Positions 1-64,000 of a stretch of DNA of 64,000 bases are shown here, piece after piece. Source of the stretch: Allosphingosinicella sp. (GTDB lineage: Bacteria; Pseudomonadota; Alphaproteobacteria; Sphingomonadales; Sphingomonadaceae); assembly GCA_035942355.1 (NCBI GenBank), contig DASZDE010000073.1, positions 8,773 to 72,772 of the forward strand. The letters run 5' to 3'. The notes below the pieces were generated by a model. It ran no database searches and was not told the DNA's origin. It worked only from the letters and a program-made list of their open reading frames with translations. The position numbers were made by a program, and so were the translations under genes. How positions within the stretch are numbered: the first letter of the stretch is position 1; the number at the start of each line of letters is the position of its first letter.

Positions 1-848
1 CCGTAATAAATGTCGCCGCCGTTGAAATCGGCCCAGCCGGGCAGCCGGCCCGGGCGGAAACGGTCGTCGCCGGCCTCGGGGGCGAAGAAGAATACCTCCT
101 GCCGGGTTGGGAAGATGCGGCTGCCCAGCAAGTCCGGAAACAGCTTTGGGAGCCACGGCCCGCAGGCGAACACGAAATGCTCGGCGGGGAGCTTGTCGCC
201 GTGGCTGGTGACGACATGGCGGAGCCGGTCGCCGCCACCCGCGGGCGGCGCGACCGCGAGCCGCTCGTAGCGGCCGCCCTTGGGCACGAATTCGCCGATC
301 AGGGTCTGGATCGCGCGCCGGGCCATCAGCGCTCCGAAGCGAGGCTCGTACAAACCCACTGCAATGCCGTCCCAGTTCATCTGCGGGAAGCGCTCGCGGA
401 GCTGCCGAGGCTCAAGAAGGAGGGTCTCGAACCCCAGCCGCTTATGCACCTCCATGGTTTGCACCGCATAGGGCTCCAACGTCGGAAAGAAGAATACCAC
501 GCCGGTCTGGTGGAAGATCGGCAGCCCCGCCCGGTCCGATAACGAGCGCCACTCGACCAGCGAATCCCGCGCCATCCTCGCATAGACTTCGTCGGGGCCG
601 TAGGCGCCGCGGGTCATGCGCGATTCGCCGCCCGACGAGGCGCGGCTGTGGGCGGGGCCCCAGGCATCGACCAGCAGCACCTCATGGCCGGCGCGGCGCA
701 GATGCTCGGCGGTCCATGCGCCGAACGCCCCCGCGCCCACCACGATGGTGCGTTCGCCGCCGCCGCTTTGGGCGATCGCCGGCGCGGCGAGCGTGGCGGT
801 TGCCGCCGCGCCGGCGGCCAAGGCCGAACGACGGGTCATGTCGGGCAT
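1..848 (-). CDS. FAD-dependent oxidoreductase, sarcosine oxidase/DAO family, with Tat-like signal (runs off window start)
   Basis: Not in the ORF track. Manual translation gives MPDMTRRSALAAGAAATATLAAPAIAQ...IVVGAGAFGAWTA...SRASSGGESRMTRGAYG: GxGxxG FAD motif and the sarcosine-oxidase-type S(S)GxSR motif. GGAGGA RBS upstream. Confidence 0.85.
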   Translation of the reverse strand, partial: MPDMTRRSALAAGAAATATLAAPAIAQSGGGERTIVVGAGAFGAWTAEHLRRAGHEVLLVDAWGPAHSRASSGGESRMTRGAYGPDEVYARMARDSLVEWRSLSDRAGLPIFHQTGVVFFFPTLEPYAVQTMEVHKRLGFETLLLEPRQLRERFPQMNWDGIAVGLYEPRFGALMARRAIQTLIGEFVPKGGRYERLAVAPPAGGGDRLRHVVTSHGDKLPAEHFVFACGPWLPKLFPDLLGSRIFPTRQEVFFFAPEAGDDRFRPGRLPGWADFNGGDIYY

Positions 849-999
849 CGGCGATTCTCCTCCCGTCGTGCCAAAGCACGTCCCGCCGCCCTGGTACAGA
901 GACTGCGAGGGGCGCGTCGAGGGTCCGCCCGCGCCGCCTTTCCGGACCTGGACCGCCTCCGGCCCCTCCCTGGTTTCCAGGGAGGGGGGAGGGGGGTGC

Positions 1000-3438
1000 C
1001 TAGAACGCCTTGCGCACCGTCATGCCGAAGGTTCGCGGCTGGTTGGTGCTGAAGCCGAGGCGGGCGCGCCCGCCGCGCTCACGGTCGAAGGCGAGCAAGG
1101 CATTCTCGTCGAACAGATTGTTGACATAGGCGATGATGTCGAGGCCGTTGTCCATCTCGATTCCGGCGCTCAGATTGACCAGCTGGTAATCGGGCAGCTT
1201 GAGGTCGAGCGTGGTCGAGGCGGTGGCGGGCGCGCCGCCGAACGGCAGGCCGTGGACGAAGGTGCGCGGGTTGTTCTCCTGGTCGCCCGGCTGGGTGTAA
1301 CGGCTGCCGATATGCTGGAACGAGGCCGCGATGAAGGCCTCGGTGCCGTTGCTGCTGATCGGCCAGGAATAGCTCGCATTCGCCGACAGCTGGAACTTCG
1401 GCACGGACGGGAGCCGGTTGCCGTCGGCAATGCCCTCGAGGATGTCGCCATTGGCCTTGAGCAAAGTCGAATCGAACTGCGAATCGAGGATGCTGCCGGA
1501 GATCGACAGATCGAGCCCCTCGACCGGCGCTGCCGAAAGCTCGAACTCAAGGCCCATCGTATGCGCCTTGGGGGCGTTGAACACGACCCGCGAGGAGCAG
1601 GAGCCGGCATCGGCGGTGACCTGGAGGTTCTTGATCTTGGTGTAGAAGGCCGCCGCGTTGAACGTCACGCCGCTGAACTGCGACTTGACGCCGGCTTCGT
1701 AGTTCCACAGCGTCTCGTCTTCATAGGTGTTGAAGCCGCCATAAGTGGCCTCGTCGTCGTCCGAGCAGAGCGTCTCGTTCAGCGGATCGTTGACGCCGCC
1801 GAGCCGGAAGCCCTTGGCCGCCTGGACGTTGACGGTGACGTTGTCGGTGGGCTCGTAGCTGAGGATGAAGCGCGGGGCAAAGCCGTCGGACTTGGTCTCG
1901 TCGGTGACGTTGTCGCCGTTGGAGAACAAGCCGCCGGAGACGAAGCTCCTCACTTCCTTGAAGTCGAAGTAACGCAGTCCGCCAGTCGCCGTCAGCTGCC
2001 CGAAATCGTAGCTCGCCTCGCCGAACACGGCCTTCTGCTTGATGTCGTACGGGAGGTCCGCATTGTAGGGCGAGTTGAGGGGGAAGCCGTTCGCCACAGC
2101 CGCCGCGGTGCCGGCGCCGAAGCGCGCGTCGATGAACGCGTCATAGCCCGGGGTCGGCAGCCGCTGCGCGTAGACGCGGTCGACGTCCGAATAGAAGCCG
2201 CCGACCACCCACTGGAACGGGCCGGGATTGTCGGACGCCAGCCGCAGCTCCTGGCTGAACTGCTGGAGGTCGGTGGTGTCGCGCAGGTTCGACGGCAGCA
2301 GCACGCCGGCGCGCGGGAAGCCGAGGTCGACCGAGACGCTGCCGGTCAGCGCGCTGGCGTCGCGGCTGACGAGGATCTCGCGGTCGATATAGGAGGTGAC
2401 CGAGGTCAGCTCGACGCCGCCGAAGCCGAAGCTGGCGGTGAGGTCGGCGAGCAAAGTGTCGTCCTTGAACTGCTCGTCGAGCAGCAGGAACTGCTGGCGC
2501 TCGTCGAAGGTCACCGGCTGGCGCCCGCCCGGCGCGTTGGGATCGGTGAAGGGATTGGCGTAGAGGTTGTAGACCTCCTGCCGGTTGAAGCCGTCGGCGC
2601 GCACTTCCTGGTAGAGCACGCGCGGCGTGATGCTGATATTTTCCGACGGCTCGAACAGGATGGCGATGCGGCCGCCGGTGCGGCGGCCGTCGTTCACGTC
2701 CTCATCGACCCGGCCGCGGGGGCGCAGCGCGTCGATGAAACCGGCATATTCGGTGTGGTAGCCGACCGCGCGGATCGCGACGGCGTCCGACACCGGGAAG
2801 TTGATGGCGCCCTTGAGGTGGCCGCCGAGATCGTCGCCATCGACCAGGTTGAGATTGCCTTCGACCAGACCCTCGACGCGGTCGGTGCGCGGCTGGTTGG
2901 TGATATAACGGACGGTGCCGCCGACCGAACCCGAGCCGAACAGGGTCCCCTGCGGACCGCGCAGGGTCTCGACGCGGTTGAGGTCGAACAGGTCGATGTC
3001 GGGCGTGAACAGCGACAGCGAGATCACCGATTCGTCGAGATAGATGCCGACCTGTTCCTTGACGCCCGGCTGGTCGCGGACGATCTGGCCCGCCGACACG
3101 CCGCGGACGGCTACCTGGCTCTGGCCCGGGCCGAGATTCTGGACGGTGAGGCCGGCGACGTTGCGGGACAGATCCTCGATCGTGGTCGCGCCCGATTTCT
3201 GGATGTCCTCCTGGCTCTGCGCGTTGATCGAGAAAGGCACGTCCTGGACCGTCGAGGCGCGCTTGGTCGCGGTGACGATGATGGTTTCGTCATCGTCGGT
3301 CTCGCCGGGGCCGGCGCCCTGCGCGCCCGCTCCGCCCTGCGCGGCCGCGGCCGACGACATGGCGAGCAGCGCCGCGAACGAGGTGCCGGCAGCAAAAGTG
3401 TTTCTTTTCCGAATAGTTGGCTGTTGGCGCTCAGACAT
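1000..3438 (-). CDS. TonB-dependent receptor
   Basis: Signal peptide, TonB box (ETIIVTA), plug motif VETLRGPQGTLFG, C-terminal Phe, 812 aa. Confidence 0.95.
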   Translation of the reverse strand: MSERQQPTIRKRNTFAAGTSFAALLAMSSAAAAQGGAGAQGAGPGETDDDETIIVTATKRASTVQDVPFSINAQSQEDIQKSGATTIEDLSRNVAGLTVQNLGPGQSQVAVRGVSAGQIVRDQPGVKEQVGIYLDESVISLSLFTPDIDLFDLNRVETLRGPQGTLFGSGSVGGTVRYITNQPRTDRVEGLVEGNLNLVDGDDLGGHLKGAINFPVSDAVAIRAVGYHTEYAGFIDALRPRGRVDEDVNDGRRTGGRIAILFEPSENISITPRVLYQEVRADGFNRQEVYNLYANPFTDPNAPGGRQPVTFDERQQFLLLDEQFKDDTLLADLTASFGFGGVELTSVTSYIDREILVSRDASALTGSVSVDLGFPRAGVLLPSNLRDTTDLQQFSQELRLASDNPGPFQWVVGGFYSDVDRVYAQRLPTPGYDAFIDARFGAGTAAAVANGFPLNSPYNADLPYDIKQKAVFGEASYDFGQLTATGGLRYFDFKEVRSFVSGGLFSNGDNVTDETKSDGFAPRFILSYEPTDNVTVNVQAAKGFRLGGVNDPLNETLCSDDDEATYGGFNTYEDETLWNYEAGVKSQFSGVTFNAAAFYTKIKNLQVTADAGSCSSRVVFNAPKAHTMGLEFELSAAPVEGLDLSISGSILDSQFDSTLLKANGDILEGIADGNRLPSVPKFQLSANASYSWPISSNGTEAFIAASFQHIGSRYTQPGDQENNPRTFVHGLPFGGAPATASTTLDLKLPDYQLVNLSAGIEMDNGLDIIAYVNNLFDENALLAFDRERGGRARLGFSTNQPRTFGMTVRKAF

Positions 3439-3491
3439 TTCGGTTTCCTTCCCGGGCTTTGATCCGGGTTAGTTTTAGAGTGGCGCAAAAA

Positions 3492-3507
3492 TGGCACAAG
3501 TGATGCC
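3492..3507. promoter_or_regulatory. Possible sigma54 -24/-12 element, readable in both orientations
   Basis: TGGCACAAGTGATGC on + and AGGCATCACTTGTGC on - both have GG-N10-GC spacing. It lies between divergent genes. The -12 box is imperfect. Confidence 0.35.
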
Positions 3508-3681
3508 TCCCTGCACCGCCGTAAAATCTCTCAGCTGTTGTACGGCGGTGACACGGGGCTCCGGCGGAAAATCAGCCCTCCGTTGCTCCGCTCGCGGCCG
3601 CCGCGCAATTTCAACGCTGCTTCAAACGCTGTCCCCCACGCGGTGCGGTTAGGCCGCCCGAACCAAACCTTGGGAGGCATC

Positions 3682-4404
3682 ATGATCGGCATCTATCACT
3701 ATATCGCGGCCGGGCTGTTTGCGGCCTTCGGCCTGCTCGACCTGCTCGCCAGCGCGCGGCACTTCCCCGACGTCACCTTCTGGCGGCTCAAGGGCGCGGC
3801 CTTCACCCTGCTTTATTTCGCCGCCGCCACCGCCGGACCGCTGATGTGGGACGCGGCGCTGGCGGAGCATCGGCTGTTCGACGCGACCGTGCTGCCGCTG
3901 CCGATCCAGATAGTAGGCGGCCTGCTGCTGCTCGAGCTCGGCATCTATGCGTGGCACCGGACGATGCACAAGGTACCCTTCCTGTGGCGCTGGTTCCACC
4001 AGCTGCACCACAGCGCGGAGCGGGTCGACATCTGGGGCGCCTTCTATTTCTCGCCGCTCGACATGGCCGGCTGGAGCCTGCTCGGCAGCCTCGTCCTGGT
4101 CGGCGGCTTCGGGATCGGCGCCGAGGCGGCGATCGTCGTCGGCGTCTTCCTGACCTTCCTGTCGATGTTCCAGCATGCCAACATCCGCACCCCGCACTGG
4201 CTCGGCTATCTGATCGTTCGTCCGGAGAGCCATTCCGCGCATCACGAGCGCGGCGTCCACGGCTACAATTATTGCGACCTGCCGCTGTGGGACATGATCT
4301 TCGGCACCTTCCGCAATCCGCGCGAGTGGGACCGCCAGGCGGGCTTCTACGACGGCGCCTCGAAACGTCTGGGCGCCATGCTGATCGGGAGGGAAATCGC
4401 ATGA
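3682..4404 (+). CDS. Sterol desaturase / fatty acid hydroxylase family protein
   Basis: His boxes HRTMH, HQLHH and HSAHH plus NY.DLPLWD..FGT; GGAGG RBS before ATG 3682. Confidence 0.9.
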   Translation: MIGIYHYIAAGLFAAFGLLDLLASARHFPDVTFWRLKGAAFTLLYFAAATAGPLMWDAALAEHRLFDATVLPLPIQIVGGLLLLELGIYAWHRTMHKVPFLWRWFHQLHHSAERVDIWGAFYFSPLDMAGWSLLGSLVLVGGFGIGAEAAIVVGVFLTFLSMFQHANIRTPHWLGYLIVRPESHSAHHERGVHGYNYCDLPLWDMIFGTFRNPREWDRQAGFYDGASKRLGAMLIGREIA

Positions 4405-5315
4405 AGAGGCTGCTCGCTTTGCTGATGCTGTTGGCGGCGCCCGCCCTCGCTGCGCCCGTCGACCAGGCGGGCTGGAACGGGCGCAAGCAGACGGTCGCGC
4501 TGCCCAACGGCACGCGCTTGGCCTATGTCGAGATGGGCGATCCGGCCGGACCGCCATTGCTGCTGCTCCACGGCTATACCGACACCAGCCGCAGCTGGAG
4601 CCTGGTCGCGCCCTATTTGCCGACGCACCGGCTGCTGATGCCGGACCAGCGCGGCCACGGCGGATCGGACAAGCCCGAATGCTGCTACGCCCCGTCGGAC
4701 TTCGCGCACGACGCCAGGCTGTTCCTCGACGCCATGGGGGTCGAGCGGGCCGCGGTGGCCGGGCATTCGCTGGGTTCGATGGTGGCGCAGACGCTTGCCG
4801 CGGAGCATCCGGAGCGGGTGTCGAAGCTGATCCTGATCGGCTCGACGTCGCTGGCGCCCGTGAAACGCGGCGACTGGCTGTGGACGGAGGTCAATGGGCT
4901 GGCCGACCCGATCGAACCCGGGAGCCGGTTCATGCGCGAGTGGAGCCCGGCGAACGCGCCGACTCCGGTCGATCCCGGTTTCGCCGCCGCGGCGATGACC
5001 GAAATCCTCGCGGTCCCGCGTCACGTGTGGCGCGGCGTGCTGCGCGAGCTGGTCGACGTGCCGGTCGGCCGGCTCGCACCCGACATCAGCTCGCCGACCC
5101 TGATCCTGTCGGGCGGCAAGGACCCGATCTTCCCTCCGCACCATCACCGGGCGCTGACGAAGGCGCTCCCGCACGCGCAGGCTCATGTCTTTGCCGCGCT
5201 TGGGCACAACCTCAATTGGGAGCGGCCCGAGGAGGTGGCGGCGGCGATGGCGGAGTTCCTCGCCGCGAGTGGGGATTCACCAGCCCGGCGCGCGCGTCAC
5301 GGAGCCCGCCGGTAG
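4401..5315 (+). CDS. Secreted alpha/beta hydrolase
   Basis: Signal peptide MKRLLALLMLLAAPALA, LLHGY, GHSLG nucleophile motif, GHNL; ATGA overlap with the upstream gene. Confidence 0.9.
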   Translation: MKRLLALLMLLAAPALAAPVDQAGWNGRKQTVALPNGTRLAYVEMGDPAGPPLLLLHGYTDTSRSWSLVAPYLPTHRLLMPDQRGHGGSDKPECCYAPSDFAHDARLFLDAMGVERAAVAGHSLGSMVAQTLAAEHPERVSKLILIGSTSLAPVKRGDWLWTEVNGLADPIEPGSRFMREWSPANAPTPVDPGFAAAAMTEILAVPRHVWRGVLRELVDVPVGRLAPDISSPTLILSGGKDPIFPPHHHRALTKALPHAQAHVFAALGHNLNWERPEEVAAAMAEFLAASGDSPARRARHGARR

Positions 5316-5767
5316 CTCCAGGTCTGCGCGTTGCTGCCGTCGGCGCTGGAGATGGTGGCGGTCATCGCATCGCCCTCGCGCCGGTAGGTGATGCGCTGCG
5401 GGAAATCATGATGGGGATTCTCGAACACGACGGTGGACGTGCCCGCCTTGGCCAGAATGAAGCCGACCGGCGCGCGGCCGCCGACGAACGCCCAGTAGGT
5501 GAGCGCCCCCGTCCCGTCGGGGGCGATGCGGATATATTCGAAATTCGCGCCTTTGAGGCCGGTGCCGGTGCGGCTGAGGCCCAGCATCATGCCGCCGCGG
5601 GGCGCGGTCCAATGCTCCTCCGCCCAGCCGGTCCGAGTTTCCCCCACCCACGTGCCGCTCATCCAGCCGAGCGAGTCCACAGTGAACGGGGCCATCTCCT
5701 GGGCCATGGCCGGTGAGCCGGCGGCGATCAGCATCGCCGCGGCCGCGGCTGCGAAAATGCGTGTCAT
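5297..5767 (-). CDS. DUF6265-like secreted protein
   Basis: Signal peptide; WMSGTW, EEHW, VFENPHHDFPQRITYRR motifs. Confidence 0.75.
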   Translation of the reverse strand: MTRIFAAAAAAMLIAAGSPAMAQEMAPFTVDSLGWMSGTWVGETRTGWAEEHWTAPRGGMMLGLSRTGTGLKGANFEYIRIAPDGTGALTYWAFVGGRAPVGFILAKAGTSTVVFENPHHDFPQRITYRREGDAMTATISSADGSNAQTWSYRRAP

Positions 5768-5931
5768 CTTCGTTTCTCCCTTGACGCCTGAGCGATCTTC
5801 TCACGTCCGCACCCGCGAGTCTCCAGCGAAAACGCCCCAAAATGGGGTTGCGCGGCCGTGGCTTTGGCGGACAGGCGAGGGAGGCGGAGCGGGCCTCCCG
5901 AGGAGACCCGCTCGCGCATCGCCGGCAGAAG

Positions 5932-6504
5932 TCAGTAGGCGAGGCCGTAATAATCGTGGACGCGCTCGCCATAGGAGCGGTCGAAGCTCGGCTCGCTGTC
6001 GCGGTCGAAGCTCGGCGCCCGCTCGAGGTCGCGCTCGGTCATGTCGATCCGGTAGCCGCCGGCGCGGGTGTCGTAGGTCAGCACCCGCCATGGCAGCGGA
6101 TAATAACGCGTACCCAGTCCGAGGAAGCCGCCAAAGGTCATCACCGCATATTCTACCCGGCCGGAGATCTTATCGACCATGAAATTGTAGATGCTGCCGA
6201 GCCGGTGGCCGTCGCGGCCGTAGACGGCCGTGCCTTCAACCTTGTTGGACGCGATCAGCCGGCCGGTCTCGTCGATCGGCAGCCCCGGGCGATGGTCGTC
6301 GCGGCCGAATTCGCGCTCGCGCCGCTGATCCCGGTCGGAGAAGCGGTCATAGCCGCCGAAGCGGCCGCCGCGCTCGCGGTCCTCGTCGCGGCCGCGCCAG
6401 CCGCCGCCGAACATGCCGCGCTCGCGGCCATAGCCGCGCTCGCGGCCGCCCCGGTCGCGGCTGCGCGTGTAGCTGTCGTCGTCATAACGGTCATAACCAG
6501 CCAT
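5932..6504 (-). CDS. PRC-barrel domain protein
   Basis: LIASNKVEGTAVY...GSIYNFMVDKISGRVEYAVMTFGGFLGLG...YYPLPW. Confidence 0.9.
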   Translation of the reverse strand: MAGYDRYDDDSYTRSRDRGGRERGYGRERGMFGGGWRGRDEDRERGGRFGGYDRFSDRDQRREREFGRDDHRPGLPIDETGRLIASNKVEGTAVYGRDGHRLGSIYNFMVDKISGRVEYAVMTFGGFLGLGTRYYPLPWRVLTYDTRAGGYRIDMTERDLERAPSFDRDSEPSFDRSYGERVHDYYGLAY

Positions 6505-6584
6505 CTCGAATCTCCTTCATTGCCATGTTTGAGGGGGAATGGGAGCGGCGGCCCCGCGACGCGAGACCGCCTTGCCCGTGCCGC

Positions 6585-7313
6585 TCAGGACGAGCCGCGG
6601 CCGCCGCGAGCCTCGCCGCCTGCCTCGGCCGGCTCCGCGGCCGAAGCGCCGCTGAGGCCGCCCGACGCGGTCGCCGAGCCGGCGGTGCTGCCGGCCGAGC
6701 CGGTGCCCGACATATTGCCGCTGAGGCCGCTGCTGCGGGCGCTTTCGCCGCCGCCCCGGCCTTGCCGGCTTTGGCGCCAGCTGCCGAAATCGCTTTCGAA
6801 CTGCTGCTGCCGCTCGCGGCAATATTCCTCATAATCGCGGTCGAGCTCGGCGATCTGCCGCTCGCGCCAGCTGCGATAATGGTCGTCGAAGTCGGCGCTC
6901 AGGCTGCCGCCGCTGAAGCTGCGCCGGCCGCCGCGATAATCGCCCTGACCGCCGAACCCGCCCTGGCCGGAGCCGCCGCCATAATCGCCCTGGAAGCCGC
7001 CCCTGCCGTGCTCGCGGCCATAATGGCTTGGGCGACCGGCATCATCGCCGCCGCCCCAGGGCTCGCCGGGGCCGTCCGACCCGCCGCCGGCATAGCGGCC
7101 GTCCCGCTCGCGGCGGCGCTGCGCCTCTTCGTCGCCCAACCAGGACCGCACTTCGTCGCCGGCGCGATCGAAGAAGCCGCGATCGTCCCCGCGCGATCTT
7201 CCCTCGCCTTCGCCACCCGGGCGGCCGCGGCCCGAGCCGCCGCGCTCGTCGTCGCTGAAGATGGACTCGCGGCCAGAGCCGCCGCGCTCCTGCTGATAGC
7301 GATTATCTGCCAT
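6585..7313 (-). CDS. SWFGD-motif general stress protein, Gly/Arg-rich
   Basis: RGFFDRAGDEVRSWLGDEEA motif, DDHYRSWRERQIAELDRDY; GGAGGAG RBS before ATG 7313. Confidence 0.75.
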   Translation of the reverse strand: MADNRYQQERGGSGRESIFSDDERGGSGRGRPGGEGEGRSRGDDRGFFDRAGDEVRSWLGDEEAQRRRERDGRYAGGGSDGPGEPWGGGDDAGRPSHYGREHGRGGFQGDYGGGSGQGGFGGQGDYRGGRRSFSGGSLSADFDDHYRSWRERQIAELDRDYEEYCRERQQQFESDFGSWRQSRQGRGGGESARSSGLSGNMSGTGSAGSTAGSATASGGLSGASAAEPAEAGGEARGGRGSS

Positions 7314-7364
7314 GAGGCATCTCCTCCGATGTCGCTTGAAGGGCATTTCCGCCCGTGGCGGATC

Positions 7365-7390
7365 AACGGACAAGCGGCCGGGGCCGTTCC
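7365..7390 (-). promoter_or_regulatory. EcfG (general stress sigma) promoter
   Basis: GGAAC-N17-CGTT on the minus strand, about 50 nt upstream of the SWFGD gene start. Confidence 0.75.
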
Positions 7391-7531
7391 GCGATTCGGC
7401 GCGCGGCACGGCTCGGCCCGCCTCTCCGCCGGCGATCGCCGCAAGGCGCGGCCACGAAGCCGCCGACCGCTGGTCTTGCGGACCGGCAGAAACTCTGGGA
7501 CAGGAGGAGCGGGGAAAATCTGGAGCCCGGC

Positions 7532-8356
7532 ATGAACCGATTGCCGCTGCAGCCGAAGGCCGCCGACGCCGCCCCGGCCGGCCGAGCCAGTACCGTGCGG
7601 CCGCCGCTGCGGCGCCGGCTCTACCTCCAGCTCGATCCGAGGGCGTGGCCGAAACCCGGGCTGTCGCCGCTGAACACCCTGGTGACGGCGGCGATCATCG
7701 TGGCCACCGCCGCTGCCATCGCCGAGACCGAACCGTTGGTGACCACCGGCCGCGAGCGCCTGTTCGAGGCGCTGGAGCTCGGCTTCGGCATCTTCTTCCT
7801 CGCCGAATATGCGGGCCGGCTGTGGACGGTGGTCGAGGACCGCGGGTCGCGCCCGGCCTGGCGCTGCCGGCTGGCCTTCGTGCGCTCGCCGGCCGCGATC
7901 TTCGACCTGCTGGCGATCCTTTCGGCGCTGCTTCCGTTCGTCGGGGCGAGCGGGGCGATGCTCCGGCTGGTGCGGCTGCTGCGCATCTTCCGCCTCGCCA
8001 AGCTCGGCCGGATGAGCGCCGCGCTCAGGAACCTCAGCTCGGCGGTGGCGTCGCGCCGGTTCGAGCTCGCCGCCACGGTCGGCCTGGCGCTGATGCTGGT
8101 CGTGTTCGGGGCCACCGCGCTCTACTGGATCGAGGGCGAGATCCAGCCCGACAAGTTCGGCAGCATCCCGCGCGCTCTGTGGTGGGCGGTGGTGACGCTG
8201 ACGACGATCGGCTATGGCGACCTCTTTCCGGTCACGCCGCTCGGCAAGCTGGTCGCCGCCTTCGTCGCCGTGGCCGGCATCGGCCTGATCGCCATGCCCA
8301 CCGGCATCCTCGCCTCCGCCTTCAGCGAAGCTTCACAGCGCGCCAAGGCGGGCTGA
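7532..8356 (+). CDS. Ion transporter / voltage-gated-type K+ channel
   Basis: S4-like LRLVRLLRIFRLAKLGR; pore motif WWAVVTLTTIGYGD. Confidence 0.9.
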   Translation: MNRLPLQPKAADAAPAGRASTVRPPLRRRLYLQLDPRAWPKPGLSPLNTLVTAAIIVATAAAIAETEPLVTTGRERLFEALELGFGIFFLAEYAGRLWTVVEDRGSRPAWRCRLAFVRSPAAIFDLLAILSALLPFVGASGAMLRLVRLLRIFRLAKLGRMSAALRNLSSAVASRRFELAATVGLALMLVVFGATALYWIEGEIQPDKFGSIPRALWWAVVTLTTIGYGDLFPVTPLGKLVAAFVAVAGIGLIAMPTGILASAFSEASQRAKAG

Positions 8357-8429
8357 TCCAGCGCCCTCCGCGGCGCCGGGCCAAGGCCGCTTTCGGATGG
8401 GGGGCACGGCTGGTAGACGCGGCCGGACG

Positions 8430-9656
8430 ATGGACGGATTTTCGCTCCCGACCCTTGGCCTGATCCTGCTGGTGGCGTCGCTGGTGGCGATGATCTCGCG
8501 GCGGGCGCGAATGCCGTACAGCGTCGGCCTGGTCGCGGCCGGAATTGCCCTGGCCTTGCTGCCGACGGGAGCGCAGCCGGCGCTGTCGCGGGAGCTGATC
8601 TTCAACATCTTCCTGCCGCCGCTCGTCTTCGAGGCCGCCCTGCAGCTCCACTGGCGCCGCTTCCGCACCGAGCTTCCGCTGACGCTGACCCTCGCCTTCC
8701 TGGGCGTGCCGATCGCGGCGGCGGCGGTCGCCGCCGGCATGCATTTCGTGGCCGGCTGGAGCTGGATCGGCGCCGCCCTGTTCGGCGTGCTGATCGCCGC
8801 CACCGACCCGGTCTCGGTGATCGCCGCGTTCAAGGAGATGAAGGTCCAGCCCCGCCTGGCGATGGTGGTGGAATCCGAAAGCCTGCTCAACGACGGCGCC
8901 GCCGCGGTCGGCTTCGGCGTGCTCGCCGCGATCGCGGTCGGCGCCGCCTCCGGGCCCGGCGCGGTCGCCGTCTCCTTCCTGTGGACGGTGTTGGGCGGCA
9001 TCCTCGCCGGCGGCCTCGTCGCGGGGGCAGTGCTGCTGATCGCCGGCCGCACCGAGGACCATCTCGTCGAGATCACGCTCACCACCATCGCCGCTTACGG
9101 CTCGTTCCTGCTGGCGGAGCATTTCCACACCTCCGGCGTGCTCGCCTCGCTCGCCGCCGGCCTGATCGTCGGCAATATCGGCTGGATGGGCTCGATCTCG
9201 GACAGCGGCCGCGGCCCGGTGCTGGCCTTCTGGGAATATGCCGCCTTCCTCGCCAATTCGGTGGTGTTCATCCTGATCGGCATCCACGAGGCGCAGCAGC
9301 CGATCGGCCTGTTCTCCGGAACTGCCGCGCTCGCGATCGGGCTGGTGCTGCTCGGCCGGCTGATCGCCGTTTATCCGTTGTCGGCCTTGTTCGCGCCGAC
9401 CCGGCTGAAGCTTTCGGCGCCCTACCAGCACGTGCTGTTCTGGGGCGGGCTGCGCGGCGCGCTCGCGCTCGCGCTGGCGCTCGCGCTGCCCGACGCGGTG
9501 CCGGAGCGCCGGGAAATCATCGTCATCGCCTTCGCCGTGGTCGCCTTCTCGATCTTCGTCCAGGGCCTGACCATGCCGTGGCTGCTCCGCCGCCTGAGGG
9601 TGACGGCCGACAGCGGCGACAAGGAAGGCGGAGCATCGGCGGGGCAGGCGGGGTGA
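8430..9656 (+). CDS. CPA1 family Na+/H+ antiporter
   Basis: Multi-TM; FLPPLVFEAA, ATDPVSV, ESLLNDG, WGGLRGALALALA motifs. Confidence 0.92.
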   Translation: MDGFSLPTLGLILLVASLVAMISRRARMPYSVGLVAAGIALALLPTGAQPALSRELIFNIFLPPLVFEAALQLHWRRFRTELPLTLTLAFLGVPIAAAAVAAGMHFVAGWSWIGAALFGVLIAATDPVSVIAAFKEMKVQPRLAMVVESESLLNDGAAAVGFGVLAAIAVGAASGPGAVAVSFLWTVLGGILAGGLVAGAVLLIAGRTEDHLVEITLTTIAAYGSFLLAEHFHTSGVLASLAAGLIVGNIGWMGSISDSGRGPVLAFWEYAAFLANSVVFILIGIHEAQQPIGLFSGTAALAIGLVLLGRLIAVYPLSALFAPTRLKLSAPYQHVLFWGGLRGALALALALALPDAVPERREIIVIAFAVVAFSIFVQGLTMPWLLRRLRVTADSGDKEGGASAGQAG

Positions 9657-9714
9657 ACCTTGCCCGGTCGGAAGGGAAAGCCAAGCCGACATACGAGAAA
9701 GGGAGTCTCAGAGG

Positions 9715-10359
9715 ATGCACATCCTTTATTATTCGCCCGGCGCCTGCTCGCTGGCGCCCCACATCGTCCTCGAGGAGACCGGCATATTGTTCGAGGCGCG
9801 GCGCGTCAGCATCGCCGACGGCGAGCTGCGCAGCGCCGACTATCGCGCGATCAACCCGAAGGAGCGGGTGCCGGCGCTGGCCGTCGACGGCGAGGTGCTG
9901 ACCGAGGTGCCGGCCCTGCTCGCCTATCTGGCCAGCCTCGCGCCCGCGGCCGAGCTGGTGCCGCCCGCGGGGACGGTGGCATTCGGCCGCTGCTTCGAGT
10001 TGATGGCGTTCCTGTCGAGCTCGCTCCACATCGCTTATGCCCAATTGTGGCGGCCGGAGCGCTTCCTGCCCGAGGATTTCGCCGGGCGCGGCGCCTTCAC
10101 CGAGCAGGGCAGGAAAACGGTCCGCCGCCACAGCGCCGAGATCGAGGCGGGGCTCGGCGGGGAGTGGGCGCTCGGGCCGCGCTACAGCATCGCCGACGCC
10201 TATCTGTTCCCCTTCTACCGCTGGGGCGTCCGGATCGGCCTTGCCATGGCGGATGAGCATCCGCGCTGGACGGCGTGGAAGGACCGGATGATCCGCCGCC
10301 CAGCGGTGATCCGCGCGGTCGGGCGCGAGGGGATCGGCTTCGACTGGGCGCCGGTTTGA
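9715..10359 (+). CDS. Glutathione S-transferase
   Basis: LYYSPGACSLAPHIVLEE, INPKERVPAL, LTEVPALLAYL, YSIADAYLF. Confidence 0.92.
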   Translation: MHILYYSPGACSLAPHIVLEETGILFEARRVSIADGELRSADYRAINPKERVPALAVDGEVLTEVPALLAYLASLAPAAELVPPAGTVAFGRCFELMAFLSSSLHIAYAQLWRPERFLPEDFAGRGAFTEQGRKTVRRHSAEIEAGLGGEWALGPRYSIADAYLFPFYRWGVRIGLAMADEHPRWTAWKDRMIRRPAVIRAVGREGIGFDWAPV

Positions 10360-10401
10360 TCGAGCGGGAGCAGCGCGACGCGGCAGCTGCGTCCGACGGC
10401 T

Positions 10402-10430
10402 CTTGAAACCGTCCGTATGGGTACTAAATC
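10402..10430 (+). promoter_or_regulatory. RpoH (sigma32)-type promoter
   Basis: CTTGAA-N15/16-aCTAAAT resembles the alphaproteobacterial CTTGAA-N16-CCTATAT consensus; upstream of hsp20. Confidence 0.55.
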
Positions 10431-10533
10431 TTCCTCGCCGGATGCCAGAACGGGTCCGGCATGAGGGCCCCGCCCTCGCGGAGCATCGGGTGAGCATCGC
10501 CCCGCGATGCCCGGGTCATGCGCCGGATGCTCT

Positions 10534-10568
10534 CACATTCACGTTGCTCAAAGGAGGACATGGATATG
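10534..10568 (+). promoter_or_regulatory. ROSE-type RNA thermometer hairpin
   Basis: UUGCUC (10544-10549) pairs with GAGGA of the SD with a bulged G; the stem continues through AUG 10566. Confidence 0.8.
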
Positions 10569-11045
10569 AGGACAAATTTCGACTTCACCCCGTTCCGCCG
10601 CTCGACGGTCGGCTTCGACCGGCTGTTCGACCTGCTGGAGAACGGCACTTCCTTCCAGGCTGACGAGAGCTACCCGCCCTACGACGTCGAGCAGGCCGAT
10701 GCCGACCGCTACCGGATCACGCTCGCGGTCGCCGGCTTCCGGCCGGACGAGATCGACATCACCGCCAAGCAGAATCTGCTGGTCGTGTCGGGCCGCAGGC
10801 AGGAGAATGGCGAGCGCAGCTATGTCCATCGCGGCATCGCCGCCCGCTCGTTCGAGCGCAGCTTCGTGCTCGGCGACTATGTCCAGGTCAAAGGCGCGGA
10901 GCTCAAGGACGGCCTGCTCTCGATCGAACTCGTGCGCGAGATCCCCGAGGAGATGAAGCCGCGCAAGATCGCGATCGGCGGCGGCAGCTCCACCATCGCC
11001 GACCAGCGGGCCGGCAACGACAACCCGGAGCGCGCGGCGGCGTAA
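10566..11045 (+). CDS. ibpA: Small heat shock protein Hsp20, IbpA class
   Basis: MRTNFDFTPFRRSTVGFDRLFD, YPPYDV, HRGIAARSFERSF, GLLSIEL. Confidence 0.92.
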   Translation: MRTNFDFTPFRRSTVGFDRLFDLLENGTSFQADESYPPYDVEQADADRYRITLAVAGFRPDEIDITAKQNLLVVSGRRQENGERSYVHRGIAARSFERSFVLGDYVQVKGAELKDGLLSIELVREIPEEMKPRKIAIGGGSSTIADQRAGNDNPERAAA

Positions 11046-11065
11046 GTCCGGCCCGCGTCCGTCGG

Positions 11066-11090
11066 CGGCCCCGGCCCGACGCCGGGGCCG
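11066..11090. terminator. GC-rich hairpin between the two hsp20 genes
   Basis: CGGCCCCGGC-ccgac-GCCGGGGCCG; no U-tract, so it may be a stabilising or processing stem. Confidence 0.35.
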
Positions 11091-11129
11091 GCCGGCACGT
11101 GCCACTCTAACCAACCATGGAGGCAAGCT

Positions 11130-11672
11130 ATGAACATGCGTGACCTGATCCCGTGGGGCCGGCAGAGCAGCACGGCCCCGGCTGTCTATCCGCGGGAAGA
11201 GAGCAACCCCCTCGTCAGCTTCCGCCGCGACGTCGAACGGTTGTTCGACGATTTCTTTCGCGGCACCGGCCTTGGCCCCAGCCTTGGCTCCGGCTTCGGT
11301 TCCGGCCTGGGGCTCGGGGGCGGCTTTGGCGGCGGGCTGGCCTGGCCGAGCGTCGAGGTTAGCGATACCGACCGGGAAGTCCGCATCACCGCTGAGGTCC
11401 CCGGCATGAGCGACAAGGACGTCGAGCTGCTGATGGAGGACGGCGTGCTGACGATCCGCGGCGAGAAGAAGAGCGCGACCGAGGATAAGGACCGCGGCTA
11501 TTCGGAGCGCTATTACGGCCGCTTCGAGCGCCGCATCGCCCTTCCCTCGGGCGTCGACGAGCAAGGCGCCAAGGCCGACTTCCGCGACGGGGTGCTGACC
11601 GTCACCCTGCCCAAGTCGCCGGAAGCGGAGCGCGGCCGGCGCATCCCGATCAACGCGGAAACCAAGCACTGA
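11130..11672 (+). CDS. Small heat shock protein Hsp20, second class
   Basis: MNMRDLIPWGR, AEVPGM, SERYYGRFERRIALP, GVLTVTLPK. Confidence 0.92.
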   Translation: MNMRDLIPWGRQSSTAPAVYPREESNPLVSFRRDVERLFDDFFRGTGLGPSLGSGFGSGLGLGGGFGGGLAWPSVEVSDTDREVRITAEVPGMSDKDVELLMEDGVLTIRGEKKSATEDKDRGYSERYYGRFERRIALPSGVDEQGAKADFRDGVLTVTLPKSPEAERGRRIPINAETKH

Positions 11673-11745
11673 TTGCGCGTTCCAGCCCCGGCTCTCCCGG
11701 CCCAGCCCGGGAGCCGGGGCGCTTTCTCGGCCGCGTGAGGCACGC

Positions 11746-12633
11746 ATGAAGCAGCAAGCGGAGCGGAGCGGCGGACCGGGACCGGAGCCCGGCGCGGGCA
11801 CGGCAGCGCTGCTCCTCATGCTGGCGATGCTGATTTCGGCCTTCCTCGGGGCGGCGGCCTTCTGGTGGCTGTCGGGGCGGTCGGCGGACAGGCCCGTCGC
11901 CGAGCTGCCGGCGCCGGTGCCGGTGACGGCAGTGCCCTTGAGCCGGCTCACGTTGTCGCCGCTGGTCGAGCGGGCGGCGCCGGCGGTGGTGAACATAGCG
12001 GTGCTCCAGCCCTCGCCGCTCGAGCAGAACCCGCTGCTGCGCGATCCCTATTTCCGCCATTTCTTCCGGGTGCCGGACGAAGCGCTGGCGCCGCGGCTGT
12101 CGGCGGGCTCGGGCGTCATCGTCGACGCCGGCCGCGGCCTCGTGCTCACCAACCACCATGTCGTCGACAATGCCCGCGCGATCGAGGTGACCATCGGCGA
12201 GCGGCGGGTCGAGGCGCGGCTGCTCGGCAGCGACCCGGGCACCGACATCGCCGTGCTGCAGATCCCCGCCCGCGGCCTCAGCCAGCTGCCGCTCGGCGAT
12301 TCGAGCCGGCTCGAGGTCGGCGACTATGTGGTCGCGATCGGCAATCCGTTCGAGATCGGCCAGACGGTGACCGCCGGCATCGTCAGCGCGCTCGGGCGGG
12401 GCCGCAGGGGCAGTGGCCCGACCTATGTCCAGACCGACGCGCCGATCAACCCGGGCAATTCGGGCGGGCCGCTGATCAGCATGCGCGGCGAAGTGATCGG
12501 CATCAACTCGGCGATCATCGGCCCCGGCGAAGGCAATGTCGGCATCGGCCTGGCGGTGCCTTCCAACACCGCCCGGCGGGTGATGGAGATCGTCGTCGAG
12601 CGGAGCGGCGCCGCGCCGGGCGCAGCGCGCTGA
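11746..12633 (+). CDS. HtrA/DegP-like trypsin serine protease without PDZ domain
   Basis: Catalytic triad motifs TNHHV, DIAVL and GNSGG; N-terminal TM segment; ORF ends shortly after the protease domain. Confidence 0.88.
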   Translation: MKQQAERSGGPGPEPGAGTAALLLMLAMLISAFLGAAAFWWLSGRSADRPVAELPAPVPVTAVPLSRLTLSPLVERAAPAVVNIAVLQPSPLEQNPLLRDPYFRHFFRVPDEALAPRLSAGSGVIVDAGRGLVLTNHHVVDNARAIEVTIGERRVEARLLGSDPGTDIAVLQIPARGLSQLPLGDSSRLEVGDYVVAIGNPFEIGQTVTAGIVSALGRGRRGSGPTYVQTDAPINPGNSGGPLISMRGEVIGINSAIIGPGEGNVGIGLAVPSNTARRVMEIVVERSGAAPGAAR

Positions 12634-12715
12634 AGGCCCCTGGCAACAGGCCTGGTCAGGGCGCTCGGCAGCGCCCTTCGGCGAACCGGCACCGACCGCC
12701 AGGACCGACCTGTGA

Positions 12716-14410
<1,695 letters not shown>

Positions 14411-14420
14411 GGAGATCGTC

Positions 14421-14732
14421 ATGGCCACCGACATCAAGCTGAGCCCCGGCGAGCTGAGCTGCTTTACCGACAGCGAGCCGTTTTGGGTGATCTGGCAGGT
14501 CAGCCGGCAAGCGCGCGGCAACCGCATCCGGCGGATCTCGCAGGATTACCCAACCGCGGCGCGCGCCGAAGCCGACGCGGCCCAATATCGCAGGTCGGGC
14601 GTCGTTACCTGGGTCGAGGAGGCGCGACGTCTGGCGCCGGCCAACGTGCCCGCCGAGGCGGTGGAGGCGCTTCGCGCCGGCGCCGGCCCCGCCGCCGAGG
14701 TGGTAAGGTCGATCGGCTCCGCCGCCGCCTGA
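14421..14732 (+). CDS. Hypothetical 103-aa protein downstream of groEL
   Basis: AAGGAG RBS 10 nt after the groEL stop; no family recognised. Confidence 0.6.
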   Translation: MATDIKLSPGELSCFTDSEPFWVIWQVSRQARGNRIRRISQDYPTAARAEADAAQYRRSGVVTWVEEARRLAPANVPAEAVEALRAGAGPAAEVVRSIGSAAA

Positions 14733-14734
14733 GC

Positions 14735-14763
14735 TTGACTTTTTGCACTGCAGCATGCATAAG
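14735..14763 (+). promoter_or_regulatory. sigma70-type promoter for the DEAD-box helicase
   Basis: TTGACT-N17-CATAAG, about 200 nt upstream of ATG 14964. Confidence 0.5.
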
Positions 14764-14963
14764 GCTGCCCAGCGAAGCATCATCGCAGCGTGATCGCCCC
14801 AACCGGGCCGGCTCTGCTTCGTAGATTTCCAGGCTTTCCCTGTTCACGCGGGTCGGCACAAGGCCCCCGCGAAAGCATTGCTTTGCGGGGTCCATCACCC
14901 GCTGCGTTCCTGCGCGCCGTTCCGGCTACGCGGCCCGCCGCACATTTTGTGAGTCACCTTACC

Positions 14964-16283
14964 ATGTCATTCGAAAATCTAGGGCTGTCGCAGCCCGTCC
15001 TGCAGGCGCTTGCGCTGAAGGAATATTCTGTCTCCACCCCGATCCAGGAGCAGGCGATCCCGCTCCTGCTCAAGGGCCGCGACCTGCTCGGCATCGCCCA
15101 GACGGGCACCGGCAAGACGGCCGCGTTCATGCTGCCGTCGATCGACCGGCTCAGCCGGTCGGACAAGCGCCCGCAGCCGCGGACCTGCCGGATGCTGGTG
15201 CTGGCGCCGACGCGCGAGCTCGCCAGCCAGATCGCCGAGAGCGCACGGGCGTATAGCCGCTTCAGCCACATGAGCGTCGCCACCGTGTTCGGCGGCACCT
15301 CGGTCGCCAAGGACCGGCAGGCGCTGGCGCGCGGCGTCGACGTGCTGGTGGCGACGCCCGGGCGCCTGATCGACCTGATCGAGCAGGGCTTCCTGACGCT
15401 GCGGGCGGTCGAGATCCTGGTGCTCGACGAGGCCGACCAGATGCTCGACCTCGGCTTCATCCATGCGCTGAAGCAGATCGTCAAGCTGCTGCCGGCCCGA
15501 CGCCAGACCCTGTTCTTCTCGGCGACCATGCCGAAGGCGATCCGGGAACTGGCCGATCGCTTCCTCACCGATCCGGCCGAAGTGTCGGTGGCGCCGGCCG
15601 CGACCACGGTCGAGCGGGTCGACCAATATGTCACCTTCGTCCAGCAGGCGGAAAAGCAGGCTTTGCTCACCATGATGCTGCGCGCCGGCTTTTCCGAGCG
15701 CGGCAATATGGACCGCGTCCTCATCTTCACCCGCACCAAGCATGGCGCCGACCGGGTCGTCAAATTGCTCGCCGGCAACGGCATCGCCGCCAACGCCATT
15801 CACGGCAATAAGAGCCAGCCGCAGCGCGAACGCGCGCTCGCCGAGTTCAAGGGCGGCAAGGCCAAGATCCTGGTCGCGACCGACATCGCCGCGCGCGGCA
15901 TCGACGTGTCGGGCGTCAGCCACGTCATCAACTTCGAGCTGCCCAACGTCTCCGAACAATATGTGCACCGGATCGGGCGGACCGCCCGGGCGGGCGCGGC
16001 CGGCGTCGCCATCGCTTATTGCGCCGAGGACGAGCGGGCCTACCTCAAGGGGATCGAAAAGCTTACCCGCCAGCGCATCGAAGTGGTGCCGTTGCCCGAG
16101 AATTTCGTCGCCGAGGCGAACCGGATCAAGGCGAGCCGCGTCGGCCCCGCGCCCGTCGAACGGCTGGAGCGGGCTGCCGAGGACCGCAACCGCGTCCGCC
16201 GGCCGAAGAGCCGCCGGCCCAATTTCGGTTCGGCCGGCGCGCCCCGGAGCAATCGGGCGCGGCGCAGGGCTTCGGGGCGTTAA
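14964..16283 (+). CDS. rhlE: DEAD-box RNA helicase, RhlE-like
   Basis: Q motif, AQTGTGKT, PTRELA, DEAD, SAT, ARGIDV, HRIGRTARAG; basic tail. Confidence 0.93.
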   Translation: MSFENLGLSQPVLQALALKEYSVSTPIQEQAIPLLLKGRDLLGIAQTGTGKTAAFMLPSIDRLSRSDKRPQPRTCRMLVLAPTRELASQIAESARAYSRFSHMSVATVFGGTSVAKDRQALARGVDVLVATPGRLIDLIEQGFLTLRAVEILVLDEADQMLDLGFIHALKQIVKLLPARRQTLFFSATMPKAIRELADRFLTDPAEVSVAPAATTVERVDQYVTFVQQAEKQALLTMMLRAGFSERGNMDRVLIFTRTKHGADRVVKLLAGNGIAANAIHGNKSQPQRERALAEFKGGKAKILVATDIAARGIDVSGVSHVINFELPNVSEQYVHRIGRTARAGAAGVAIAYCAEDERAYLKGIEKLTRQRIEVVPLPENFVAEANRIKASRVGPAPVERLERAAEDRNRVRRPKSRRPNFGSAGAPRSNRARRRASGR

Positions 16284-16299
16284 GAGCGGCGCCCATTCT

Positions 16300-16384
16300 G
16301 TCATCCCAGCGCAGGCCGGAACCCAAGACCACGAGACGTGTCGAAAACATAGTGTTCTTGGGTTCCGGGGTTCCCCGGAATGAC
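16300..16384. repeat. Palindromic REP/RPE-like element, family A (intergenic)
   Basis: GTCATCCCAGCGCAGGCCGGAACCCAAGA ... TCTTGGGTTCCGGGGTTCCCCGGAATGAC imperfect inverted arms; related to 54005-54092. Confidence 0.75.
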
Positions 16385-16439
16385 GGGTGGTGGAACGTAG
16401 CCTCTCCCCTCGAAGGGCGAGGAAAGCTACGGGCGTCTT

Positions 16440-18473
16440 GTGATCCGCGCCTCCGCCCTGCTGCTCCTCTCGCTTCCCGCCCCGGCGCTTGCGCAGGAGC
16501 AGGAGATCGTCGTCACGGGGCGTGGGCTCGGCGAGGCGGTCGGTGAGGACGTGTACGACGTCGTGGAGATCGGCCGCGACCGCCTGGCCGGCTCGGCCTC
16601 GAACCGGCTCGACGAGATTTTGAAGGACGTGCCCGGCTTCCAACTGTTCCGGCGGTCGGACGCGCGCTCTGCCAATCCGACCAGCCAGGGCGCGACCCTG
16701 CGGGCGCTCGGCGGCAACGCGTCGAGCCGGGCCTTGCTGATCCTGGACGGGGTGCCGCAAAGCGATCCGTTCGGCGGCTGGGTGAACTGGCCGGCCTACG
16801 ATCCGCGGCGGCTCGGCCGGGTGCGGGTGGTGCGCGGCGGCGGCAGCGGCGCTTCGGGGCCGGGCGCGCTGGCCGGTACGATCGAGCTCGAAAGCGCCGG
16901 GCCGGGCGAACTCGAAGGGGTGAGCGGCGACCTCGCTTATGGCAGCCGCGACAGCCTCGACGGCCATGCCAGCCTGGGCGCGCGCCTCGGCGGCGGTTTT
17001 GCAAGCCTGTCGGGGAGCTTCGCCCGCGGCGACGGCTTCGTTCCTATCGTCGAGGAGGATCGCGGACCGATCGACCGGCCGTCGCCTTATGAGCAGGCGA
17101 GCGTGGCGGTGCGGGGGGTGGCGCCGGTTGCCGCGGGCGTCGAGCTGCAGGCGAGCGGGCTGTGGTTTTCGGATGAGCGCGAGCGCGGCGTGCCCTTCAC
17201 CGCCATCCGCACCACCGGCTACGATGCCTCGGTGCGGCTGGTCGGGCGGCGCTGGTCGGCGCTCGCCTATCTGCAGACGCGGGACTTCTACAACAGCTTC
17301 GCGGCGATCGACGACGTGCGGTCGGTCGCGAACCAGGTGGCGGAGCAGTATCAGGTGCCCTCATCCGGGCGTGGCGCCCGCCTCGAATATCGGCCGGCGC
17401 TCGGCCCCGTCCAGCTCCGGCTCGGCGGCGACTGGCGCGACACGGCCGGCCGCACGCAGGAGCGTTTCTTCTTCCAGAATGGGATCGGGACGCGGCGGCG
17501 GATCGCCGGCGGGCGCACGCGCACGCTCGGCAGCTTCGCGGAAGCGGCTTGGGAAAGTGGGCCGCTGACGGTAACCGGCGGCGGCCGGATCGATCGGTGG
17601 CGGATCGAGGACGGTTTCCTCGACGAGCGCGAGTTCGCCACGGGCGCCGTCCTGAACCGGGTCGCCTTCGCCGACCGATCCGGGTGGGAGCCGACCGGGC
17701 GGGCAGGGGCGGCGTACCGGCTGTCGGACCCGGTGACGGTACGGGCCGCCGCCTATCTCGGCTGGCGGCTGCCCACGCTCAACGAGCTCTACCGGCCGTT
17801 CCGGGTCGGCGCCGACGCCACCGCCGCCAATGCCGCGCTTGCCCCGGAGCGGCTGCGCGGGATCGAGGCCGGGATCGTCGTTCGCCCGGCGAGCCGTGCG
17901 CAGCTCAGCGCGATCGCCTTTCACAATCGCCTCGCCAACGGCATCGCCAACGTGACTCTGGGCGAGGGGCCGGGGGTCTTTCCCGGCGTCGGCTTCGTCG
18001 CGCCGGGCGGGCAATATCGGCAGCGGCGGAACCTGGAATCGATCGTATCCCGCGGGATCGAGCTGGACGGGCGGCTCGAGCTCGGCGCGTGGACGCTGTC
18101 CGGCGGCTATTCCTATGCTGACGCCGAGGTCCGTGCGACCGGCGCGGCCTTGCCGCTCGACGGACTGAGACCGGCCCAGACGCCGCGGCACACGGGCGCC
18201 GCGACCATTGCATGGCGCGGCGGCGACGGCGCGCGGGCCGCGTTCACCGCCCGCTATGTCGGCGGCCAATATGAGGACGATCTCAACCAGGCGCTGCTCC
18301 CCGCTGCGCTCACCTTCGACGCGGCGGCCTCGTTGCCGCTGACCCGCGCTTTGGCGATCGAAGCGCGCGCGGAGAACCTGGCCAACCGGCGAGTGGCCGC
18401 TGCCATCGCCGACGGCATCGTCGAGCGGGCGACGCCGCGGACGCTGTGGGTCGGGCTGAGCTTCCGCCACTGA
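16440..18473 (+). CDS. TonB-dependent receptor (short, BtuB-like size)
   Basis: Signal peptide, TonB box EIVVTG, plug motif LILDGVP, VRGGGSG..G.GALAGTI, ENL.N; GTG start. Confidence 0.9.
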   Translation: MIRASALLLLSLPAPALAQEQEIVVTGRGLGEAVGEDVYDVVEIGRDRLAGSASNRLDEILKDVPGFQLFRRSDARSANPTSQGATLRALGGNASSRALLILDGVPQSDPFGGWVNWPAYDPRRLGRVRVVRGGGSGASGPGALAGTIELESAGPGELEGVSGDLAYGSRDSLDGHASLGARLGGGFASLSGSFARGDGFVPIVEEDRGPIDRPSPYEQASVAVRGVAPVAAGVELQASGLWFSDERERGVPFTAIRTTGYDASVRLVGRRWSALAYLQTRDFYNSFAAIDDVRSVANQVAEQYQVPSSGRGARLEYRPALGPVQLRLGGDWRDTAGRTQERFFFQNGIGTRRRIAGGRTRTLGSFAEAAWESGPLTVTGGGRIDRWRIEDGFLDEREFATGAVLNRVAFADRSGWEPTGRAGAAYRLSDPVTVRAAAYLGWRLPTLNELYRPFRVGADATAANAALAPERLRGIEAGIVVRPASRAQLSAIAFHNRLANGIANVTLGEGPGVFPGVGFVAPGGQYRQRRNLESIVSRGIELDGRLELGAWTLSGGYSYADAEVRATGAALPLDGLRPAQTPRHTGAATIAWRGGDGARAAFTARYVGGQYEDDLNQALLPAALTFDAAASLPLTRALAIEARAENLANRRVAAAIADGIVERATPRTLWVGLSFRH

Positions 18474-18544
18474 GGCGGGGAAGGATCGGCTTGCGCCGCC
18501 CGGCAAAAGGTCTGACACCGGGCGGGGAACGACGGGAGAAGCAC

Positions 18545-19033
18545 ATGCTGTTGGCGAAGGCTTGCCTGGCTGTGGCCATGGCGCCGCTGTTGCTGGCGGG
18601 GTGCGGCGGCGGACAAGCCGAACCGGCCGCCGAATCCGCCGCCGAGACTGGTAACGAGTCCCGCATGAAGGAGGGCGACGCGGACCAGATCCTCAAGGCC
18701 GAGACGCTGCAGGCGGTGTTCGACGGCTTCGAGATCGGCGACCTGGTCTGGGCCAGGCTGTCGGCACCGGGACGGGAGGAGCTAACCGCCCTGGTCGGCA
18801 ATCGTCCGGGGCTCGAACATTTCCTCGCCGCGCATCGCGGACGGCCGCTGACGCTCAGGATCGAGACGGTCCGCACCTATGTCGAGCAGGCCGGCGGCGC
18901 GCTCGAGACGCAACGCATCGCCGATGCGCAGACCGCTGAAACCAATGTCGACGCCTGGTGGCAGACGCTCGATCCGGCCGATCGCCGAGCCGCCGAGCAG
19001 GCGACCGAACGGATGATGTACCCGCCGGGCTAG
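18545..19033 (+). CDS. Hypothetical lipoprotein
   Basis: Lipobox LLLAGC; RBS GGGAGAAG. Confidence 0.6.
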   Translation: MLLAKACLAVAMAPLLLAGCGGGQAEPAAESAAETGNESRMKEGDADQILKAETLQAVFDGFEIGDLVWARLSAPGREELTALVGNRPGLEHFLAAHRGRPLTLRIETVRTYVEQAGGALETQRIADAQTAETNVDAWWQTLDPADRRAAEQATERMMYPPG

Positions 19034-19171
19034 GAAAGGTCGCCCGCCTTGCGCTCCGTTCGCCTTGAGAGGAGGCGGAATGGAAAGCAGCGACCGGCGA
19101 CAAAGGTCGGGCGTTGCAGCGGCGGTGCCATCGTGAGAGTAGATCGCCGCGATGAAGGAGGAAGCTGCCTT

Positions 19172-20422
19172 ATGCCGCCCGTCGATCGCCGCCAATTCGT
19201 CGCGCTGGCCGGGGCCGCGGCCACGGCGCTGGCCGCGCCGTCAGCCGCCGCGCCGGTGAAGCCCGCGCTCGCACCGATGACCGGCGGCGCCAAGCCGATC
19301 GGCCGCGACGAGCGCGAGCGCCGGCTCGCCAAGGCGCAGCGGCTGATGCGCGAGCACGGGCTGTCCGCGCTGCTGATCGAGCCGGGCTCGAGCCTGGTCT
19401 ATTTCACCGGCGTGCAATGGTGGCGCAGCGAGCGGCTGACGGCGGCGGTGATCCCGGCCGAAGGCGAGGCTGCGATCTTCACGCCGTTCTTCGAGGAGCC
19501 GTCGGTGCGCGAGAGCCTCGGCATCGCCGCCGAGATCCGCACCTGGAACGAGGATGACGACCCGCTGCAGCTGGTCGGCGGCTGGCTCAAGCAGCGGAAG
19601 CTCGGCGCCGGCCCGGTGGGGATCGAGGAGACGGTCCGCTATTTCGCCGTCGACGGGTTGAAGCGCGCGCTCCCCGGCGCCGAGATCCGTTCCGGTGCGG
19701 CGGTGGTGCGCGGCTGCCGAATGGTCAAGTCGCCGGCCGAGCTCGCGCTGATGCAGCTGGCCGCCGACGTCACCGTCGCCGCCTACCGCCATACCTGGCC
19801 GCGGATCGAGCGCGGCATGACCCCCGCCGACATAGGCGCGATCATGAATGAGGCGACGGCCGCGCTCGGCGGCCATCCGGAGTTCGCGCTGGTGCTGCTC
19901 GGCGAGGCGAGCGCCTATCCGCACGGCTCGGGCAAGCCGCAGCAGGTCAGGGAGGGCGAGGTGGTGCTGATGGATTGCGGCTGCAGCGTCCACGGCTACC
20001 AGTCCGACATCTCGCGCACCTTCGTGTTCGGCGAGCCGAGCAAGCGCCAGCGCGAGGTCTGGAACCATATGAAGCGTGGCCAGGAGATCGCCTTCGCGGC
20101 CGCACGGCCCGGCGCGCCAGCCGGCAGCGTCGACGATGCCGTGCGCGCTTATTACGAGACGCTCGGCTACGGCCCCGATTATCGCCTGCCCGGCCTGTCG
20201 CACCGCACCGGCCACGGCATCGGACTCGACGGCCACGAGCCGGTCAACCTGGTGCGCGGCGAGACGACGCCGCTGGCGCCGGGCATGTGCTTCTCGAACG
20301 AGCCCGGCATTTACATACCGGGCGCCTTCGGGGTCAGGCTCGAGGATTGCTTCCACATGACCGCGACCGGGCCGCGCTGGTTCTCGACCCCGCCGCCGTC
20401 GCTCGGCAAGCCGGTCGGCTAG
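19172..20422 (+). CDS. Xaa-Pro aminopeptidase (M24) with Tat signal
   Basis: DRRQF Tat motif; DCGC..GYQSDISRT, HRTGHGIG, NEPG, GVRLED. Confidence 0.92.
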   Translation: MPPVDRRQFVALAGAAATALAAPSAAAPVKPALAPMTGGAKPIGRDERERRLAKAQRLMREHGLSALLIEPGSSLVYFTGVQWWRSERLTAAVIPAEGEAAIFTPFFEEPSVRESLGIAAEIRTWNEDDDPLQLVGGWLKQRKLGAGPVGIEETVRYFAVDGLKRALPGAEIRSGAAVVRGCRMVKSPAELALMQLAADVTVAAYRHTWPRIERGMTPADIGAIMNEATAALGGHPEFALVLLGEASAYPHGSGKPQQVREGEVVLMDCGCSVHGYQSDISRTFVFGEPSKRQREVWNHMKRGQEIAFAAARPGAPAGSVDDAVRAYYETLGYGPDYRLPGLSHRTGHGIGLDGHEPVNLVRGETTPLAPGMCFSNEPGIYIPGAFGVRLEDCFHMTATGPRWFSTPPPSLGKPVG

Positions 20423-20551
20423 AGCGGCCTTCCCGCCACGCACCGGTCCAACTCGACCGGGTCGTGGGCGCACAGCACGCGTATCTCCGCGCGGTGCTCG
20501 ATGGAGAGACGGCGGACCCATTCCGGGCGAGGCGGGACCCGTCTCATGGCA

Positions 20552-20818
20552 TCATCCGCCGGCTTCCGGCTCCTCCGCCGGGACGTCCTGGAAGTAGGGC
20601 TCGACCGGCCCCGACAGCTTGACGGTCATCGGCTGGCCGTAGCGGTCGAGGCTGCGCCCGGCCGCGACCCGAATCCAGCCTTCGCTGACGCAATATTCCT
20701 CGACGTTGGTCTTCTCTTCGCCCTTGAAGCGGATGCCGACGCCGCGCCGCAGCAATTCGGCGTCGAAAAACGGGCTGCGCGGGTTGAGCGACAGGCGGTC
20801 CGGAGGGGTGTCGGTCAC
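20552..20818 (-). CDS. DUF3297-like protein
   Basis: PPDRLSLNPRSPFFD...NVEEYCVSEGWIRV. Confidence 0.75.
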   Translation of the reverse strand: MTDTPPDRLSLNPRSPFFDAELLRRGVGIRFKGEEKTNVEEYCVSEGWIRVAAGRSLDRYGQPMTVKLSGPVEPYFQDVPAEEPEAGG

Positions 20819-20946
20819 GGCTCTTCTCCCGGTCTGGCGTACGGCACCGGCTTAACCGGCAAGCCCGTCAAAGCCAACCTGCCCGTCGGGCTGAATCGCG
20901 CGGCCTCTGGCCCCCCAGGCAGCGGTCGTGGCCCGGCCCGGCCGGT

Positions 20947-22758
20947 TCATCGGCCGGCTTCCTGCACCGTCGGGGGCGGCGGGATAGCGATCGCTGCTTC
21001 GATAAGATGCGGCTGGAGGGGAGGATTTCGAGACTTGCGGCCGCGATCCCACGGCACGTTGGTGAGGCCGATGGGGTAAAGGCATAGCTCGCCATTCGGG
21101 CGGATCCTGAGGCGAAGGAAGCTCTTGTAGCCGCGATGCGCAAATGACGAGAATGCCTCGTTCCAATGCCGCTTAAACAGGCCGAGAGCGACCCACAAAT
21201 AGGTTCCGAACACGCTCGCCGACACCAGCGCCGAAGCGGCACTGGCGGCGACCAGCGACGCGAAGGAGCCCCAGCCCCCGTCCCACCAGCCGGCGGTGCC
21301 ACGGATCACCCAGCAGGTCGCGACGGTGACGGCGGCAGCCTGGGCCAGTGCGTGGAGCCCACCCACCAGCGTCCGGCCCCAGCTGTTGGCTACGTCGGCG
21401 AAGTAACGGTAGCCGCCGAGCGCCACCAAGGCGAGAATGACAGGCCAGGGACTTTCGACGGCCAGCCGCCAATAAGCGGCCACCGCGTCTGCCAGGCTGC
21501 CCCGCATCAACTCGGCGGCGAGCGACCCCCGGCCGGAGACCTTGGCGTTGAAGTGGAGCAGCCAGGTGAAAAGGAAATAGGCAGGCAGCAGCGCCAGCGG
21601 AAACTTCCAGTTCTTTATGGGAAAGGCGAAGTTCCAGAAGGTGAGCAGCCAGGATTCCCGCCATCCCGGGTAGATTGCCTGTTTGGCGAAGTTGCGCCAG
21701 CTAGGGGGGGCGCCGCGGACGTAGGGCGTTCCCGGCTCGGGATATTCATACTCGAACCGCTTGGCGTCTTCGAGATGATGGGTGGGATGCAGGAAGGCGC
21801 CGCCGCCGCCGCAGGTGATGTAATGGCGATCGCCTTCGGTGTAGCGTGCATAATGGTGGCTGTCGCCGGTCAGCACGAGCTTCAGCCGGTGACCTAGCGG
21901 TTTGCCGTCGAGGTCCGTCGCCGCCCCCGCGAGCCGTTCGAGATAGGAAAAGTTGGCGAAGGCCTTCTTCGACTCCTTAGGGTCGACATATTCCCAGCTG
22001 GGCTGGCCGACGCACAGGATCAGATTCGACCCCGCGGCCATCCAATGGCTGGCGACATGCTCGAAATATTCGATCTGGGGCTGATCGATATAGCCTTCGA
22101 GCTGGCTGTCCGTGCCCCACAGCCACCAATTGCCGGGGAGGCGGATGGCGAAATAGCTGCGCGTTTGCCTTGTCTGGCGCCCGCCGATCACCTTTCCATC
22201 GCGATCGCTGCCGATGCCGCCCTTTGGTTGTATGCGCCTCCGGCAGAAGAGCCCGAAAAAGGCGTTGAGGCTGTCGTACCAGTCATGGTTGCCGGGAATG
22301 GCGTAGAGGTCCGGCCGCTGGCCGGCGTCCCATTGCGGCGTCCCGCCTTCGGGATGGTAGGCTTCTTCGAAAGGGCCGATCAACCGGTCGTCATAGTCGG
22401 TGCGGGAGGCCGTCGGATACACTTGGTCGCCGCCCAGGACGAGAATGCTTCCCCGCTGCAGCGGTTCGGACGCACCATCCGGGACGAGGCTGTCCCGGGC
22501 GAGCAGGCGGGCCATGGCGAACGTGGAATTCCATCCGTCACCGGTGTCGGCGATGAAATCCAGCCAAAAATCCGCGGTTCCGCGAGCGGAATAGTCGAAA
22601 CTGACATCGAAGGGCTGCGGCTCGACCGCATTGGCCGCCGCCATCGCTTCGCGGCGGTCGGCGGCCTGCCCAAGCACCGTGGAGATGGCGACCCGAGTTG
22701 CGGTCTGGACCAGCATCACCGGATTGTACCATCCGGTCATGGCAAGCTTCTTGCGCAT
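20947..22758 (-). CDS. Calcineurin-like metallophosphoesterase with C-terminal membrane region
   Basis: ADTGDG, GGDQVYP, IPGNHDWYD, LTGDSHHY, GGGGAFLHPTH; four hydrophobic segments C-terminally. Confidence 0.85.
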   Translation of the reverse strand: MRKKLAMTGWYNPVMLVQTATRVAISTVLGQAADRREAMAAANAVEPQPFDVSFDYSARGTADFWLDFIADTGDGWNSTFAMARLLARDSLVPDGASEPLQRGSILVLGGDQVYPTASRTDYDDRLIGPFEEAYHPEGGTPQWDAGQRPDLYAIPGNHDWYDSLNAFFGLFCRRRIQPKGGIGSDRDGKVIGGRQTRQTRSYFAIRLPGNWWLWGTDSQLEGYIDQPQIEYFEHVASHWMAAGSNLILCVGQPSWEYVDPKESKKAFANFSYLERLAGAATDLDGKPLGHRLKLVLTGDSHHYARYTEGDRHYITCGGGGAFLHPTHHLEDAKRFEYEYPEPGTPYVRGAPPSWRNFAKQAIYPGWRESWLLTFWNFAFPIKNWKFPLALLPAYFLFTWLLHFNAKVSGRGSLAAELMRGSLADAVAAYWRLAVESPWPVILALVALGGYRYFADVANSWGRTLVGGLHALAQAAAVTVATCWVIRGTAGWWDGGWGSFASLVAASAASALVSASVFGTYLWVALGLFKRHWNEAFSSFAHRGYKSFLRLRIRPNGELCLYPIGLTNVPWDRGRKSRNPPLQPHLIEAAIAIPPPPTVQEAGR

Positions 22759-22900
22759 CGGCTCCTCCCCTCGCGAGCGCCGAGCTTAGCTCATCTCCGT
22801 GCCCGCCACATCGGGTTTGACCGTCATCGACGCGGCAATTCCGTTCAGCCTGATCCACTTTGGATGGAACGATTGGCTGCGCCTCCCCAAGCCTTCCGCA

Positions 22901-23092
22901 TCAACGCAGCTTGGCGATCCTGATCCCGTCGATCCGGGCGCGGTCCTGGACCGACTCCTCGCTGCGCGTCAGCGCTTTCGCAATCGCCTTGAGGCCCATT
23001 CCCTTGGCGCCAAGCGTGCGAAGCTTGGCCACTTCCTCGGCCTTCCAAGGCTGGCGGTGGCGAGCGAAATGGCTGCCCGTTCCCCCGCCCAT
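22901..23092 (-). CDS. 63-aa putative HTH protein
   Basis: PWKAEEVAKLRTLGAKGMGLKAIAKALTRSEESV, a GcrA-N/Myb-like pattern; ATG overlaps the upstream TGA. Confidence 0.65.
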   Translation of the reverse strand: MGGGTGSHFARHRQPWKAEEVAKLRTLGAKGMGLKAIAKALTRSEESVQDRARIDGIRIAKLR

Positions 23093-23202
23093 CAATCCTT
23101 GACCACCGTACCCTTGGTCGAGGGGTTGGCGGCGATCGTCTTCTTCACTTCCTTCTTGGGCTTGCGCGCTTCCTTGTTGCTCTTCTTCTGACCCTTCGCC
23201 AT
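23092..23202 (-). CDS. 36-aa Lys-rich small protein
   Basis: Below the track cut-off. MAKGQKKSNKEARKPKKEVKKTIAANPSTKGTVVKD, AAGGAGA RBS, TGATG coupling to the next ORF. Confidence 0.7.
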   Translation of the reverse strand: MAKGQKKSNKEARKPKKEVKKTIAANPSTKGTVVKD

Positions 23203-23214
23203 GTCCTGTCTCCT

Positions 23215-25065
23215 TCAGATGCGCTTGGATGCGATATAGGCGTCCACCTGCTGCTCGAGAACGTCCAGCGGAAGCGATCCGTTGCCGAGCACCACCTCGT
23301 GGAAGTCGCGGATGTCGAAACGCCCGCCGAGCGCCGCCTCGGCCTTCCGCCGCAGCTCGACGATCTTGAGCTGGCCGACCTTGTAGCTGGTCGCCTGGCC
23401 GGGATTGTTGATGTAGCGCTCGACCTCCTTGACGATGTCGCGCTCCGACAGCAGCGAATTCTCCCGGAAATAGTCGATCGCCTGCTCGCGGCTCCAGCGC
23501 TTGGCGTGGAGGCCGGTGTCGGTGACCAGCCGCACCGCGCGCCACAGTTCGAGGCTGAGGTGGCCGAACTCCGAATAGGGATCCTGGTAGAAGCCCATCT
23601 CCTTGCCGATCCGCTCCGCATACAGCCCCCAGCCTTCGGCATAGGCGCCGTAGCCGCCGAAGCGGCGGAATTTCGGGATGCCCTCGAGCTCGATCGCGCG
23701 GGCGATCTGGAAATGGTGGCCGGGCGCGCCCTCATGGTAGCTGATCCCCTCGATCTGCGGCTTCAGCACCTGGTTCATGTCGGCGAGGTTGACATAATAG
23801 ATGCCGGGCCGGGAGCCGTCCGGCGTCGGCCGGTTGTAGAAGGCGACCGAGGCGGTCTCCTGCCGCCAGGCCTCGACCGCGCGCACCTCGAGCGGGGCCT
23901 TGGGCAGGCGGTGGAAATAAAGCGGCGCCTTGGCCATCGCCTGCGCGATGAACGCCTTGGCGTCGGCCAGATATTGCTGACGCCCGGCCTCGGTGTTCGG
24001 ATATTTGAACTGGGGCCCGTCCTTGATGTGCGCGAAGAATTGCTGGAGCGTGCCCTTGAAGCCGACCCGCTGCTTGATCCGCTCCATCTCCGCCTGGATG
24101 CGCTTCACTTCGGCGAGGCCGAGGCGATGGATCTCGTCGGCGCCCATGTCGGTCGTCGTCGAGAAGCGCAGCTGGCTGGCGTAATAGGCCTCACCCTGGG
24201 GCAGGCTCCACGCGCCGTCATTGCCCTTCGCCTTCGGCTCGATCGCGTCGAGCGCGGCGAACATCGTCTGAAAGCCGCGCCGGAACGGGCCGGTCAGCGC
24301 CGCCCGCGCATCGGCGATCAGCCGCTGCTTGACTTCCGGCGGCGCGGCGAGCGCGTTCACCTTCTTGGTGAAGTCCGCCAGCAGGGTGCTGTCCGGGCCG
24401 GCGTCGAAGGGAGCGCCGCTGATCACCTTGCGCGCATCCTCGCGCACCGGCCTGAACACGAATCTGGGCGGCACCACGCCTAGCTCCGCCTGCCGCCGCA
24501 CGCGGGCGGAAACCTCGCTCATCACCCGCTCGACCTCGCGCAGCCGCGACACATAGGCCTCTGCGTCGGCGACATTGTCGATCCGGTGCTGGTTGATCAG
24601 GAACACCGGGATCTGCCCGGCCGGGCTGCCGTTGGTCGAGATGGGGAAGCGGTGCGAGCGCCAGCGATGCTGGCGGCGCTGCCGTTCGACGTCATTCTCG
24701 AACAGCCGGTAGGTGAGCCGGCCGGCCGGGCTCAGCCGCCCGGGGTCGAACCCGGCCTTCATCTGCGCGAGGTGCCGCTCGGCCAGGGCCAGCTCCTCGG
24801 CCGCCTGCTCGTCGCTATAATCGTCGAGCTTGCCGTAATCCTGCTTGATGCCGAGCCCGGTCAGCGCCTCGGGGCTCATCGCCACCGCCTCGTCGAACGC
24901 GCGGTCGACGAAGACCGTCAGTCGCGCATCCTCGGCGGTCGGGCCGGCGGCGGGGGCAGCGGCCACGGCGGCCGCGGCAGAAGCCGCCGGCTGCGGCTGC
25001 GACGCCACCGACGCGGCGACGGCGGGGGCGGCGGCGAGCAGGGCGACAATGGAGATGGGGGTCAC
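23215..25065 (-). CDS. DUF885 family secreted protein
   Basis: HEGAPGHHFQ, AYAEGWGLYAE, RAVRLVTDTGLH, PGQATSYKVG; GTG start chosen by RBS and signal peptide. Confidence 0.9.
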   Translation of the reverse strand: MTPISIVALLAAAPAVAASVASQPQPAASAAAAVAAAPAAGPTAEDARLTVFVDRAFDEAVAMSPEALTGLGIKQDYGKLDDYSDEQAAEELALAERHLAQMKAGFDPGRLSPAGRLTYRLFENDVERQRRQHRWRSHRFPISTNGSPAGQIPVFLINQHRIDNVADAEAYVSRLREVERVMSEVSARVRRQAELGVVPPRFVFRPVREDARKVISGAPFDAGPDSTLLADFTKKVNALAAPPEVKQRLIADARAALTGPFRRGFQTMFAALDAIEPKAKGNDGAWSLPQGEAYYASQLRFSTTTDMGADEIHRLGLAEVKRIQAEMERIKQRVGFKGTLQQFFAHIKDGPQFKYPNTEAGRQQYLADAKAFIAQAMAKAPLYFHRLPKAPLEVRAVEAWRQETASVAFYNRPTPDGSRPGIYYVNLADMNQVLKPQIEGISYHEGAPGHHFQIARAIELEGIPKFRRFGGYGAYAEGWGLYAERIGKEMGFYQDPYSEFGHLSLELWRAVRLVTDTGLHAKRWSREQAIDYFRENSLLSERDIVKEVERYINNPGQATSYKVGQLKIVELRRKAEAALGGRFDIRDFHEVVLGNGSLPLDVLEQQVDAYIASKRI

Positions 25066-25270
25066 GGCACGTCCTCGATCATCGGCGAAAGGTCCGGGTG
25101 GTTCATAAAGTTCAGCTTCCATAGAGCGAAAAAATCCGCCCTCAAGCGCGAACGCGCATCGGCGCGCCGGCGATCGGGACGGGCAGAGGTCGGGGCGGAG
25201 TCGCGGCTCATCCCGGGACGCTGACACAAGCCGACCCGTGTAGGAAAAGACTTTCTTGATCCGGTGACGA

Positions 25271-26197
25271 TCAGCCTCCCTTCCCCGCCATCCAGCACGG
25301 GTCCCAGCTCGGCTCCGGGCCGAAGCGGGCGGCGAGGAAATCGGTGAGTGCCCGGACGCGGGCGGTGACGGCGCGGCCGGGCGGCATAACGACGTGGAGG
25401 CCGCCCTGCTCGAGCGGATAGTCGCGCAGCAGCGGCTCGAGCGTGCCGTGCTCGAAGGCCGGGGCGGCGATGAAGCTCGGCAGGATGCAGATGCCGAGCC
25501 CGGCGAGGGCAGCGGCGCGCAGCATCTCGCCATTGTCGGCGCGAAGCCTCGCCGTGCCGCGGACATGCTCCCACTTGCCGCCGACCCGGAAGCGCCATTG
25601 CTCGTTGGCGTAGAGCAGGATGTCATGGGCGGCGAGGTCGCGCGGCCGCTCCGGCCGCCCGCGCGCGGCGAGATAGGCCGGGCTCGCCACCAGCACCTTC
25701 CTGACCGGCGCGATCCTCCGGGCGATCAGCGAGGAATCCGGCAGCGAGCCGATCCTGACGGCGAGGTCGAAGCCGCCACCGATAAGATCGACCGGCCGGT
25801 CGTCGAACGAGATGTCGAGCTCGACCCGCGGATGCTCGCGGGCGAAGTCGGCCAGCGCCGGCGCGAGGTGGAGGACGCCGAAGGAGAGCGGAGCGGAGAG
25901 GCGGATCGGCCCGGCCACCTGGGTGACCGCCTCGGCGACCACCTCTTCCGCCGCCTCGAGGTCGGCGAGGATGTTCGAGGCCCGCTCGAAATAGGCCTGT
26001 CCAAGCTCGGTCGGCTGCGCCCCGTGGGCGCTGCGCGTCAGCAGCCGGGCGCCCAATTGCTTCTCGAGCCGCGCCACCCGCCGGCTGAGGATCGACTTGG
26101 CCATCCCCATTCGTTCGGCAGCGCGGCTGAACGCCCCCGTCTCCGCCACCCGGACGAACGCGAGGACATCCATCAAGTCTACCGAAGAGCGTTCCAT
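25271..26197 (-). CDS. LysR family regulator
   Basis: AFVRVAETGAFSRAAERMG...LEKQLGARLLTRS; D...GGFDLAVRIG; start may be 26173. Confidence 0.95.
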   Translation of the reverse strand: MERSSVDLMDVLAFVRVAETGAFSRAAERMGMAKSILSRRVARLEKQLGARLLTRSAHGAQPTELGQAYFERASNILADLEAAEEVVAEAVTQVAGPIRLSAPLSFGVLHLAPALADFAREHPRVELDISFDDRPVDLIGGGFDLAVRIGSLPDSSLIARRIAPVRKVLVASPAYLAARGRPERPRDLAAHDILLYANEQWRFRVGGKWEHVRGTARLRADNGEMLRAAALAGLGICILPSFIAAPAFEHGTLEPLLRDYPLEQGGLHVVMPPGRAVTARVRALTDFLAARFGPEPSWDPCWMAGKGG

Positions 26198-26282
26198 ATC
26201 CTGCAACACCATGGTTCGAGTCGGCGGTCTAGCCGCAACGCTGCTATCCCCTTATCTCGGTGACAGCAAGCTCACGGAGGAA

Positions 26283-26915
26283 ATGATGACCAAGGTTCTC
26301 ATCGTCGACAGCGCGGCCACCGGCGACGCGTCGGTATCGCGCAAGCTCACCGCCGAGTTCACCGAGCGGCTGCGGCGGCGCGCGCCCTCCGCCCGGATCG
26401 TCCGCCGCGACATCGGCGCCGAACCGGTGCCGCATCTCACCGCCGACACGGTCGGCGCGATCCGCGGCGGCCCGGCCGACAGCGAGGCGGCGCGCGAGGC
26501 GATCAGCCTGTCCGACGCGCTCATCGCCGAGCTGAAGGAGGCCGACGTGATCGTGATCGGCGCGCCGATGTACAATTTCGGCATGGCCTCCACCCTCAAG
26601 GCCTGGTTCGACCATGTCCTGCGCGCCCGCATCACCTTCCGCTACACCGAGGCCGGCCCGGAAGGCCTGCTCAAGGGCAAGAAGGCGATCGTCGTCGAGA
26701 GCCGCGCCGGCTTCTACAGCGAAGGGGCGGGAGCGGCGATGGACCATCAGGAGCCGCACATCCGCACCCTGCTCGGCTTCATGGGGATCGAGGACGTGAC
26801 GTTCGTCCGGGCCGAGAAGCTCGCCTTCGGCCCCGACGCCGCCGCCGCCGCGATTGCCGAGGCGATCGAGCAGCTCGATCGCCTCGCCGCCGACGAGCTG
26901 CCGCTGGCGGCTTGA
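26283..26915 (+). CDS. azoR: FMN-dependent NADH-azoreductase
   Basis: SVSRKL, APMYNFG...LKAWFDHV.RA..TFRYTEAGPEGLL, FMGIED. Confidence 0.92.
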   Translation: MMTKVLIVDSAATGDASVSRKLTAEFTERLRRRAPSARIVRRDIGAEPVPHLTADTVGAIRGGPADSEAAREAISLSDALIAELKEADVIVIGAPMYNFGMASTLKAWFDHVLRARITFRYTEAGPEGLLKGKKAIVVESRAGFYSEGAGAAMDHQEPHIRTLLGFMGIEDVTFVRAEKLAFGPDAAAAAIAEAIEQLDRLAADELPLAA

Positions 26916-26920
26916 ACAAT

Positions 26921-27038
26921 GGGGACAGTTACCGATCTCATGATCCGGCGAAATCCGGACACGGCTGGCGGGATCGGTAACTGTCCCCAAGGAGACCCCA
27001 GACACGGCTGGCGGGATCGGTAACTGTCCCCCAAGGAG
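26921..27038. repeat. Composite inverted plus tandem repeat between azoR and pirin
   Basis: GGGGACAGTTACCGATC (26921-26937) is inverted to 26972-26988 and 27015-27031; exact 38-nt direct repeat at 26958-26995 and 27001-27038. Confidence 0.9.
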
Positions 27039-27045
27039 ATCCAAA

Positions 27046-27744
27046 ATGATCGACATCCGCCGCTTCGCGACGCTCGGCCATGCCGACCATGGCTGGCTGA
27101 ACGCGCGCCACCATTTCTCCTTCGCCGGTTACCATGATCCCGCCCGGATGGGCTGGGGAGCGATCCGGGTGTGGAACGACGACGAGATCGCCGCCCGGTC
27201 GGGCTTTCCGCCCCACCCGCACTCGGACATGGAGATCATCACCTATGTCCGCTCGGGCGCGATCACCCACCAGGATTCACTCGGCAACCGGGGCCGCACC
27301 GGCGCCGGCGACGTGCAGGTGATGTCGGCCGGCACCGGCGTGCGCCATGCCGAACATAATCTCGAGGACGAGGCGACCAGCCTGTTCCAGATCTGGGTGC
27401 TGACCGACCGCCCGGGCGCGCCGCCGAGCTGGGGCGCCAAGCCGTTCCCTAAGCACGAGCGCGACGGCAGCTTCGTCACCCTGGCCAGCGGCTTTGCCGG
27501 GGATGACGGGGCGCTGAAGATCAACGCCGCCGCCCGCGTGATGGGGGCGACGCTGAAGGCAGGCGAAACCGCCGAGCTGACCGTCGAGCCGAGCCGCCAC
27601 GTCTATCTGGTCGCGGTGAACGGCGCGGTCGAGGTCAACGGGGTTCGCGCCGAGCCGCGCGACGGCGTCGCGGTCACCGGCGAGGACAAGGTCGCCATCC
27701 GCGCGCTCGACGATGCGGAGGTCGTGCTGGTGGACGCCCGCTGA
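27046..27744 (+). CDS. Pirin family protein, YhhW-like
   Basis: HGWLNARHHFSFA, GFPPHPHSDMEIITYV, HQDSLGN, MSAGTGVRHAE. Confidence 0.93.
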   Translation: MIDIRRFATLGHADHGWLNARHHFSFAGYHDPARMGWGAIRVWNDDEIAARSGFPPHPHSDMEIITYVRSGAITHQDSLGNRGRTGAGDVQVMSAGTGVRHAEHNLEDEATSLFQIWVLTDRPGAPPSWGAKPFPKHERDGSFVTLASGFAGDDGALKINAAARVMGATLKAGETAELTVEPSRHVYLVAVNGAVEVNGVRAEPRDGVAVTGEDKVAIRALDDAEVVLVDAR

Positions 27745-27809
27745 CCAAATAAAAGCCTTTACAGACAATATGTTGATCCTTATGCGGCCGGACCGGGTCG
27801 GTGGGGATC

Positions 27810-29435
27810 ATGATGACGAAAGCAGTGAAGGTCGCGCTCGCGCTGGGCGCAGCAATGTCATGGGCGGCGGCGGGCGAAGCCCGGAAGACGCCGAGCATCT
27901 GGGTTCAGTGCGACGGCTATCCCAAGCCTGAGCCGGACGCGGCGAAAATGGTCAGGAGCCTGGCCGCGCTGAGCACGCTCGGCCTGTTCGGCGTTCCCGA
28001 AGGCTATAAAGCCGCGGGCCGGGCCGACGGCGCGGCCGGGGTGGCAGCCTGCCGCGCCGCGCTGGCCGATCCGGCCGCCGCCGCGGCTCCGCCGCTCCGC
28101 CGGGTGCTGCTCAACAAGGCGCTCGCCATCCACCAGCTCGAGGCGAAGAACCCGGCCGGGGCGCTGGCCGCCCTCGACGCGGCCGCGGCCGAAGTCGGCG
28201 GCTTCGCCACCAATCCCTATTTCGCCCGCAGCACGGGCGTCAGCCTCGACCTCGTCCGCGCCGTCGCCCAGTTGCGGCTGGGCCAGATCGACCAGGCGAT
28301 GGCAAGCGCGGCCCGTGCCGCCGCGGCGCGGCCGTTCAGCGCGAGGGTCCAGAAGCTCGCGATCGGCATCATGGGCCTCGATGCGGAGGTGCAGCCCGAG
28401 GAACAGGCGCTGGCCGAGCGGCTGGTCAAGCTCGATCCGTCCTCCGCGGACGCTTTGGCGTCCCTTCACCTTCGGGCCGGCCGCCACGCCGAGGCCTGGG
28501 CGCTGCTCAAGCGGCAGAACGACTTGAGAAAGCCCGTGCCGAGCGCGCTGGCCGCCTTCGCGAGCCGCGATGCGGGCGTGGGGCGCGCGCTGGTGGCGGC
28601 CTTCGCAGCCGCGCGCGCCGGCGACACGGCGAGCGCCGGCAAGATACTCGACGATCAGGTCGCGCTGGCGGGCCGCGCCGCCGCCGAGCTCGGCAAGATG
28701 AAGCTGAAGATCTCCGGCGCGGCGGCAAATCAGCCGCTCGGGCAGGCGCTGGCCCGGCCGATCGAGGACTGGCGATCCGTGGTCGAGGCGGCCGGCCTGA
28801 TGGCGAGCGGGGACGCGGCGGCGGCGCAGGCAAAGCTGAACGCCGCCAAGGTTTCGAGCGCCAACCCGCTGGTGGAGCTTCTCGCCGCGGACATCAGGGC
28901 GAAGCTTCCCCCCGAAGCCCGGCTCGGCATCGTTGCGGCGCAAGCGGCCGATCCTGCCAAGAAGGCCGCCGAGCGCCTGGCGAGGATCGAGGAGCTGGCG
29001 GGGCCCGAGCTCTTCGCCTTGCTCCCCGAACCCGAGGATGCGAGCCGCCTCAACAGCTATTCCAAGCAAATCGGCTTCTTCAAGGGCACCGGCTTCAAGC
29101 ACAAGCAGGTGGAGGGCGGCCTCACCCGCATCGAGTTCGTCGGCTCGAGCAGCTCCTTGCTTGCGGTCGAGGAGATGGCCTTGCTTCGCGCCGCCGATCT
29201 GGCGCGCCAGGGAGGCTATAAGACGTTCACCATCGAGCGGCGGAGCGAATATGCGCGCTGGATGCAACAAACGATGCGCGGCGTTCCGATCGGCAAGAAG
29301 ACGCTTGTCGGCTTCATGACCGAGATGGACGTGCGGTACCACGACGATCCTGCGGTTCCGATGGCGCATGACGCGGCGGCGGTCGCGGCCGCGCTCGCTC
29401 CCATCTACGTTCGGACGAAGAGCGCCGCCAGATAG
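27810..29435 (+). CDS. Secreted helical-repeat (TPR-like) protein with distinct C-terminal alpha/beta domain
   Basis: Signal peptide, Ala-rich helices, C-terminal VEEMALLRAADLARQGGY..F. Confidence 0.65.
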   Translation: MMTKAVKVALALGAAMSWAAAGEARKTPSIWVQCDGYPKPEPDAAKMVRSLAALSTLGLFGVPEGYKAAGRADGAAGVAACRAALADPAAAAAPPLRRVLLNKALAIHQLEAKNPAGALAALDAAAAEVGGFATNPYFARSTGVSLDLVRAVAQLRLGQIDQAMASAARAAAARPFSARVQKLAIGIMGLDAEVQPEEQALAERLVKLDPSSADALASLHLRAGRHAEAWALLKRQNDLRKPVPSALAAFASRDAGVGRALVAAFAAARAGDTASAGKILDDQVALAGRAAAELGKMKLKISGAAANQPLGQALARPIEDWRSVVEAAGLMASGDAAAAQAKLNAAKVSSANPLVELLAADIRAKLPPEARLGIVAAQAADPAKKAAERLARIEELAGPELFALLPEPEDASRLNSYSKQIGFFKGTGFKHKQVEGGLTRIEFVGSSSSLLAVEEMALLRAADLARQGGYKTFTIERRSEYARWMQQTMRGVPIGKKTLVGFMTEMDVRYHDDPAVPMAHDAAAVAAALAPIYVRTKSAAR

Positions 29436-29469
29436 ATGCCGTCAAGGAGCGGATACGGCCGGTTCGGGC

Positions 29470-30036
29470 CTAACTCCCCTTGCGCACCACGCCGCCGCCG
29501 TCGATCGAGCTCGCCACCTCGGGGTCGCCCCAATAGAGTATCTCGCCGCCGCCGTTGACTGCGGCGGCAAGGCTCTCGTCGGGGCGGACGAGCAGCCTGC
29601 CGCCGCCATCCACCGCCGCCGCTGCCTCGCGCACGGGAAGCGCGCGCAGGTCGATCTCGCCGCCGCCATGGACGGCCGCGGCGACCGACGCCTGCCGCGG
29701 GAATCCGCCCGCGGCCGCGATCTCGCCGCCGCCGTTCACCGACACCGCCTCCACCTCGGGGGTGACGATCTCGATCTTGAGATCGTACCGGCGCGGGCAG
29801 CGGGCGTTGCAGGCGTCGATCACCAGCCGGCGATCGCGGCCGCTCACCCGCATTTCGGTGAATTGCGTGCTGCCGCTGCGAATCGTGACCCGCTGCACCG
29901 GCCCGTGGCGGAGCAGCACGCTGCCGCCGCCGTTGAGCTCGATCGACTTGAACTTCGGCAGCGGCACCATTTCCTGCGCTGTGGCCGGCGCCGCGCCTGC
30001 CAGCAGCGCGGCCGCAAGCCATCTCTTCCTGTTCAT
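29470..30036 (-). CDS. GIN/DUF2807-like beta-helix secreted protein
   Basis: Signal peptide; repeated V.GGG.I/L units; ILYWGDPEV. Confidence 0.8.
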   Translation of the reverse strand: MNRKRWLAAALLAGAAPATAQEMVPLPKFKSIELNGGGSVLLRHGPVQRVTIRSGSTQFTEMRVSGRDRRLVIDACNARCPRRYDLKIEIVTPEVEAVSVNGGGEIAAAGGFPRQASVAAAVHGGGEIDLRALPVREAAAAVDGGGRLLVRPDESLAAAVNGGGEILYWGDPEVASSIDGGGVVRKGS

Positions 30037-30209
30037 CCCATTACTCCTTCGGCGACCCGTAAATCGGAACGGAGCAAGAGCCGTGCCAGCGACTCGACAG
30101 AGGCGGGCCGCGGGCGACGCTCCAACGGGCTTCACTCCGTGTCCGGTTCCGGACGCCGCCACGTCCGGCATCGGACAGGGTCGGCCGCCTGCCGCGGCGA
30201 GGCGCCGTC

Positions 30210-30692
30210 TCAGCACTCGTCGTGGTGCGGCTTGCACTCGAGCCGGTCGGCGATCACCAGCGCGCCGATGCCAAGCCCGACCACCACCACCCCGCCGGCG
30301 ATCAGCCACGGGCTGACGCCGTTATCGTCCTCCCCGTCCTCCTGGAGCGACAGGCGGCCATCCTTGCCGATCAGGTTGCGCCCCGCCAGGTTCAGCGCCG
30401 GCCGGCCCGCGCCCGACAGCCCGGCCCGGACCAGGTCGCCCTCGAGCCGGCGCTCACCGCCGGCGGCGCCGGCGCTCTGCTCGACATGGGTCATGCCCAT
30501 CCGCAGCCCGGCCTCGCCGGTGGCGTCGGGCGCCGACCGCTGGCCGAGCGGCATCCGCAGATAAAGTCCGGCAAAGGCGCCGCTCCGCCGCTCATGCGCG
30601 GGTCCCCACGCCTCGGCCGCCGCGCACGGCTGCGCGGCGCCGAGCAGGATGGCGGCGCATGCCGCCGCGCTGATGGCCCTGTTCGTCATCAT
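30210..30692 (-). CDS. Hypothetical secreted/membrane protein
   Basis: Signal-like N-terminus, C-terminal TM helix, GGAGA RBS. Confidence 0.6.
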   Translation of the reverse strand: MMTNRAISAAACAAILLGAAQPCAAAEAWGPAHERRSGAFAGLYLRMPLGQRSAPDATGEAGLRMGMTHVEQSAGAAGGERRLEGDLVRAGLSGAGRPALNLAGRNLIGKDGRLSLQEDGEDDNGVSPWLIAGGVVVVGLGIGALVIADRLECKPHHDEC

Positions 30693-30828
30693 GTCCCCCC
30701 ATTATTGTCTCCTGGGAGGAGCGCCCGCGGCTGTGGCTAAAGGGCGGCCCGAATGGGGCATTTTCCGGCCGGCGCCACGAACTTGCGGTGCTGTGGCGCC
30801 GCGGCCATGTCCACCGGCAGGCCACCCG

Positions 30829-31446
30829 CTAGAGCACCGGCGTCCGGTAATGATGCCAGGCGAAGATCGCCGCGGCGCCGCGGTGCGGGCTCCAAGGCTG
30901 GGCAAGCTCGCGCACCTGCTTCTCGCCCGGCTTTTCGGCAAGGCCGAATATCCGGCCGACCGCGACCTGGATGGCGAGATCGCCCGCGGGCCACACATCC
31001 GGCCGCCCCTCGGCGAACAGCAGGTAGATTTCCGCCGACCAGCGGCCGATGCCCTTGATCCGGGTAAGCTCGCCGATCGCCTCCTCGTCGGCTTCGGCCA
31101 GGCGCAGCAGGTCGAGCCGCCCGCTGGCCACTTCCTCGGCCAGGCTCCTGACATAGGCGATTTTCTGGCGCGACAGGCCGGCGCCGCGCAGCGCCTCGTC
31201 GCTCGCCGCCGCCAGCGCCGCCGGATCCTCGATGGAGCCGACGGCGGCCTCGAGCTTGGCCCAGATCGAGCGCGCCGCGGCGAGGCTGACCTGCTGGCCG
31301 ACGATGGTACGGAGCAGGGTGGTGTAGCCGCGCTCGCTCAGCCGCGGCTCCGGATAGCCCGACCGCGCCAGCGCCGCCGCGAACGCCGGCTCGCGCCGCG
31401 CCAGCTCGTCGATCGATAGCCGCAACGCCTCCGCCCCAATTCCCAA
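30829..31446 (-). CDS. alkA: DNA-3-methyladenine glycosylase, AlkA/HhH-GPD family
   Basis: IVGQQVSLAAA, GLSRQK, IKGIGRWSAEIYLLF...WPAGD, WSPHRG. Confidence 0.9.
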   Translation of the reverse strand: MGIGAEALRLSIDELARREPAFAAALARSGYPEPRLSERGYTTLLRTIVGQQVSLAAARSIWAKLEAAVGSIEDPAALAAASDEALRGAGLSRQKIAYVRSLAEEVASGRLDLLRLAEADEEAIGELTRIKGIGRWSAEIYLLFAEGRPDVWPAGDLAIQVAVGRIFGLAEKPGEKQVRELAQPWSPHRGAAAIFAWHHYRTPVL

Positions 31447-31529
31447 ATGCCCGGCTCCCTCGCTTGATTCGGAACACCGCCTAGCATAGCGCGCCGCCCG
31501 CGCCTTCCCGCCTGGCCAAGGGACTCCCG

Positions 31530-31847
31530 ATGCCGCAGCTCATCCTCGTCACTCGCGACGGCACCGAAACCGCGGTCGAAGGCAGGCCGGGTCTCACCGT
31601 GATGGAGGTGATCCGGGACAACGGATTCGACGAGCTCCTGGCCCTGTGCGGGGGCTGCTGCTCGTGCGCCACCTGCCACGTCCACGTCGATGCGGCGTGG
31701 CTGAGCGCGCTGCCTGCGATGAAGGCGGATGAGGACGAGCTGCTCGACAGCTCGGATTGGCGGCAGCCGAACAGCCGGCTGTCGTGCCAGCTCCCGTTCG
31801 GCGACGCGCTCGACGGCCTCCGGGTGAGGATCGCGCCCGAGGACTGA
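31530..31847 (+). CDS. 2Fe-2S ferredoxin, adrenodoxin type
   Basis: [11 protein letters not shown]...SRLSCQ. Confidence 0.95.
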
Positions 31848-31911
31848 AGCCGCCCTTAGCCGCAATTTATGTGCTTGGCCGGCTGAGCCGCTCGCATCAC
31901 CCTCAATCCGG

Positions 31912-32232
31912 TCAGGCGGCGCGGGGCACGATCCGGTCGAGCTCGGCGCCGCGGCTGCGGCGGACTTCCTCCAGGTCGTAGCTGTTCTGGAGACGCAGGA
32001 AGAAACCCTCCGACACACCGAAATAGCGGCCCAGGCGCAGATCGATATCGGCGTCCACGGGTATCTGCGACTTCAGCAGCGCCTTCAGCGTCGACACGGC
32101 GATGCCGGAGCCGGAGGCGACCTCTTCAAGCGGAATGTCGGCACCGATCAGGAAATCCTCACGCAGGACGTCGCCCGGATGGACATTGTCCAGCCGGTCC
32201 TCATCCCTTGTGGTAGTCCTCGATGGGGACAT
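31912..32232 (-). CDS. higA: HigA/VapI-type HTH antitoxin (no intact higB)
   Basis: NVHPGDVLREDFL...DLRLGRYFGVSEGFFLRLQNSYDL. Confidence 0.85.
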   Translation of the reverse strand: MSPSRTTTRDEDRLDNVHPGDVLREDFLIGADIPLEEVASGSGIAVSTLKALLKSQIPVDADIDLRLGRYFGVSEGFFLRLQNSYDLEEVRRSRGAELDRIVPRAA

Positions 32233-32243
32233 CCTTCAGCCTT

Positions 32244-32465
32244 CTAGGCGGCGTAGATCGCCGGCCGGTAGCGCGGTTCGGGAATGGGGAAACCCCGGTC
32301 TCGGGCAACCGCCAACCAGCCCTGGATCGCGTCGCGGACGTTCGCGAGCGCCTCGGCGGGCGTGTCGCCATGAGCTGAGCAGGGTTTCAGGTCGGGGACG
32401 TCCGCGATCCAGCAGGCGTCTGCCTCCGACCAGAAGAGATTTATGTGGTACCGAGGGTCGCTCAT
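32244..32465 (-). CDS. hicB: HicB antitoxin, short form without DNA-binding domain
   Basis: WSEADACWIADVPDLKPCSAHGDTPAEALANV; only 73 aa. Confidence 0.88.
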   Translation of the reverse strand: MSDPRYHINLFWSEADACWIADVPDLKPCSAHGDTPAEALANVRDAIQGWLAVARDRGFPIPEPRYRPAIYAA

Positions 32466-32716
32466 TCCCCAATATGTAGTCCGTACTCCTCCACCAGATC
32501 AAGGAACTGCGCCACCTGATACCGCTTTGCGTCCTTTCCGTGCGCTTGGATCGGGAATGAGCGAGGCACTCGCGGATGAACATAGTGCCGATGGCTGCCT
32601 ACGGTGCGGTCCAGTGAGAAGCCGAAGGCTGCGAGAAGCCGTTCGAAATCCCTGAAGGAGAGTACCGGCCTCGCTCCGGAGAGAAGGCGCTCGTAGATGC
32701 GGCGCGGCTTGGTCAT
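32462..32716 (-). CDS. hicA: HicA mRNA interferase toxin
   Basis: FRDFERLLAAFGF.LDRTVGSHRHY; ATGA overlap with hicB. Confidence 0.88.
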   Translation of the reverse strand: MTKPRRIYERLLSGARPVLSFRDFERLLAAFGFSLDRTVGSHRHYVHPRVPRSFPIQAHGKDAKRYQVAQFLDLVEEYGLHIGE

Positions 32717-32814
32717 GGCTGAACCAGCAGATCGAGGCGGCGCCAAGGCAGAATCGGTCGGGCGCTGCGCCTCCCAGAACCGCAGCCCATTCACATTGGT
32801 GCGAGTGATTTTTT

Positions 32815-35019
32815 CTATCGCCGCCTCACCATTCGCCGAGCTGCCTTCACGGCCTGTTGCTTCCCGAACCTCGTCTTCCGCGTCCCGGGCCTTCCCTCGG
32901 TGGAGTGGCCGCGGACCGGGGCGCGTTTGTCGGGGTCGGGGAGGCCGAGCTCGTCGGATTCGAGGCGGCGGATCTCATCGCGCAGGCGGCCGGCTTCCTC
33001 GAATTCGAGGTCGGCGGCGGCCTTGCGCATGCGCCGCTCGAGCTCCTCGATATAGGCGCGCAGATTGTGGCCGACGAGGTGGGGCATGTCCTCGTCGCCC
33101 GTGTCGACCAGCACGCTGTCGCGGTTGGTGACGTGGCTCAATATGTCCTGGATGTCGCGCTTGATCGTGGTGGGCGTGATGCCGTGGGCGGCATTGTATT
33201 CGAGCTGCTTCTGGCGGCGGCGGTCGGTCTCGCGGAGCGCGCGCTCCATCGAGCCGGTGACGCGGTCGGCATAGAGGATGACGCGGCCCTCGACGTTGCG
33301 GGCGGCGCGGCCGATCGTCTGGATCAGCGAAGTCTCCGAGCGCAGGAAGCCCTCCTTGTCGGCGTCGAGGATCGCGACCAGGCCGCATTCCGGGATATCG
33401 AGGCCCTCGCGCAGCAGGTTGATGCCGACGAGGACGTCGTAGACGCCGAGCCTCAGGTCGCGGATCAGCTCGATCCGCTCCAGCGTCTCGACGTCCGAAT
33501 GCATGTAGCGGACGCGCAGCCCCGCTTCGTGGAGGAACTCGGTCAGATCCTCCGCCATCCGCTTGGTCAAGGTGGTCACCAGGGTGCGGAAGCCCTTCCT
33601 GGCGGTTTCGCGCGCCTCGAAGATCAAGTCGTCGACCTGGTCCTCGACCGGCTTGATCTCGACCGGCGGGTCGATCAACCCGGTCGGGCGGATCACCTGC
33701 TCGGAGAAGACCCCGCCGGTCTGCTCCATCTCCCACGGTCCGGGCGTCGCCGACACCGCCACCGACTGCGGCCGCATCGCGTCCCATTCGTTGAAGCGCA
33801 GCGGCCGGTTGTCGATGCACGAAGGCAGCCGGAAGCCATATTCGGCGAGGGTGATCTTGCGGCGGTGGTCGCCGCGCGCCATCGCTCCGATCTGCGGCAC
33901 CGTCTGGTGGCTTTCGTCGACGAACAGCAGAGCATTCTCCGGCAGATATTCGAACAAAGTCGGCGGCGGCTCGCCGGGCAGCCGTCCGGTGAGGAAGCGG
34001 CTGTAATTCTCGATCCCGGCGCAGCTGCCGGTGGCGGCGATCATCTCGAGGTCGAAATTGGTGCGCTGCTCGAGCCGCTGTGCCTCCAGCAGCTTGCCTT
34101 CCGCGAGCAGCTCCTTCAGCCGCTCGGCCAGCTCGTGCTTGATCGCCTCCATCGCCTGCTTGAGGGTGGGGCCGGGGGTCACGTAATGCGAGTTGGCGTA
34201 GACCTTCACGTAATCGAGCGACGCGATCTTCTTGCCGGTCAGCGGATCGAACTCGACGATCTCCTCGATCTCGTCGCCGAAGAAGTTCACCCGCCAGGCC
34301 ATGTCTTCATAGTGCGACGGGAAGATCTCGAGATTGTCGCCGCGGACGCGGAAATTGCCGCGGGCGAAGGCCTGGTCGTTGCGCTTGTACTGGAGCGCGA
34401 CCAGCTTGCGGATGATCTCGCGCTGGTCGACCGTCTCGCCCTTCTTGAGCGAGAAGACCATCGCGGAATAGGTTTCGACCGAGCCGATGCCGTACAGGCA
34501 TGAGACCGAGGCGACGATGACCACGTCGTCGCGTTCGAGCAGCGACCGCGTCGCGGAATGGCGCATGCGGTCGATCGCCTCGTTGATCGAGCTTTCCTTC
34601 TCGATGTAGAGGTCGGTGCGCGGCACGTACGCCTCGGGCTGGTAATAATCGTAATAGCTGACGAAATATTCCACGGCGTTGTCGGGGAAGAAGCTTTTGA
34701 ACTCGCCATAGAGCTGGGCGGCGAGGATCTTGTTCGGCGCCAGCACCAAAGCCGGCCGCTGCAGCTCCTCGATCACCTTGGCCATGGTGAAGGTCTTGCC
34801 CGAGCCGGTCACGCCGAGCAGCACCTGGGTCTGCTCGCCCGCACGCATCTGTTCGACCAGCTCGGCTATCGCCGCCGGCTGGTCGCCTGCCGGCTGGTAG
34901 TCGGAAACGATCCTGAAGCTCTTGCCGCCCTCGGCCTTGGCGGGCCGCTGCGGGCGATGAGGCACGAAAGCCTGCCCGGTTTCCGGCTCGTCGAGGCCGG
35001 TGCGAATCTGGATCGGCAT
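32815..35019 (-). CDS. uvrB: Excinuclease ABC subunit B
   Basis: [49 protein letters not shown]-terminal UVR domain. Confidence 0.98.
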
Positions 35020-35085
35020 CCGCGCAATATGGCCATGGCGGCGCGGCTGCGCTACTGTCGCCTCGAACAAGGGGGAGGTTCAATC

Positions 35086-35586
35086 ATGCGCGCGCTGGCA
35101 TTCGTCCCGCTCCTGATCCTCGCCGCCTGCTCGGAAACGGACGGCGGCGGACCAAAGCAAGAAACCAAGGCCGCCGCGGCCACGCAACTCGAGCCCGGCC
35201 AGTGGGAGACCGTGGCCGAAGTCACCAGGTTCACCCAGATGGACAAGGGCAAGCCGGCCATCAACACGCCCGCGGGGAGCAAGGCCACCGCCACCGCCTG
35301 CGTCGGGGAAGCGGAGGCGAGGAAGCCGGCGCCGGTGCTGTTCACCGCGTCCGAGGAGGGAAGCTGCGAGTATAGGGATTTCTACATGTCGAACGGCCGC
35401 ATCAACGGCTCGCTGGCGTGCAAGCGGCCGGGCCTGGGCGGCGAGGTGATGACCAGCGTCGAGGGGACGTTCACCGCCGACAGCTTCGAGGGCACGTCGC
35501 TGGTCGAGACCTATCTCTATACGGACGGCGACGTGAAGATCGCCGCCAAGATCAGCGGCCGGCGGGTGGGGGCGTGCGCCGCCTAA
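35086..35586 (+). CDS. DUF3617-like lipoprotein
   Basis: Lipobox LAAC, PGQWE, spaced Cys, GRRVGAC end. Confidence 0.75.
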   Translation: MRALAFVPLLILAACSETDGGGPKQETKAAAATQLEPGQWETVAEVTRFTQMDKGKPAINTPAGSKATATACVGEAEARKPAPVLFTASEEGSCEYRDFYMSNGRINGSLACKRPGLGGEVMTSVEGTFTADSFEGTSLVETYLYTDGDVKIAAKISGRRVGACAA

Positions 35587-35650
35587 GCTCCCGCTGGCAT
35601 TCCGCGGAGGGAACGCTACAGATCGGCGCAGGTCGAACAAGGGGAAAGAG

Positions 35651-36988
35651 ATGGGTTTGAAGCGGTTCGTCCTCGCCGCCGCGCTGGCCGCCGCGCCGGC
35701 TGCGGCCCAGGACCTGTCCAGCGCGGTCAAAGCCGATTACGACCGGCGGCTCGGCGCCTTGTTCATCGACTTCCACAAGAATCCCGAGCTCAGCTATGTC
35801 GAGAAGCGCACCGCCAGGATCATGGCCAAGGAATTGCGCGCGGCCGGCGCGGCGGTGACCGAGGGCGTCGGCGGCACCGGCGTGGTCGGCGTGATGAAGA
35901 ACGGCGCGGGCCCGACCGTGCTGGTTCGAGCCGACATGGACGGCCTGCCGCTCAAGGAGGCGAGCGGCCTCCCCTACGCCTCGACCGCGCGGCAAGTGGG
36001 GATCGACGGCGTGGAGGCGCCGGTGATGCACGCGTGCGGGCACGACGTGCACATCGCCTCGCTGGTCGGCACCGCCCGCCGCCTGGCCGCGATGAAGGAC
36101 CGGTGGAAGGGCACGGTCCTGTTCGTGGTGCAGCCGGCCGAGGAGCGGATCGGCGGCGCCCGCAAGATGCTGGAGGACGGGCTCTACACACGCTTTCCCA
36201 AGCCCGATTACGCGCTCGCCTTCCATGTCGATGCCGATTCGCCGACCGGCCGGATCATCGCCGATCCCGGGATCACCGCTTCCTCCTCCGACAGCGTCGA
36301 CATCGTCATCCACGGCGTCGGCACGCACGGCGCCTATCCGCATCAAGGCAAGGACCCGATCGTGATGGGCGCCGAGATCATCATGGCGCTGCAGACGCTG
36401 GTCAGCCGCGAGATCTCGCCCCTGAAGCCGGCGGTGGTGACCGTCGGCGCCTTCCACGGCGGCCTCAAGCACAACATCATTTCGGACCGGGCCGAGATGC
36501 AGCTCACCGTCCGCTCCGACCATGCCGACGTGCGCAAGGCCCTGCTCGACGGGATCAGGCGGATCGCCGTCCATGTGGGGCGGATGAACGGCCTCCCCGA
36601 AGCCAAACTGCCGGAGGTGAAGCTCTCCACCGAATCGACGCCGGCCACCTATAATGACGCGGCGCTGACCGAACGGATGCGGCGTGCCTTCGCCGGCGCC
36701 TTCGGCCCGGACGTGCTGATCTCGCCGGAACGGACCGGCATGGGTGCCGAGGACTTCGCCTATTTCGTCCAGCCCGAACTGGGCGTGCCGGGCTTTTATT
36801 TCAGCGTCGGCGGCACGCCGCAGGCTGCGTTCGACGCGGCCAAAGCGGGCGGCCCGCCAGTGCCTGCGCACCATTCGCCGCTGTTCAGGATCGAGCCGGA
36901 GCCGTCGGTGCGGCTCGGCACCGAAGCCATGACCGTCGCCGTCCTCGACCTGCTCAAACCCGCCGCCGCCCCCGCGGCCGGCCAGTAA
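35651..36988 (+). CDS. M20D amidohydrolase, secreted
   Basis: HKNPELS, RADMDGLP, MHACGHD, QPAEE, GTHGA, GAEDF, HHSP. Confidence 0.93.
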   Translation: MGLKRFVLAAALAAAPAAAQDLSSAVKADYDRRLGALFIDFHKNPELSYVEKRTARIMAKELRAAGAAVTEGVGGTGVVGVMKNGAGPTVLVRADMDGLPLKEASGLPYASTARQVGIDGVEAPVMHACGHDVHIASLVGTARRLAAMKDRWKGTVLFVVQPAEERIGGARKMLEDGLYTRFPKPDYALAFHVDADSPTGRIIADPGITASSSDSVDIVIHGVGTHGAYPHQGKDPIVMGAEIIMALQTLVSREISPLKPAVVTVGAFHGGLKHNIISDRAEMQLTVRSDHADVRKALLDGIRRIAVHVGRMNGLPEAKLPEVKLSTESTPATYNDAALTERMRRAFAGAFGPDVLISPERTGMGAEDFAYFVQPELGVPGFYFSVGGTPQAAFDAAKAGGPPVPAHHSPLFRIEPEPSVRLGTEAMTVAVLDLLKPAAAPAAGQ

Positions 36989-36998
36989 GGAGACTGGA

Positions 36999-37520
36999 AT
37001 GAGATCTATCCTCATGGCCGCCGCGGCGCTGCTCGCGCTCGCCGCCTGCAACCGGCCGCCCAAGATCGACGAGGGCGAGATGACCGCCGACGAGGTCGCC
37101 GCCGAGCTGTCCGACATGAAGATCAAGCCCGGCCAGTGGGAAGCAACCAACGAGATCATCTCCGCCAGCGCGCCGGGGCTGCCGCCCGACACGCTGAAGC
37201 AGATGGTCGGCCAGAAGAGCGTCGTGAAGAACTGCATCACCCCCGAGCAGGCGGCCAAGCCCAACGCCAATTTCCTGGCCGCGCAGCAGAACAGCAACTG
37301 CACCTATCAGGATTGGTCGATGGAGGGCGGCCGGATGACCGGCACGATGACCTGCTCGGGCGGCGACATGCCCGGCACGGTGGTGATGACGATGGACGGT
37401 AAATATGGCGAGGAAGCCTACGACCTCGCCATGAACATGGAATCGAGCGGGCTGCCGGGCGGCATGACGATGACCGTCCAGGCGCGCACCGTCGGCAAGC
37501 GCGTCGGCGAATGCACCTGA
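36999..37520 (+). CDS. DUF3617-like lipoprotein (second paralog)
   Basis: Lipobox LAAC, PGQWE, CITPEQA, GKRVGEC end. Confidence 0.75.
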   Translation: MRSILMAAAALLALAACNRPPKIDEGEMTADEVAAELSDMKIKPGQWEATNEIISASAPGLPPDTLKQMVGQKSVVKNCITPEQAAKPNANFLAAQQNSNCTYQDWSMEGGRMTGTMTCSGGDMPGTVVMTMDGKYGEEAYDLAMNMESSGLPGGMTMTVQARTVGKRVGECT

Positions 37521-37536
37521 TCGAAGGGAGAGCCAG

Positions 37537-37929
37537 ATGATCGGATATGCGACCGTCGGAACCAACGACATCGAGAAGGCCCGGGCCTTCTACGACGCCT
37601 TGTTCGGCTCGATCGGGGCGACCCGGATCATGGAGTTCCCGCAAAACGGCTTCACCATGTACGGCACCAGCTTTGCCCGGCCGGCGGTGGCGGTAACTCG
37701 GCCCTACAACCAGCAGGCGGCAACCCCCGGCAACGGCGCGATGGTTGCGATCGTGATGGACAGCCGCGACAAGGTCGACGCCTTCTACGCCAAGGCGCTC
37801 GAGCTCGGCGGCACCGACGAGGGCCCTCCCGGGCTGCGCGGCCCCGAAGGCGACCGCGCCTTCTACGGCGCCTATTTCCGCGACCTCGACGGCAACAAGT
37901 TCTGCGCGTTCAGGGTCGGGCCTGCCTGA
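37537..37929 (+). CDS. VOC/glyoxalase family protein
   Basis: MIGYATVGTND..KA.AFYD, GTDEGPPGLR, YFRDLDGNK. Confidence 0.9.
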   Translation: MIGYATVGTNDIEKARAFYDALFGSIGATRIMEFPQNGFTMYGTSFARPAVAVTRPYNQQAATPGNGAMVAIVMDSRDKVDAFYAKALELGGTDEGPPGLRGPEGDRAFYGAYFRDLDGNKFCAFRVGPA

Positions 37930-37935
37930 CGGCCG

Positions 37936-38244
37936 ATGCCGGCCGGCTACGCCATCGTCTGGCGCTACCAGGTGGCGCCGCAGCATCGCGACGCCTTTGA
38001 GCGGGCCTATTCGCCAGGCGGCGATTGGGCTCGGCTGTTCGCCACCGCCGAGGGTTTCGTCCGAATCGAGCTGATGGCGGCCCGGCCGGGCGGGTACGTG
38101 ACGATCGACTATTGGCGATCGGAAGCGGACTTCGACCACTTCCAGGCTGAATCGGGCGAGGCTTACCGGGAACTCGACGCGCGCTGCGAGTCGTGGACCG
38201 TGGCCGAGGAGCGGATCGGCGGGTTCGAGCTGATCACCGGCTAG
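37936..38244 (+). CDS. ABM (antibiotic biosynthesis monooxygenase)-like protein
   Basis: FERAYSPGGDWARLF...GF..IEL, YVTIDYWRS. Confidence 0.75.
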   Translation: MPAGYAIVWRYQVAPQHRDAFERAYSPGGDWARLFATAEGFVRIELMAARPGGYVTIDYWRSEADFDHFQAESGEAYRELDARCESWTVAEERIGGFELITG

Positions 38245-38254
38245 CCCCGACGGT

Positions 38255-38289
38255 GCACTTTCATCGACCGCTGGACGGCGTTCGTCGAC
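38255..38289 (+). promoter_or_regulatory. Putative LytTR tandem box upstream of the small peptide
   Basis: CTTTCATCGAC (38258) and CGTTCGTCGAC (38279) at a 21-bp period. Confidence 0.5.
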
Positions 38290-38409
38290 GCGCGACAGGC
38301 TTGTCGAAGCGATTCGCACCGCCGTCGATGCAAAGCGGCGACTCACCGACTGCGGGAATAGGGGGAGACTCACCGGGCGACCCCGCCCCGGCTCCAAGGG
38401 AGAAAGATC

Positions 38410-38511
38410 ATGACTGCGGAGATTTTCCGTACCGTGTCCACGTGCGTCGCGGCGATCTTTGTGAGCACCATGCTGCTGACCGCGGCAACCTCGCTCCCGG
38501 GGATCCTCTGA
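38410..38511 (+). CDS. 33-aa hydrophobic small peptide
   Basis: Below the track cut-off. MTAEIFRTVSTCVAAIFVSTMLLTAATSLPGIL; AAGGGAGA RBS; TGATG coupling to the next ORF. Confidence 0.6.
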   Translation: MTAEIFRTVSTCVAAIFVSTMLLTAATSLPGIL

Positions 38512-38684
38512 TGCCGGCCCCGTCGGTCTTCGGCGAGATGATCGGGTCCGCGACGGGTGAGCGGCGGCCGGCGACGGCCAAGCCGTCCCGGACCTACCCG
38601 TATCACGGCCTGTTCGGCGTCGCCCTGCTGCCCGCCGCCACGACCGCGCCCCAGGCGGACCAGCGGCCGCGCAGCCTCGGCTGA
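38511..38684 (+). CDS. 57-aa small protein coupled to the peptide
   Basis: ATG overlaps the upstream TGA; MPAPSVFGEMIG...YPYHGLFGVALLPAA. Confidence 0.45.
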   Translation: MPAPSVFGEMIGSATGERRPATAKPSRTYPYHGLFGVALLPAATTAPQADQRPRSLG

Positions 38685-38699
38685 GGCCGCCGCACCGGC

Positions 38700-39464
38700 T
38701 CAGTCCAGGCGCAAGGCGTCCTTGACGGCCGCGACGTAGCTGGGCCCGACCTGGACCTGCGCCCCGTCGACCAATACGAGCGACAGCGACCGGTTGGCCC
38801 GCTTCACCTCGGCGACCTTGTCCGGCCGCACGAAGGCCGACCGGTGCACGCGCAGCAATGGGCTTCCGGCCAGTTTCTCCTCGAGCGCGGCCATGGTGGT
38901 GCGCAGCAAATGGCTGCGGACATGGGTATGGAGCAGGACGTAATCGCGCGCCGCCTCGATCCAGTCGATCGTGTCGATCGGGACCCGCCGCTGGCCGTCG
39001 CGCTCGGGCACCCAGAAGCCGGCATCGTCCTGCTGGGCGGCGCCGTTGATCTTGAGCGCCGCCATCTCCTCCTCGAGCTTGCCGGCGCGCGCCGCCTGCT
39101 CGCGCATCGTGCGCCGCCGCTTGGCCCGGTCGACCGCCTGGCGCAGCCGGTCGAAGCGCACCGGCTTGAGCAGATAATCGGCGGCGTCGACGTCGAACGC
39201 ATCGGGGGCGTAATGCTCGTGGGCGGTGACGAAGACCAGCTCCGGGCGCGGCTCGATGTCCAGCTCGGCGGCGGTGCGCAGGCCGTTGCGGCCCGGCATT
39301 TGAACGTCGAGGATGACCAGGTCCGGCCGCAGCCGCTCGACCTCGACCAGCGCCTGGTCGCCGTCCTGCGCCTGGCCAACCACCTCGACCCCCTCGATGT
39401 CGGCGAAGAACGTGCGCAGACGATCGAGCGCCAGAGCCTCGTCGTCCACGAGCAGCACGCGCAT
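38700..39464 (-). CDS. LytTR family response regulator
   Basis: REC domain (LLVDDE, LDVQMP, FVTAH, DYLLKP) plus LytTR domain (IDWIEAARDYV, RVHRSAFV). Confidence 0.95.
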   Translation of the reverse strand: MRVLLVDDEALALDRLRTFFADIEGVEVVGQAQDGDQALVEVERLRPDLVILDVQMPGRNGLRTAAELDIEPRPELVFVTAHEHYAPDAFDVDAADYLLKPVRFDRLRQAVDRAKRRRTMREQAARAGKLEEEMAALKINGAAQQDDAGFWVPERDGQRRVPIDTIDWIEAARDYVLLHTHVRSHLLRTTMAALEEKLAGSPLLRVHRSAFVRPDKVAEVKRANRSLSLVLVDGAQVQVGPSYVAAVKDALRLD

Positions 39465-39514
39465 TAGCCTTCCTCCCCAAGCCTTTATCTTTATCCGGGG
39501 ACGGGCGTGCGGAG

Positions 39515-40669
39515 TCAACGTGCGCGTTGGATCTCCGGGATGCAGATCGTCGCGACATAGCCGCGATCGGTGCGCTCGGCAGTGAGGCTTGCCGCGCGCC
39601 CGTAAACCGCCTCCAGCCGGCGCTTGACGTTGACCAGGCCGACCCCGGTGCGGCCGGTCTCGACCTCGGTGCCGGGCGGAACGCTGTCGTTGTGGACGCG
39701 GATGCACAGGTCGCCTTGCTCGACGGTCGCGCGGACCGCGATGTTGACCGGCTCCCGCGACGGGGCGACGCCGTGCTTGATCGCATTTTCGACCAGCGGC
39801 TGGACGAGAAAGCCGGGCACCAGCGCCTCGGCCGCGCCGGGCGCGCAGTCGATCTCGACATTGAGCCGCTCGCCGAACCGCACCGCCTCGATGTCGAGAT
39901 ATTCCTCGATCAGGGCGAGCTCGTCCTCGAGCGGGACCAGCTCGGCCGGGTCGGTGCTCAGCGAGCTGCGCAGGAAGCTCGACAATTTGTCGGTCATCTG
40001 CTCGGCATCCTCGTTGCGGCGGGTGACGATCAGCGCCGAGATCGAATTCAGCGTGTTGAACAGGAAATGGGGGTTGAGCTGGTAGCGAAGCGCCGCCAGC
40101 TGAGCCTGCTGGGCGGCCGAGCGCGCGTCGACCAGCTGCCGCTCCTGGCGCCGCTCGCGCCGGCGCGAGAAGCTCAGCTGGAACAAGGCAAGGTTGACCG
40201 AAAAGACGAGGATATAGTTCAGCGTCGCGCCGTAGCTGCGCTCGATCGTCTGCGGCAGCGAAGCCCAGCTCGATTCGAGATTCTCCGCCACCCAGCCGGT
40301 CCACAAGATGTCGAAAATGCGATTGAACACGGCGGTGAAGATGACCGCCGCGACCAGGATCAGCGCCCGCGCGCCCTGCGGCCAGTCGAGCGTCTTCCTG
40401 AACAGCAGGAAGATCGGCATCGCCAGCACCATCGATACCACGATCGTCGAACTGTCGAGCGCGATGCTGAGCAGGCCGGCGCCGGGGTGACGCTCCATGA
40501 TCACCGGCAGGAACATCAGCAGGGTGAACAGCCACAGCGCGATGGTCAGCACGATCGCATCCAGCCAGCGCGCATCTCTGTCCGCAGAAGGCATGAACGT
40601 GATGGGACCTCGCCTGACCAGCGGCCCTATCTGCCGCAAAGCCGCGAAGCTGTCACTCGCCATCAGCAT
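39515..40669 (-). CDS. LytS-type membrane sensor histidine kinase
   Basis: About four TM segments; LRYQLNPHFLFNTLN, QPLVENAIKHG, TGVGLVNV..RL. Confidence 0.93.
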   Translation of the reverse strand: MLMASDSFAALRQIGPLVRRGPITFMPSADRDARWLDAIVLTIALWLFTLLMFLPVIMERHPGAGLLSIALDSSTIVVSMVLAMPIFLLFRKTLDWPQGARALILVAAVIFTAVFNRIFDILWTGWVAENLESSWASLPQTIERSYGATLNYILVFSVNLALFQLSFSRRRERRQERQLVDARSAAQQAQLAALRYQLNPHFLFNTLNSISALIVTRRNEDAEQMTDKLSSFLRSSLSTDPAELVPLEDELALIEEYLDIEAVRFGERLNVEIDCAPGAAEALVPGFLVQPLVENAIKHGVAPSREPVNIAVRATVEQGDLCIRVHNDSVPPGTEVETGRTGVGLVNVKRRLEAVYGRAASLTAERTDRGYVATICIPEIQRAR

Positions 40670-40733
40670 CCGGTAGGCCCCCGCCGCACCGAGCCAGGAT
40701 CGCGCGTGCACCGGCCGCAGCCTATGGTGGCGA

Positions 40734-40765
40734 GACGAAAGTGCCCGATCATGCGACAAAAGTGT
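40734..40765 (-). promoter_or_regulatory. Putative LytTR tandem box upstream of the kinase
   Basis: ACACTTTTGTC-N10-GCACTTTCGTC on the minus strand, 21-bp period; the second half matches GCACTTTCATC at 38255 at 10 of 11 positions. Confidence 0.55.
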
Positions 40766-41067
40766 TGCGCGCGAAGGGTTTGGCCGGCGTGCGGCCATGC
40801 TCTGCCTCAACTGGACAAGCATCAGCCGCGCCGATCGGCGGGGCATTGCGGAGGTGCGCACGCAATCATCTCGAATTCCTAGATTTGGCGAACGAGCGCT
40901 GGCTCGGCCGCTGCCTGGTGCCCTCCATTGACCGCCTGGTAGCCGCCCGATCCGGCAGCGTCATGATCGGCGCGTCCTAAATGACCGCCGCTGCTGCAAA
41001 TCGGCTCCGGTTACGATCTACATGCATTTTCGAGCGACAAAGCTGTTGGAAGGGCGGGCAGATCGGA

Positions 41068-41119
41068 TGAACGGCCCGATGAACAGGCTATTCAAAGCCG
41101 GTTCAATGTCGGCGGTTCA
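41068..41119. promoter_or_regulatory. Cluster of TGAA/TTCA half-sites
   Basis: TGAAC at 41068 and 41080; TTCA at 41091, 41102 and 41116; roughly one helical turn apart. Confidence 0.35.
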
Positions 41120-41157
41120 TATGCGGGTGTAACGCGACGGAATGAAGGATTCGGCCC

Positions 41158-41183
41158 GGAACGGCCTCGATCCCAGCTTCGTT
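41158..41183 (+). promoter_or_regulatory. EcfG (general stress sigma) promoter
   Basis: GGAAC-N17-CGTT, 27 nt before ATG 41211. Confidence 0.7.
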
Positions 41184-41210
41184 CCTGTCGCATGCAAAGG
41201 AGTTCAGGTC

Positions 41211-42545
41211 ATGCGTAAGATGCTATTGCTCGCCAGCGCCGCCGCCATGGCGATTTCGCTGCCCGCCGACGCGAGCGGCCAGGATCGCCGCGATCGCGAC
41301 GCCCCGCGGGGCCAGGCCAAGGCCGCCGCCAAAGCCAGGGCCAATGCGCGCGAGGCCAATGTCAGGGCCGAGGCGCGCGGCGACAACCGCGCCCGGACCG
41401 CGGTCCGCGCCAGGGCGAAAGCCGACACGCGTGCCGAGGTCCGCCGCGACGACGCGCAGGACAAGCGCGCCCAGCAGCGCCGCCGCGACGCCGCCAATGA
41501 TCGCGACGCGCAGGAGCAGCGCCAGCGGTCGGCGGCGCGGGAGCGCAGGGCGCAGGAGGAGCGTCAGCAGGCGGCGCAGGAGCAGCGCCGGCAGGCCGCG
41601 GTTCGCGACCGGGCCCAGGACCGGCGCGCCGCGGACCAGCGCCAGGACGCGCTCGCCCGCGAGAATTTCCGCGACCGGATGGCGCGCGAGCAGCGCCAGG
41701 ACAAGCTGGCGCGGGAGAATTTCCAGGATCGGATGGCGCGCGAGCAGCGCGAGGACGTGCTCGCCCGGCAGCGCTTCCAGAACCGGCTGCAGGAGCAGCG
41801 CCTCGACGCTCGCGTCCGCCAGCGGCTGAGCGTGTCGCGCGACCCGCGCTATGCCGCCACGATCCGCGCCCGCCAGCGCGACCGGTGGCTCGCCGCGCAG
41901 CAGCGCTTCCGGGCGGAGCAGGCACGCCGCCTGCGCCTCGCCGCCATCCGCGACGCCGCCCCCCTCCGCTACGCCTACCGGCAGAACCCGCGCTATCGGC
42001 AGCTGGCGGCTTATTATGGCGTCGGCCGGAACTTCCCGCTGTCGACCTACCGCAGCTACAATGTGCCGCTTCGCTTTCGGAGCATCTATTACGATACGCC
42101 GAACAGCTTCTACCGCTATGGCGACGGCTTCATATACCGGGTGAACCCCTATACCAACCTGGTGGCGGGCGCGATCCCGCTGTTCGGCGGCGCGTTCGCC
42201 GTCGGGCGGCCGATCCCGCTCGGCTATGACGTCTACAACGTGCCGCTCCAGTATCGCGACGTCTATTACGATACGCCGAGCAGCTTCTATCGCTACGGCG
42301 ACGGCGGCATCTACCGGGTGGACCCGACCACCGGCCTGATCGCCGGCGTGGTGGCGCTGCTGGCCGGCGACTTCACGGTCGGCAGCCCGCTGCCGGTCGG
42401 CTATGGCGCCTACAATCTGCCGCTCCAGTATCGCGACCATTATGTCGATGGTCCGGACTATCTGTACCGGTATAATGACGGCTACATCTATCAGGTCGAC
42501 GCCGAGACGATGCTGATCCACAGCGCGATCTCCGCTCTGGTCTGA
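41211..42545 (+). CDS. Secreted repeat protein: Arg/Gln coiled coil plus three 59-aa Tyr-rich repeats
   Basis: Signal peptide; three 18-aa LARENF.DRM units; three YNVPL...YRYGDG.IYRVDP.T.LI units. Confidence 0.8.
   Translation: MRKMLLLASAAAMAISLPADASGQDRRDRDAPRGQAKAAAKARANAREANVRAEARGDNRARTAVRARAKADTRAEVRRDDAQDKRAQQRRRDAANDRDAQEQRQRSAARERRAQEERQQAAQEQRRQAAVRDRAQDRRAADQRQDALARENFRDRMAREQRQDKLARENFQDRMAREQREDVLARQRFQNRLQEQRLDARVRQRLSVSRDPRYAATIRARQRDRWLAAQQRFRAEQARRLRLAAIRDAAPLRYAYRQNPRYRQLAAYYGVGRNFPLSTYRSYNVPLRFRSIYYDTPNSFYRYGDGFIYRVNPYTNLVAGAIPLFGGAFAVGRPIPLGYDVYNVPLQYRDVYYDTPSSFYRYGDGGIYRVDPTTGLIAGVVALLAGDFTVGSPLPVGYGAYNLPLQYRDHYVDGPDYLYRYNDGYIYQVDAETMLIHSAISALV
41637..41798 (+). repeat. 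Intragenic tandem repeat, 3 x 54 nt
   Basis: CAGCGC(C/G)AGGAC starts at 41637, 41691 and 41745. Confidence 0.8.
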
Positions 42546-42562
42546 ACCTGCCGCGTCGAACG

Positions 42563-42590
42563 GGGGCCGCGCCGGAAGGCGCGGCCCCTT
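42563..42590 (+). terminator. Hairpin terminator candidate
   Basis: GGGGCCGCGCC-GGAA-GGCGCGGCCCC-TT, 18 nt after the stop; short U-tract. Confidence 0.55.
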
Positions 42591-42667
42591 CGGCTCCAGC
42601 GCTCATAACGCAACCGTCACGGGCGCTCGTGCGTAATCGGAGCGCATTCATCACAAGGAGTGTCGAG

Positions 42668-43300
42668 ATGGCTGTTCCACCGACTTTGAAAGCCATGGCC
42701 CTCGCCGCCGCGGCTGCGCTCGCGGCGTGCGGCGAGGCAGGTCAGGACGGCAACGAGGCCGCGCCCGCCAACCAGGCGGCAGCCGCGCCCGCAACCGGCG
42801 CCGGCGCCGGAGCGGCCGGCACGGCGGCCGCAAGCGGGGCCCAGATGCTCCCCGACAAGAGCATCGGCGAGAATCTGGCCGCGTCGCCCGATCATTCCAG
42901 CTTCGTCGCAGCGGTCAAAGCCGCCGGGCTCGCCGAGACGCTGACCGGGCCGACGCCTTATACATTGTTCGCGCCGGTCAATTCGGCGTTCCAGAAGCTG
43001 CCCGCCGGGACGATGGACAATCTCCTCAAGCCCGAAGGCAAAGGCCAGCTGACGGCGCTGATCACCTATCACGCGGTCCCGGGCGTGGTCGCCGCCGCCG
43101 ACCTGGCGCGCGCGGTCGACAGCGCCGGCGGGACTGCCGAGCTCGCCACGTTGGGCGGAACCAACCTCAAGGTCAGCAAGGCCGGAGATGCGCTTATCGT
43201 GACGGACGGCAAGGGCGGCCAGGCCCGGGTGACGCAGGCGGACATGGTCCAGTCGAATGGGGTCGTGCACGTGATCGATGCGGTGCTGATGCCGAATTGA
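42668..43300 (+). CDS. Fasciclin (FAS1) domain lipoprotein
   Basis: Lipobox LAAC; YTLFAPVNSAF, LITYHAVPG, SNGVVHVIDAVLMP. Confidence 0.92.
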   Translation: MAVPPTLKAMALAAAAALAACGEAGQDGNEAAPANQAAAAPATGAGAGAAGTAAASGAQMLPDKSIGENLAASPDHSSFVAAVKAAGLAETLTGPTPYTLFAPVNSAFQKLPAGTMDNLLKPEGKGQLTALITYHAVPGVVAAADLARAVDSAGGTAELATLGGTNLKVSKAGDALIVTDGKGGQARVTQADMVQSNGVVHVIDAVLMPN

Positions 43301-43327
43301 GGCCTTGGCGGCCGGACTTTCGTCCCG

Positions 43328-45304
43328 CTAGACGGCTTCGAATTCAAGGATCACGGCATCGACGGCGAGGCTGTCGCCCGGCTTCGCCTCGACCTTGCCG
43401 ACGATGGCCGCTTTTTCCGCCCTGAGGATGTTCTCCATCTTCATCGCCTCGACCACGGCAAGCGGCTGGCCGGCCTCCACCCGGTCCCCTTCCCCGACGT
43501 GGAGCGCGGTCAGCAGCCCGGGCATCGGGCACAACAGGTAGCGTGACAGATCGGGCGGAACCTTGTCGATCATGTGCGCGGCGAGATCGGCCTCACGCGG
43601 CGTCAGCACCCGCACCGCATATCGCGCGCCGCGGGTGGTGAGCCGCCAGCCGAGGGTCGTGCGCTCGACCCCGACTGTGAGCCTTTCGCCGCCGATGGTG
43701 GCGCGAACCAGCCGCTGGCCCGGCGCGAAGCCGACCTCCACGGCCCACTCGTCATCCCCGACCCTGACGCAGTCCGCGGCTATGCCGACGGCGTAATCCA
43801 TCGCGCCGATCCGGACCACCCACTGGGTCGGCGCGTCACGCGGGGTCCCGAGCTGCCCGTCTATGCCGAGCGCCCGCGCCGCCGTCGCGGCCGAGAGCAG
43901 GCCGGCCAGCGCCGCCAGCCGCGCCGTCAGCCGCGCGTCGGGCGGCGCGCCGTGGAAGCCGTCCGGATATTCCTCGGCGATGAAGCCGGTCGTGAGGCGG
44001 CCCTCCCGGAAGCGCGGGTGCTGCATCAGCGCCGACAGGAAATCGACATTGTGACCGATGCCGTCGATGAGGAAACCGTCGAGCGCCTCGATCTGGCGGT
44101 CGATCGCCTCATCCCTCGTCGCGCCCCAGGTGATCAGCTTGGCGATCATCGGATCGTAGAACATCGAGACTTCGCCGCCCTCGAACGCGCCGTCGTCCAC
44201 GCGAACGCCCGGCTCCTCCGCCGGCGGTCGGTAGCGGATCAGCCGGCCGGTGGACGGAAGGAAGCCGCGATACGGGTCCTCCGCATAGATCCGGCCTTCG
44301 ATCGCCCAGCCGTCGAGCCTGACCTCCTCCTGCACCAAGCCGAGCTCTTCGCCGGCGGCGACCCGGATCATCAGCTCGACCAGGTCGAGCCCGGTAACGC
44401 ATTCGGTCACCGGATGCTCGACCTGCAGGCGGGTGGTCATTTCGAGGAAGTAGAAGCTGCGGTCGGCGGCGGTGATGAACTCGACCGTGCCGGCGGAGAA
44501 ATAGCCGACCGCCTGGGCGAGCGCGACCGCCTGCTCGCCCATCGCCTTGCGCATGTCGGGCGTGACGAACGGGGACGGGGCTTCCTCGACCACCTTCTGG
44601 TGGCGGCGTTGCACCGAGCATTCGCGCTCGCCGAGATAGACCATGTTGCCATGCTTGTCGCCGAGCAGCTGGATCTCGATGTGGCGCGGGCGCTCGATGA
44701 ACTTCTCGACGAGCACGCGTTCGTCGCCGAAGCTGGCAAGGCCTTCGCGGCGGACGCTGTCGAAGGTCTCGCGGACCTCTTTTTCCGACCCGGCGACCCG
44801 CATGCCCTTGCCGCCGCCGCCCGCCGACGCCTTCATCATCACCGGATAACCGATGCCGGCGGCGATCTCGACCGCATGATCGGTGTCTCTTATCTCGCCG
44901 ATGCAGCCGGGCACGACGCTTACGCCTGCCTTTTGCGCGATCTTCTTCGATTCGATCTTGTCGCCCATCGCCGCGATCGCGCCCGGCGGGGGGCCGATGA
45001 AGGCGATCTTCTCCTTGGCGAGCGCCTTGGCGAAGCTCTCGCGCTCGCTCAGGAAGCCGTAGCCCGGATGCACCGCCTCCGCGCCGGTCTCCCTGCAAGC
45101 GAGGATGATGAGGTCGGCACGCAAATAACTTTCGCTTGCCGGCGGCGGTCCCAGTCGCACCGCTTCGTCGGCCAGCTCCACATGCGGCGCCCGCGCATCG
45201 GCGTCCGAATAGACAGCGACCGTCGCGATCCCCATCCTTCGCGCGGTGCGGATGACGCGGCAGGCGATCTCACCGCGATTGGCGATCAGTAATTTAGCGA
45301 ACAT
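43328..45304 (-). CDS. pccA: Propionyl-CoA carboxylase alpha subunit (biotin carboxylase plus BCCP)
   Basis: LLIANRGEIACRV, HPGYGFLSE, KASAGGGGKGMR, RLQVEHPVTE, EAMKME. Confidence 0.93.
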   Translation of the reverse strand: MFAKLLIANRGEIACRVIRTARRMGIATVAVYSDADARAPHVELADEAVRLGPPPASESYLRADLIILACRETGAEAVHPGYGFLSERESFAKALAKEKIAFIGPPPGAIAAMGDKIESKKIAQKAGVSVVPGCIGEIRDTDHAVEIAAGIGYPVMMKASAGGGGKGMRVAGSEKEVRETFDSVRREGLASFGDERVLVEKFIERPRHIEIQLLGDKHGNMVYLGERECSVQRRHQKVVEEAPSPFVTPDMRKAMGEQAVALAQAVGYFSAGTVEFITAADRSFYFLEMTTRLQVEHPVTECVTGLDLVELMIRVAAGEELGLVQEEVRLDGWAIEGRIYAEDPYRGFLPSTGRLIRYRPPAEEPGVRVDDGAFEGGEVSMFYDPMIAKLITWGATRDEAIDRQIEALDGFLIDGIGHNVDFLSALMQHPRFREGRLTTGFIAEEYPDGFHGAPPDARLTARLAALAGLLSAATAARALGIDGQLGTPRDAPTQWVVRIGAMDYAVGIAADCVRVGDDEWAVEVGFAPGQRLVRATIGGERLTVGVERTTLGWRLTTRGARYAVRVLTPREADLAAHMIDKVPPDLSRYLLCPMPGLLTALHVGEGDRVEAGQPLAVVEAMKMENILRAEKAAIVGKVEAKPGDSLAVDAVILEFEAV

Positions 45305-45341
45305 GCTGACTCTCTAGGCCCCGGTGGCCGATTGGTTCGGC

Positions 45342-45887
45342 TCATTTTGCTTCCTGCCCGAAGCCGGGGCCGCTCTGCAAAGACAAGTCTATCTGCTGGC
45401 CTCCCGGCTCCGCATGAAGCCGGTAGAGGCTGACCGGCGCGCCACCAGGCGCCGCCCATGTCCAGGACAGGCTGGTCCCTTTCGAGCTGGCGGTTGGCGC
45501 GCTCCCCAACTGACGAGCCAGCATGGCCTCTACGGAGGCTCGAAGCGCTTGCTCATCCACGGCGCCGCGCGTCAAAGTCGTCAAATTACATTGTGGCAGC
45601 GGAAGAGCGCTCTGCCCGGGTATCCGACGAATATAATTGAGTTCGCCGTGCACCGAGGACCAATTCGAGCGGAAGCCCTCCAGAGTCGCGGCTTCGCTTC
45701 GATAGCCCCACGCTGACGCTTTCAATGCTTCCTGCAACGCAGCCAGGCTCTGCAGCCCCGTGAAGCAAATTTTCTCAAATTCCGCGACCGCTTCTTCCTC
45801 GGTCACCGGCACTAAACGAATTTGCGCCGGTGTGCGTCCATCCGAAAGGCTCTGCTGCAGCAGCAACGTAAGAAGCAGGAAATTCAC
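45342..45887 (-). CDS. Hypothetical secreted protein between scpA and pccA
   Basis: GTGA overlap with the scpA stop; hydrophobic N-terminus; visibly less GC-rich codons. Confidence 0.55.
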
Positions 45888-48205
45888 TCCGCCGCTTCCT
45901 CGAGCGGCGGCATGTTGTGGCCGAGCAGCTTGAGCACTTCGCCGGCCGCGTCGACCAGGTTGGTGCCGGGGCCGAAGATCGCCTGGACGCCCGCTTCGCG
46001 GAGCATGTCGTAATCCTGGGCGGGGATGACTCCGCCGACGACGACCTTGATGTCGGGCCGGCCCATGGCGCGGAGACGGCCGATCAGCTCGGGCACCAGC
46101 GTCTTGTGCCCGGCGGCGAGGCTGGAGGCGCCGACCATGTCGACGCCACGCTCGACGGCGAGGCGAGCGCTTTCCTCCGGAGTCTGGAACAGCGGCCCCG
46201 GCACGACTTCGAAGCCAAGATCGGCGAAGGCGGAGGCGACCAGGTTGGCGCCGCGGTCGTGGCCGTCCTGGCCCATCTTGGCGACCAGCATGCGCGGCTT
46301 GCGTCCGAGCCGACGGCCGATGGCCTCGACCCCCTGCTCGGCACGCTGCCAGCGCGGGTCGCCGCGATAGGCGCCGCCATAGATGCCGCTGACCGGCTGC
46401 GGGACGGTGTCGTAGCGGCCCCAGGCCTCCTCCAGCGCCAGGCTGATCTCGCCGAGCGTGGCGCGCGCGCGGGCGGCCTCAACCGCGAGAGCGAGGAGGT
46501 TCGTCTCCACCAACCGTTCGGGCTGAGCTTGTCGAAGCCCTTCACTTCCCTCCCGTTCGGCAGAAGAAAAGGAAGGCCCTTCGACAGGCTCAGGGCGAAC
46601 GGGTGAGCTGGCCGCTTCACGCAACGCGGCCAATGCGGCACGCGTGAGCGCTTCGTTCCTTTCCGCCCGGACCTTTTCGATCCGAGAGATCTGGCCCGAT
46701 CTCACCTTGTCGTTGTCGATCTGGAGGATGTCGTGATGCGCCTCCTCCTCGAGCCGGTAACGGTTGACGCCGACGATCACCGTCTCGCCCCGGTCGACTG
46801 CTGCGGCGCGGGCGGCGCTGGCTTCCTCGATCCGGCGCTTGGGCATGCCGTCGGCCACCGCCTTCGTCATGCCGCCCATCGCCTCGACTTCCTCGATCAG
46901 CGCCCACGCCTGGTCGGCGAGCGCCTGGGTCAGGGCCTCCACATAATAGGAGCCGCCGAGCGGGTCGGCGACGTTGGCGATGCCGGTCTCCTCGGCCAGC
47001 ACCAGCTGTGTGTTGCGCGCGATGCGGGCGGAGAAGTCGGTCGGCAGCGCGATCGCCTCGTCGAAGCTGTTGGTGTGGAGCGACTGCGTCCCGCCCAGCA
47101 CGGCCGCCATGGCTTCCACCGTGGTGCGGATGATGTTGTTATAGGGGTCCTGCTCGGTCAGCGAAACGCCTGAGGTCTGGCAGTGGGTGCGCAGCATCGT
47201 CGACTTCGTATTCTTCGTGCCGAAGCCGTCCATGATCCGGTGCCACAACAAACGCGCGGCCCGGAGTTTGGCGACCTCCATGAAGAAGTTCATGCCGATC
47301 CCGAAGAAAAAGGAGAGGCGCGGCGCGAACGCGTCCACGTCGAGCCCCTTCGCCAAAGCGGTGCGGACATATTCCATGCCGTCGGCGAGCGTGAAGGCGA
47401 GCTCCTGCACCGCCGTCGCGCCCGCTTCCTGCATATGGTAGCCGCTGATCGAGATCGAGTTGAACTTCGGCATGTTGGCCGAAGTGTAGGCGATGATGTC
47501 GGCGACGATCCGCATCGAGGGTTCGGGCGGATAGATGTAGGTGTTGCGGACCGCGAACTCCTTCAAAATGTCGTTCTGGATGGTGCCGGTCAGCTGCGCC
47601 TGCGCGACTCCCTGCTCCTCGGCGGCGACAATGTAGAAAGCGAGCACCGGCAGCACCGCGCCGTTCATCGTCATCGACACCGACATCTCGCCCAGGGGAA
47701 TGCCGTCGAACAGGATCTTCATGTCGTCGAGCGTGTCGATCGCGACGCCCGCCTTGCCGACGTCGCCGGCCACGCGGGGATGATCGGAATCGTAGCCGCG
47801 ATGGGTGGCGAGGTCGAACGCGACCGACAGGCCCTTCTGCCCGGCGGCGAGGTTGCGGCGATAGAAAGCGTTCGAATCCTCGGCGGTGGAGAAGCCGGCA
47901 TATTGGCGGATCGTCCAGGGCCGGCCGGTATACATCGAGGCGTAGGGCCCGCGGGTGAACGGTGCGAAGCCCGGGAGACCGGGTTCGAGATCCGCGGTAT
48001 CCTCGGCGGTGTAGAGCGGTTTGACCGCAAGGCCCTCGGGCGTGTGCCAGCTGAGGTCCTTGCCCTTCACTTCCCTGGCGGCGGCGGCTTGCCAGTCGGC
48101 GAGGGTCGGCCGCGCGGGCGCGGGATCGGAGGGGCGCCTCTGTACCGGCGCTGCACCGGAATCTTCGCCTCTATTCTGTTCGATCGTCGGCTTGTCAGAC
48201 ATCAC
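45884..48205 (-). CDS. scpA: Methylmalonyl-CoA mutase with repeat-derived insertion
   Basis: [46 protein letters not shown]12-binding [10 protein letters not shown]. Confidence 0.97.
46514..46602. repeat. Palindromic RPE-like element, family B, inside scpA
   Basis: CCGTTCGGGCTGAGCTTGTCGAAGCC ... CCCTTCGACAGGCTCAGGGCGAACGG; arms nearly identical to 48210-48294. Confidence 0.9.
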
Positions 48206-48209
48206 ACAC

Positions 48210-48294
48210 CCGTTCGGGCTGAGCCCGTCGAAGCCCTGCCCTTCTCTTGCCGCCTAGGTGAAGGACAGCCCTTCGACAAGCTCAGGGCGAACGG
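48210..48294. repeat. Palindromic RPE-like element, family B, intergenic mce-scpA
   Basis: CCGTTCGGGCTGAGCCCGTCGAAGCCC ... CCCTTCGACAAGCTCAGGGCGAACGG. Confidence 0.9.
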
Positions 48295-48308
48295 AGCGGG
48301 TAGAGCGC

Positions 48309-48728
48309 TCAGTGCCCTTCCTTCGGGCTCTCCATCAACTCGACAAGAACGCCGCCCGTATCCTTTGGGTGCACGAACAGCACCGGAGTGCCGTGCGCGC
48401 CGATGCGCGGTTCGCCCAGCACCCGCGCGCCCTTCGCCTCCATTTCCGCTTTGGCCGCATGGATGTCCGGCACCTCGAAGCAGACATGATGCTGCCCGCC
48501 CGCCGGGTTCTTCTCGAGGAACCTGGCGATCGGCGAATCCTCGCCGAGCGGCTCCAGCAGCTCGATCTGGCTGTTCGGCGTATCGACGAAGCATACCCGC
48601 ACCTTCTGCGCCGGCAGGTCGAACGGCTCCCCGATCGCGGTCGCCCCGAGCAGGTCGCGATAGAGGGCGATGCTCTGCTCGATCGACGGCGTCGCCACCC
48701 CAACATGGTTGATGCGGCCAAGCGTCAT
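48309..48728 (-). CDS. mce: Methylmalonyl-CoA epimerase
   Basis: GRINHVGVAT, QIELLEPL, GGQHHVCFEV, FVHPKDTGGVLVEL. Confidence 0.95.
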   Translation of the reverse strand: MTLGRINHVGVATPSIEQSIALYRDLLGATAIGEPFDLPAQKVRVCFVDTPNSQIELLEPLGEDSPIARFLEKNPAGGQHHVCFEVPDIHAAKAEMEAKGARVLGEPRIGAHGTPVLFVHPKDTGGVLVELMESPKEGH

Positions 48729-48922
48729 TGAAGGGTCGCCTCAGTGATGCGCAATTCGACCTCGGCACAGGCGACGTCCAACTCGTGTTCGGCGATTAGC
48801 TCCTCTGTCACGTCACGCAGGAACGCGCTCAGAGACTGACCGCGCTTGGCAGCCTTCGCTTTCCATTCCGCCTTCACCTCGGCGGGAACGGAGAAGCGGA
48901 CACGCTCCGTATATCGGGCCAT
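48725..48922 (-). CDS. Small ribbon-helix-helix (CopG/MobC-like) protein
   Basis: RVRFSVPAEVKAEWKAKAAKRGQSLSAFLR; ATGA overlap with mce. Confidence 0.65.
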   Translation of the reverse strand: MARYTERVRFSVPAEVKAEWKAKAAKRGQSLSAFLRDVTEELIAEHELDVACAEVELRITEATLQ

Positions 48923-48925
48923 CTT

Positions 48926-49144
48926 CTAATCCCTTGGCAAGGCGCGGCGCGCGCGCGCGTCGGCTCTCGCCTCGTCTACGATGGTTTCAATCCGCACGAG
49001 CCTTTCGCTTACTTTCGCGATCGCCTCGCGCAACCCCGCGATGTCGCGGTCTTGACGTTCCAAGCTCTGCCCAAGCCGTTCGATATTCGACTGCATGAGG
49101 ATTATGTTCTTAAGCGCGCTCGCGGCATCGCCCAAGACGCTCAC
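48926..49144 (-). CDS. 72-aa coiled-coil hypothetical protein
   Basis: GTGA overlap with the upstream RHH gene; heptad pattern IERLGQSLERQDRDIAGLREAI...RLVRIETIV. Confidence 0.6.
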   Translation of the reverse strand: MSVLGDAASALKNIILMQSNIERLGQSLERQDRDIAGLREAIAKVSERLVRIETIVDEARADARARRALPRD

Positions 49145-49425
49145 GGGCGAACGCCCATCCGCTTCAAGAAGGCGTCGGTCTCGCTATGAGACCTGTCGAG
49201 CGTCTCCAGCATCCGGTCCAGGGAGGCGCGCATTTTGGGTATCGCTTCGTTCGCCTCTCTGACGAGCGCGGCGAGTTCGGCCTCCTCCTCCGCCGTGATG
49301 CGCTCCTCGTCGTTGACGATCTGACGGACATATTCGCTGCTCGACACGCCGCGATGGGCGGCACGCGCCTCCCATTCAGCCTTCTCATCCTCTTTGAGCA
49401 GCACGGTAAGCCTCGCAGTGCGCAT
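49141..49425 (-). CDS. RHH protein with acidic/coiled-coil C-terminal extension
   Basis: RLTVLLKEDEKAEWEARAAHRGVSSSEYVRQ; AAGGAG RBS. Confidence 0.7.
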   Translation of the reverse strand: MRTARLTVLLKEDEKAEWEARAAHRGVSSSEYVRQIVNDEERITAEEEAELAALVREANEAIPKMRASLDRMLETLDRSHSETDAFLKRMGVRP

Positions 49426-49438
49426 CGCTCGTTCTCCT

Positions 49439-49476
49439 TACAATGCGATTATAATGCTAAGCTCACGCCTGCTCAA
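49439..49476 (-). promoter_or_regulatory. sigma70 promoter with overlapping direct-repeat operator
   Basis: TTGAGC-N17-TATAAT on the minus strand; GCATTATA and GCATTGTA repeats 11 bp apart over the -10 region and start site. Confidence 0.7.
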
Positions 49477-49715
49477 GGTCGGTCAGCGATACCGAACATA
49501 AGGTCCAGCGAAATGAAGATCATGGTAGCGGCGCTCGCGATGTAGAAGAGGAGCAGCACCCGGAACGCGCCCGGACGCTCGTGCTGGAGAACATACGTGC
49601 GGCCGATCGGCAGCCTTCGCTCGCGCCGGGCGCGCTGAATGATCCACATGATCCACGGCACCGCCGCGAAGGTGATCAGGCCGACCAGCATGTCCTCAGA
49701 GCGGAGCGATGTCAT
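49473..49715 (-). CDS. Small two-TM membrane protein
   Basis: Two hydrophobic helices; ATGA overlap with the upstream ORF. Confidence 0.5.
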   Translation of the reverse strand: MTSLRSEDMLVGLITFAAVPWIMWIIQRARRERRLPIGRTYVLQHERPGAFRVLLLFYIASAATMIFISLDLMFGIADRP

Positions 49716-49918
49716 ACGCCTAAAATGCAAGAGATCAGTAGTAGGCTTTCGACGGCGATCACTAGTCCGAAGGTCCACTTAAGGTTAACGATCCTGTCGT
49801 CGTACGCTCTGCAGTAAACGCAATGTGTTGCAAACGCCTCGTTCGTGGTGCGTCCGCAGTGAAAGCACTCTTTTCCCCATTTATCGAGCAGGTCCCGATC
49901 AGAGCGGAATGTTGTCAT
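49712..49918 (-). CDS. Small CxxC-CxxC protein with C-terminal TM helix
   Basis: CFHC...CVYC then [19 protein letters not shown]; start overlaps the pccB 3' end and is uncertain. Confidence 0.45.
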
Positions 49919-51431
49919 GCTTCTTCCACGGGTTTTCGAGCTGCTTGTCGCGGAGCTTGCGCAGGCCGAGAGCGATGCGGCGGCGCGTGGAATGCGGCAT
50001 GATGACATCGTCGATGAAGCCCATGCTGGCGGCGACGAAGGGGTTGGCGAAGCGCTCCTCATATTCGGCGGTGCGGGCGGCGATCTTGTCGGGGTCGCCT
50101 ATGTCCTTGCGGAAGATGATCTCGACGGCGCCCGTGGCGCCCATCACGGCGATCTCGGCCGAGGGCCACGCATAATTGAGGTCGCCACGGAGGTGCTTGG
50201 AGGACATGACGTCATAGGCGCCGCCATAGGCCTTGCGGGTGATGATCGTGATCTTGGGCACGGTCGCCTCGGCGAAGGCGAACAGCAATTTGGCGCCGTT
50301 CTTGATGATGCCTTCATGCTCCTGCGCGACGCCGGGGAGGAAGCCGGGCACGTCGACGAAGGTGATGATCGGGATATCGAAGGCGTCGCAGAAGCGGACG
50401 AAGCGGGCGGCCTTTTTCGACGACTTGATGTCGAGCACGCCGGCGAGCACCATCGGCTGGTTGGCGACGATTCCGACGGTGCGGCCTTCGACGCGGCCGA
50501 AGCCGCAGATGATGTTGGCGGCGTGCGCCGGCTGGACCTCAAAGAAGTCGCCCTCGTCGAGCGTCTTCCGGATCAGCTCGTGCATGTCGTAGGGCTTGTT
50601 GGGGCTGTCCGGGATGAGCGTGTCGAGGCTGTCCTCCTGCCGGTCCCATGGGTCCATGGTGGGCCGCGTCGGCACCTCATGGCGGTTCGACAAAGGCAGG
50701 AAATCGAAAAAGTCGCGCGTCGCCAGCAAGGCCTCGACATCGTTCTCGAACGCCACGTCGGCGATCCCCGATTTGGTGGTGTGGGTGACGGCGCCGCCCA
50801 ATTCCTCCTGGCTCACCACCTCGTTGGTGACGGTCTTCACCACGTCGGGCCCGGTGACGAACATGTAGCTCGAATCCTTCACCATGAAGATGAAGTCGGT
50901 CATCGCCGGCGAATAGACTGCGCCGCCCGCGCACGGCCCCATGATCAGGCTGATCTGCGGGATCACGCCCGACGCGAGCACGTTGCGCTGGAACACTTCG
51001 GCATAGCCGGCGAGGCTGGCGACGCCCTCCTGGATGCGGGCCCCGCCCGAATCGTTGAGGCCGATCACCGGCGCCCCCACCTTCATCGCCATGTCCATGA
51101 TCTTGCAGATCTTTTGCGCGTGCCGCTCCGAGAGCGAGCCGCCGAACACGGTGAAATCCTGCGCGAACGCATAGACGAGGCGGCCGTTGATCGTACCGGA
51201 GCCGGTGACGACGCCATCGCCCGGCACCTTCTGCTTCTCCATCCCGAACTCGGCGCAATTATGCTCGACGAACATGTCATATTCTTCGAACGAGGCCTCA
51301 TCGAGCAGCACGTCCAGCCGCTCGCGGGCGGTGAGCCGGCCTTTGGCGTGCTGCGCCGCGATCCGCTGCTCGCCGCCGCCGAGGCGGGCCAGCCGCCGCC
51401 GCTCCTCAAGCTCCTCCATCGTCGTCGCCAT
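49899..51431 (-). CDS. pccB: Propionyl-CoA carboxylase beta (carboxyltransferase) subunit
   Basis: [52 protein letters not shown]. Confidence 0.96.
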
Positions 51432-51589
51432 GCGGTGTCCTTATTCCGGCGCCCGGGATGAGGCAAATGCTCCCCTCCCCGAAGGCAATGGCTCGGCGGC
51501 CGTCGAAGCGGGCTGGCGCCTGGCGAGGAACGCCGCCGCCGCCCTGAACCCGTCGGTGCGGCCCGCCCCGCATCGGGCCCTGCACTCGC

Positions 51590-52483
51590 TTATTCCCGCA
51601 GCGCGGTCTCCTCCGGCGCGTGGAGCCGCAGGCGGTTGACGCGGCGGGCATCGCTGTCGGTGACTTCGAGCCGCCAGCCGCTAGGGTGGCGAAGGATCTC
51701 GCCCGGCTTCGGCACGTGCCCGGCCAGCACCGAGGCCAGCCCGCCGAGCGTGTCGACATCCTCCTCGACATCGGCAAGGCGGGCGTCGATCGTCTCGGCG
51801 ACTTCGTCAAGCTCGGTCCGCGCGTCGGCGTCCCAGACGCCATCCTCGAGCAGGATCAGCATGCCGGGCATCTCCTCGTCATGCTCGTCCTCGATCTCGC
51901 CGACAATCTCCTCGACCACGTCCTCGATCGTGACCAGACCCTCGGTGCCGCCGAACTCGTCGACGACGATGGCAAGGTGGACGCGATTGGACCGCATCCG
52001 CGCCAGCAGGTCGAGCACGCCCATCGATTCGGGCACGAACAGGGGGGTGCGGATCAGGCTGCGGATATCGGGCGGCGGCTCGGCGCCGGTCACCTGGAGG
52101 GTGAAGACGTCCTTGATGTGAACCATGCCGATGCAGCTGTCGAGGCTGCCCTCGAACACCGGCAGACGGCTGTGGCCGGCCTCGGCGAAAGCGGCGACCA
52201 GATCGGCGAAGCCGGTCGTGCTCGGCACGGCGATAATGTCGCCGCGCGGCACCGCTATGTCCCCGGCCGTGCTCTCGCCGAAGTGGAGCAGGTTCCTCAG
52301 CATCTGCCGCTCGATCGGCGACAGGTCGCCGAGGCGGGGAGGCTCGCCTTCATGGCTCTCGATCGCTTCCTCGATCTCCTCGCGGAGCGTCGCCTCGCCA
52401 TCGTCGCCGAACAGGAGGGTCCTGAGACCGCTCCAGAAAGTGCGCCCATTCTGCTGGGCGCTGCTACTGCTGTCGTCGGGCAT
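51590..52483 (-). CDS. corC: CBS/CorC-HlyC domain protein (YbeX/CorC)
   Basis: AVPRGDI, HSRLPV, VVDEFGGTEGLVTIEDVVEEIVGEIEDEHD. Confidence 0.9.
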   Translation of the reverse strand: MPDDSSSSAQQNGRTFWSGLRTLLFGDDGEATLREEIEEAIESHEGEPPRLGDLSPIERQMLRNLLHFGESTAGDIAVPRGDIIAVPSTTGFADLVAAFAEAGHSRLPVFEGSLDSCIGMVHIKDVFTLQVTGAEPPPDIRSLIRTPLFVPESMGVLDLLARMRSNRVHLAIVVDEFGGTEGLVTIEDVVEEIVGEIEDEHDEEMPGMLILLEDGVWDADARTELDEVAETIDARLADVEEDVDTLGGLASVLAGHVPKPGEILRHPSGWRLEVTDSDARRVNRLRLHAPEETALRE

Positions 52484-52488
52484 CAGGA

Positions 52489-53007
52489 TTAGGATTGCAC
52501 CTCTGTGGCTGCATAGGGATCGGAGATGCCGATTGCGGCGAGCGCCGCGCGTTCCACCATTTCCATGGCCTCGGCATCGTCGTCGCTGGTCTCATGCCGG
52601 TAGCCTAGCAGATGAAGCGTGCCGTGGACCACCAGATGCGCGGCATGGGTTTCCACCGACATCGCCCTGTCCGCCGCCTCCGCCGCGCAGACGCCGTGGG
52701 CGAGCACCACGTCGCCGAGCAGCACCTCGCCGGCGTCGGCGGCCATCAACGGCTCGAGCAGCTCCGCTTCGACCATCGGGAAGGACAGCACGTTGGTCGG
52801 CCGCTCCTTGCCGCGATAGGCTGCGTTCAATGCCTTCACCTCATCGTTGCTGGTGAACTTGACCGACACCTCGACGGCAAGCTGGCTGTTGTCGAGCCCC
52901 CTGAACCGGCTGGTCGCGATCGCCGCGCCGACCGCCCGTCGGGCCAGCTCAGACCAGTCGGTGCGACTGTCCCACTCGGCGCTTGCGTCGGCTTCGACCA
53001 GGATCAT
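52489..53007 (-). CDS. ybeY: rRNA maturation endoribonuclease YbeY
   Basis: LNAAYRGKERPTNVLSFP, LGDVVL, HLVVHGTLHLLGY.H (third His region reads YRH). Confidence 0.93.
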   Translation of the reverse strand: MILVEADASAEWDSRTDWSELARRAVGAAIATSRFRGLDNSQLAVEVSVKFTSNDEVKALNAAYRGKERPTNVLSFPMVEAELLEPLMAADAGEVLLGDVVLAHGVCAAEAADRAMSVETHAAHLVVHGTLHLLGYRHETSDDDAEAMEMVERAALAAIGISDPYAATEVQS

Positions 53008-53999
53008 TGCGCCGGCCCCTCATAGGCTTCGACGATCCGGCCGACGAGCGGGTGGCGGACGACGTCGCCCGGCCCGAAGCGGATGGTGGCGATTCTCGCG
53101 ATTCCTTCGAGCTTCGATACCGCGTCGGCGAGCCCCGATTGGCCCGGATTGGGCAGGTCGACCTGGAGCGGATCGCCGCACACCACCATCCGGCTGCGCA
53201 TGCCGAAGCGGGTCAGGAACATCTTCATCTGCTGCGGCGTGGTGTTCTGCGCCTCGTCGAGGATGATGAACGCGTCGGACAGGGTGCGGCCGCGCATGAA
53301 GGCGATCGGCGCGATCTCGATCTCGCCGCTTGCGATCCGGCGCTCGACCTGCTCGGTCGGCAGCATGTCGTAAAGCGCGTCGTAGAGTGGGCGGAGCTAG
53401 GGATCGACCTTCTCCTTCATGTCGCCGGGGAGGAAGCCGAGCCGCTCGCCCGCCTCGACCGCCGGGCGCGACAGGATGAGGCGATCGACGGAGCCGCCGA
53501 TCAGCTGCTGCACCGCCTGGGCGACGGCGAGATAGGTCTTGCCGGTGCCGGCCGGGCCGAGCGCGAAGATCATGTCGTCGCGCGCCAGCGCTTCCATATA
53601 GGCAAGCTGGGTCTTCGAGCGCGGCACGATCGTCTTCTTGCGCGTGCGGATCATCACCTTCGGCGGCTCGGCGACGTCGGCCGAGATGATCCCCTCGAGC
53701 GTCGGCTGCCCCGACATTGCGATCACCGCCTCGACCGCGCCCTGGTCGATGTCGTGGCCCTCGTCGAGCCGGTTATAGAGGCCGGTCAGCACGTCGCGCG
53801 CTCGCGCGGCCGCCTCCGGCTCGCCTTCGATCTGCACACGGGTGCCGCGCGCCGCGATGTAGACGCCGAGCCGGTCCTCGATGTTGACGAGGTTGCGGTC
53901 GAACTCGCCGAACAGCGGCCCGAGCAGGTGCGGCTGATCGAACTCGATCTCGAGGCGCGCGCGGGGTTCGACCGTTTCCGCGGCTTTCTTCTGGGCCAT
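53004..53999 (-). pseudogene. phoH: PhoH-like ATPase (YbeZ) interrupted by one in-frame TAG at 53397-53399
   Basis: One continuous frame: GPAGTGKT...[28 protein letters not shown]...FMRGRTL...DEAQN. The stop replaces the conserved Tyr. It could be a sequence error. Confidence 0.75.
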
Positions 54000-55399
54000 T
54001 ACAGCGTCGCCCCAGCGCAGGCTGGGGCCCCAGTGGGTGAGGAATGCAGGAGCCCATCGCCCGCCGGGATGCCAGCCTTCGCTGGCATGACGGTGCCGTG
54101 AAGGCTGTGCGGGCCGGCGGAGACGATTTCCACCTCCACCATATTGCCGATGCCGGCGCCCGTCTCGAGGTGGACCGACTGCAGCCAGGGGGACTTGCCG
54201 ACCAGCTGTCCCGGCTTCTTGCCGCGCCGCTCGATCAGCACCGTGGTGCGCTTCCCGACCGACGCGCGGTTGAAGCCGAGCTGCTGCGCGTTGAGCAGCG
54301 CCTGCAGCCTCTGCAGCCTTTCATCCATGATCTTCGGCGGCACCTGCTGATCCATTGCCGCCGCGGGCGTCCCCGGCCGCGGCGAATATTTGAACGAGTA
54401 GGCCTGCGCGTAGTTCACCTGCGCGGCAATTTTGAGCGTGTCCTCGAACTCCGCGTCGGTTTCGCCCGGAAAGCCGACGATGAAGTCGCCTGAAATTGCG
54501 ATGTCCGGCCGCGCCGCCCGCACCCGCTCGATGATCCGCAGATAGCCGGCGGTGCCATGGTTCCGGTTCATCGCTTTCAGCACCCGATCGCTGCCGGATT
54601 GCACCGGCAAATGGAGGAAGGGCATCAGCTTGCCGACCTCGCCATGGGCGCGGATGAGCCCATCGGACATGTCGCCCGGATGGCTGGTCGTGTAGCGGAT
54701 CCGCGCGAGTCCGGGGAGACGATCGAGCGCCCGCACGAGGCCGTCGAGGCCCTGCGCGCGTCCCTTATCGTCCTCGCCCGCCCAGGCGTTCACATTCTGG
54801 CCGAGCAGAATGATCTCCTTCGCGCCCGCCTCGACGAGGGCTTCGGCCTCGGCGAGGATCGCGCCCCAGCCGCGCGAGACCTCGGCACCGCGCGTATAGG
54901 GAACGACGCAGTAGGTGCAGAATTTGTCGCATCCCTCCTGCACCGTCAAAAAGGCGCTCGGCCCTTGTCCGCGTCGCGCGGGGAGCGCGCCAAACTTGCT
55001 GTCGACCGGCATATCGGTGTCCAGCGCCGGCGCTCCGCGCGCCGCTTTCGCGACCAGCTGCGGCAGGCGGTGGTAGGCCTGCGGCCCGACCACGATGTCG
55101 ACGCTGGGTGCGCGGCGGGGGATCTCGGCGCCCTCCGCCTGGGCAACGCAGCCGGCGACCGCGATCATCGGGCGGGAACCGTCCGGGCGTTTCAACCGGC
55201 CGATGTCGGAATAGACCTTTTCCGCCGCCTTCTCCCGGATGTGGCACGTATTGAGCACGACCAGGTCCGCATCGGCACCCTCGCCGGCGGCGCTCATGCC
55301 CTCGGCTTCGAGCAGCTCCGCCATGCGGTCGCCGTCATAGACGTTCATCTGGCAGCCGAACGATTTGACGCGGAAGGTGCGGGGGTCCTTGTGGATCAT
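53999..55399 (-). CDS. miaB: tRNA-i6A37 methylthiotransferase MiaB
   Basis: [58 protein letters not shown] domain. Confidence 0.97.
54005..54092. repeat. Palindromic element, family A, forming the miaB 3' end
   Basis: GTCGCCCCAGCGCAGGCTGGGGCCCC ... GGGATGCCAGCCTTCGCTGGCATGAC; arms resemble 16300-16384. Confidence 0.75.
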
Positions 55400-55406
55400 C
55401 CGGCGC

Positions 55407-56180
55407 CTATAGGGGATCGAGCCGCGTCGCGGAAGCTTCCAAGGGTGCGCGCGCCGGCATGAGCGTCGTGGCTGCGAGCGCCGCGACGATCTCGGCACGC
55501 GCGGCATGGGCGAGCGCCTTGCGGTCGGGCACGTCGTGCGGGTCGATCGGGGCGAGGAACTGGAGCGTTACCGGCAGGCTGCCCTTGCGCGAAAGCACCC
55601 GCCGCGCATTGGCCGCAGCCGTCTCATCACCGATCCAGGCGATCTCCCGCGTCGCCTTGCCATAGTCGATGGCGACCGGTTGCACCCTAAGGCCGTCGAG
55701 CGGCGGCATCACCGAGGCGAGCAGGCTCGCCCGGAACGGCAGCACCTCATCCCCGCCCTCGGTGGTGCCTTCCGGAAACAAGGCCACCGGCCTTCCGCTC
55801 GCCAGCGCCTTGCGCAGCGCATCCGCCTGCCCCTGGACGGCTCGCCGCTCGGCCCGCGCGACGAAGATGGTGTCGTTGAGGCTTGCCAGCCAGCCGATCA
55901 CCGGCCAGCGGGCGACGTCGTCCTTGGACACGAACGCCGCCCCGGTCGCTCCGGCGACCAGCATGATATCGAGCCAGCTGACGTGGTTGGCGACGAACAG
56001 CACGTGGGAGCGCAGCGGCGTGCCCGCCGGCTGCGTTCGAATCCCGGCCGACCAGCCGACCCAGAACAGGAAGCGGCGGGGCCAGGGCGAGCGCCGCCCG
56101 CCAAGCCTCCACGCATAATGGAGCGGCAGGCAGATGAGCAGCCCGGCCGCGATCGCGGCGAGCCGCAGCGTCAGCCGCAT
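55407..56180 (-). CDS. Lysophospholipid acyltransferase (PlsC/OlsA-like)
   Basis: NHVSWLD, FVSK, FPEGTT. Confidence 0.92.
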
Positions 56181-56183
56181 CGG

Positions 56184-56606
56184 CTAGGTCTTGCGATCGA
56201 GCGCGACGCCGTACAATTCCATGCGGTGATCGACGAGCCGGAAACCGAGCCGCTCGGCGATGTGCCGCTGCAGCGCCTCGAGCTCGTCATCGGCGAACTC
56301 GATGACCTGCCCGGTCTCGACGTCGATCAGATGGTCGTGATGGGCCTCGCTCGCCGCTTCGTAGCGCGCCCGTCCGTCGCCGAAATCGTGCCGCTCGAGG
56401 ATGCCCGCTTCTTCGAACAGCCGGAGCGTGCGGTAGACGGTGGCGATCGAAATGCCGCTGTCGATCGCCGACGCGCGCTCGTGCAGCGCCTCGACATCCG
56501 GATGGTCTTCCGCCTCCGAAAGGACGCGCGCGATGATGCGGCGCTGCTCGGTGATCCGGAGGCCCTTTTCCGCGCACAAGGCTTCGATGTCGATCCTGCG
56601 TGTCAC
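56184..56606 (-). CDS. fur: Fur family metalloregulator (Fur/Mur)
   Basis: GLRITEQR, DHPDVE, IATVYRTL, HHDHLID. Confidence 0.93.
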   Translation of the reverse strand: MTRRIDIEALCAEKGLRITEQRRIIARVLSEAEDHPDVEALHERASAIDSGISIATVYRTLRLFEEAGILERHDFGDGRARYEAASEAHHDHLIDVETGQVIEFADDELEALQRHIAERLGFRLVDHRMELYGVALDRKT

Positions 56607-56674
56607 GCCTCAGCCTTTAGACCAAAGGCGGCTCGGGTCAAAGGCAGGCGGGGCGGGGAGCCCAGCCTCGACCG

Positions 56675-57097
56675 CTATTTTTTTGCGGTGCGGCGGCGCT
56701 TGGTGCCGAGACCGATCTTCTTCGCCAGCGAGCGGCGCTGCTCCGCATAATTGGGCGCCACCATCGGATAGTCGGCATTGAGTCCCCACTTCTGCCGGTA
56801 TTCGTCGGGCGTCATTTGATAGTGGGTCATCAGGTGGCGCTTCAGCATCTTGAGCTTCTTGCCGTCTTCGAGACAGACGATGTAATCCGGCTTTATCGAG
56901 GAGCGGACGGAGACGGCAGGCTCCTGTTTTGCTTTCGGAACTTCCGCGCTCCCGCCGAGGCCGGTCAGTGCATCATGGACATTCTGGATGAGCGTCGGCA
57001 GGTCGTTGACCGCGACGCTGTTGTTGCTCACGTGGGCCGAAACGATGTCGGCCGTCAGGGTGATGAGCGTCTCATCCATTTCAGCTTGGTTTTCCAT
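56675..57097 (-). CDS. mucR: MucR/Ros zinc-finger regulator
   Basis: LTADIVSAHVSNN, CLEDGKKLKMLKRHLMTHY, YPMVAPNY. Confidence 0.96.
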   Translation of the reverse strand: MENQAEMDETLITLTADIVSAHVSNNSVAVNDLPTLIQNVHDALTGLGGSAEVPKAKQEPAVSVRSSIKPDYIVCLEDGKKLKMLKRHLMTHYQMTPDEYRQKWGLNADYPMVAPNYAEQRRSLAKKIGLGTKRRRTAKK

Positions 57098-57210
57098 CCC
57101 GTACCTTCAAAGCTTGAGTTCGAAATATTCAGGAACCGATCCTGCCGCGCAAATGACCGCTTGGGCTGCATTTTACAAGCGGAATCATGGGGAATTATGA
57201 AACTCGGCGC

Positions 57211-57681
57211 CTATTCGCGAATGTTCTTGGCAAGCGTTAGGGCATCGTAAATCTGCCCGTCGCGGCCGCGATAGTAGTTCATGCGCCTGCCAACTTCCCG
57301 GAAGCCCGCTTTCGAGTAGAGCTTAACTGCATGATTTCCTTCCCGGACCTCCAAATGGAGCCGGCCTGCCCCCCGTCTTGTTGCGATCCGGTCGAACCGG
57401 TCGAGGAGCAGCTGCCCGATCCCCCGCCTTTGCCCGCTCCGCTTCACGGCGAGCAGCAGCAGCTCGGCCTCGTCGAGGATGATCCGGGCAAGCCCAAAAC
57501 CGACCACTTCACCGCCGACGCGGGCGAGCGAGAGCCACACGGCCGGCAAGGGTAGCAGCCCTGCGCATTGCGCCGCGGTCCAAGCCTCGCCGTAAGCGGG
57601 GTCGAAGCTGTCGTTCATCACGCTCATCACGGCGTCCAGGTCGAGAATGTCGCCTTCGCTGAGTAGGACGTCGCGGCTCAT
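57211..57681 (-). CDS. rimI: RimI-like GNAT acetyltransferase
   Basis: DEAELLLLAV...RRGIG, LHLEVREGN.A..LY...GF..VGRR.NYY; follows tsaB. Confidence 0.85.
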   Translation of the reverse strand: MSRDVLLSEGDILDLDAVMSVMNDSFDPAYGEAWTAAQCAGLLPLPAVWLSLARVGGEVVGFGLARIILDEAELLLLAVKRSGQRRGIGQLLLDRFDRIATRRGAGRLHLEVREGNHAVKLYSKAGFREVGRRMNYYRGRDGQIYDALTLAKNIRE

Positions 57682-58283
57682 GGCTGCATCGGCTTCGCGT
57701 CCGGCGCGCGGCCGTAGATCGGGCGCGCCTCGAGCGAACGCAGCGGCTTGGGCAGGTGCCGCGCGTCGGCCGCCCGCGGCAGCGCGTCGCTCGCCTCGCC
57801 GAAGCCCCGCGCGCTCACCAGCGCCTCGGCCCCCGATCCCCGGACGACAGGTGCGAACACGCAAGCTGCTGCCTCTTCGGGCGGCAGCGCACGTAGCTCG
57901 TCGAGGGGCACAAGCGGGTCGCGGCCATAGCTCTGTACGAAAAGCTGCCCGTGTCCGCCGTCAAGCGCAACCGCCAATTCGCCCTGGCCGCGCGCGCCGG
58001 CCGCGATCAGGGCCAAAGAGGAATAGCCCGCGAGCGGTACCCGCCAGCCGATCGCCAGCCCGTGGGCGGCGGCAAGGCCGACGCGGACGCCGGTGAAGCT
58101 GCCGGGGCCGCAGTCGACCAGGATGGCATCCGGCTTGCTGCCGCCAAGCAACTCGCCGATCATCGGCACGAGCCGTTCGGCGTGGCCGCGGCCGACCAGT
58201 AGGTGCCGCTCGTCGAGCAGATCGGCGCCATCGATCAGCGCAACCGAGCAAGCCGCGGTTGCGCTGTCGATCACCAGCAGCAT
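57678..58283 (-). CDS. tsaB: tRNA t6A biosynthesis protein TsaB
   Basis: LVIDSAT.ACSVAL, GHAERLVPMI, GPGSFTGVRVG. Confidence 0.95.
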   Translation of the reverse strand: MLLVIDSATAACSVALIDGADLLDERHLLVGRGHAERLVPMIGELLGGSKPDAILVDCGPGSFTGVRVGLAAAHGLAIGWRVPLAGYSSLALIAAGARGQGELAVALDGGHGQLFVQSYGRDPLVPLDELRALPPEEAAACVFAPVVRGSGAEALVSARGFGEASDALPRAADARHLPKPLRSLEARPIYGRAPDAKPMQP

Positions 58284-58856
58284 CTAGACGGCTTCGACCG
58301 CTTCGACCTCGGGCACATAATGTTTGAGCAGGCCCTCGATGCCGTTCTTGAGGGTCATGGTCGAGGACGGGCAGCCGGAGCAGGCGCCGTGCAGGGCAAG
58401 ATAGACGACGCCCTTCTGGAAACCGCGATAGACGATGTCGCCGCCGTCCTGCGCGACCGCCGGCCGCACGCGCGTCTCGATCAGCTCCTTGATCTGCGCG
58501 ACGACGTCGGCATCGGCCGGATCGTCGTCGATCGCTCCGGCGGGCGCAACGGCGATGCCGGCGGCGCTGCCTGCTGCGAACAGCGGCGCGCCGCTCGCGA
58601 AATGATCGAGCAGCACGCTCAGCACTTCCGGCTTGAGATATTTCCAGTCCGCTCCCGGCGCGGCGGTCACCGAGATGAAGTCGCGCCCGAAGAACACGCC
58701 CACGACGTCGCCCGTCGAGAAGATCGCCTCGGCCAGGGGCGAGGCTTCCGCCTCCTCCGGACTGGCGAAATCGCGCGTGCCGCTCGGCATCACCGTGTGC
58801 CCTGGCAGGAATTTGAGGGTTGCCGGGTTGGGCGTCGCTTCGGTCTGGATCAGCAT
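58284..58856 (-). CDS. NifU/Nfu Fe-S carrier
   Basis: IQTEATPNPATLKF, VRPAVAQDGGDI, GACSGCPSS. Confidence 0.93.
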   Translation of the reverse strand: MLIQTEATPNPATLKFLPGHTVMPSGTRDFASPEEAEASPLAEAIFSTGDVVGVFFGRDFISVTAAPGADWKYLKPEVLSVLLDHFASGAPLFAAGSAAGIAVAPAGAIDDDPADADVVAQIKELIETRVRPAVAQDGGDIVYRGFQKGVVYLALHGACSGCPSSTMTLKNGIEGLLKHYVPEVEAVEAV

Positions 58857-58906
58857 AGGCCCCATGTGGCCCGCGCCGGGCAGGCGATCAAGGGCGCTGC
58901 GCCGCG

Positions 58907-59503
58907 TCAGCAATTCTCATACTTCCAGTTGCGTTTCTTGCCCTCGGCCATCCACTCCACCGCCTGCACGAGCCGCTTCTCGCGTGTCGCCGGCTGCTTG
59001 GCACCGGTGATCCATTCGACATAGTCGCGCTGGGCGCTCGGGCTGAAGCCGGCGAAGGTCGCGGCGGCGGGCCGGTTCGCGTCAAGCGCCGAGCGCAAGT
59101 CGTCAGGGACGGTGAAAGGCTCCTTGACGGCCTTGTTGCGCGGCGGTTTCACGCCTGCGTCGGTGAGCGCCTTCGCCTTGCGGATCAGCGCCGTCAGCAC
59201 GTCCGGCGCGGGCAGGTCGTCGATCGAGGTCAGCCGGCCGAATTGCCCCATCGCGCTCTTCTGCTCACCGTCGTCGCCGACGACCAGGCTGCCGCGCCAG
59301 AAGCCGAACGTCGCATGCTGCTTGAAGGCGGCCATCATCGCGAGCTGCTCGTTCTTGTACATGAAGGTGGGAGCCGACCATTTGAGCGTCTCCTCGCAGT
59401 CGGGGCAGGCGGCGTGGACCGCCGCGCGCAGATGCTCGAGGATCGGCCTCGCGAAATCGGCTTGTCGAGCGATATAGGCGTCGATCCGTTGGTCGCGTGT
59501 CAT
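58907..59503 (-). CDS. YdeI/OmpD-associated family protein (DUF1801 plus OmdA)
   Basis: ETLKWSAP, AAFKQH, YVEWITGAKQPATREKR. Confidence 0.88.
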   Translation of the reverse strand: MTRDQRIDAYIARQADFARPILEHLRAAVHAACPDCEETLKWSAPTFMYKNEQLAMMAAFKQHATFGFWRGSLVVGDDGEQKSAMGQFGRLTSIDDLPAPDVLTALIRKAKALTDAGVKPPRNKAVKEPFTVPDDLRSALDANRPAAATFAGFSPSAQRDYVEWITGAKQPATREKRLVQAVEWMAEGKKRNWKYENC

Positions 59504-59622
59504 GAAGGACTCCGCTGCTGTGGACCGGCGATCATCCGCCGCATCCCGCCGCCGTCAAGACCGCGATGCTCCGGGGGCAAAAAAGTTTCGGTCCTGACAC
59601 AACGAATGTTGTAACGTGCGGC

Positions 59623-60243
59623 ATGCTCGGGCTCGCCGCATCGCTGCTGCTCGCCGCCGCCGCGCCGGCCGAACTGGCCGGCGACTATGTCCTCCACCAG
59701 CCGGAGACCGCCTCCGGGTTGCGGCTGCAAAAGGACGGCCGCTTTCAATGGTATTTGTCGCAGGGCGCGCTCGACCTCGCCGCGGAAGGCGGCTGGACGC
59801 GGGCCGGCGACACGCTCATCCTCACCACCCCGTCGACCGTGCCGCCCAGCTTCAGCCTGATCTCCGCGACCCGGACGACACAGCCGGAGCTCGTCGTGCG
59901 CGTGGAGAATCCGGCCGGGGCCGGCATCCAGGGAATCGATATTCTTCTTCGTTATGCGGCTGGCGAAGCGGAGGTCGGCCATACCGATGGCGAGGGCGGC
60001 TGTCGTTTCGAGTTGAAGCAGGGCGGCAAGCCGCAATACGTCGCCCTTGCGATCGGGATGTTCGAGTTCCGCTCACCGGACTTTGCGGTGGATTCCGCCC
60101 GTGCCAACGTCCTGACCTTCAGGTTGCAGCCCAACGACCTCGGCAAGCAGAGCTTTGCGGGGGAGCCGGTGCGGATCGTCGAGGAAGGGCTGGAGCTGGT
60201 CTGGCGCGGGCAGCGGCTCGTCTATCGGCGGGCCGGTCAATAG
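59623..60243 (+). CDS. Hypothetical secreted protein
   Basis: Signal peptide; ASGLRLQKDGRFQWYLSQGALD. Confidence 0.6.
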   Translation: MLGLAASLLLAAAAPAELAGDYVLHQPETASGLRLQKDGRFQWYLSQGALDLAAEGGWTRAGDTLILTTPSTVPPSFSLISATRTTQPELVVRVENPAGAGIQGIDILLRYAAGEAEVGHTDGEGGCRFELKQGGKPQYVALAIGMFEFRSPDFAVDSARANVLTFRLQPNDLGKQSFAGEPVRIVEEGLELVWRGQRLVYRRAGQ

Positions 60244-60689
60244 GCGCGTGCGACCGGCCTGATCTCCGCCAGCACCTCGGGGCCGCATTTGACGGTGACC
60301 GCGCCATAGGCATCGAGCGCCGGAAACTCGCCCCGCACCTCGTGCGTGACGACCGCCTGGGTGGCGCCCTCCGAAGGGGGCCGGACCGAGAGCAGGACGT
60401 GCTGGATCGGCGGGTGCAGTTCGAGCAGCGGCCCCTGTTCGAGCGACAGGCGGTAGCCGCCGGTCGGCACCGTCACCTTGCCGGTCACGATCAGCTTGGG
60501 GCGTTCGGGGCCCGGCATCGCATTTATCCAGGCGGCCCAGTCGCTCGATCCGGCGATCGGGCATCTCGCGGTGGTCGCCCCGGACCGGTCGGAGCCGGGT
60601 GGCAGTCCGTCGGCCGGAGTGGCGCAGCCGGCAAGGACCAGCAGGACCAGGCCAAGGCTGCGATGCCGGAGGAAGCCCGGTCCGCTCAG
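60237..60689 (-). CDS. Hypothetical lipoprotein (start uncertain)
   Basis: Lipobox VLAGC; WAAWINAMPGP...VPTGGY; no clear start codon. Confidence 0.55.
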   Translation of the reverse strand: MSGPGFLRHRSLGLVLLVLAGCATPADGLPPGSDRSGATTARCPIAGSSDWAAWINAMPGPERPKLIVTGKVTVPTGGYRLSLEQGPLLELHPPIQHVLLSVRPPSEGATQAVVTHEVRGEFPALDAYGAVTVKCGPEVLAEIRPVARAY

Positions 60690-60907
60690 ACGATGCCCCC
60701 GCCCAGCATCAGCCGGAGGACGGCGATCACGATCACCACCAGGTTGAGGTTGCGGCCGCTCTTGCCGCTCGACAGCATGCCGAGCACAAGGCCGATCACC
60801 GGCAGCGGCAGGATGAGCCAATTGGCCCAGCCGAGGAACGGCAGGAACGCCAGGGCAGTCAGCACGAGCGCAACGCCGCCGATGATGAGCGAGAGGAGGT
60901 TCAGCAT
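60686..60907 (-). CDS. Small membrane protein
   Basis: MLNLLSLIIG...PFLGWANW...GRNLN...RLMLGGGIV. Confidence 0.75.
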   Translation of the reverse strand: MLNLLSLIIGGVALVLTALAFLPFLGWANWLILPLPVIGLVLGMLSSGKSGRNLNLVVIVIAVLRLMLGGGIV

Positions 60908-60914
60908 GGCGCGA

Positions 60915-61862
60915 TCATGAGGCCCCGCACGGCTCGACGCAAGCCTCCGTTGGCACGGCGGCGGCGCGGGCGCGGGCGGCGGCGCGGCCGAGCCGGTAGC
61001 CTTCGGCGGCGAAGATGGCGAGCGCGGCCCAGATCGCGGCGAAGCAAGCCAGGTGCGACGGCGTGAGCGGCTCGCCGAACGCGAACACCGCCAGCAGGAA
61101 TTGGATGGAGGGCGCGACATATTGAAGGAAGCCCAGCGTCGAATAAGGCAGGCGCTTGGCGGCGGCGGTGAACAGCAGCAGCGGCACCGCCGTCACCGCT
61201 CCCGACAGGATGAGCAGGACGTCCGTCACCGGATCGGACCCGAAGCCGCTTCGCGCATCCTGCTGCAAATAGAGCACCCAGCCGAGCGCGAGGGGCGCGA
61301 GCAGCAGGGTCTCTATCGACAGCCCTTCGATCGCCTCGACCGGCGTCACCTTGCGGATGAAACCGTAGAGCGCGAAGCTCGCCGCGAGCGCCAGGCTGAT
61401 CCACAGGCCCTCGCCGGCACCGGCCGCGAGCACCGCGACGCCGGCCGCCGCCAGCGCGACGGCCGTGATTTGGGGCCGCGTCAGCCGCTCCTTGAGCAGC
61501 ACGACGCCCAGCAGCACGTTGACCAGGGGGTTGAGATAATAGCCAAGGCTGCCGGCCAGCACGTGGTCGTTCATCACGGCCCAGATGTAGATCAGCCAGT
61601 TCATCCCGATCAAAGCCGCGGTGGCGGCGAGCGTCCGCACCACCCTCCGCTGTCCTAGCGCGGCGCGGATTGCCGGCCACCTTTTCCACAATGTCGCGAG
61701 CGCACCGAGGAAAAGGAGCGACCAAAGTATACGGTGCGCTACCAGCTCGCTCGGCAGCACGCCCGCCACCGCCTTGAAGTAGAGCGGCAGGAAGCCCCAC
61801 AGGAAATAGGCGCCGAGCCCGAGCAGCAGGCCGGCGCGGGTGCGCGCGGGATCGGCAGTCAT
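60915..61862 (-). CDS. rarD: EamA family transporter RarD
   Basis: AYFLWGFLPLYFK, HRILWS, SLGYYLNPL, LGFLQYVAPS. Confidence 0.93.
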   Translation of the reverse strand: MTADPARTRAGLLLGLGAYFLWGFLPLYFKAVAGVLPSELVAHRILWSLLFLGALATLWKRWPAIRAALGQRRVVRTLAATAALIGMNWLIYIWAVMNDHVLAGSLGYYLNPLVNVLLGVVLLKERLTRPQITAVALAAAGVAVLAAGAGEGLWISLALAASFALYGFIRKVTPVEAIEGLSIETLLLAPLALGWVLYLQQDARSGFGSDPVTDVLLILSGAVTAVPLLLFTAAAKRLPYSTLGFLQYVAPSIQFLLAVFAFGEPLTPSHLACFAAIWAALAIFAAEGYRLGRAAARARAAAVPTEACVEPCGAS

Positions 61863-62015
61863 CCGGGGCCGCCTAGATCAGTGGCGGCGGGCGCACAAGG
61901 GCGGCCGGGCTTGGTGCGCGTTTCGCGCGTTCGGCGCAAATCGACCACAGTTCGTCCTGCCGGCCCGCCGTTAATCTTGTATGCGCGGCGGCTGTGGTGG
62001 TGGGATTCGCTCGGC

Positions 62016-62711
62016 GTGGGGAGCAACCGTATATCTTTCGAGCATTGGCTGACCCTCGGGCTGCTTGCGCTTGCCGGCTGCGCGCCCGTCACGCCTCCAC
62101 CGACCCCGGCGGCGGTCGCCGTCGCCGAGCCCGAACCGGCGCAATGGCAGCGTATCGCCAGCGCCGAGGATCAGGACCGCATCGCCCGTCTCGACAGCGC
62201 CTGGACCGCGGCGCTCGGCGAAGCGCGCTCGCGCGGCTTTACCGGCGCGGTCGCCGACGAGGCCGAGCTGCTCGATCCGGCCGCAGCGCTGCCGCGCGCC
62301 GCCCCGCCGCCCGGCCCCTATCATTGCCGGGTCATCAAGCTCGGGATCCAGGGAAAGGGAGAGGGCGCGTACCGGGCCTTCCCTCCTTTCTTCTGCTACG
62401 TCGAGGCCGAGGGGCCGCTGCTGACCATCGTCAAGCAGACCGGCTCGCAGCGCCCGGCGGGCCGGCTCTACCCGGCGACCGACCAGCGCCTCATCTTCCT
62501 CGGCACGCTCGCCCTGGGCGACGAGCAGGCGCCGCTCCCTTATGGCGAGAATCCCGCGCGCGACATGGCCGGCGTGGTCGAACGCGTGGCCCCGTTCCGC
62601 TGGCGGCTGGTGATCCCGTGGCCGCGCACCGAATCCAAGCTCGACGTGTTCGAATTGGTTCCGGTCGCGCCATCGGCTAGGCTGCGGCGGCAAACCGATG
62701 GGAGCTTGTGA
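62016..62711 (+). CDS. DUF4893-like lipoprotein
   Basis: Lipobox LAGC; PPPGPYHCRVIKLG, FFCYVE, KQTGSQRP.G, DVFEL; GTG start inferred. Confidence 0.75.
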   Translation: MGSNRISFEHWLTLGLLALAGCAPVTPPPTPAAVAVAEPEPAQWQRIASAEDQDRIARLDSAWTAALGEARSRGFTGAVADEAELLDPAAALPRAAPPPGPYHCRVIKLGIQGKGEGAYRAFPPFFCYVEAEGPLLTIVKQTGSQRPAGRLYPATDQRLIFLGTLALGDEQAPLPYGENPARDMAGVVERVAPFRWRLVIPWPRTESKLDVFELVPVAPSARLRRQTDGSL

Positions 62712-63259
62712 TGCGGATGACCGGATTGATCGCTGTTCTGGCCGTGGCGGCCGCCGCCGCCGCCTGCGATGGCAAGGTGGGAAATGAAGCCGACGAGGCG
62801 AGCGCCGGAGGCGACCCCGCCAATTCGACGGTGCCGGCCTCGGCCGAAGGCAAGGCCGAAGAGGGCCGCTTCTCGGTCAAGGCGCCGGGCTTCGACCTCA
62901 AGTTCGACATCCCCGACGGCATGGCGCAGAACGCCGAGTTCGACAGCGACAGCGAGGTGGTCTACCCCGGCGCGACGTTCAGCGGCATGCACATCGAGGC
63001 GGGCGAGCGCGGCGCCGGCGGGGACAACAGCGCGGTCGAGCTCCGCTTCACCAGCGCCGACGCCCCCGACAAGATCGCCGCCTGGTACCGAGACCCGGCC
63101 CGCGCCGAGGCGTTCGCGATCGTCTCGGCCGCCCGCGACGGCGACGGCTTCGTCATTTCGGGCCGCCAGGCCAAGGAGGGCGACACCTTCAAGGTCCGCC
63201 TCGCCCCGCGCGGCGGCGGCGGCACCGACGGCCGGCTGATCCTCGACCAGCAGGGCTGA
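62708..63259 (+). CDS. Hypothetical lipoprotein
   Basis: Lipobox-like AAAC; VYPGA, FTSADAPDKIAAWY; GTGA overlap with the upstream gene. Confidence 0.7.
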   Translation: MMRMTGLIAVLAVAAAAAACDGKVGNEADEASAGGDPANSTVPASAEGKAEEGRFSVKAPGFDLKFDIPDGMAQNAEFDSDSEVVYPGATFSGMHIEAGERGAGGDNSAVELRFTSADAPDKIAAWYRDPARAEAFAIVSAARDGDGFVISGRQAKEGDTFKVRLAPRGGGGTDGRLILDQQG

Positions 63260-63261
63260 GC

Positions 63262-63708
63262 GTGCCGGCGCTGGCCGAGCCCGCGGAGGTGCGCGACCTG
63301 CTGGTGGCGGCGGCCAAGGCGGGGACCGCGCTTAGCTATGGCGAGCTGCTCGAACGGCTGGGCTATTCCTTCTCCCGACCCAAGATGCGGGCGCTGTGCG
63401 CGATCCTCGGCAGCGTCGACGAGGAAGGCCTTGCCCGCGGCGAACCCGAGCTGGCCGTGCTTGTCGTCCGCCGCAGCGACGGCCTGCCGGGGCAGGGCTG
63501 GTGGGCCGCTCGGGGCCGTGGTTCCCCCGGCACGACTGCGGAATGCCGCGGGCAATCCGCACCTGAGCAAGGCGGCGGCCGCACCCGCGGCTATGAGGGG
63601 CCGTGGGAGGGACCGGAGGCGGCCCGCTTCATCGCTGAGGTGCAGGCGCAAACCTTCGCCTGGTGGCAGTCCGGAAACGGGACAGTCGCGGCGGAACCGG
63701 CCGGTTAA
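63262..63708 (+). CDS. Hypothetical protein, possible winged-helix fold
   Basis: LSYGELL...PELAVLVVRRSDGLPGQGWW. Confidence 0.6.
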   Translation: MPALAEPAEVRDLLVAAAKAGTALSYGELLERLGYSFSRPKMRALCAILGSVDEEGLARGEPELAVLVVRRSDGLPGQGWWAARGRGSPGTTAECRGQSAPEQGGGRTRGYEGPWEGPEAARFIAEVQAQTFAWWQSGNGTVAAEPAG

Positions 63709-63768
63709 CCATCTCTGCTCACCCATTGCCCGCGTTTTTGCGGCATAGCGGCGGCTGAGGTGCCCTTG

Positions 63769-64000
63769 ATGCTCGACCGTATTCCCGCGCTGCTTCGCTG
63801 TGCCGCCTGCGCCGCGGCCTTGGCCCTGGCCGCCTGCGAGGCCGGGCCGGACGAAGCCGAGCTCGCCCAGCTCGACAACCAGCTTACCGGCAACGAGGCC
63901 GATCCGGCGCTCACCAGCGCGCTCGAGGATCAGATCCTGGTTGATCCGTCGCTCGCGCAGCAGGCCAACACCAATTCGGTGCGGCCCCCGGAGACTCCGG
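63769..64000 (+). CDS. Hypothetical lipoprotein (runs off window end)
   Basis: Not in the track. MLDRIPALLR...LALAAC lipobox, DPALTSALEDQILVDP. Confidence 0.65.
   Translation, partial: MLDRIPALLRCAACAAALALAACEAGPDEAELAQLDNQLTGNEADPALTSALEDQILVDPSLAQQANTNSVRPPETP

What the first reader, a model, noticed from the sequence alone, without database searches (positions are those of the whole stretch)
31912..32716. Chimeric hicA-hicB-higA locus with a fossil higB C-terminus: possible tripartite TA
Seen: right after the hicB stop, a second frame overlapping the higA start reads LKDVPIEDYHKG-stop, like the HigB terminal DVEIVDYH motif. The rest of higB is absent. HicB is only 73 aa and has no DNA-binding domain. 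Known: higA starts commonly overlap the higB end, and long HicBs autoregulate through their own HTH or RHH. Inference: hicAB replaced higB, and the orphan HTH HigA may now act as the operon regulator or as an anti-addiction antitoxin.
Basis: partly seen in the sequence, partly recalled or inferred. Interest (0 to 1): 0.68.

Follow-up and report, generated by a model that had tools for sequence, protein, structure and literature searches.

The report
hicAB plus orphan higA remnant
A small HicA/HicB toxin-antitoxin pair is followed by a leftover HigA antitoxin gene whose own toxin gene (higB) was deleted. This is one outcome of repeated reshuffling at a toxin-antitoxin hotspot next to uvrB in sphingomonads, and the evidence does not support a new three-part system.

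Summary
On the minus strand lie hicA (32462-32716), a 73-aa hicB with no DNA-binding domain (32244-32465), an 11-nt spacer, and higA (31912-32232). The frame reading DVPIEDYHKG-stop (32201-32233) is a true higB 3' end. It matches the higB/higA overlap of intact congeneric higBA loci at 30-32 of 37 nt. In this window the remnant is essentially higA's own 5' coding region read in the higB frame.

The site downstream of uvrB is a toxin-antitoxin hotspot across Sphingomonadales. It holds hicAB alone (most loci), higBA alone, or intact hicAB-higBA tandems (two Blastomonas species). It also holds hicAB-higA chimeras with at least four or five different junctions, and the mirror image higBA-hicB.

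About half of the chimeras carry a broken higA. The intact ones remain under purifying selection, somewhat relaxed in this window's lineage. No HigB is encoded anywhere in this genome.

HigA is therefore an orphan antitoxin left after toxin loss. It is not a required regulator of hicAB. An anti-addiction role is possible but untested. This is an ordinary kind of locus with an unusually clear evolutionary record.

The parts
32815..35070 (-). uvrB, the conserved anchor gene upstream of the toxin-antitoxin hotspot
   Evidence: 751-aa ORF. Its C-terminal 261 aa are 73-89% identical to those of the genus loci, and a uvrB 3' end sits next to the cassette in most order-wide loci too.
32713..32812 (-). 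Pseudogene remnant of gene X: its last ~37 codons with a 1-nt insertion. The 5' two-thirds of X and its promoter are deleted.
   Evidence: tblastn matches X residues 115-140 at 77% identity. The DNA alignment with nine intact X genes shows the extra T and the X stop overlapping the hicA ATG. No promoter-like site or palindrome is found here.
32462..32716 (-). hicA toxin gene (84 aa)
   Evidence: PF07927, E=5.8e-12. The conserved GSH motif is present. omega on the window branch is 0.15, and omega=1 is rejected at p=0.015.
32244..32465 (-). hicB antitoxin gene (73 aa, no DNA-binding domain). Its start overlaps the hicA stop by 4 nt.
   Evidence: PF21748 and PF15919 match at their cut-offs. It is 74-93% identical to HicB across Sphingomonadales. 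omega on the window branch is 0.024.
32233..32243 (-). 11-nt hicB-higA spacer AAGGCTGAAGG. Together with the hicB stop it forms a Shine-Dalgarno-like AGAAGG 7 nt before the higA ATG.
   Evidence: Sequence read. The identical junction occurs in the metagenomic relative L121. The coupling itself is inferred.
32201..32233 (-). Remnant of the higB 3' end (DVPIEDYHKG-stop). Apart from its first base it lies entirely within the higA 5' coding region.
   Evidence: 30-32 of 37 nt are identical to the higB/higA overlap of intact type-2 loci. The same motif ends intact HigB proteins. In L121 this frame has decayed to DVPIEGHHCG.
31912..32232 (-). higA, an orphan HTH antitoxin gene (106 aa, 'type 2' allele)
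   Evidence: TIGR02607, 65.2 bits. The nearest solved structures are P. aeruginosa HigA and P. putida GraA. It is 70-75% identical to HigA of intact congeneric higBA loci and 92% identical to L121.
31530..31847 (+). Convergent 2Fe-2S ferredoxin gene that bounds the locus downstream
   Evidence: PF00111. The same gene follows higA in L121.

Best explanation
The locus is a compact hicAB module (hicA then hicB, with HicB lacking a DNA-binding domain) followed by an orphan higA.

Origin (shown by comparison). The region just downstream of uvrB is a toxin-antitoxin hotspot in Sphingomonadales. It carries hicAB, higBA, or both in tandem. In the lineage of this window, higB was removed from a hicAB-higBA arrangement, by deletion or by cassette replacement. 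The cut runs from just after the hicB stop to about 11 nt before the higA start.

The 'fossil' is the 26-nt stretch where higB used to overlap higA. It survives because it encodes the HigA N-terminus.

Expression (inferred). higA is now 11 nt behind hicB, with a Shine-Dalgarno-like AGAAGG and no terminator between them, so it should be co-transcribed with hicAB. Because the native upstream gene X and its promoter are deleted here, transcription probably comes by read-through from uvrB.

Function (inferred). HigA is not a necessary third part of hicAB. Toxin genes are lost first because an antitoxin cannot be lost before its toxin. The orphan is kept for a time under purifying selection, relaxed in this lineage. 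It most plausibly still works as a HigB-neutralising repressor that protects against the higBA alleles circulating at this same hotspot. It eventually decays, as seen in about half of the related chimeric loci.
For: -
- The fossil matches intact higB/higA overlaps at 30-32 of 37 nt.
- Congeners G022, G135 and G137 have X-hicA-hicB-higA. There the hicB stop is followed by 10 nt identical to the intact type-1 higB 3' end and the frame reads GADGVEITDYH-stop.
- Intact hicA-hicB-higB-higA tandems occur in Blastomonas aquatica and B. natatoria.
- G054 has a frameshifted hicB followed by intact higBA.
- The mirror image X-higB-higA-hicB, with hicA gone, occurs in a Sphingopyxis MAG and in G017.
- At least four or five different chimeric junctions are seen.
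- Relatives of this higA have higB inactivated by a premature stop (L122; L124 likewise has only a 55-aa HigB-like ORF).
- 68 of 80 order-wide hicAB loci have no higA.
- No HigB is found in G000, G022, G135, G074 or G161.
- Selection on type-1 orphan higA: pairwise dN/dS is 0.15-0.18, and branch omega is 0.095 against a background of 0.066.
- Selection in the window's chimeric clade: omega is 0.20 against 0.093, with omega=1 rejected at p=0.005. On the tip branches alone it is 0.37 (p=0.0075 against the background).
- Window against L121: hicB omega is 0.11 and higA omega is 0.50. Seven of the 17 higA differences fall in the first 26 nt, the former overlap.
- higA is decayed in G074 (frameshift), G161 (~70-nt deletion), L046 (frameshift), L071 (truncation) and L054 (fragment).
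Against: - Co-transcription and read-through from uvrB are inferred.
- No promoter was found by a simple sigma-70 scan. That scan may not suit alphaproteobacterial promoters.
- Deletion within a tandem cannot be told apart from direct replacement of higB by an incoming hicAB.
- higA trees disagree with hicB trees. Allele exchange therefore blurs how long each higA has been an orphan, which weakens the dN/dS argument.
- The codon model is my own implementation, run on genes of 73-106 codons.
- Purifying selection on orphan higA in genomes without HigB shows that HigA does something, and the data do not say what.
Confidence: 0.68

Rival explanations
1. True tripartite system: HigA has been recruited as the DNA-binding repressor of the hicAB operon, making up for the missing DNA-binding domain of HicB (analogous to omega-epsilon-zeta or paaR-paaA-parE).
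For: - HicB is 73 aa with no DNA-binding domain.
- How such hicAB operons are regulated is an acknowledged open question (PMC10865869).
- higA lies 11 nt behind hicB with a Shine-Dalgarno-like site.
- The arrangement recurs in several species, and orphan higA is under purifying selection in genomes without HigB.
Against: - 68 of 80 related hicAB loci lack higA.
- Chimeras in G022, G135 and G137 keep the upstream gene X, and L121 keeps Y. X and Y each have their own palindromic upstream region and look like better regulator candidates.
- The region upstream of hicA in this window is an X pseudogene with no palindrome or promoter-like site.
- higA is broken in about half of the chimeras while hicAB stays intact.
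- In the window lineage higA is less constrained (omega 0.37-0.5) than hicB (0.02-0.11).
Confidence: 0.1
2. Pure relic: higA has no remaining function and simply has not yet been hit by a disabling mutation.
For: - Selection is relaxed on the window and L121 tip branches (omega 0.37; omega=1 is not quite rejected, p=0.058).
- Pairwise omega between the window and L121 is 0.50.
- Five related chimeric loci have a broken higA.
- In this window the upstream gene X and its promoter are also destroyed.
- Orphan antitoxins from degraded pairs are common in bacterial genomes (PMC7192599).
Against: - omega=1 is rejected for the whole chimeric clade (p=0.005).
- Type-1 orphan higA in G022, G135 and G137 shows dN/dS of 0.15-0.18 over dS of 0.3-0.9, with no significant relaxation.
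- All 106 codons are intact and the HTH region is conserved.
Confidence: 0.2
3. The HigB-like peptide is a chance resemblance and higA never had a higB partner at this site.
For: - Only about 10 residues are involved.
- No family model detects the peptide.
Against: - Nucleotide-level homology to the higB/higA overlap of many intact loci at the same genomic position.
- A type-1 equivalent with 10 extra nt of higB in congeners.
- Close relatives of this very higA sit next to intact or nonsense-mutated higB.
Confidence: 0.02

Closest known systems
Class 1 hicAB modules (Gerdes 2024, mBio, PMC10865869)
   Same: The gene order is hicA then hicB, and the genes overlap by 4 nt. HicA is 84 aa and HicB 73 aa, with no identifiable DNA-binding domain. 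That paper gives sizes of 60-85 and 60-90 aa for this most prevalent class and leaves their regulation as an open question.
   Different: Here a heterologous antitoxin gene (higA) is appended 11 nt behind hicB, and in relatives an extra upstream gene (X or Y) overlaps the hicA start. HigA is not mentioned in that survey (0 occurrences in a text search).
HigBA modules with toxin-first order and a higB/higA overlap (P. aeruginosa HigA 6jpi/7csv, P. putida GraA 6f8h/6f8s, Proteus vulgaris HigA 4mcx)
   Same: HigA matches TIGR02607 and these solved HigA proteins (E from 5e-13 to 1e-4). In intact congeneric loci higB precedes higA and overlaps it by 26 nt.
   Different: In the window the toxin gene is gone apart from the overlap, and no HigB is encoded elsewhere in the genome.
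Orphan antitoxins from degraded toxin-antitoxin pairs (e.g. the Klebsiella pneumoniae survey, PMC7192599)
   Same: An antitoxin is retained in its original genomic context after loss or inactivation of the toxin. The proposed fates are anti-addiction, cross-talk or regulation.
   Different: Here the orphan has been joined to a second, unrelated toxin-antitoxin operon. The same site also shows the reciprocal case, an orphan hicB behind higBA.
Anti-addiction chromosomal antitoxins (chromosomal ccd against plasmid ccd; Saavedra De Bast et al. 2008, from my own knowledge)
   Same: A chromosomal antitoxin with no resident toxin could neutralise a homologous incoming toxin. Cognate higBA alleles are common at the same locus in congeners.
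   Different: No functional test exists here. The incoming element would be an allelic cassette at a chromosomal hotspot rather than a plasmid.
Three-gene toxin-antitoxin systems with a separate regulator (omega-epsilon-zeta, paaR2-paaA2-parE2; from my own knowledge)
   Same: There are three small co-oriented genes, and one is an HTH protein separate from the toxin-binding antitoxin.
   Different: The three genes are not co-conserved. The HTH gene is last rather than first. It also derives visibly from a different toxin-antitoxin pair.

Membership tests
HicA toxin (PF07927) | Match to the HicA domain model above the curated cut-off | tested here: met
   46 bits against a cut-off of 27, E=5.8e-12.
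HicA toxin (PF07927) | Conserved catalytic histidine (Gly-x-His region), as in BpsHicA His24 and YpHicA3 His28 (PMC11594946) | tested here: met
   The GSH motif (...DRTVGSHR...) is invariant in the window and six relatives. RNase activity itself cannot be tested here.
HicB antitoxin, class 1 (no DNA-binding domain) | N-terminal partial RNase H-like HicB domain | tested here: met
   PF21748 scores 27.3 bits (cut-off 27.3) and PF15919 scores 27.3 bits (cut-off 27), so both are only just reached. Profile matches to solved HicB proteins are weak (E 0.07-0.4).
HicB antitoxin, class 1 (no DNA-binding domain) | No HTH or RHH domain; length 60-90 aa; hicA upstream and overlapping | tested here: met
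   The protein is 73 aa and is wholly covered by the HicB domain. The overlap with hicA is 4 nt. Relatives have the same length order-wide.
HigA antitoxin (TIGR02607) | Match above the equivalog cut-off, with an HTH fold like solved HigA proteins | tested here: met
   65.2 bits against 47.7. PDB HigA and GraA hits range from E=5e-13 to 1e-4.
HigBA toxin-antitoxin pair | An adjacent intact higB toxin gene (PF05015) | tested here: not met
   Only the last 10 codons remain. There is no PF05015 match in the window ORF or in the whole genome.
Tripartite toxin-antitoxin system with a separate transcriptional regulator | The three genes are co-conserved as a unit across relatives | tested here: not met
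   12 of 80 order-wide hicAB loci have any higA, and only 4 of them are intact chimeras. higA is broken in 5 chimeric loci.
Tripartite toxin-antitoxin system with a separate transcriptional regulator | The regulator binds operator repeats in the operon promoter | tested here: inconclusive
   No palindrome or sigma-70-like promoter lies in 32690-32815; the only inverted repeat found up to 32960 is inside uvrB. This region is an X pseudogene. Binding itself cannot be tested here.
Anti-addiction (protective orphan) antitoxin | No resident cognate toxin, the gene is kept under purifying selection, and cognate toxins circulate in the population | tested here: met
   No HigB is found in G000 or G022. 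omega is 0.095-0.37, below 1. higBA is common at the same site in congeners.
Anti-addiction (protective orphan) antitoxin | The orphan neutralises the incoming toxin | not testable with these tools
   This needs a toxicity-rescue assay.

The most novel reading that the evidence does not exclude
Orphan antitoxins may be kept reciprocally at this hotspot (hicAB-higA in some genomes, higBA-hicB in others) because they let one toxin-antitoxin cassette displace the other by recombination without post-segregational killing. On this reading the appended orphan is an immunity gene in a contest between alternative alleles at one chromosomal site, and it decays once the rival cassette is gone.
Probability: 0.25. 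Interest if true: 0.6.

Novelty: new member of a known kind. Interest (0 to 1): 0.35.

Why it matters
The locus itself is ordinary: a common hicAB type plus an orphan antitoxin. Its value is as a well-documented natural series. One chromosomal site next to uvrB shows intact tandems, toxin-first decay in both directions, several independent junctions, allele exchange, and orphan antitoxins held under purifying selection without any resident toxin. That series gives a concrete, testable setting for the anti-addiction idea.

It also bears, negatively, on the open question of how hicAB operons with a DNA-binding-domain-less HicB are regulated. HigA is not the general answer. The upstream gene X (RHH-like N-terminus plus a RAMA/DUF4357-like C-terminus) is a better candidate and is worth separate study.

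Tried and rejected
1. My first codon analysis, with only eight type-2 higA sequences, gave omega >= 1 on the window branch (LRT 21.9, p = 3e-6). I withdraw it. After adding closer relatives, most of the 'window-specific' changes proved to be shared with intact higBA loci. The estimate fell to 0.20 for the clade and 0.37 for the tips.

2. The sigma-70 promoter and intrinsic-terminator scan of 31800-33000 found nothing. The inverted-repeat search of 32690-32960 found only one pair, inside uvrB. No operator candidate emerged.

3. I tried to assign the X remnant to a hicAB-linked or a higBA-linked X lineage. Identities of 52-68% were too similar among the best candidates to decide.

4. I looked for the window's 11-nt spacer in the hicB-higB intergenic region of the G054 tandem and found no clear relation. 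There is weak similarity to the type-2 junction of L071 only.

5. The profile search of HicB against the PDB returned spurious TAL-effector hits on a 13-residue stretch. Real HicB hits had E values of only 0.07-0.4.

7. Two runs of the branch model failed numerically (nan values). I do not use them.

8. Earlier notes of this scan on the same window concern other coordinates and had no bearing.

Full report
**What is in the window**

All of the genes below lie on the minus strand, downstream of uvrB (32815-35070).
- hicA is 32462-32716 (84 aa; PF07927, 46 bits against a cut-off of 27).
- hicB is 32244-32465 (73 aa). It overlaps hicA by 4 nt. PF21748 and PF15919 match at their cut-offs, and there is no room for a DNA-binding domain.
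- An 11-nt spacer follows.
- higA is 31912-32232 (106 aa; TIGR02607, 65.2 bits against 47.7).
- The nearest solved relatives of HigA are P. aeruginosa HigA and P. putida GraA.
- A convergent ferredoxin gene (31530-31847) bounds the locus.

**Is the higB fossil real?**

Yes. A DNA search of 156 genomes of the same genus found many loci with intact higB-higA directly downstream of uvrB. Record titles of matching loci name the genus as Allosphingosinicella. The loci fall into two allele types.
- Type 1: HigB ends ...DGGADGVEITDYH-stop and HigA starts MSRSRTITNPDWLHN.
- Type 2: HigB ends ...DV[G/R]IEDYH[K/R]G-stop and HigA starts MSGSRTTT.DED.LDNVHPG.

In both types higA starts 26 nt before the higB stop.

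The window carries a type-2 higA. From its ATG onward, 30-32 of 37 nt match the intact type-2 overlaps. So DVPIEDYHKG-stop (32201-32233) is a true higB 3' end. Apart from its first base it is also the higA 5' coding region, and that is why it survived. The 11-nt spacer upstream shows at most weak similarity to higB.

The genome is 99.9% complete and has no PF05015 match. A search with a type-2 HigB protein gave no hit better than E=0.03.

**The arrangement is not unique**

Three congeners (G022, G135, G137) have X-hicA-hicB-higA with a type-1 higA. In G022 and G137 the hicB stop is followed by 10 nt identical to the intact type-1 higB 3' end. The frame reads GADGVEITDYH-stop, and the breakpoint falls inside the higA Shine-Dalgarno sequence (GGAGG becomes TGAGG). 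G135 has the same junction with a 1-nt deletion.

Two further congeners have the same junction with a broken higA: a frameshift in G074 and a deletion of about 70 nt in G161.

A metagenomic contig (L121) encodes a HigA 92% identical to the window's. It carries exactly the window's junction (TAG, the 11-nt spacer, then ATG). In L121 the former higB frame has drifted to DVPIEGHHCG.

Other close relatives of this higA sit next to either of the following:
- a higB cut short by a premature stop (L122; L124 likewise has only a 55-aa HigB-like ORF);
- an intact higB (L125, L126, L127; in L123 only the 3' end lies on the contig).

**The wider picture**

An order-wide search with a HicB profile returned 80 loci from Sphingomonas, Sphingobium, Novosphingobium, Sphingopyxis, Erythrobacter and other genera.
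- In nearly all of them hicAB lies just downstream of uvrB.
- 68 of the 80 have no higA.
- Blastomonas aquatica and B. natatoria carry intact tandems hicA-hicB-higB-higA, one with type-2 and one with type-1 higBA.
- Additional chimeras have different junctions:
  - Sphingomonas trueperi DSM 7225 has a deeper deletion and an intact higA with a new N-terminus.
  - A Sphingomonas MAG (L046) has a type-1 remnant and a frameshifted higA.
  - L071 has the type-2 remnant EGADDVRIEDYHPG-stop and a truncated higA.
  - L054 has only a higA fragment.
- The mirror image also exists. X-higB-higA-hicB, with hicA precisely gone, occurs in a Sphingopyxis MAG (hicB intact) and in G017 (hicB with an internal stop).
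- G054 has a frameshifted hicB followed by intact higBA.
- A higB 5' remnant sits upstream of hicA in L111 and L088.

The uvrB tree shows that cassette content is scattered among close relatives. hicB and higA trees disagree: the higA of L015 is not sister to those of L002 and L014, although its hicB is. The window and L121 share hicB (from about nt 46 onward) and higA but carry different hicA alleles and different upstream genes. The site is therefore a recombination hotspot. Cassettes are exchanged there, and toxin genes are repeatedly lost first.

**Selection**

HicA and HicB on the window branch are constrained. omega is 0.15 for hicA and 0.024 for hicB, and omega=1 is rejected for both.

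Type-1 orphan higA genes show pairwise dN/dS of 0.15-0.18 over dS of 0.3-0.9. Their branch omega is 0.095 against a background of 0.066, which is not a significant difference. G022 (98% complete) and G135 (73% complete) have no HigB.

For the window my first estimate, omega >= 1, was an artefact of sparse sampling and I withdraw it. With 15 type-2 sequences the results are as follows:
- The chimeric clade (window plus L121, including the stem branch) has omega 0.20 against 0.093. The difference has p=0.11, and omega=1 is rejected at p=0.005.
- The two tip branches alone, which are certainly in the orphan state, have omega 0.37. That differs from the background at p=0.0075 and from 1 at p=0.058.
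- Pairwise, window against L121: hicB omega is 0.11 and higA omega is 0.50. Seven of the 17 higA differences lie in the first 26 nt, the stretch released from double coding.

The codon model is my own implementation and the genes are short, so these values are indicative only.

**The region upstream of hicA**

It is in fact the last ~37 codons of a gene I call X, with a 1-nt insertion. The 5' two-thirds of X and its promoter are missing.

Intact X is 139-150 aa. It has a ribbon-helix-helix-like N-terminus (weak PF02697 match) and a RAMA/DUF4357-like C-terminus (matches below the cut-offs). It precedes either hicAB or higBA in many genomes. Its stop overlaps the hicA start in G022, G135 and G137, and palindromes lie upstream of it.

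Some loci instead have a 146-aa gene Y with no Pfam match. Loci without X or Y share a leader with a short hairpin just before the start codon, whether the first gene is hicA or higB.

The window has none of these elements. It has no sigma-70-like site, no terminator and no palindrome between uvrB and hicA. I infer that transcription reads through from uvrB.

**Interpretation**

*Shown.* higA is the survivor of a higBA pair at a hotspot that also holds hicAB. higB was removed up to the higA translation-start region.

*Inferred.* higA is now co-transcribed with hicAB and probably translationally coupled to hicB. HigA is not a required partner of hicAB, for these reasons:
- Most hicAB loci with the same short HicB lack higA.
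- Such DNA-binding-domain-less HicB proteins form the most prevalent HicAB class (PMC10865869; PMC11594946).
- higA decays in about half of the chimeras while hicAB stays intact.

Purifying selection on orphan higA in HigB-free genomes suggests a residual function. Cognate higBA alleles are common at the same site in related species. The reciprocal orphan (hicB behind higBA) also exists. A protective, anti-addiction-like role against incoming HigB is therefore the most economical proposal. It is untested.

Orphan antitoxins from degraded pairs are abundant in other bacteria, and the same candidate roles have been proposed for them (PMC7192599).

**Verdict**

The origin story is supported and now much better documented. 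The tripartite-regulator idea is not supported. The locus is a new instance of known kinds. Its interest is moderate, mainly as a clean evolutionary series and as a pointer to gene X.

**Limits**

- There are no binding or toxicity tests.
- The selection estimates rest on short, recombining genes.

Noticed in passing
L002:2298-2750 (-), L007:510-929 (+), L125:723-1145 (+); remnant at window 32713-32812 (-): Gene X (139-150 aa) has a ribbon-helix-helix-like N-terminus (weak PF02697 match) and a RAMA/DUF4357/DUF2924-like C-terminus, all below the Pfam cut-offs. It sits directly upstream of either hicAB or higBA in many Sphingomonadales. Its stop overlaps the hicA start in several loci, and palindromes such as CTATAG-type repeats lie upstream of it. 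It is a candidate third component or regulator for hicAB operons whose HicB lacks a DNA-binding domain.
   Followed up: partly
L121:165-605 (+); also between uvrB and the first cassette gene in L013, L030 and L011: An alternative upstream gene Y (146 aa, starting MKAKIGS.EVEGT..., with no Pfam match) occupies the position of X in front of hicAB or higBA. It also has palindromic sequence upstream.
   Followed up: partly
L019:1132-1255 (+), L028:1950-2075 (-), and other loci listed: Loci without X or Y share an upstream leader: a GCGATTCA box followed by a hairpin GGCTGCC-N(9-12)-GGCAGCC ending at the start codon. The leader is present whether the first gene is higB or hicA. This suggests that coding cassettes are swapped behind a common promoter and leader.
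   Followed up: partly
L108:1931-2730 (+) (Sphingopyxis MAG); L007:926-1700 (+) (G017): This is the mirror-image arrangement X-higB-higA-hicB, with hicA precisely missing and the hicB start abutting the higA stop (overlapping it in G017). hicB is intact in L108 and carries an in-frame TAG in L007.
   Followed up: partly
L111:1112-1200 (+), L088:2168-2250 (+): The first ~24 codons of higB (MIRSFA..ETE...) remain directly upstream of the hicA start. This is a higB 5' remnant, complementing the 3' remnants seen downstream of hicB elsewhere.
   Followed up: no
L119 (own genome, contig C62:17800-20400), minus strand around 1146-1373: A second strong TIGR02607 (HigA-like HTH) match in the same genome forms the N-terminus of a very long open frame (reported as 1366 aa). 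It is not a small antitoxin. Its function is unknown.
   Followed up: partly
Own genome, contigs C130:473-646 (+) and C182:19733-19888 (+): Two further HicA-domain matches above the Pfam cut-off lie elsewhere in the genome. I did not examine their partners.
   Followed up: no
window 32421-32465 compared with L121:853-897: Ten of the 14 hicB differences between the window and its closest relative L121 fall in the first 45 nt, and the hicA alleles differ at 79 of 252 nt. This indicates a recombination breakpoint inside the 5' end of hicB.
   Followed up: partly

Follow-up and report, generated by a model that had tools for sequence, protein, structure and literature searches.

A candidate three-gene module of histidine kinase, LytTR regulator and membrane micropeptide in Sphingomonadaceae

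A kinase–regulator pair with a convergent micropeptide gene

Judged by comparison of related loci at the sequence level, the genes for a histidine kinase, a LytTR response regulator and a 33-residue micropeptide are a three-gene module in part of the Sphingomonadaceae. The locus lies in a window of 64,000 nucleotides, the whole stretch of DNA that was analysed (Allosphingosinicella sp., contig DASZDE010000073.1). We propose that the micropeptide is driven from regulator boxes and that it most likely feeds back on the cognate kinase; we give this proposal as a whole an even chance of being correct. Proteobacteria and Bacteroidota hold many pairs of a PF06580 kinase and a LytTR regulator, but we know of few with an established signal, target or operator. 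The features of the locus are as follows.

38254–38330, plus strand: putative operator before the micropeptide gene, with four TTCGTCG-type boxes in direct orientation
38357–38362, plus strand: candidate −10 element of the micropeptide promoter, AATAGG here and CTA followed by G, A or T in relatives
38396–38403, plus strand: ribosome-binding site AAGGGAGA, purine-rich, before the micropeptide ATG
38410–38511, plus strand: gene for the 33-aa micropeptide (P0001), a predicted single-helix membrane protein
38511–38684, plus strand: second open reading frame (P0002), 57 aa, hydrophilic, TGATG-coupled to the micropeptide frame
38700–39464, minus strand: response regulator with receiver and LytTR DNA-binding domains (Pfam)
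39515–40669, minus strand: histidine kinase with PF06580 and HATPase_c (PF02518) domains
40734–40765, minus strand: operator of the kinase–regulator operon, two boxes with a period of exactly 21 bp

Both domains of the regulator exceed the Pfam gathering cut-offs (PF00072, 9.2e-25; PF04397, 1.6e-18), and its orthologs show 72–84% identity. The best NCBIfam match is BtsR with 143.9 bits, below the equivalog cut-off of 246, and the match to LytR, at 104.7 bits, is likewise below its equivalog cut-off of 375. The kinase, for which an N-terminal motif shared by the orthologs suggests a start at MLMASDS, runs from a short cytoplasmic N-terminus through four transmembrane helices with very short loops to the His_kinase and HATPase_c domains. 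The preliminary description of this DNA had called it a LytS-type kinase. This label is wrong, because the 5TM LytS-YhcK sensor domain is absent: Pfam finds only PF06580 and PF02518, and no NCBIfam family matches. A sequence search of the PDB returned generic receiver and kinase matches only.

Geometry of the operator boxes

At the kinase promoter, the minus strand reads ACACTTTTGTC, 10 nt and GCACTTTCGTC from 40765 to 40734, about 65–95 nt before the proposed start of the kinase. The micropeptide promoter carries GCACTTTCATC from 38255, followed by a second box, GGCGTTCGTCG, with its GTCG core at 38284, and GTCGA cores are also present at 38303 and 38324. The preliminary description had placed boxes at these positions in both promoters, a second micropeptide half-site lying 21 bp after the first, and all of them were found in place. 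The cores of the four micropeptide boxes (38263, 38284, 38303 and 38324) are spaced by 21/19/21 bp, so the array consists of two pairs and not of one uniform 21-bp array. Thus, the 21-bp period that had been described holds within each pair at both promoters, but not between the two micropeptide pairs, where the spacing is 19 bp. LytTR targets follow a rule of paired 9–11-nt repeats with 11–13-nt spacers (PMC4847170), and the layout at both promoters, with its exact 21-bp period, fits this rule.

Downstream of the array, nearly every locus has a CTA-type element (AATAGG in the window) at a constant distance of 33–35 nt from the G of box 4, and we infer that it is the −10 element of the micropeptide promoter. 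Transcription is predicted to start 7–9 nt past this element, some 40 nt ahead of the ATG. A scan of this high-GC DNA for E. coli-type consensus promoters found none.

Conservation of the boxes

Conservation is the decisive evidence for the putative boxes. The preliminary description had named orthologous loci, gathered here with the help of an alignment of the regulator, as one place to check them. Both kinase boxes are kept in 10/10 orthologous loci, and the four-box micropeptide array is kept in 20/21 distinct orthologous loci; among these 21, it is kept in 10 of the 11 loci outside the training set of the scoring matrix. In these arrays the spacing is 21/18–20/21 bp, and box 4 precedes the ATG by 73–90 nt, while the DNA around the boxes is otherwise unalignable between loci at both promoters. 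In Sphingomonas fennica (loci L035 and L059), the micropeptide is present and no recognisable box array was found.

Within the window, the paired motif TTYRTCG-N14-TTYRTC with at most one mismatch occurs five times where 0.45 matches are expected, and all 100 shuffled versions stayed below five. The single 11-mer alone, with four matches against 1.5 expected, is not significant. Across the whole genome, TTC-GTC-G is frequent as in-frame codons, so codon periodicity governs the raw motif counts, and a home-made coding mask over 87% of the genome removes this effect only in part. Therefore, we set the counts aside and rely on conservation and on the intergenic sites of highest rank.

The micropeptide gene

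The 33-aa hydrophobic frame with a ribosome-binding site, which the preliminary description had pointed out, is present at 38410–38511, and its relatives strengthen the case for it. An ATG and a purine-rich ribosome-binding site 5–10 nt before it occur in 24/24 micropeptide loci, where the product is 32–38 aa long. The entropy by codon position is 0.85/0.43/1.13, GC3 is 0.86, and pN is 0.28 versus a pS of 0.52. On this coding signature, the frame is a real gene under purifying selection. The exact 33-aa sequence has already been called as a protein in public collections, and a search of 1.84 billion proteins gave 68 representative clusters at 50% identity, the matches of which always lie at the C-terminal end of the protein. 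Pfam and NCBIfam hold no family for the micropeptide or for its 68 clusters. The micropeptide represents an uncurated small membrane protein family, whose members are named hypothetical or skipped by annotation pipelines.

Structure prediction gives a single helix with a pLDDT of 85.8, and the micropeptide is in all likelihood a membrane helix, probably single-pass with the N-terminus inside. The transmembrane core is conserved, and the C-terminal tail of 5–6 residues varies between species. This variable tail would suit a secreted or processed signal that the kinase senses from outside, as in a three-component system of the quorum-sensing kind, and Firmicutes LytTR systems are often paired with peptide pheromones, to judge from the reference list of PMC4847170. 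However, it is the hydrophobic helix that is conserved, and only 5–6 residues vary. In addition, the micropeptide sequences have no double-glycine leader, no conserved processing or export gene was found among the genes flanking the module in the compared loci, and the PF06580-type kinase, with its minimal outside loops, is not a receptor of the AgrC/ComD type. We therefore rejected the pheromone reading, which we regard as very improbable. An autoregulated system with a membrane or secreted micropeptide had been envisaged in the preliminary description; the conserved boxes at the operon and at the micropeptide promoter support the autoregulated system and its micropeptide, and it is the secreted form that is unlikely, given so short a tail.

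Another possibility is that the transcript is the key product. A regulator-activated convergent RNA, antisense to the 3′ end of the regulator gene, could damp the operon, and the open reading frame would then be secondary. The convergent orientation is invariant: in every locus examined, the micropeptide gene points toward the 3′ end of the regulator gene. Furthermore, the two stop codons are only 4–10 nt apart in six loci, so the convergent transcripts there must overlap, and a consensus scan of the high-GC gap between the two genes in the window detected no terminator. Nevertheless, the micropeptide frame is under clear protein-level constraint, and many loci have strong GC-rich intergenic hairpins, a gap of 60–273 nt or an inserted gene (G016), features that make obligatory read-through hard to sustain. 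An RNA acting in this way is an unlikely explanation, and we retain the micropeptide as the product of the gene.

The coupled 57-aa frame was also confirmed at 38511–38684, but it falls outside the conserved module. It was found only in the loci of four close relatives (L001, L053, L016 and L009), whose versions have the motifs S[VI]FG[ED] and GLFG in common and a GC3 of 0.81–0.96, and loci with only a short gap to the regulator gene lack it. As a lineage-specific frame, it was rejected as a core component.

Distribution, regulon and assignment of the sites

In Allosphingosinicella and Sphingosinicella, the micropeptide occurs in 11/11 genomes with a regulator ortholog and in 0/13 without one, although these are related genomes and thus not independent samples. 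It was not found in the 398 other alphaproteobacterial genomes searched. On its other side, the module is flanked by different genes in different loci: an ABM-domain gene in this window, and a receiver-domain gene, a glutaminase gene or others elsewhere. Rfam gives no credible RNA family at the locus; its sole match, c-di-GMP-II at E 0.24, falls inside the ABM-domain gene and is probably due to chance.

Box pairs of the same type precede other genes in this genome. They are found before the gene for a 53-aa membrane protein in 6/7 genomes with the system and in 0/7 without it, and their presence before a PspC-like gene follows the same trend across the genus. The micropeptide therefore appears not to be the sole output, since the candidate regulon also holds the 53-aa membrane protein and the PspC-domain gene; an RTX-repeat protein gene possibly belongs to it as well. 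Sites were also predicted upstream of a zinc-ribbon gene and a sulfotransferase gene. The micropeptide had been described as the local output of the system. The conserved boxes at the neighbouring promoter agree with this, whereas the boxes before other genes widen the set of outputs. Since its promoter holds four likely regulator boxes, the micropeptide is probably an output dedicated to this system, and it may also be a partner of the kinase.

The genome holds at least two other full-length LytTR regulators, and more distant regulator homologs use the same TTCGTCGCA boxes. As a result, it is co-occurrence only that assigns the sites to this regulator. The boxes could belong to another transcription factor, for example a LytTR paralog, with the adjacency being historical. 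Against this, boxes of this kind also mark the promoter of the pair itself in 10/10 loci, and the unlinked genes carry boxes only in genomes with this pair, which makes another factor very unlikely. Binding of the boxes by this regulator is highly probable, and its effect on the micropeptide promoter would, with good probability, be activation and not repression.

Proposed mechanism

In the proposed mechanism, the phosphorylated regulator would bind, as dimers, direct TTCGTCG-type boxes 21 bp apart. The box pair upstream of the kinase–regulator operon would provide autoregulation, and the two adjoining pairs, expected to lie right next to the −35 region, would activate the micropeptide promoter. 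The micropeptide would enter the inner membrane and act via its conserved small-residue-rich helix, and the regulator would also drive a few unlinked envelope-related genes. The likeliest target of the micropeptide would be the cognate kinase, in a feedback of the MgrB/PhoQ or SaePQ/SaeS kind.

We favour the kinase as the target only tentatively, and at somewhat less than an even chance. Two observations point to it: its four transmembrane helices are joined by only very short loops, and the micropeptide is co-inherited more tightly than the other regulon members. Distance-matrix covariation between the micropeptide and the sensor region of the kinase gave no specific signal (partial r of 0.16, p of about 0.06), and the micropeptide tracked the catalytic domain better than the sensor region. 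The missing sensor-specific signal would also fit a pure effector whose target in the membrane is not the kinase but, for instance, a transporter, a PspC-type envelope-stress component or lipid packing. Many small membrane proteins modulate transporters, and the regulon seems to hold other envelope proteins. However, adjacency to and co-occurrence with the kinase–regulator pair are strict for the micropeptide, whereas the other regulon genes are unlinked, and the variable flanks of the compared loci include no conserved third partner gene. A pure effector is possible but on the doubtful side. A stronger form of the kinase-feedback reading, in which the micropeptide is an obligatory third component whose transmembrane helix packs against the four helices of the sensor and either sets the activity of the kinase or feeds back on it, may be entertained as a possibility, not as an expectation.

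If this stronger form is true, the micropeptide would be the first of the MgrB/SaeQ-like kind, both among LytTR systems and within the Alphaproteobacteria. The module would then represent intramembrane-sensing PF06580 kinase/LytTR systems of a class not characterised before, with an envelope-stress regulon marked out by the readable TTCGTCG operator. The locus offers three handles: an operator that is conserved and clear in its geometry, a regulon that is small and readable, and a micropeptide, inherited together with the pair, as a strong candidate for the sensor's partner. Moreover, the system is present in the cultured strains Sphingosinicella sp. YJ22, Sphingomonas changbaiensis NBRC 104936 and Sphingomonas fennica K101, so the hypothesis is directly testable.

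Comparison with known systems

No description of such a kinase/LytTR–micropeptide circuit in sphingomonads was found in the literature, and the preliminary description had known of none; we compared the module with systems from other bacteria. In Staphylococcus aureus, the regulator-induced membrane proteins SaeP and SaeQ act on the kinase SaeS, which is of the intramembrane-sensing type. In enterobacteria, MgrB is a small membrane protein that is induced by the regulator of the PhoQ/PhoP system and acts back on the sensor kinase (PMC8404706). The likeness to both lies in a small membrane protein gene that is apparently under a two-component regulator, and the kinase here resembles SaeS in being of the intramembrane-sensing type. 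However, the micropeptide has no sequence similarity to MgrB, SaeP or SaeQ, and Pfam and NCBIfam give no homology to the MgrB family. MgrB has 47 residues, whereas the micropeptide has 33 and is almost without a periplasmic part. Unlike in the MgrB and Sae systems, the kinase here is of the PF06580 type and works with a LytTR regulator, and the micropeptide gene is physically tied to the system.

AlgZ (FimS) of Pseudomonas aeruginosa is a PF06580-type kinase with several transmembrane segments and without a 5TM LytS sensor, and its partner AlgR is, as here, a proteobacterial LytTR regulator. The AlgR site is the 9-mer CCGTTCGTC (PMC4064291). The box core here (TTCGTC) overlaps this 9-mer, although its upstream CCG is not conserved in our boxes. 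AlgR often uses single sites far from the promoter (PMC4064291), in contrast to the strict 21-bp tandem pairs that adjoin the promoter here, and AlgZR is not known to have a micropeptide partner.

The LytTR regulators of the E. coli systems YpdA/YpdB and BtsS/BtsR bind a GGCATTTCAT direct repeat with a period of about 21 bp, and each has one main target promoter, the targets being transporters (PMC4847170). Direct-repeat sites of this period are the common ground; the kinase here, however, is without the LytS 5TM and GAF parts of YpdA and BtsS, and the output is a micropeptide and not a transporter. Lastly, the Agr, Com and Pln systems of Firmicutes combine, like the present module, a LytTR regulator, paired direct repeats and autoregulation with a small peptide gene as a neighbouring target. 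Their kinases are of another class, and the leader, processing and export machinery of those systems has no counterpart here, where the conservation pattern of the micropeptide is that of a membrane helix and not of a secreted signal.

Organization of the module

The module pairs a histidine kinase and a LytTR response regulator with a convergent gene for a predicted membrane micropeptide. Its features in the window are as follows.

38410-38511, plus strand: 33-codon ORF (the peptide gene), convergent to the regulator gene and preceded by AAGGGAGA
38511-38684, plus strand: 57-codon ORF, overlapping the stop codon of the 33-codon ORF (TGATG)
38700-39464, minus strand: response regulator with receiver and LytTR domains, 47 nt downstream of the kinase gene
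39515-40669, minus strand: histidine kinase; four hydrophobic helices joined by very short loops and followed by PF06580 His_kinase and HATPase_c
38263, 38284, 38303 and 38324, plus strand: GTCG/ATCG cores of the peptide-promoter boxes; two 21-bp pairs, with a 19-bp offset between the pairs
40765-40734, minus strand: kinase-promoter boxes; one pair exactly 21 bp apart

The true kinase start is likely the ATG at 40669 and not the ATG at 40594, because a cytoplasmic N-terminal motif ([S/R]D..P..LRQ in the orthologs; window 40595-40669, minus strand) is conserved upstream of the first TM helix. Regulator orthologs with 72-84% identity were taken from the same genus, four other genera of the family and named public genomes, among them Sphingosinicella sp. 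YJ22, Sphingomonas changbaiensis, Sphingomonas fennica and a Sphingobium MAG.

The micropeptide and its distribution

A homologous ORF of 32-38 codons converges on the 3' end of the regulator gene at 24 loci (21 distinct). It starts with ATG throughout, with GTG in one genome (G016) as the exception, and a purine-rich ribosome-binding site precedes it at every locus. The other flank varies, with an ABM-domain gene in the window and a receiver-domain protein or a glutaminase elsewhere; in G016, one extra gene is inserted between the peptide and regulator genes, and the four peptide boxes are still kept. By its sequence pattern, the ORF evolves as a protein. The column entropy is 0.85, 0.43 and 1.13 at codon positions 1, 2 and 3, GC3 is 0.86, and the mean pN is 0.28 compared with a pS of 0.52. 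The AlphaFold2 model is a single continuous helix over residues 2-32 (pLDDT 85.8). The near-invariant residues R7, T11, A14 and F17 lie within an Ala/Ser/Thr-rich hydrophobic stretch, and the last 5-6 residues form the variable part. Since the single conserved arginine precedes the helix, the positive-inside rule suggests an N-terminus-in topology. A secreted signal would be another reading of the peptide; the conservation pattern argues against it, as does the absence of a leader and of an exporter.

The second ORF, of 57-67 codons, is confined to the window and its three closest relatives, where it comes after the peptide gene. Its copies have the motifs S[VI]FG[ED] and GLFG in common, and their GC3 is coding-like; elsewhere, 4-140 nt separate the peptide gene from the regulator gene and contain no such ORF. 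The second ORF is probably real, though acquired recently. In six loci, the stop codons of the convergent genes are only 4-10 nt apart, and the convergent transcript could possibly act there as antisense. Such a role cannot be what is conserved, given the strong hairpins, long gaps or inserted gene at other loci.

Searching 1.84 billion representative proteins with the peptide profile gave 68 clusters. All of these matches end at the protein C-terminus, the longer ones being over-extended gene calls; the source records are unnamed or labelled 'hypothetical protein', and Pfam and NCBIfam contain no model for the peptide. Within the genus, strong matches occur in 11 of 11 genomes with a regulator ortholog and 0 of 13 without; because the genomes are related to one another, these counts do not amount to a formal statistic. 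Among 200 genomes from 112 genera of the family, five strong matches were found in four genera, each beside a regulator ortholog. At E <= 1e-4, the peptide was found in none of 398 genomes of other alphaproteobacterial families, and it is absent beside regulator homologs of <=68% identity.

Two further kinds of small ORF were seen. Open frames of 52 aa with a weak match to the peptide profile (E about 1e-3) recur in several genomes (e.g. G015:C6:508396, G019:C59:54877 and G022:C8:18555) and may be small membrane proteins of another family, unrelated to the peptide. In Phenylobacterium kunshanense (locus L082), the regulator homolog is 58% identical, and downstream of it lies a convergent hydrophobic ORF of 38 aa. 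No similarity between this ORF and the peptide family could be detected, and the ORF may be an analogue.

Operator boxes and promoter geometry

The boxes reported in the preliminary description are present as written and in place, and they are conserved in the orthologous loci. When the ten first loci are aligned, each of them shows four TTCGTCG(A)-type boxes against upstream DNA that is otherwise unconserved. A 16-nt weight matrix was built from these ten loci and the kinase boxes. Of 11 further distinct loci scanned with it, 10 show the four-box array, with a spacing of 21/18-20/21 and box 4 situated 73-90 nt before the peptide ATG; the one without it is that of Sphingomonas fennica. In nearly all loci, a CTA[G/A/T] element lies 33-35 nt past the G of box 4. 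This element fits a -10, and the array would then lie between about -108 and -43, the usual activator position. The kinase-operon pair, TTCGTCGC then GCAnnTTCGTC, is exactly 21 bp apart in 10/10 orthologs. An extra, weaker pair (scores 12.8 and 5.1) was observed at window 41011-41047, minus strand. It lies some 250 nt farther upstream than the kinase operator, in a long intergenic stretch of 470 nt that precedes the gene at 41142.

Other candidate regulon members

When the whole genome is scanned for box pairs at 21 bp, codon periodicity confounds the result, but the top intergenic matches are still informative. The candidates in the window's own genome (G000), outside the window, are listed by contig.

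C153:13241-13318 (locus L048), minus strand: four boxes at 21/20/21, with a 617-aa RTX calcium-binding-repeat protein starting about 87 nt after the last core
C185:18404-18704 (L049:2905-3205), minus strand: one strong 21-bp pair; 53-aa predicted membrane protein (P0081)
C180:7010-8077 (L050): two tandem PspC-domain genes, with three TTCGTCG boxes (20/21 bp) before the first
C53:10128-10190: four boxes; 86-aa zinc-ribbon protein
C190:9622-9698: weaker array; sulfotransferase-domain gene

The C153 array has the geometry of the peptide promoter. For the 53-aa protein and the PspC-like gene, we asked whether the boxes follow the system across the genus. The 53-aa protein has homologs in 14 genomes, seven with the system and seven without: six of the former have box pairs scoring >=14 at 114-171 nt upstream, and none of the latter does (best score there 4.6). 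Pairs similar to those of C180 precede PspC-like homologs in three other system-bearing genomes; pairs scoring >=20 were seen in four genomes that have the system and in no genome that lacks it. Because both sets of pairs track the presence of the system, the boxes, on this comparative evidence, probably belong with this kinase–regulator pair. The micropeptide, earlier proposed as the local output, is indeed linked to the pair; it is not the sole output, since the 53-aa and PspC-like genes also carry boxes.

Distant regulator homologs (53-68% identity; Sphingomonas quercus, an Acetobacteraceae bacterium, a Muricoccus plasmid and Phenylobacterium) keep TTCGTCGCA pairs aimed at other neighbouring genes. 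In L067, L082, L069, L071 and L065, these 21-bp pairs lie near the kinase start in the opposite direction, facing an isochorismatase-like gene in L067 and a secreted-protein gene in L082. Therefore, the motif is older than the micropeptide link.

Proposed mechanism and comparison with known systems

On the evidence, all of it comparative, the best-supported reading is an autoregulated system, in which the regulator would control its own kinase–regulator pair and activate the neighbouring micropeptide gene through two tandem dimer sites. We tentatively favour the cognate kinase as the target on which the peptide would act, because the co-inheritance of peptide and pair is far tighter than that of the other regulon genes, the kinase is essentially without an extramembrane sensor, and the conserved part of the peptide is a small-residue-rich helix suited to helix packing. 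An effector role on another membrane target is almost as likely, since the peptide showed no specific covariation with the kinase sensor region in a distance-matrix test (partial r 0.16, p about 0.06).

No description of the module was found, and full-text literature searches on LytTR with Sphingomonas or with Alphaproteobacteria gave nothing relevant; its general kind, in which a two-component system regulates a small membrane protein, is already known. Action of a peptide on its kinase has more than one precedent, SaePQ/SaeS being one of them. MgrB/PhoQ is a precedent for a small membrane protein acting on a kinase (PMC8404706). LytTR regulator sites consist of 9-11-nt repeats with 11-13-nt spacers, as in the repeated YpdB site GGCATTTCAT, and the box geometry described here agrees with these lengths (PMC4847170). 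The box core also overlaps the AlgR 9-mer CCGTTCGTC (PMC4064291).

Follow-up and report, generated by a model that had tools for sequence, protein, structure and literature searches.

According to our analysis, the methylmalonyl-CoA mutase (MCM) gene of an Allosphingosinicella-like soil sphingomonad contains an 89-nt palindromic repeat that keeps the reading frame open, and the loop of the enzyme at which it lies has repeatedly been occupied by repeats of two unrelated families, in about one quarter of the genus. The explanation that we regard as very probable is that a non-autonomous, hairpin-forming repeat was inserted in frame at a permissive loop of the MCM linker, where it would be translated and tolerated. 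A copy of such an interspersed repeat (27-nt arms, a spacer of ~35 nt, ~85 to 90 nt overall) would have landed in the DNA encoding a helix-helix loop, and a copy with a net length that is a multiple of three would be translated as extra loop residues. The gene is located in a stretch of 64,000 nt (GCA_035942355.1, DASZDE010000073.1:8773-72772), hereafter the window, to which positions refer unless a contig is given; the genome itself is designated G000.

An in-frame palindromic repeat in the MCM gene

The palindrome (Table 1) was detected by inverted-repeat search with 27-nt arms that are 85% complementary, one arm being called at 46511-46537 and its partner ending at 46605, the two being 41 nt apart. 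The 27-nt arm pattern has two matches in the window, at 46514 without mismatches and at 48210 with two mismatches, whereas none was expected from 100 shuffles. A minus-strand ORF of 773 aa crosses the palindrome without a stop codon. According to both DNA and protein alignments, 35 residues of this ORF stand where congeners have three, a net gain of 96 nt or 32 aa. The insert-free congeners read REGAK-GDA-NLLAL at the insertion point, with G-D-A/S or similar residues found in 15 of the first 19 congeners and in all outgroups. The first-pass annotation had described an 89-bp palindrome with a near-copy at 48210, translated in frame and adding about 30 residues; its coordinates and sequence agree with the arm pattern, the peptide that it quoted and both flanks are correct, the frame is open throughout, and its estimate of the added length is right, given the net gain of 32 aa. 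In the repeat-free orthologs, where it had proposed to look for the same peptide, that peptide is absent.

The GC-rich palindrome is free of stop codons in two of three entry frames and in all three exit frames, so that translation simply runs through any copy that adds a multiple of three nucleotides, as we infer for the copy in MCM. On the coding strand, the RNA is predicted to fold into one long hairpin, with a minimum free energy of -68.5 kcal/mol over 136 nt (z = -4.5); the 89-nt core by itself has a value of -55 kcal/mol. A search of the element against Rfam returned no family at threshold, the best match being a microRNA hairpin model with 40.6 bits versus a gathering score of 97; identity with a known RNA family was rejected, since these were just sub-threshold hairpin look-alikes.

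Table 1. Features of the MCM locus, in window coordinates (a dot marks features without an assigned strand)
Feature	Position	Strand	Evidence
Core of the family B palindromic repeat inside the MCM gene (89 nt)	46514..46602	.	Inverted repeat; nhmmer match C73:55286-55374, E = 2e-21; hairpin fold
Arm 1, the exit arm on the coding strand, read as GLRQAQPER	46514..46540	.	Inverted repeat, arm pattern
Arm 2, the entry arm on the coding strand, read as VRPEPVEG	46576..46602	.	Inverted repeat
Variable CT-rich/AG-rich spacer, itself self-complementary, differing between orthologous copies	46541..46575	.	
35-aa segment (codons 534-568) in place of the three residues G-D-A/S of empty alleles	46502..46606	-	Congener DNA and protein alignments
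Methylmalonyl-CoA mutase (MCM), 773 aa, homodimer-type large subunit; start GTG 48205 or ATG 48202	45884..48205	-	ORF, PDB, Pfam, NCBIfam
Sister family B copy in the spacer between epimerase stop and mutase start, ending 5-8 nt before the start codon	48210..48294	.	Inverted repeat, arm pattern, nhmmer
VOC/glyoxalase-family protein, expected methylmalonyl-CoA epimerase; upstream	48309..48728	-	Pfam Glyoxalase_4
Propionyl-CoA carboxylase alpha (biotin carboxylase, PCC_BT, and biotinyl domain); downstream, same direction	43328..45304	-	Pfam
Propionyl-CoA carboxylase beta (carboxyltransferase); upstream, same direction	49899..51431	-	

The repeat belongs to a dispersed family, here named family B, of which iterated nhmmer searches of the whole genome (3.25 Mb in 190 contigs, 68% G+C) recovered about 33 full and about 9 partial copies. 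Their length ranges from 79 to 105 nt; the 27-nt arms are nearly invariant, while the ~35-nt spacer, CT-rich and then AG-rich, is variable and self-complementary. Five of these copies were assigned to real coding frames, as judged by GC3 periodicity and Pfam matches. Besides the copy in MCM, there are two in the valyl-tRNA synthetase (ValRS) gene (G000:C153:18599-21553), both in frame, at 19256-19344 and 19949-20037; a partial in-frame copy in UvrA (G000:C40:6193-6259), between the interaction and DNA-binding domains; and a full in-frame copy in ThiC (G000:C96:10561-10647), located in the C-terminal tail and 44 codons from the stop. In each of the five, translation would enter through the hydrophilic frame and not through the more hydrophobic one, which reads PFALSLSKG.

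The spacer between the epimerase and mutase genes is a second hot spot. A family B copy is located there in G000, G022, G003, G010, and G008, ending 5 to 15 nt before the mutase start codon. Other species have different repeats at this place, or an entire small gene that was inserted, and no spacer separates the two genes in G004 and G001, where they are adjoining or overlapping. Elsewhere in the genome, three single family B arms lie in direct orientation, ~150 to 210 nt apart, within a segment that is duplicated in tandem and immediately precedes an ORF (G000:C190:1-420). The arms of a related repeat at G000:C120:6912-7259 have the core CTTCGACARGCTCAGG in common with family B but end in GATGAGCGG instead of GCGAACGG; in view of this common core, family B may be part of a wider superfamily.

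Recurrent occupation of the loop and conservation of the arms

A total of 121 congeners were searched, and a loop insert was found in 30 of the 117 congeneric genomes that bear an MCM gene. The alleles that could be read comprised 13 with family B, 13 with an unrelated and longer REP-dimer family of ~135 nt, here named family C, and remnants of 25, 13, and 5 residues. Among the first 25 congeners, three besides the present genome carry family B at the identical nucleotide and in identical orientation and phase. Family C occupies the same MCM loop in Sphingomonas yabuuchiae NS355, and a third element was found there in another metagenome-assembled genome (MAG).

On a gene tree of 45 alleles, from which the insert columns had been removed, the state of the loop needs at least 14 changes, a figure that applies to the gene tree and not to the species tree. 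The starred sister pairs of unlike state are G285 (B) and G232 (C), G353 (B) and G400 (C), and G370 (half of a family C copy) and G020 (a footprint of 2 aa). A single origin of the family B insert was rejected at the level of the MCM gene tree, with an AU p value of 0.0027 against monophyly of the first four B alleles. The multiple origins on the gene tree are compatible with independent insertion, recombination, conversion, or loss, which it cannot tell apart. Alleles filled by family B and those filled by family C have common junction residues, A-R-N on the left and E-T on the right, that are absent from empty alleles, and this sequence feature hints at targeting or in situ replacement rather than independent random insertions.

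The two ValRS sites display all four combinations of empty and filled states and are occupied by family B, family C-like, or other repeats depending on the species. The filled alleles of ValRS site 1 also have in common about 8 extra residues (W.P.PG...) that are missing from the empty alleles. The simplest reading of the occupation patterns is that tolerance by the protein filters insertions, such that those landing elsewhere in the MCM gene would be purged, and that occupied loops then turn over, the insertions persisting, decaying, being deleted, or being replaced by other repeats.

The conservation of the arms has to be accounted for as well. Between G000 and either G022 or G014, the arms are identical at 54 of 54 positions, compared with 57 to 60% identity at flanking third codon positions; with a probability of 0.60 for each position, 18 identical third positions out of 18 would arise with a probability of 1e-4. 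Over the eight alleles of the main B clade, the mean identity is 0.94 in the arms versus 0.71 at flanking third positions. The spacers have diverged freely, with their self-complementarity kept. Relative to the arm consensus, the 13 coding MCM alleles contain 16 synonymous and 11 nonsynonymous mismatches (28% synonymous expected at random), and the corresponding counts for intergenic copies, when these are notionally read in that frame, are 31 synonymous and 38 nonsynonymous. As the synonymous bias of the coding alleles is not distinct from that of the intergenic copies (Fisher p = 0.26), selection on the peptide was rejected, and arm conservation is deemed a property of the repeat family and not of being translated. 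Its source may be a constraint related to mobility or binding, conversion between the copies of the family, or re-insertion in recent times. A single ancient insertion followed by simple neutral decay would not be expected to give this pattern, which calls for gene conversion, for constrained arm sequences, or for recent insertions that hit precisely the same nucleotide more than once.

These data bear directly on whether the insert has been co-opted, i.e., kept by selection because its peptide offers a new surface or because its DNA or mRNA hairpin acts at the domain boundary as a pausing or protein-binding site. The excess of arm conservation over flanking synonymous sites, the persistence of the insert across many species, the re-occupation of the loop by unrelated families, and the high stability of the hairpin would all fit such a role. 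However, the intergenic copies have the same arm conservation and the same variable positions, the spacers are hypervariable, three quarters of the genus do without an insert, deletion remnants exist, the insert is predicted to be disordered, and two unrelated sequences fill the same place; we therefore consider co-option unlikely and the peptide itself presumably neutral. Similarly improbable, in our judgment, is that a strong DNA or mRNA hairpin at the boundary between the barrel and the B12 domain would be useful as such, for example as a translational pause for domain-wise folding or cofactor loading, with repeats being targeted to this place or kept in it. If true, this role would explain arm conservation, the re-colonisation by unrelated families, and the junction residues common to family B and family C alleles.

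Integrity of the host gene and position of the insert in the protein

Judged from its sequence, the host MCM gene is intact. The encoded protein matches human MCM structures in the PDB (E = 2e-287); Pfam assigns the domains MM_CoA_mutase and B12-binding, the latter at residues 638-753, and the NCBIfam methylmalonyl-CoA mutase equivalog NF006944 is matched with 1206 bits, compared with a cut-off of 876. In an alignment of 41 MCMs, the cobalamin motif (DxHxxG), here GQDGHDRG at 645-652, is invariant, as are many active-site columns that are also kept in the insert-bearing gene; Y102, R220, Y256, H257, K643, D647, and H649 are the counterparts of the catalytic and B12-ligand residues in the Propionibacterium enzyme. 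The gene is flanked by the VOC-family epimerase gene and by the two propionyl-CoA carboxylase genes, all on one strand (Table 1). An ORF of 181 aa without a Pfam match is located between the mutase and propionyl-CoA carboxylase alpha (window 45342-45887, minus strand). A second MCM was not found in the genome, which is 99.9% complete. The open frame, the equivalog score, the kept motifs, the operon context, and the presence of a single MCM make it likely that the insert-bearing enzyme is active.

The first-pass annotation had placed the insert in the linker ahead of the B12-binding domain, and three lines of evidence concur. The alignment with human MCM jumps from query 534/chain 533 to query 568/chain 536, the Pfam boundaries put the B12 domain further downstream, and an AlphaFold model built on 41 sequences (mean pLDDT 79.9, pTM 0.84) predicts helices at 518-533 and 570-579, with pLDDT values of ~97, on either side of the insert. 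The insert itself is modelled as coil, with pLDDT values below 50 at 537-540 and 547-566. In this model, it occupies a loop joining two helices of the linker that connects the substrate barrel to the B12 domain, and the 32 added residues most likely form a disordered, solvent-exposed loop that the enzyme tolerates.

That the gene is instead a pseudogene, or encodes an impaired enzyme in which the insert is damage awaiting purge, appears very unlikely. Nothing speaks for it directly; the MCM tree does give G000 a fairly long branch (0.093-0.17), but the retention of the frame, of the invariant columns, and of the B12 motif, together with a score above the equivalog cut-off, an intact propionyl-CoA operon, and the lack of another MCM, all argue against decay, and insert-bearing MCM alleles are open in more than 25 species. 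Still less credible is the removal of the segment after transcription or translation, in the manner of an intron or an intein. Its only attraction is the theoretical possibility of RNA processing at a hairpin; against it stand the Rfam result given above, a length of 35 residues that is too short for an intein and lacks splicing motifs, the absence of any NCBIfam match to the peptide, and junction sequences that vary between alleles. An assembly artefact of the fragmented MAG has a practically negligible probability, because, although repeats are typical places of misassembly and a second ValRS N-terminal fragment (G000:C45:3-581), 84% identical to the main copy, points to some strain mixture or contamination in the assembly, the same in-frame insert was found at this codon in at least 12 other, independent assemblies, some with contigs of 1.9 to 2.7 Mb, the frame is preserved, and the flanks are contiguous on a 72.8-kb contig.

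Mobility, distribution, and relation to known repeats

The genome contains a single family of Y1 (IS200-like/RAYT-like) transposases, represented by a gene encoding 205 aa (C18:14265-14879), 83 nt from the contig end, and by a broken second copy on C25. No family B arm was found flanking the copy on C18, the nearest repeat being 2 kb away, on a contig that ends 83 nt upstream of the gene. Among 61 congeners, the number of Y1 homologs ranges from 0 to 7 per genome and is unrelated to the abundance of family B: no homolog was found in G353 (186 arm matches), G358 (84), and G005 (70), whereas G017 and G340 have four each and no arm match. A link of the REPIN-RAYT type was rejected, since the transposase neither adjoins family B nor co-varies with it among these congeners. 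Comparison of filled with empty alleles revealed no target-site duplication, either at the MCM loop or in the epimerase-mutase spacer, old junctions possibly having decayed, and no consistent outer extension of the palindrome was found. The search for a parent insertion sequence revealed no pair of arms 121 to 4,000 nt apart in G000, an assembly of 190 contigs, which insertion sequences often break.

The family B arm is present in 55 of the 61 congeneric genomes, with 0 to 186 matches each, and in 79 of 174 genomes of the bacterial family; in a sample of about 100 genomes from other alphaproteobacterial families, it is almost lacking. A small number of genomes from another class of the same phylum likewise contain identical 24-mers of the arm, with copy numbers in the tens (G445 with 93 matches, G784 with 44, and also G735). 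This patchy distribution across classes suggests horizontal transfer of family B or of its mobiliser.

The first-pass annotation had compared the insert with the Rickettsia palindromic elements (RPEs), palindromic repeats that are located in frame in Rickettsia genes and translated (PMC10969869, PMC3733652). The comparison is apt as an analogy and is taken here as such rather than as membership by sequence; the host is a sphingomonad, and the insert peptide matches no NCBIfam model. Both are interspersed palindromes found in frame in unrelated housekeeping genes, which for RPEs include aminoacyl-tRNA synthetases and repair genes and whose peptides were judged compatible with the protein fold; likewise, family B is a multicopy, dispersed palindrome (33 full copies) that keeps the frame open in MCM, ValRS (twice), UvrA, and ThiC. 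Unlike RPEs, family B has a free-living, GC-rich host and a length of ~89 nt versus ~150 nt, and here one MCM loop has been taken by two unrelated families across a genus.

A closer precedent within the alphaproteobacteria is provided by Di Nocera, De Gregorio, and Rocco (2013; PMC3733652), whose text describes GTAG- and CGTC-tagged REP singles and dimers, coding for 20 to 30 aa, inside alphaproteobacterial genes, including those of the sphingomonads S. alaskensis and E. litoralis. The REP-bearing genes named there include tRNA synthetases, truB, uvrA, and other repair genes; in recB, two Xanthomonas species have different REPs at approximately the same position; and the text gives no dedicated transposase as found for the CGTC REPs. 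With intragenic REPs in sphingomonads already published in that report, in-frame palindromic repeats are not new for this bacterial family. MCM was not encountered among the REP-decorated genes named in the text of that report, and a literature search by the peptide and DNA sequence of the repeat and by in-frame palindromic repeats in Sphingomonas returned nothing specific. As defined in the same text, a REP unit consists of a CGTC/TGTC/CCTC or GTAG tag, a stem of 8 to 9 bp, a loop of 4 to 5 nt, and a short CCA-like tail. Family B departs from this definition, since YGTC is internal to its arms and one long hairpin takes the place of an 8- to 9-bp stem with a 4- to 5-nt loop. Family C in the MCM loop and a repeat at window 53997-54092, by comparison, fit the tagged unit of the CGTC/CCTC REPs; the latter repeat, an inverted pair at a gene end, has a CGTC tag, an 8-bp stem starting with AT, a 4-nt loop, and a CCC tail.

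Two further systems resemble family B in architecture. As in the REPIN-RAYT system (Bertels and Rainey 2011, PMC3116915), two inverted arms form a long hairpin, copies number in the tens to hundreds, and single arms occur too, but a RAYT-like transposase neither flanks the repeats nor follows their abundance across the 61 congeners. The dimensions of family B (79 to 105 nt, with 27-nt arms) also fall within the description of bacterial miniature elements (MITEs) of 70 to 300 bp with 15- to 30-bp terminal inverted repeats, no ORF of their own, and occasional in-frame fusions (PMC10969869); unlike MITEs, family B shows no visible target-site duplication in comparisons of filled and empty sites. 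A parent insertion sequence with matching ends was not found in this assembly of 190 contigs.

The MCM insert does not reveal a new kind of system. What our analysis adds is a repeat family outside the published REP definitions, MCM as a host gene, and a quantification, across a genus, of how one loop is occupied, swapped, and cleared. It maps a permissive site in a structurally solved enzyme, the bacterial homolog of human MMUT, as well as in ValRS, and offers matched alleles with and without the insert for tests of the neutrality of such peptides. The turnover of repeats inside genes can be fast relative to speciation, and the MCM loop represents a natural experiment on the creation of new protein sequence by selfish DNA in a free-living host.

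Follow-up and report, generated by a model that had tools for sequence, protein, structure and literature searches.

A two-gene RHH/coiled-coil family with a toxin-antitoxin-like layout in a propionyl-CoA operon of sphingomonads

Mnt, from the immI region of phage P22, combines an RHH domain with a C-terminal helix that forms a tetramer on two half-sites. Arc, from the same P22 immI region, is a short protein made of the RHH domain only. RHH domains are also found in the antitoxins of type II toxin-antitoxin (TA) loci such as KacA-KacT, AtaR-AtaT, TacA-TacT and ParD-ParE. Here, two small genes overlap, the DNA-binding protein is encoded first, its RHH domain leads into a helical C-terminal part, and the promoter is covered by operator repeats. 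These loci are distributed patchily and swap their DNA-binding domains, and their toxins adopt a GNAT, ParE/RelE, PIN or other fold. KacA, for instance, is an RHH antitoxin that directly contacts its toxin and regulates the operon (PMC6698736). A third described system, PccR of the ScfR family, regulates propionyl-CoA assimilation (Carter and Alber 2015, as cited in PMC9195938). PccR is a protein of about 460 aa with HTH_3, Peptidase_M78 and ScfRs domains, and acts at the pccB promoter.

The window, i.e. the whole 64-kb stretch of DNA analysed here, comes from a soil sphingomonad and contains a cassette of three small coupled genes, situated between pccB and mce in a propionate-breakdown operon (Table 1). 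On the minus strand, a promoter with two 9-bp boxes is followed by RHH94, cc72, RHH65 and then mce. A first-pass annotation had described this promoter, the boxes, the genes, their overlaps and a motif common to both RHH proteins (KAEW.A.AA.RG.S.S), and all of these are found on that strand where it had placed them. The stop codon of RHH65 overlaps the ATG of mce (ATGA), which bears out the coupling proposed for this RHH paralog, and the identity of mce was likewise upheld. The region from 48000 to 50200 contains no terminator-like site. None of the data sets listed with the window is of RNA, and the only one covering it in full is a biocrust metagenome, possibly the origin of this DNA. At 80-90% identity, pccB matches the Carboxyl_trans genes found beside the RHH/cc pair in other genomes.

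Table 1. Cassette, control elements and flanking operon genes, in positions of the window.
Feature	Position	Strand	Description
pccB	49899..51431	-	propionyl-CoA carboxylase beta subunit; operon gene upstream of cassette
Small membrane ORF	49473..49778	-	101 aa; between pccB and cassette; outside module
Sigma-70-like promoter	49448..49476	-	-35 TTGAGC 49476-49471, 17-nt spacer, -10 TATAAT 49453-49448; 10/12 matches
Presumed operator	49438..49457	-	two 9-bp boxes, GCATTATAA 49457-49449 and GCATTGTAA 49446-49438; 11 bp apart
Ribosome-binding site AAGGAG	49434..49439	-	8 nt before RHH94 ATG; nearly all orthologous loci have AAGGAG
RHH94	49141..49425	-	RHH DNA-binding domain (residues about 1-38) and one 46-residue C-terminal helix (45-90)
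cc72	48926..49144	-	72 aa, single-helix coiled coil; GTG start overlaps RHH94 stop (GTGA)
RHH65	48725..48922	-	truncated RHH94-family paralog; DNA-binding domain and linker only
mce	48309..48728	-	methylmalonyl-CoA epimerase; TIGR03081 equivalog, E 1.6e-45; directly downstream of cassette

RHH94 and cc72 constitute a real, undescribed two-gene family. Gene-neighbourhood analysis found that the two core families co-occur nearly without exception: in 44 of 46 cases, the cc gene overlaps an upstream partner, whose end lies a few bases at most from the start of cc. Our literature search found no paper describing the RHH/cc pair or DUF6468. The locus had been proposed to be a self-promoted, uncharacterised module of two or three components. 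Self-promotion and the lack of a description both stand, and the conserved unit consists of two genes rather than three, RHH65 being specific to one lineage.

The cc72 protein belongs to a coherent family of small proteins, which comprises 375 clusters at 50% identity and is unnamed in any annotation resource. Its AlphaFold2 model is a single helix spanning residues 3-68 (66 residues; pLDDT 94.3). One public gene call (P0010) starts at an internal ATG and gives a protein of 56 aa. We favour the GTG start and the 72-aa length, because the N-terminus is conserved in the family, and thus retain the GTGA-coupled coiled-coil ORF as first annotated. Searches of cc72 against Pfam (also with 100 family members), NCBIfam, PADLOC and PHROGs returned nothing but coiled-coil noise below threshold (SlyX, XhlA, P10), and a PDB profile search yielded generic coiled coils only. 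In the ESM Atlas, all matching clusters were unnamed, with no named cluster above 0.84. An assignment to SlyX (PF04102) was rejected at 17 bits against a cut-off of 30, with weak matches in just 13 of 100 family members. Nor is cc72 a copy of an RHH tail, as profile-profile comparison with the RHH family gave no homology. The view that the partner of RHH94 carries no known toxin signature therefore holds: cc72 matches no known family, and its single helix corresponds to no toxin fold.

RHH94 has 112 clusters of homologs, all from sphingomonads where the source names the organism. Its AlphaFold2 model (mean pLDDT 88.4) places helices at residues 12-24 and 29-38, followed by the long helix. The RHH assignment proved correct; the acidic tail described with it did not. 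The acidic stretch (residues about 40-62) spans the linker and the first part of the long helix, and the C-terminal tail ends basic. Against Pfam, RHH94 reaches the NikA-like family PF21983 at 28.5 bits (cut-off 27), and its remaining matches are RHH families. A Foldseek search of the model against the PDB gave nothing below E 0.28. The best matches, all weak, were KacA and AtaR (E 0.28-0.4), with an N-terminal fragment of NikA also among them. When residues 40-94 of RHH94 were co-folded with cc72 from alignments, the score was 0.14 against a mark of 0.32, which we count neither for nor against pairing.

As judged from sequence and model, RHH94 resembles Mnt, in that the RHH domain is predicted to be followed by a long C-terminal helix and two boxes lie 11 bp apart. 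None of RHH94, RHH65 or 59 family members matches the Arc or Mnt families in Pfam. The P22 immI region also differs in context, which is phage rather than chromosomal, and has no counterpart of the gene for the single-helix partner.

The cassette promoter, whose -35 element overlaps the stop of the preceding membrane ORF, is the sole promoter-like site between 48000 and 50200, where shuffled sequences give 0.5. A strict search for a TTGNNN-N16-17-TATAAT-like site finds one at the same position in 20 of 27 related loci, and most of the others are recognisable by eye. Spaced by one helical turn, the two boxes lie over the -10 and start region: box GCATTATAA covers the -10 element and box GCATTGTAA extends into the ribosome-binding site. 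The 8-mer CATTRTAA occurs at only these two places in the window, against 0.19 expected, and the double box is found once in the 3.25-Mb genome. Throughout the pcc lineage, box 1 keeps the form (A/G)CATTATAA almost without variation, and box 2 repeats it in direct or inverted orientation. Other lineages of the pair have palindromes or repeats of their own at the equivalent place, and operator class co-varies with RHH subclass partially, not cleanly. Both the promoter and the repeats overlapping it were thus correctly recognised at the outset, and both are conserved across genera where the surrounding spacer varies. They are also better conserved than the proteins of the module.

Among 301 Sphingomonadaceae genomes sampled, 27 carry the cc72 family, which is rare elsewhere in the class; within the genus, the pair occurs in two of 36 other genomes. 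About two thirds of the copies form one lineage, which is located at the pcc/mce/mcm cluster and in almost every case lies between pccB and mce. This lineage comprises all 26 loci labelled as pcc, plus one locus upstream of pccA (L025). The pair is tightly coupled to mce in at least 14 genomes, and in related loci the cc stop codon overlaps the start of the next gene, either mce or a thiolase gene. The cassette is hence no chance insertion; it belongs to an old lineage with a fixed place at the pcc/mce cluster. Many genera have thus kept a TA-style module at one site within an operon of central metabolism.

Of the copies outside the pcc cluster, about half lack a downstream gene in the same orientation. 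Related pairs occur in unrelated settings (after lepA, after aroB, before pyrD and within an ABC transporter operon), and some copies of the other lineage lie in acyl-CoA dehydrogenase operons. Some genomes hold two unrelated copies of the pair. The DNA-binding domain of the partner varies: it is RHH in most cases, MazE/AbrB in the second copy of the present genome, and not recognisable in locus L019. The helical C-terminal part (profile positions 42-83) remains constant. When RHH94, cc72 and a short-form relative were searched against 72,556 plasmids and 50,697 phages, neither cc72 nor RHH94 was found, and the short-form query gave two weak matches, on megaplasmids of the sphingomonad Polymorphobacter.

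All three cassette genes are under purifying selection, with dN/dS values against metagenomic orthologs of 0.09-0.22 at partly saturated dS. The RHH/cc pair diverges faster than its flanking genes. Within the pcc lineage, divergence of cc follows that of the C-terminal helix of the partner (r 0.55, partial r 0.54, permutation p about 2e-4) and does not track that of the partner's RHH domain (r 0.11, p 0.12). Adjacency on the DNA could account for part of the co-divergence between helix and cc72.

Read from its sequence, the layout is TA-like: two small overlapping genes, the putative repressor first, with the presumed operator at their own promoter. We propose, as an evenly balanced judgement, that the cassette is a self-contained and self-repressed two-protein module of an undescribed family, TA-like in design, which also provides an internal promoter for mce-mcm-pccA. 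As a dimer of dimers bound to both boxes, RHH94 would repress its own promoter. Its 46-residue C-terminal helix would pair with the single helix of cc72, and this pairing would set the oligomeric state or the DNA affinity of the repressor while keeping cc72 in check. For its part, cc72 is probably a non-enzymatic effector that works by binding a cellular protein. Since the genome has a single double box, cc72 would be the only possible output of the module in lineages without a downstream gene. If cc72 does have a cellular target, it would represent a new kind of small binding effector. That it halts growth is somewhat doubtful.

In the pcc lineage, the module promoter may double as an internal, self-limiting promoter for mce-mcm-pccA. 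Translational coupling joins the last cassette gene to mce and allows the promoter to serve these genes, which supports the earlier suggestion that it could also drive the operon from mce onward. With about half of the non-pcc copies lacking a co-directional downstream gene, this role cannot be the general function of the family. A bolder version of the proposal makes cc72 the founder of a new class of type II effectors or toxins, a single-helix coiled coil that acts purely by target binding and is restrained by the long C-terminal helix of its modular repressor (RHH or AbrB). In sphingomonads, one lineage would have been domesticated as a permanent, self-limiting internal promoter gating the methylmalonyl-CoA branch (mce-mcm-pccA) and would have spread by recombination together with mce. 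We regard this version as unlikely.

The proposed module shares much with a true type II TA system, in which cc72 would be a new, non-enzymatic toxin that binds an essential target, and RHH94 would be antitoxin and autorepressor in one. The pair would then persist by addiction, or would serve a stress response or phage defence. Two small, adjacent, co-directional and overlapping genes with the DNA-binding protein first, and a predicted operator covering the promoter, correspond at the sequence level to the classic layout. The exchange of antitoxin-type DNA-binding domains (RHH, MazE/AbrB) among relatives, the patchy spread within family and genus, the presence of two unrelated copies in some genomes and the fast divergence of the pair relative to its neighbours also fit this explanation, as do other TA-like pairs in the same operon of relatives, namely VapBC and, recognised by eye, a likely DUF4160/DUF2442 pair. 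However, cc72 is one uninterrupted helix of 66 residues with no globular fold, unlike any known type II toxin, and neither Pfam, NCBIfam, PADLOC, PHROG and the PDB nor the model points to a known toxin fold or family. The family also departs from the RHH-antitoxin loci in that neither protein was found on the plasmids or phages searched, where the two weak short-form matches to sphingomonad megaplasmids are the only trace. In addition, one lineage has a fixed place in a metabolic operon, with coupling to the gene that follows, and keeping this position across many genera is unusual for a purely selfish module. The earlier description as a TA-like module is sustained in part, for the layout and for the placement of the presumed operator. 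On balance, we consider a true TA system a serious but rather unlikely explanation. Readings as omega-epsilon-zeta, TraC/TraD or NepR were discarded; the neighbourhood has no gene for a zeta toxin, a relaxase or a sigma factor, and these families are absent from the Pfam matches.

A pathway-specific regulator is the next alternative: RHH94/cc72 would sense a metabolic or cofactor signal and gate mce-mcm-pccA from the internal promoter, alongside PccR. The tie of one whole lineage to the pcc/mce/mcm cluster, its close coupling to mce and the copies in acyl-CoA dehydrogenase operons are in line with this. Furthermore, the sole ScfR/PccR-type regulator of this genome is located on another contig and does not adjoin pccB. 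PccR is unrelated to the pair and acts on the same gene cluster; in Sphingomonas taxi and Sphingomonas sp. Leaf33, it is divergent from pccB, beside the pair-bearing operon. Against dedicated control, these two strains carry PccR adjoining pccB as well as the pair, which has a promoter of its own within the operon. Neither RHH94 nor cc72 has a ligand-binding domain, the same operon runs without the pair in 91% of the Sphingomonadaceae genomes sampled, and the contexts near lepA, pyrD, aroB and the ABC transporter genes are unrelated to the pathway. We therefore regard dedicated pathway control as improbable. If the promoter of the proposed module matters for mce-mcm-pccA, it would nevertheless add a second layer of control beside PccR on the catabolism of propionate, valine and odd-chain fatty acids. 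Both strains, together with Sphingomonas sp. SUN039, are cultured carriers of the pair, which makes direct testing possible.

Public annotation sometimes labels RHH94-type proteins 'plasmid mobilization protein', a name one source gives to a homolog, and the NikA-like profile, just over its cut-off for RHH94, also reaches 36 of the 59 family members (E up to 0.01). RHH94 could accordingly be read as a NikA/MobC-like relaxosome accessory protein left over from plasmid or ICE mobilisation. The match is confined to the generic RHH domain, though, and the NikA/MobC family has neither a long C-terminal helix like that of RHH94 nor a cc72 partner. Gene context already contradicts the idea, with no relaxase, oriT-like site or transfer gene near any of about 45 loci, no homolog on the plasmids searched, and pccB, mce and other housekeeping genes as neighbours, and leaves it very improbable. 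Finally, small ORFs and single promoter-like matches are common in GC-rich DNA (0.5 sites are expected here), but chance ORFs in a spacer with a chance promoter are already refuted, and deserve next to no credence, given full-length homologs in the hundreds, the low dN/dS, confident fold models, and a promoter and boxes conserved where the surrounding spacer is not.

RHH65 is, on sequence grounds, a lineage-specific truncated paralog of RHH94, added as a third gene in this sub-lineage. It matches the RHH-family profile (A4) over profile positions 3-60 with E 1.8e-6, and its homologs form 10 clusters, seen in the three-gene arrangement only (dN/dS 0.09-0.17). Being RHH only, it resembles Arc, and weak PHROG matches are to 'Arc-like repressor' (E about 0.009). 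A likely role for RHH65, which has a DNA-binding domain and no long helix, is that of an additional repressor or of a competitor at related DNA; alternatively, it may form mixed dimers with RHH94. The 101-aa membrane ORF upstream of the cassette has tblastn matches in most pccB-mce intervals of the genus, and is thus conserved across it.

The RHH94 gene (a 94-aa ribbon-helix-helix protein with a long C-terminal helix) and the cc72 gene (a 72-aa coiled-coil protein) form a conserved two-gene unit under selection, with a conserved promoter/repeat block and, in the DNA-binding partner of cc72, a modular protein. All genes of interest in the window lie on the minus strand. Their coordinates bear out the order proposed in the first-pass annotation, in which an RHH gene is followed by an overlapping coiled-coil ORF and then by a second RHH gene, RHH65, that overlaps mce (methylmalonyl-CoA epimerase). 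In one public gene call, cc72 begins at an internal ATG and is only 56 aa long, which is counted here as a small correction. The 181-aa ORF of the operon is without a match in Pfam or NCBIfam.

Features of the propionyl-CoA operon, the cassette and its promoter
Feature	Position	Strand	Remark
pccB	51431-49899	-	first of the operon genes in order
membrane ORF, 101 aa	49778-49473	-	between pccB and cassette
-35 TTGAGC	49476-49471	-	overlaps membrane ORF stop codon
-10 TATAAT	49453-49448	-	17-nt spacer from -35
box 1 GCATTATAA	49457-49449	-	box spacing 11 bp
box 2 GCATTGTAA	49446-49438	-	box spacing 11 bp
ribosome-binding site AAGGAG		-	box 2 reaches into it; upstream of RHH94
RHH94	49425-49141	-	first cassette gene
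cc72	49144-48926	-	GTG start overlaps RHH94 stop
RHH65	48922-48725	-	three bases past cc72 stop; own stop overlaps mce ATG
mce	48728-48309	-	TIGR03081 equivalog
single-chain methylmalonyl-CoA mutase	48205-45884	-	after mce
181-aa ORF	45342-45887	-	between mutase and pccA; overlaps mutase stop
pccA	45304-43328	-	after 181-aa ORF

The promoter claimed earlier, TTGAGC-N17-TATAAT, is indeed present at 49476-49448 and is the sole promoter-like site within 48000-50200, an interval in which no terminator-like site was found. The repeats 11 bp apart are equally real: the 8-mer CATTRTAA occurs in 64 kb only at the two boxes (0.19 occurrences expected), and the double box is found once in the 3.25-Mb assembly. 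Loci of the pcc lineage, the copies at the pcc/mce/mcm cluster, share this layout upstream of the RHH gene, with TTGNNN, 16-17 nt and a TATAAT-like hexamer that sits inside a first box, (A/G)CATTATAA. The second box repeats the first either directly (CATTGTAA or CATGATAA, for example) or in inverted form (TTATAATG), and continues without a break into the AAGGAG ribosome-binding site. With a strict pattern, 20 of 27 loci show the layout; most of those missed have a one-base -10 difference or were wrongly anchored in the pattern search. The AT-rich block is conserved and the surrounding spacer is not. At the equivalent place, copies of the other lineage have palindromes or repeats of their own. 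Strand residues R5, T7 and L9 of the RHH domain are invariant or nearly so, which fits the near-invariance of the first box. Operator class shows no clean co-variation with RHH subclass and is therefore not used as evidence.

In Pfam and NCBIfam scans, RHH94 matches are confined to RHH families (Pfam NikA-like barely above its cut-off; RHH_1, RHH_9 and ParD below theirs). Its AlphaFold2 model (mean pLDDT 88.4, alignment of 59 sequences) contains an N-terminal strand region, helices at 12-24 and 29-38 and one unbroken helix at 45-90. The nearest solved folds are the RHH antitoxins KacA and AtaR, at weak similarity (E at least 0.28). The acidic stretch noted earlier exists, but it forms the linker and helix start and not a tail. 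cc72 has no family in Pfam, NCBIfam, PADLOC or PHROGs, nor do 100 family members scanned singly, and it retrieves only generic coiled coils from the PDB. Residues 3-68 are modelled as a single helix (pLDDT 94.3). We considered cc72 as a homolog of the RHH94 tail and ruled this out, as no homology was found.

A word-indexed search returned 44 clusters for cc72 and 112 for RHH94, from a sphingomonad in every cluster whose source names an organism; an exhaustive profile search gave 375 cc clusters at 50% identity, with nearly all matches full-length (58-85 aa). The alignment shows a conserved N-terminus and the motif (K/E)R-L/V-V-R-I-E-T, with R48 invariant and R51 and E53 nearly so. There are two length classes exactly one heptad apart, in keeping with a coiled coil. 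The proposed neighbourhood check shows that the families co-occur: a partner gene runs up to the cc start in 44 of the 46 cc genes at the loci examined, and three of four exceptions were recovered after correction of over-extended cc start codons. The partner's helical C-terminal region is always of the same kind and its DNA-binding domain varies, being RHH in most cases and not recognisable in one (L019). A distant second copy in the genome to which the window belongs, located after lepA on another contig (contig C62, L005:1486-2081, minus strand), has a 135-aa partner with this helical region and a MazE/AbrB-type N-terminal domain instead of RHH, overlapping a 63-aa cc protein. Separately, the cc profile weakly matches (E about 1e-4) a 133-aa protein in genome G066 (L037:1465-1866, minus strand), at its C-terminal coiled coil. 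The protein has an apparent membrane segment and neighbours resembling, by eye, a prophage lysis/tail region; we take the match as coiled-coil likeness and do not count the protein as a family member.

Across 25 pcc-lineage pairs, cc divergence correlates with that of the partner's C-terminal helix (r 0.55), also given the RHH domain (partial r 0.54; permutation p about 2e-4), and is uncorrelated with that of the RHH domain (r 0.11; p 0.12). DNA adjacency could contribute to this co-divergence. The RHH domain is equally adjacent to the helix, yet the two are uncorrelated (r 0.08), which points to a module boundary that separates the DNA-binding domain from a unit made up of the helix and cc. 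Such a boundary agrees with the swaps of DNA-binding domain (RHH, MazE/AbrB).

The cc profile has a match in 27 of 301 Sphingomonadaceae genomes sampled (21 of 112 genera), and a single-protein query in 2 of 36 other genomes of the same genus. About 400 other alphaproteobacterial genomes yielded three strong matches, all of which show the same layout of two genes. Of the copies in the family, most belong to the pcc cluster. The usual order there is pccB - RHH (93-101 aa) - cc (69-77 aa) - mce, and the stop codon of cc overlaps the start of mce. This arrangement is seen in Sphingomonas sp. SUN039, Sphingomonas sp. Leaf33, Sphingomonas taxi, a Sphingopyxis MAG and 17 further genomes. The pcc-cluster copies group together in a maximum-likelihood tree of partner plus cc, where the label 'pcc' takes 2 changes against 10.4 in shuffles, and 11 of 12 copies from other places form one clade (88/94 support). 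An apparent escapee (L025) actually lies just upstream of pccA. The pcc lineage is marked by fixed residence in the cluster and coupling to the next gene. The other lineage occupies unrelated contexts, in every case in the same orientation as the neighbouring genes. It lies between two genes for acyl-CoA dehydrogenases, between an ABC transporter's permease and ATPase genes, between a gene for an aldehyde dehydrogenase and pyrD, and after lepA, aroB or queG. A short-form query gave two weak matches on Polymorphobacter megaplasmids.

The first-pass annotation left the number of components at two or three. The two-gene unit is family-wide, and RHH65 occurs in a sub-lineage only. RHH65 matches the RHH94-family profile (E 1.8e-6) over positions 3-60, and by this measure is a truncated paralog with the DNA-binding domain and without the long helix. 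It has only 10 homolog clusters (69-100% identity), arranged wherever context is available as RHH9x - cc72 - RHH65 - mce. With dS partly saturated, dN/dS is 0.09-0.17 for RHH65 against two orthologs and about 0.2 for RHH94 and cc72. From arrangement and dN/dS, it is the sub-lineage, and not the family as a whole, that has conserved the three-gene form.

The junction of pccB and mce is a hotspot for varied cargo. Within the genus the interval ranges from about 50 bp to >1.4 kb (L044-L072). It holds the small membrane ORF and, by eye, SHOCT-type membrane proteins (~320 aa), genes of the NUDIX and GIY-YIG kinds, and lipoprotein-like ORFs. The pair precedes a NUDIX gene and membrane ORF in genome G009, and the present cassette follows a membrane ORF. 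In the nearest relative with the three-gene form, the promoter is immediately preceded by a 48-codon copy of the mce 5' end (L079:1175-1318), and shorter fragments occupy this place elsewhere (L016:1077-1187, 37 codons; L038:2032-2118, 29 codons). These fragments look like scars and suggest that the cassette spreads together with the mce start, via recombination at the conserved junction. Partial duplicates of the mce 5' end also occur in the intervals of several genomes (L051, L056), and immunity-like ORFs were seen by eye among the cargo (L044-L072). The 101-aa membrane ORF has no family match; relatives of 80-87 aa, which in many cases overlap the end of pccB and adjoin mce, are found in most same-genus intervals, and it looks like a conserved, unannotated operon member.

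We propose that RHH94 would repress its own promoter by acting at the two boxes, and that its long helix, as modelled, would pair with cc72. cc72 would be the module's effector, because the genome's only double box belongs to the module itself. The module promoter would, in the pcc lineage, also transcribe mce-mcm-pccA. We give this self-repressed partner module, its toxicity left open, about an even chance of being the correct reading. A true type II toxin-antitoxin system, whose locus design is matched here, is possible but doubtful: cc72 lacks a toxin-like fold, searches of 72,556 plasmids and 50,697 phages found neither RHH94 nor cc72, and the position of one lineage has long been fixed. 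For these reasons we do not call the module a toxin-antitoxin. A pathway-specific regulator seems unlikely, and a mobilisation remnant is highly improbable.

A regulator of the ScfR/PccR type is encoded on another contig of the genome studied here, PccR being the described regulator of propionyl-CoA assimilation. In S. taxi and Leaf33 such a regulator adjoins pccB, and the pair is present there too.

RHH-based self-regulated bicistrons are an already known kind. What is new is the partner family of this presumably self-regulated example and its unusual fixed place in a metabolic operon. A pcc-mce-mutase-pccA cluster with pccR has been described in a sphingomonad (PMC9195938), in passages on the cluster that make no mention of the cassette's small genes. 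Searches turned up no paper, profile or solved structure that covers either the cc family or the RHH/cc pair.

Other small genes accompany the operon in relatives. In genome G108, the RHH/cc pair just upstream of pccA is followed by two small genes resembling, by eye, a DUF4160/DUF2442 pair (L025:1747-2248). In two relatives, a VapB/VapC pair (PSK_trans_fac plus PIN; L007:9756-10234, L011:9355-9995) sits between pccA and either the mutase or a radical-SAM (BATS) gene; further small two-gene modules are therefore also housed in the propionyl-CoA operon.
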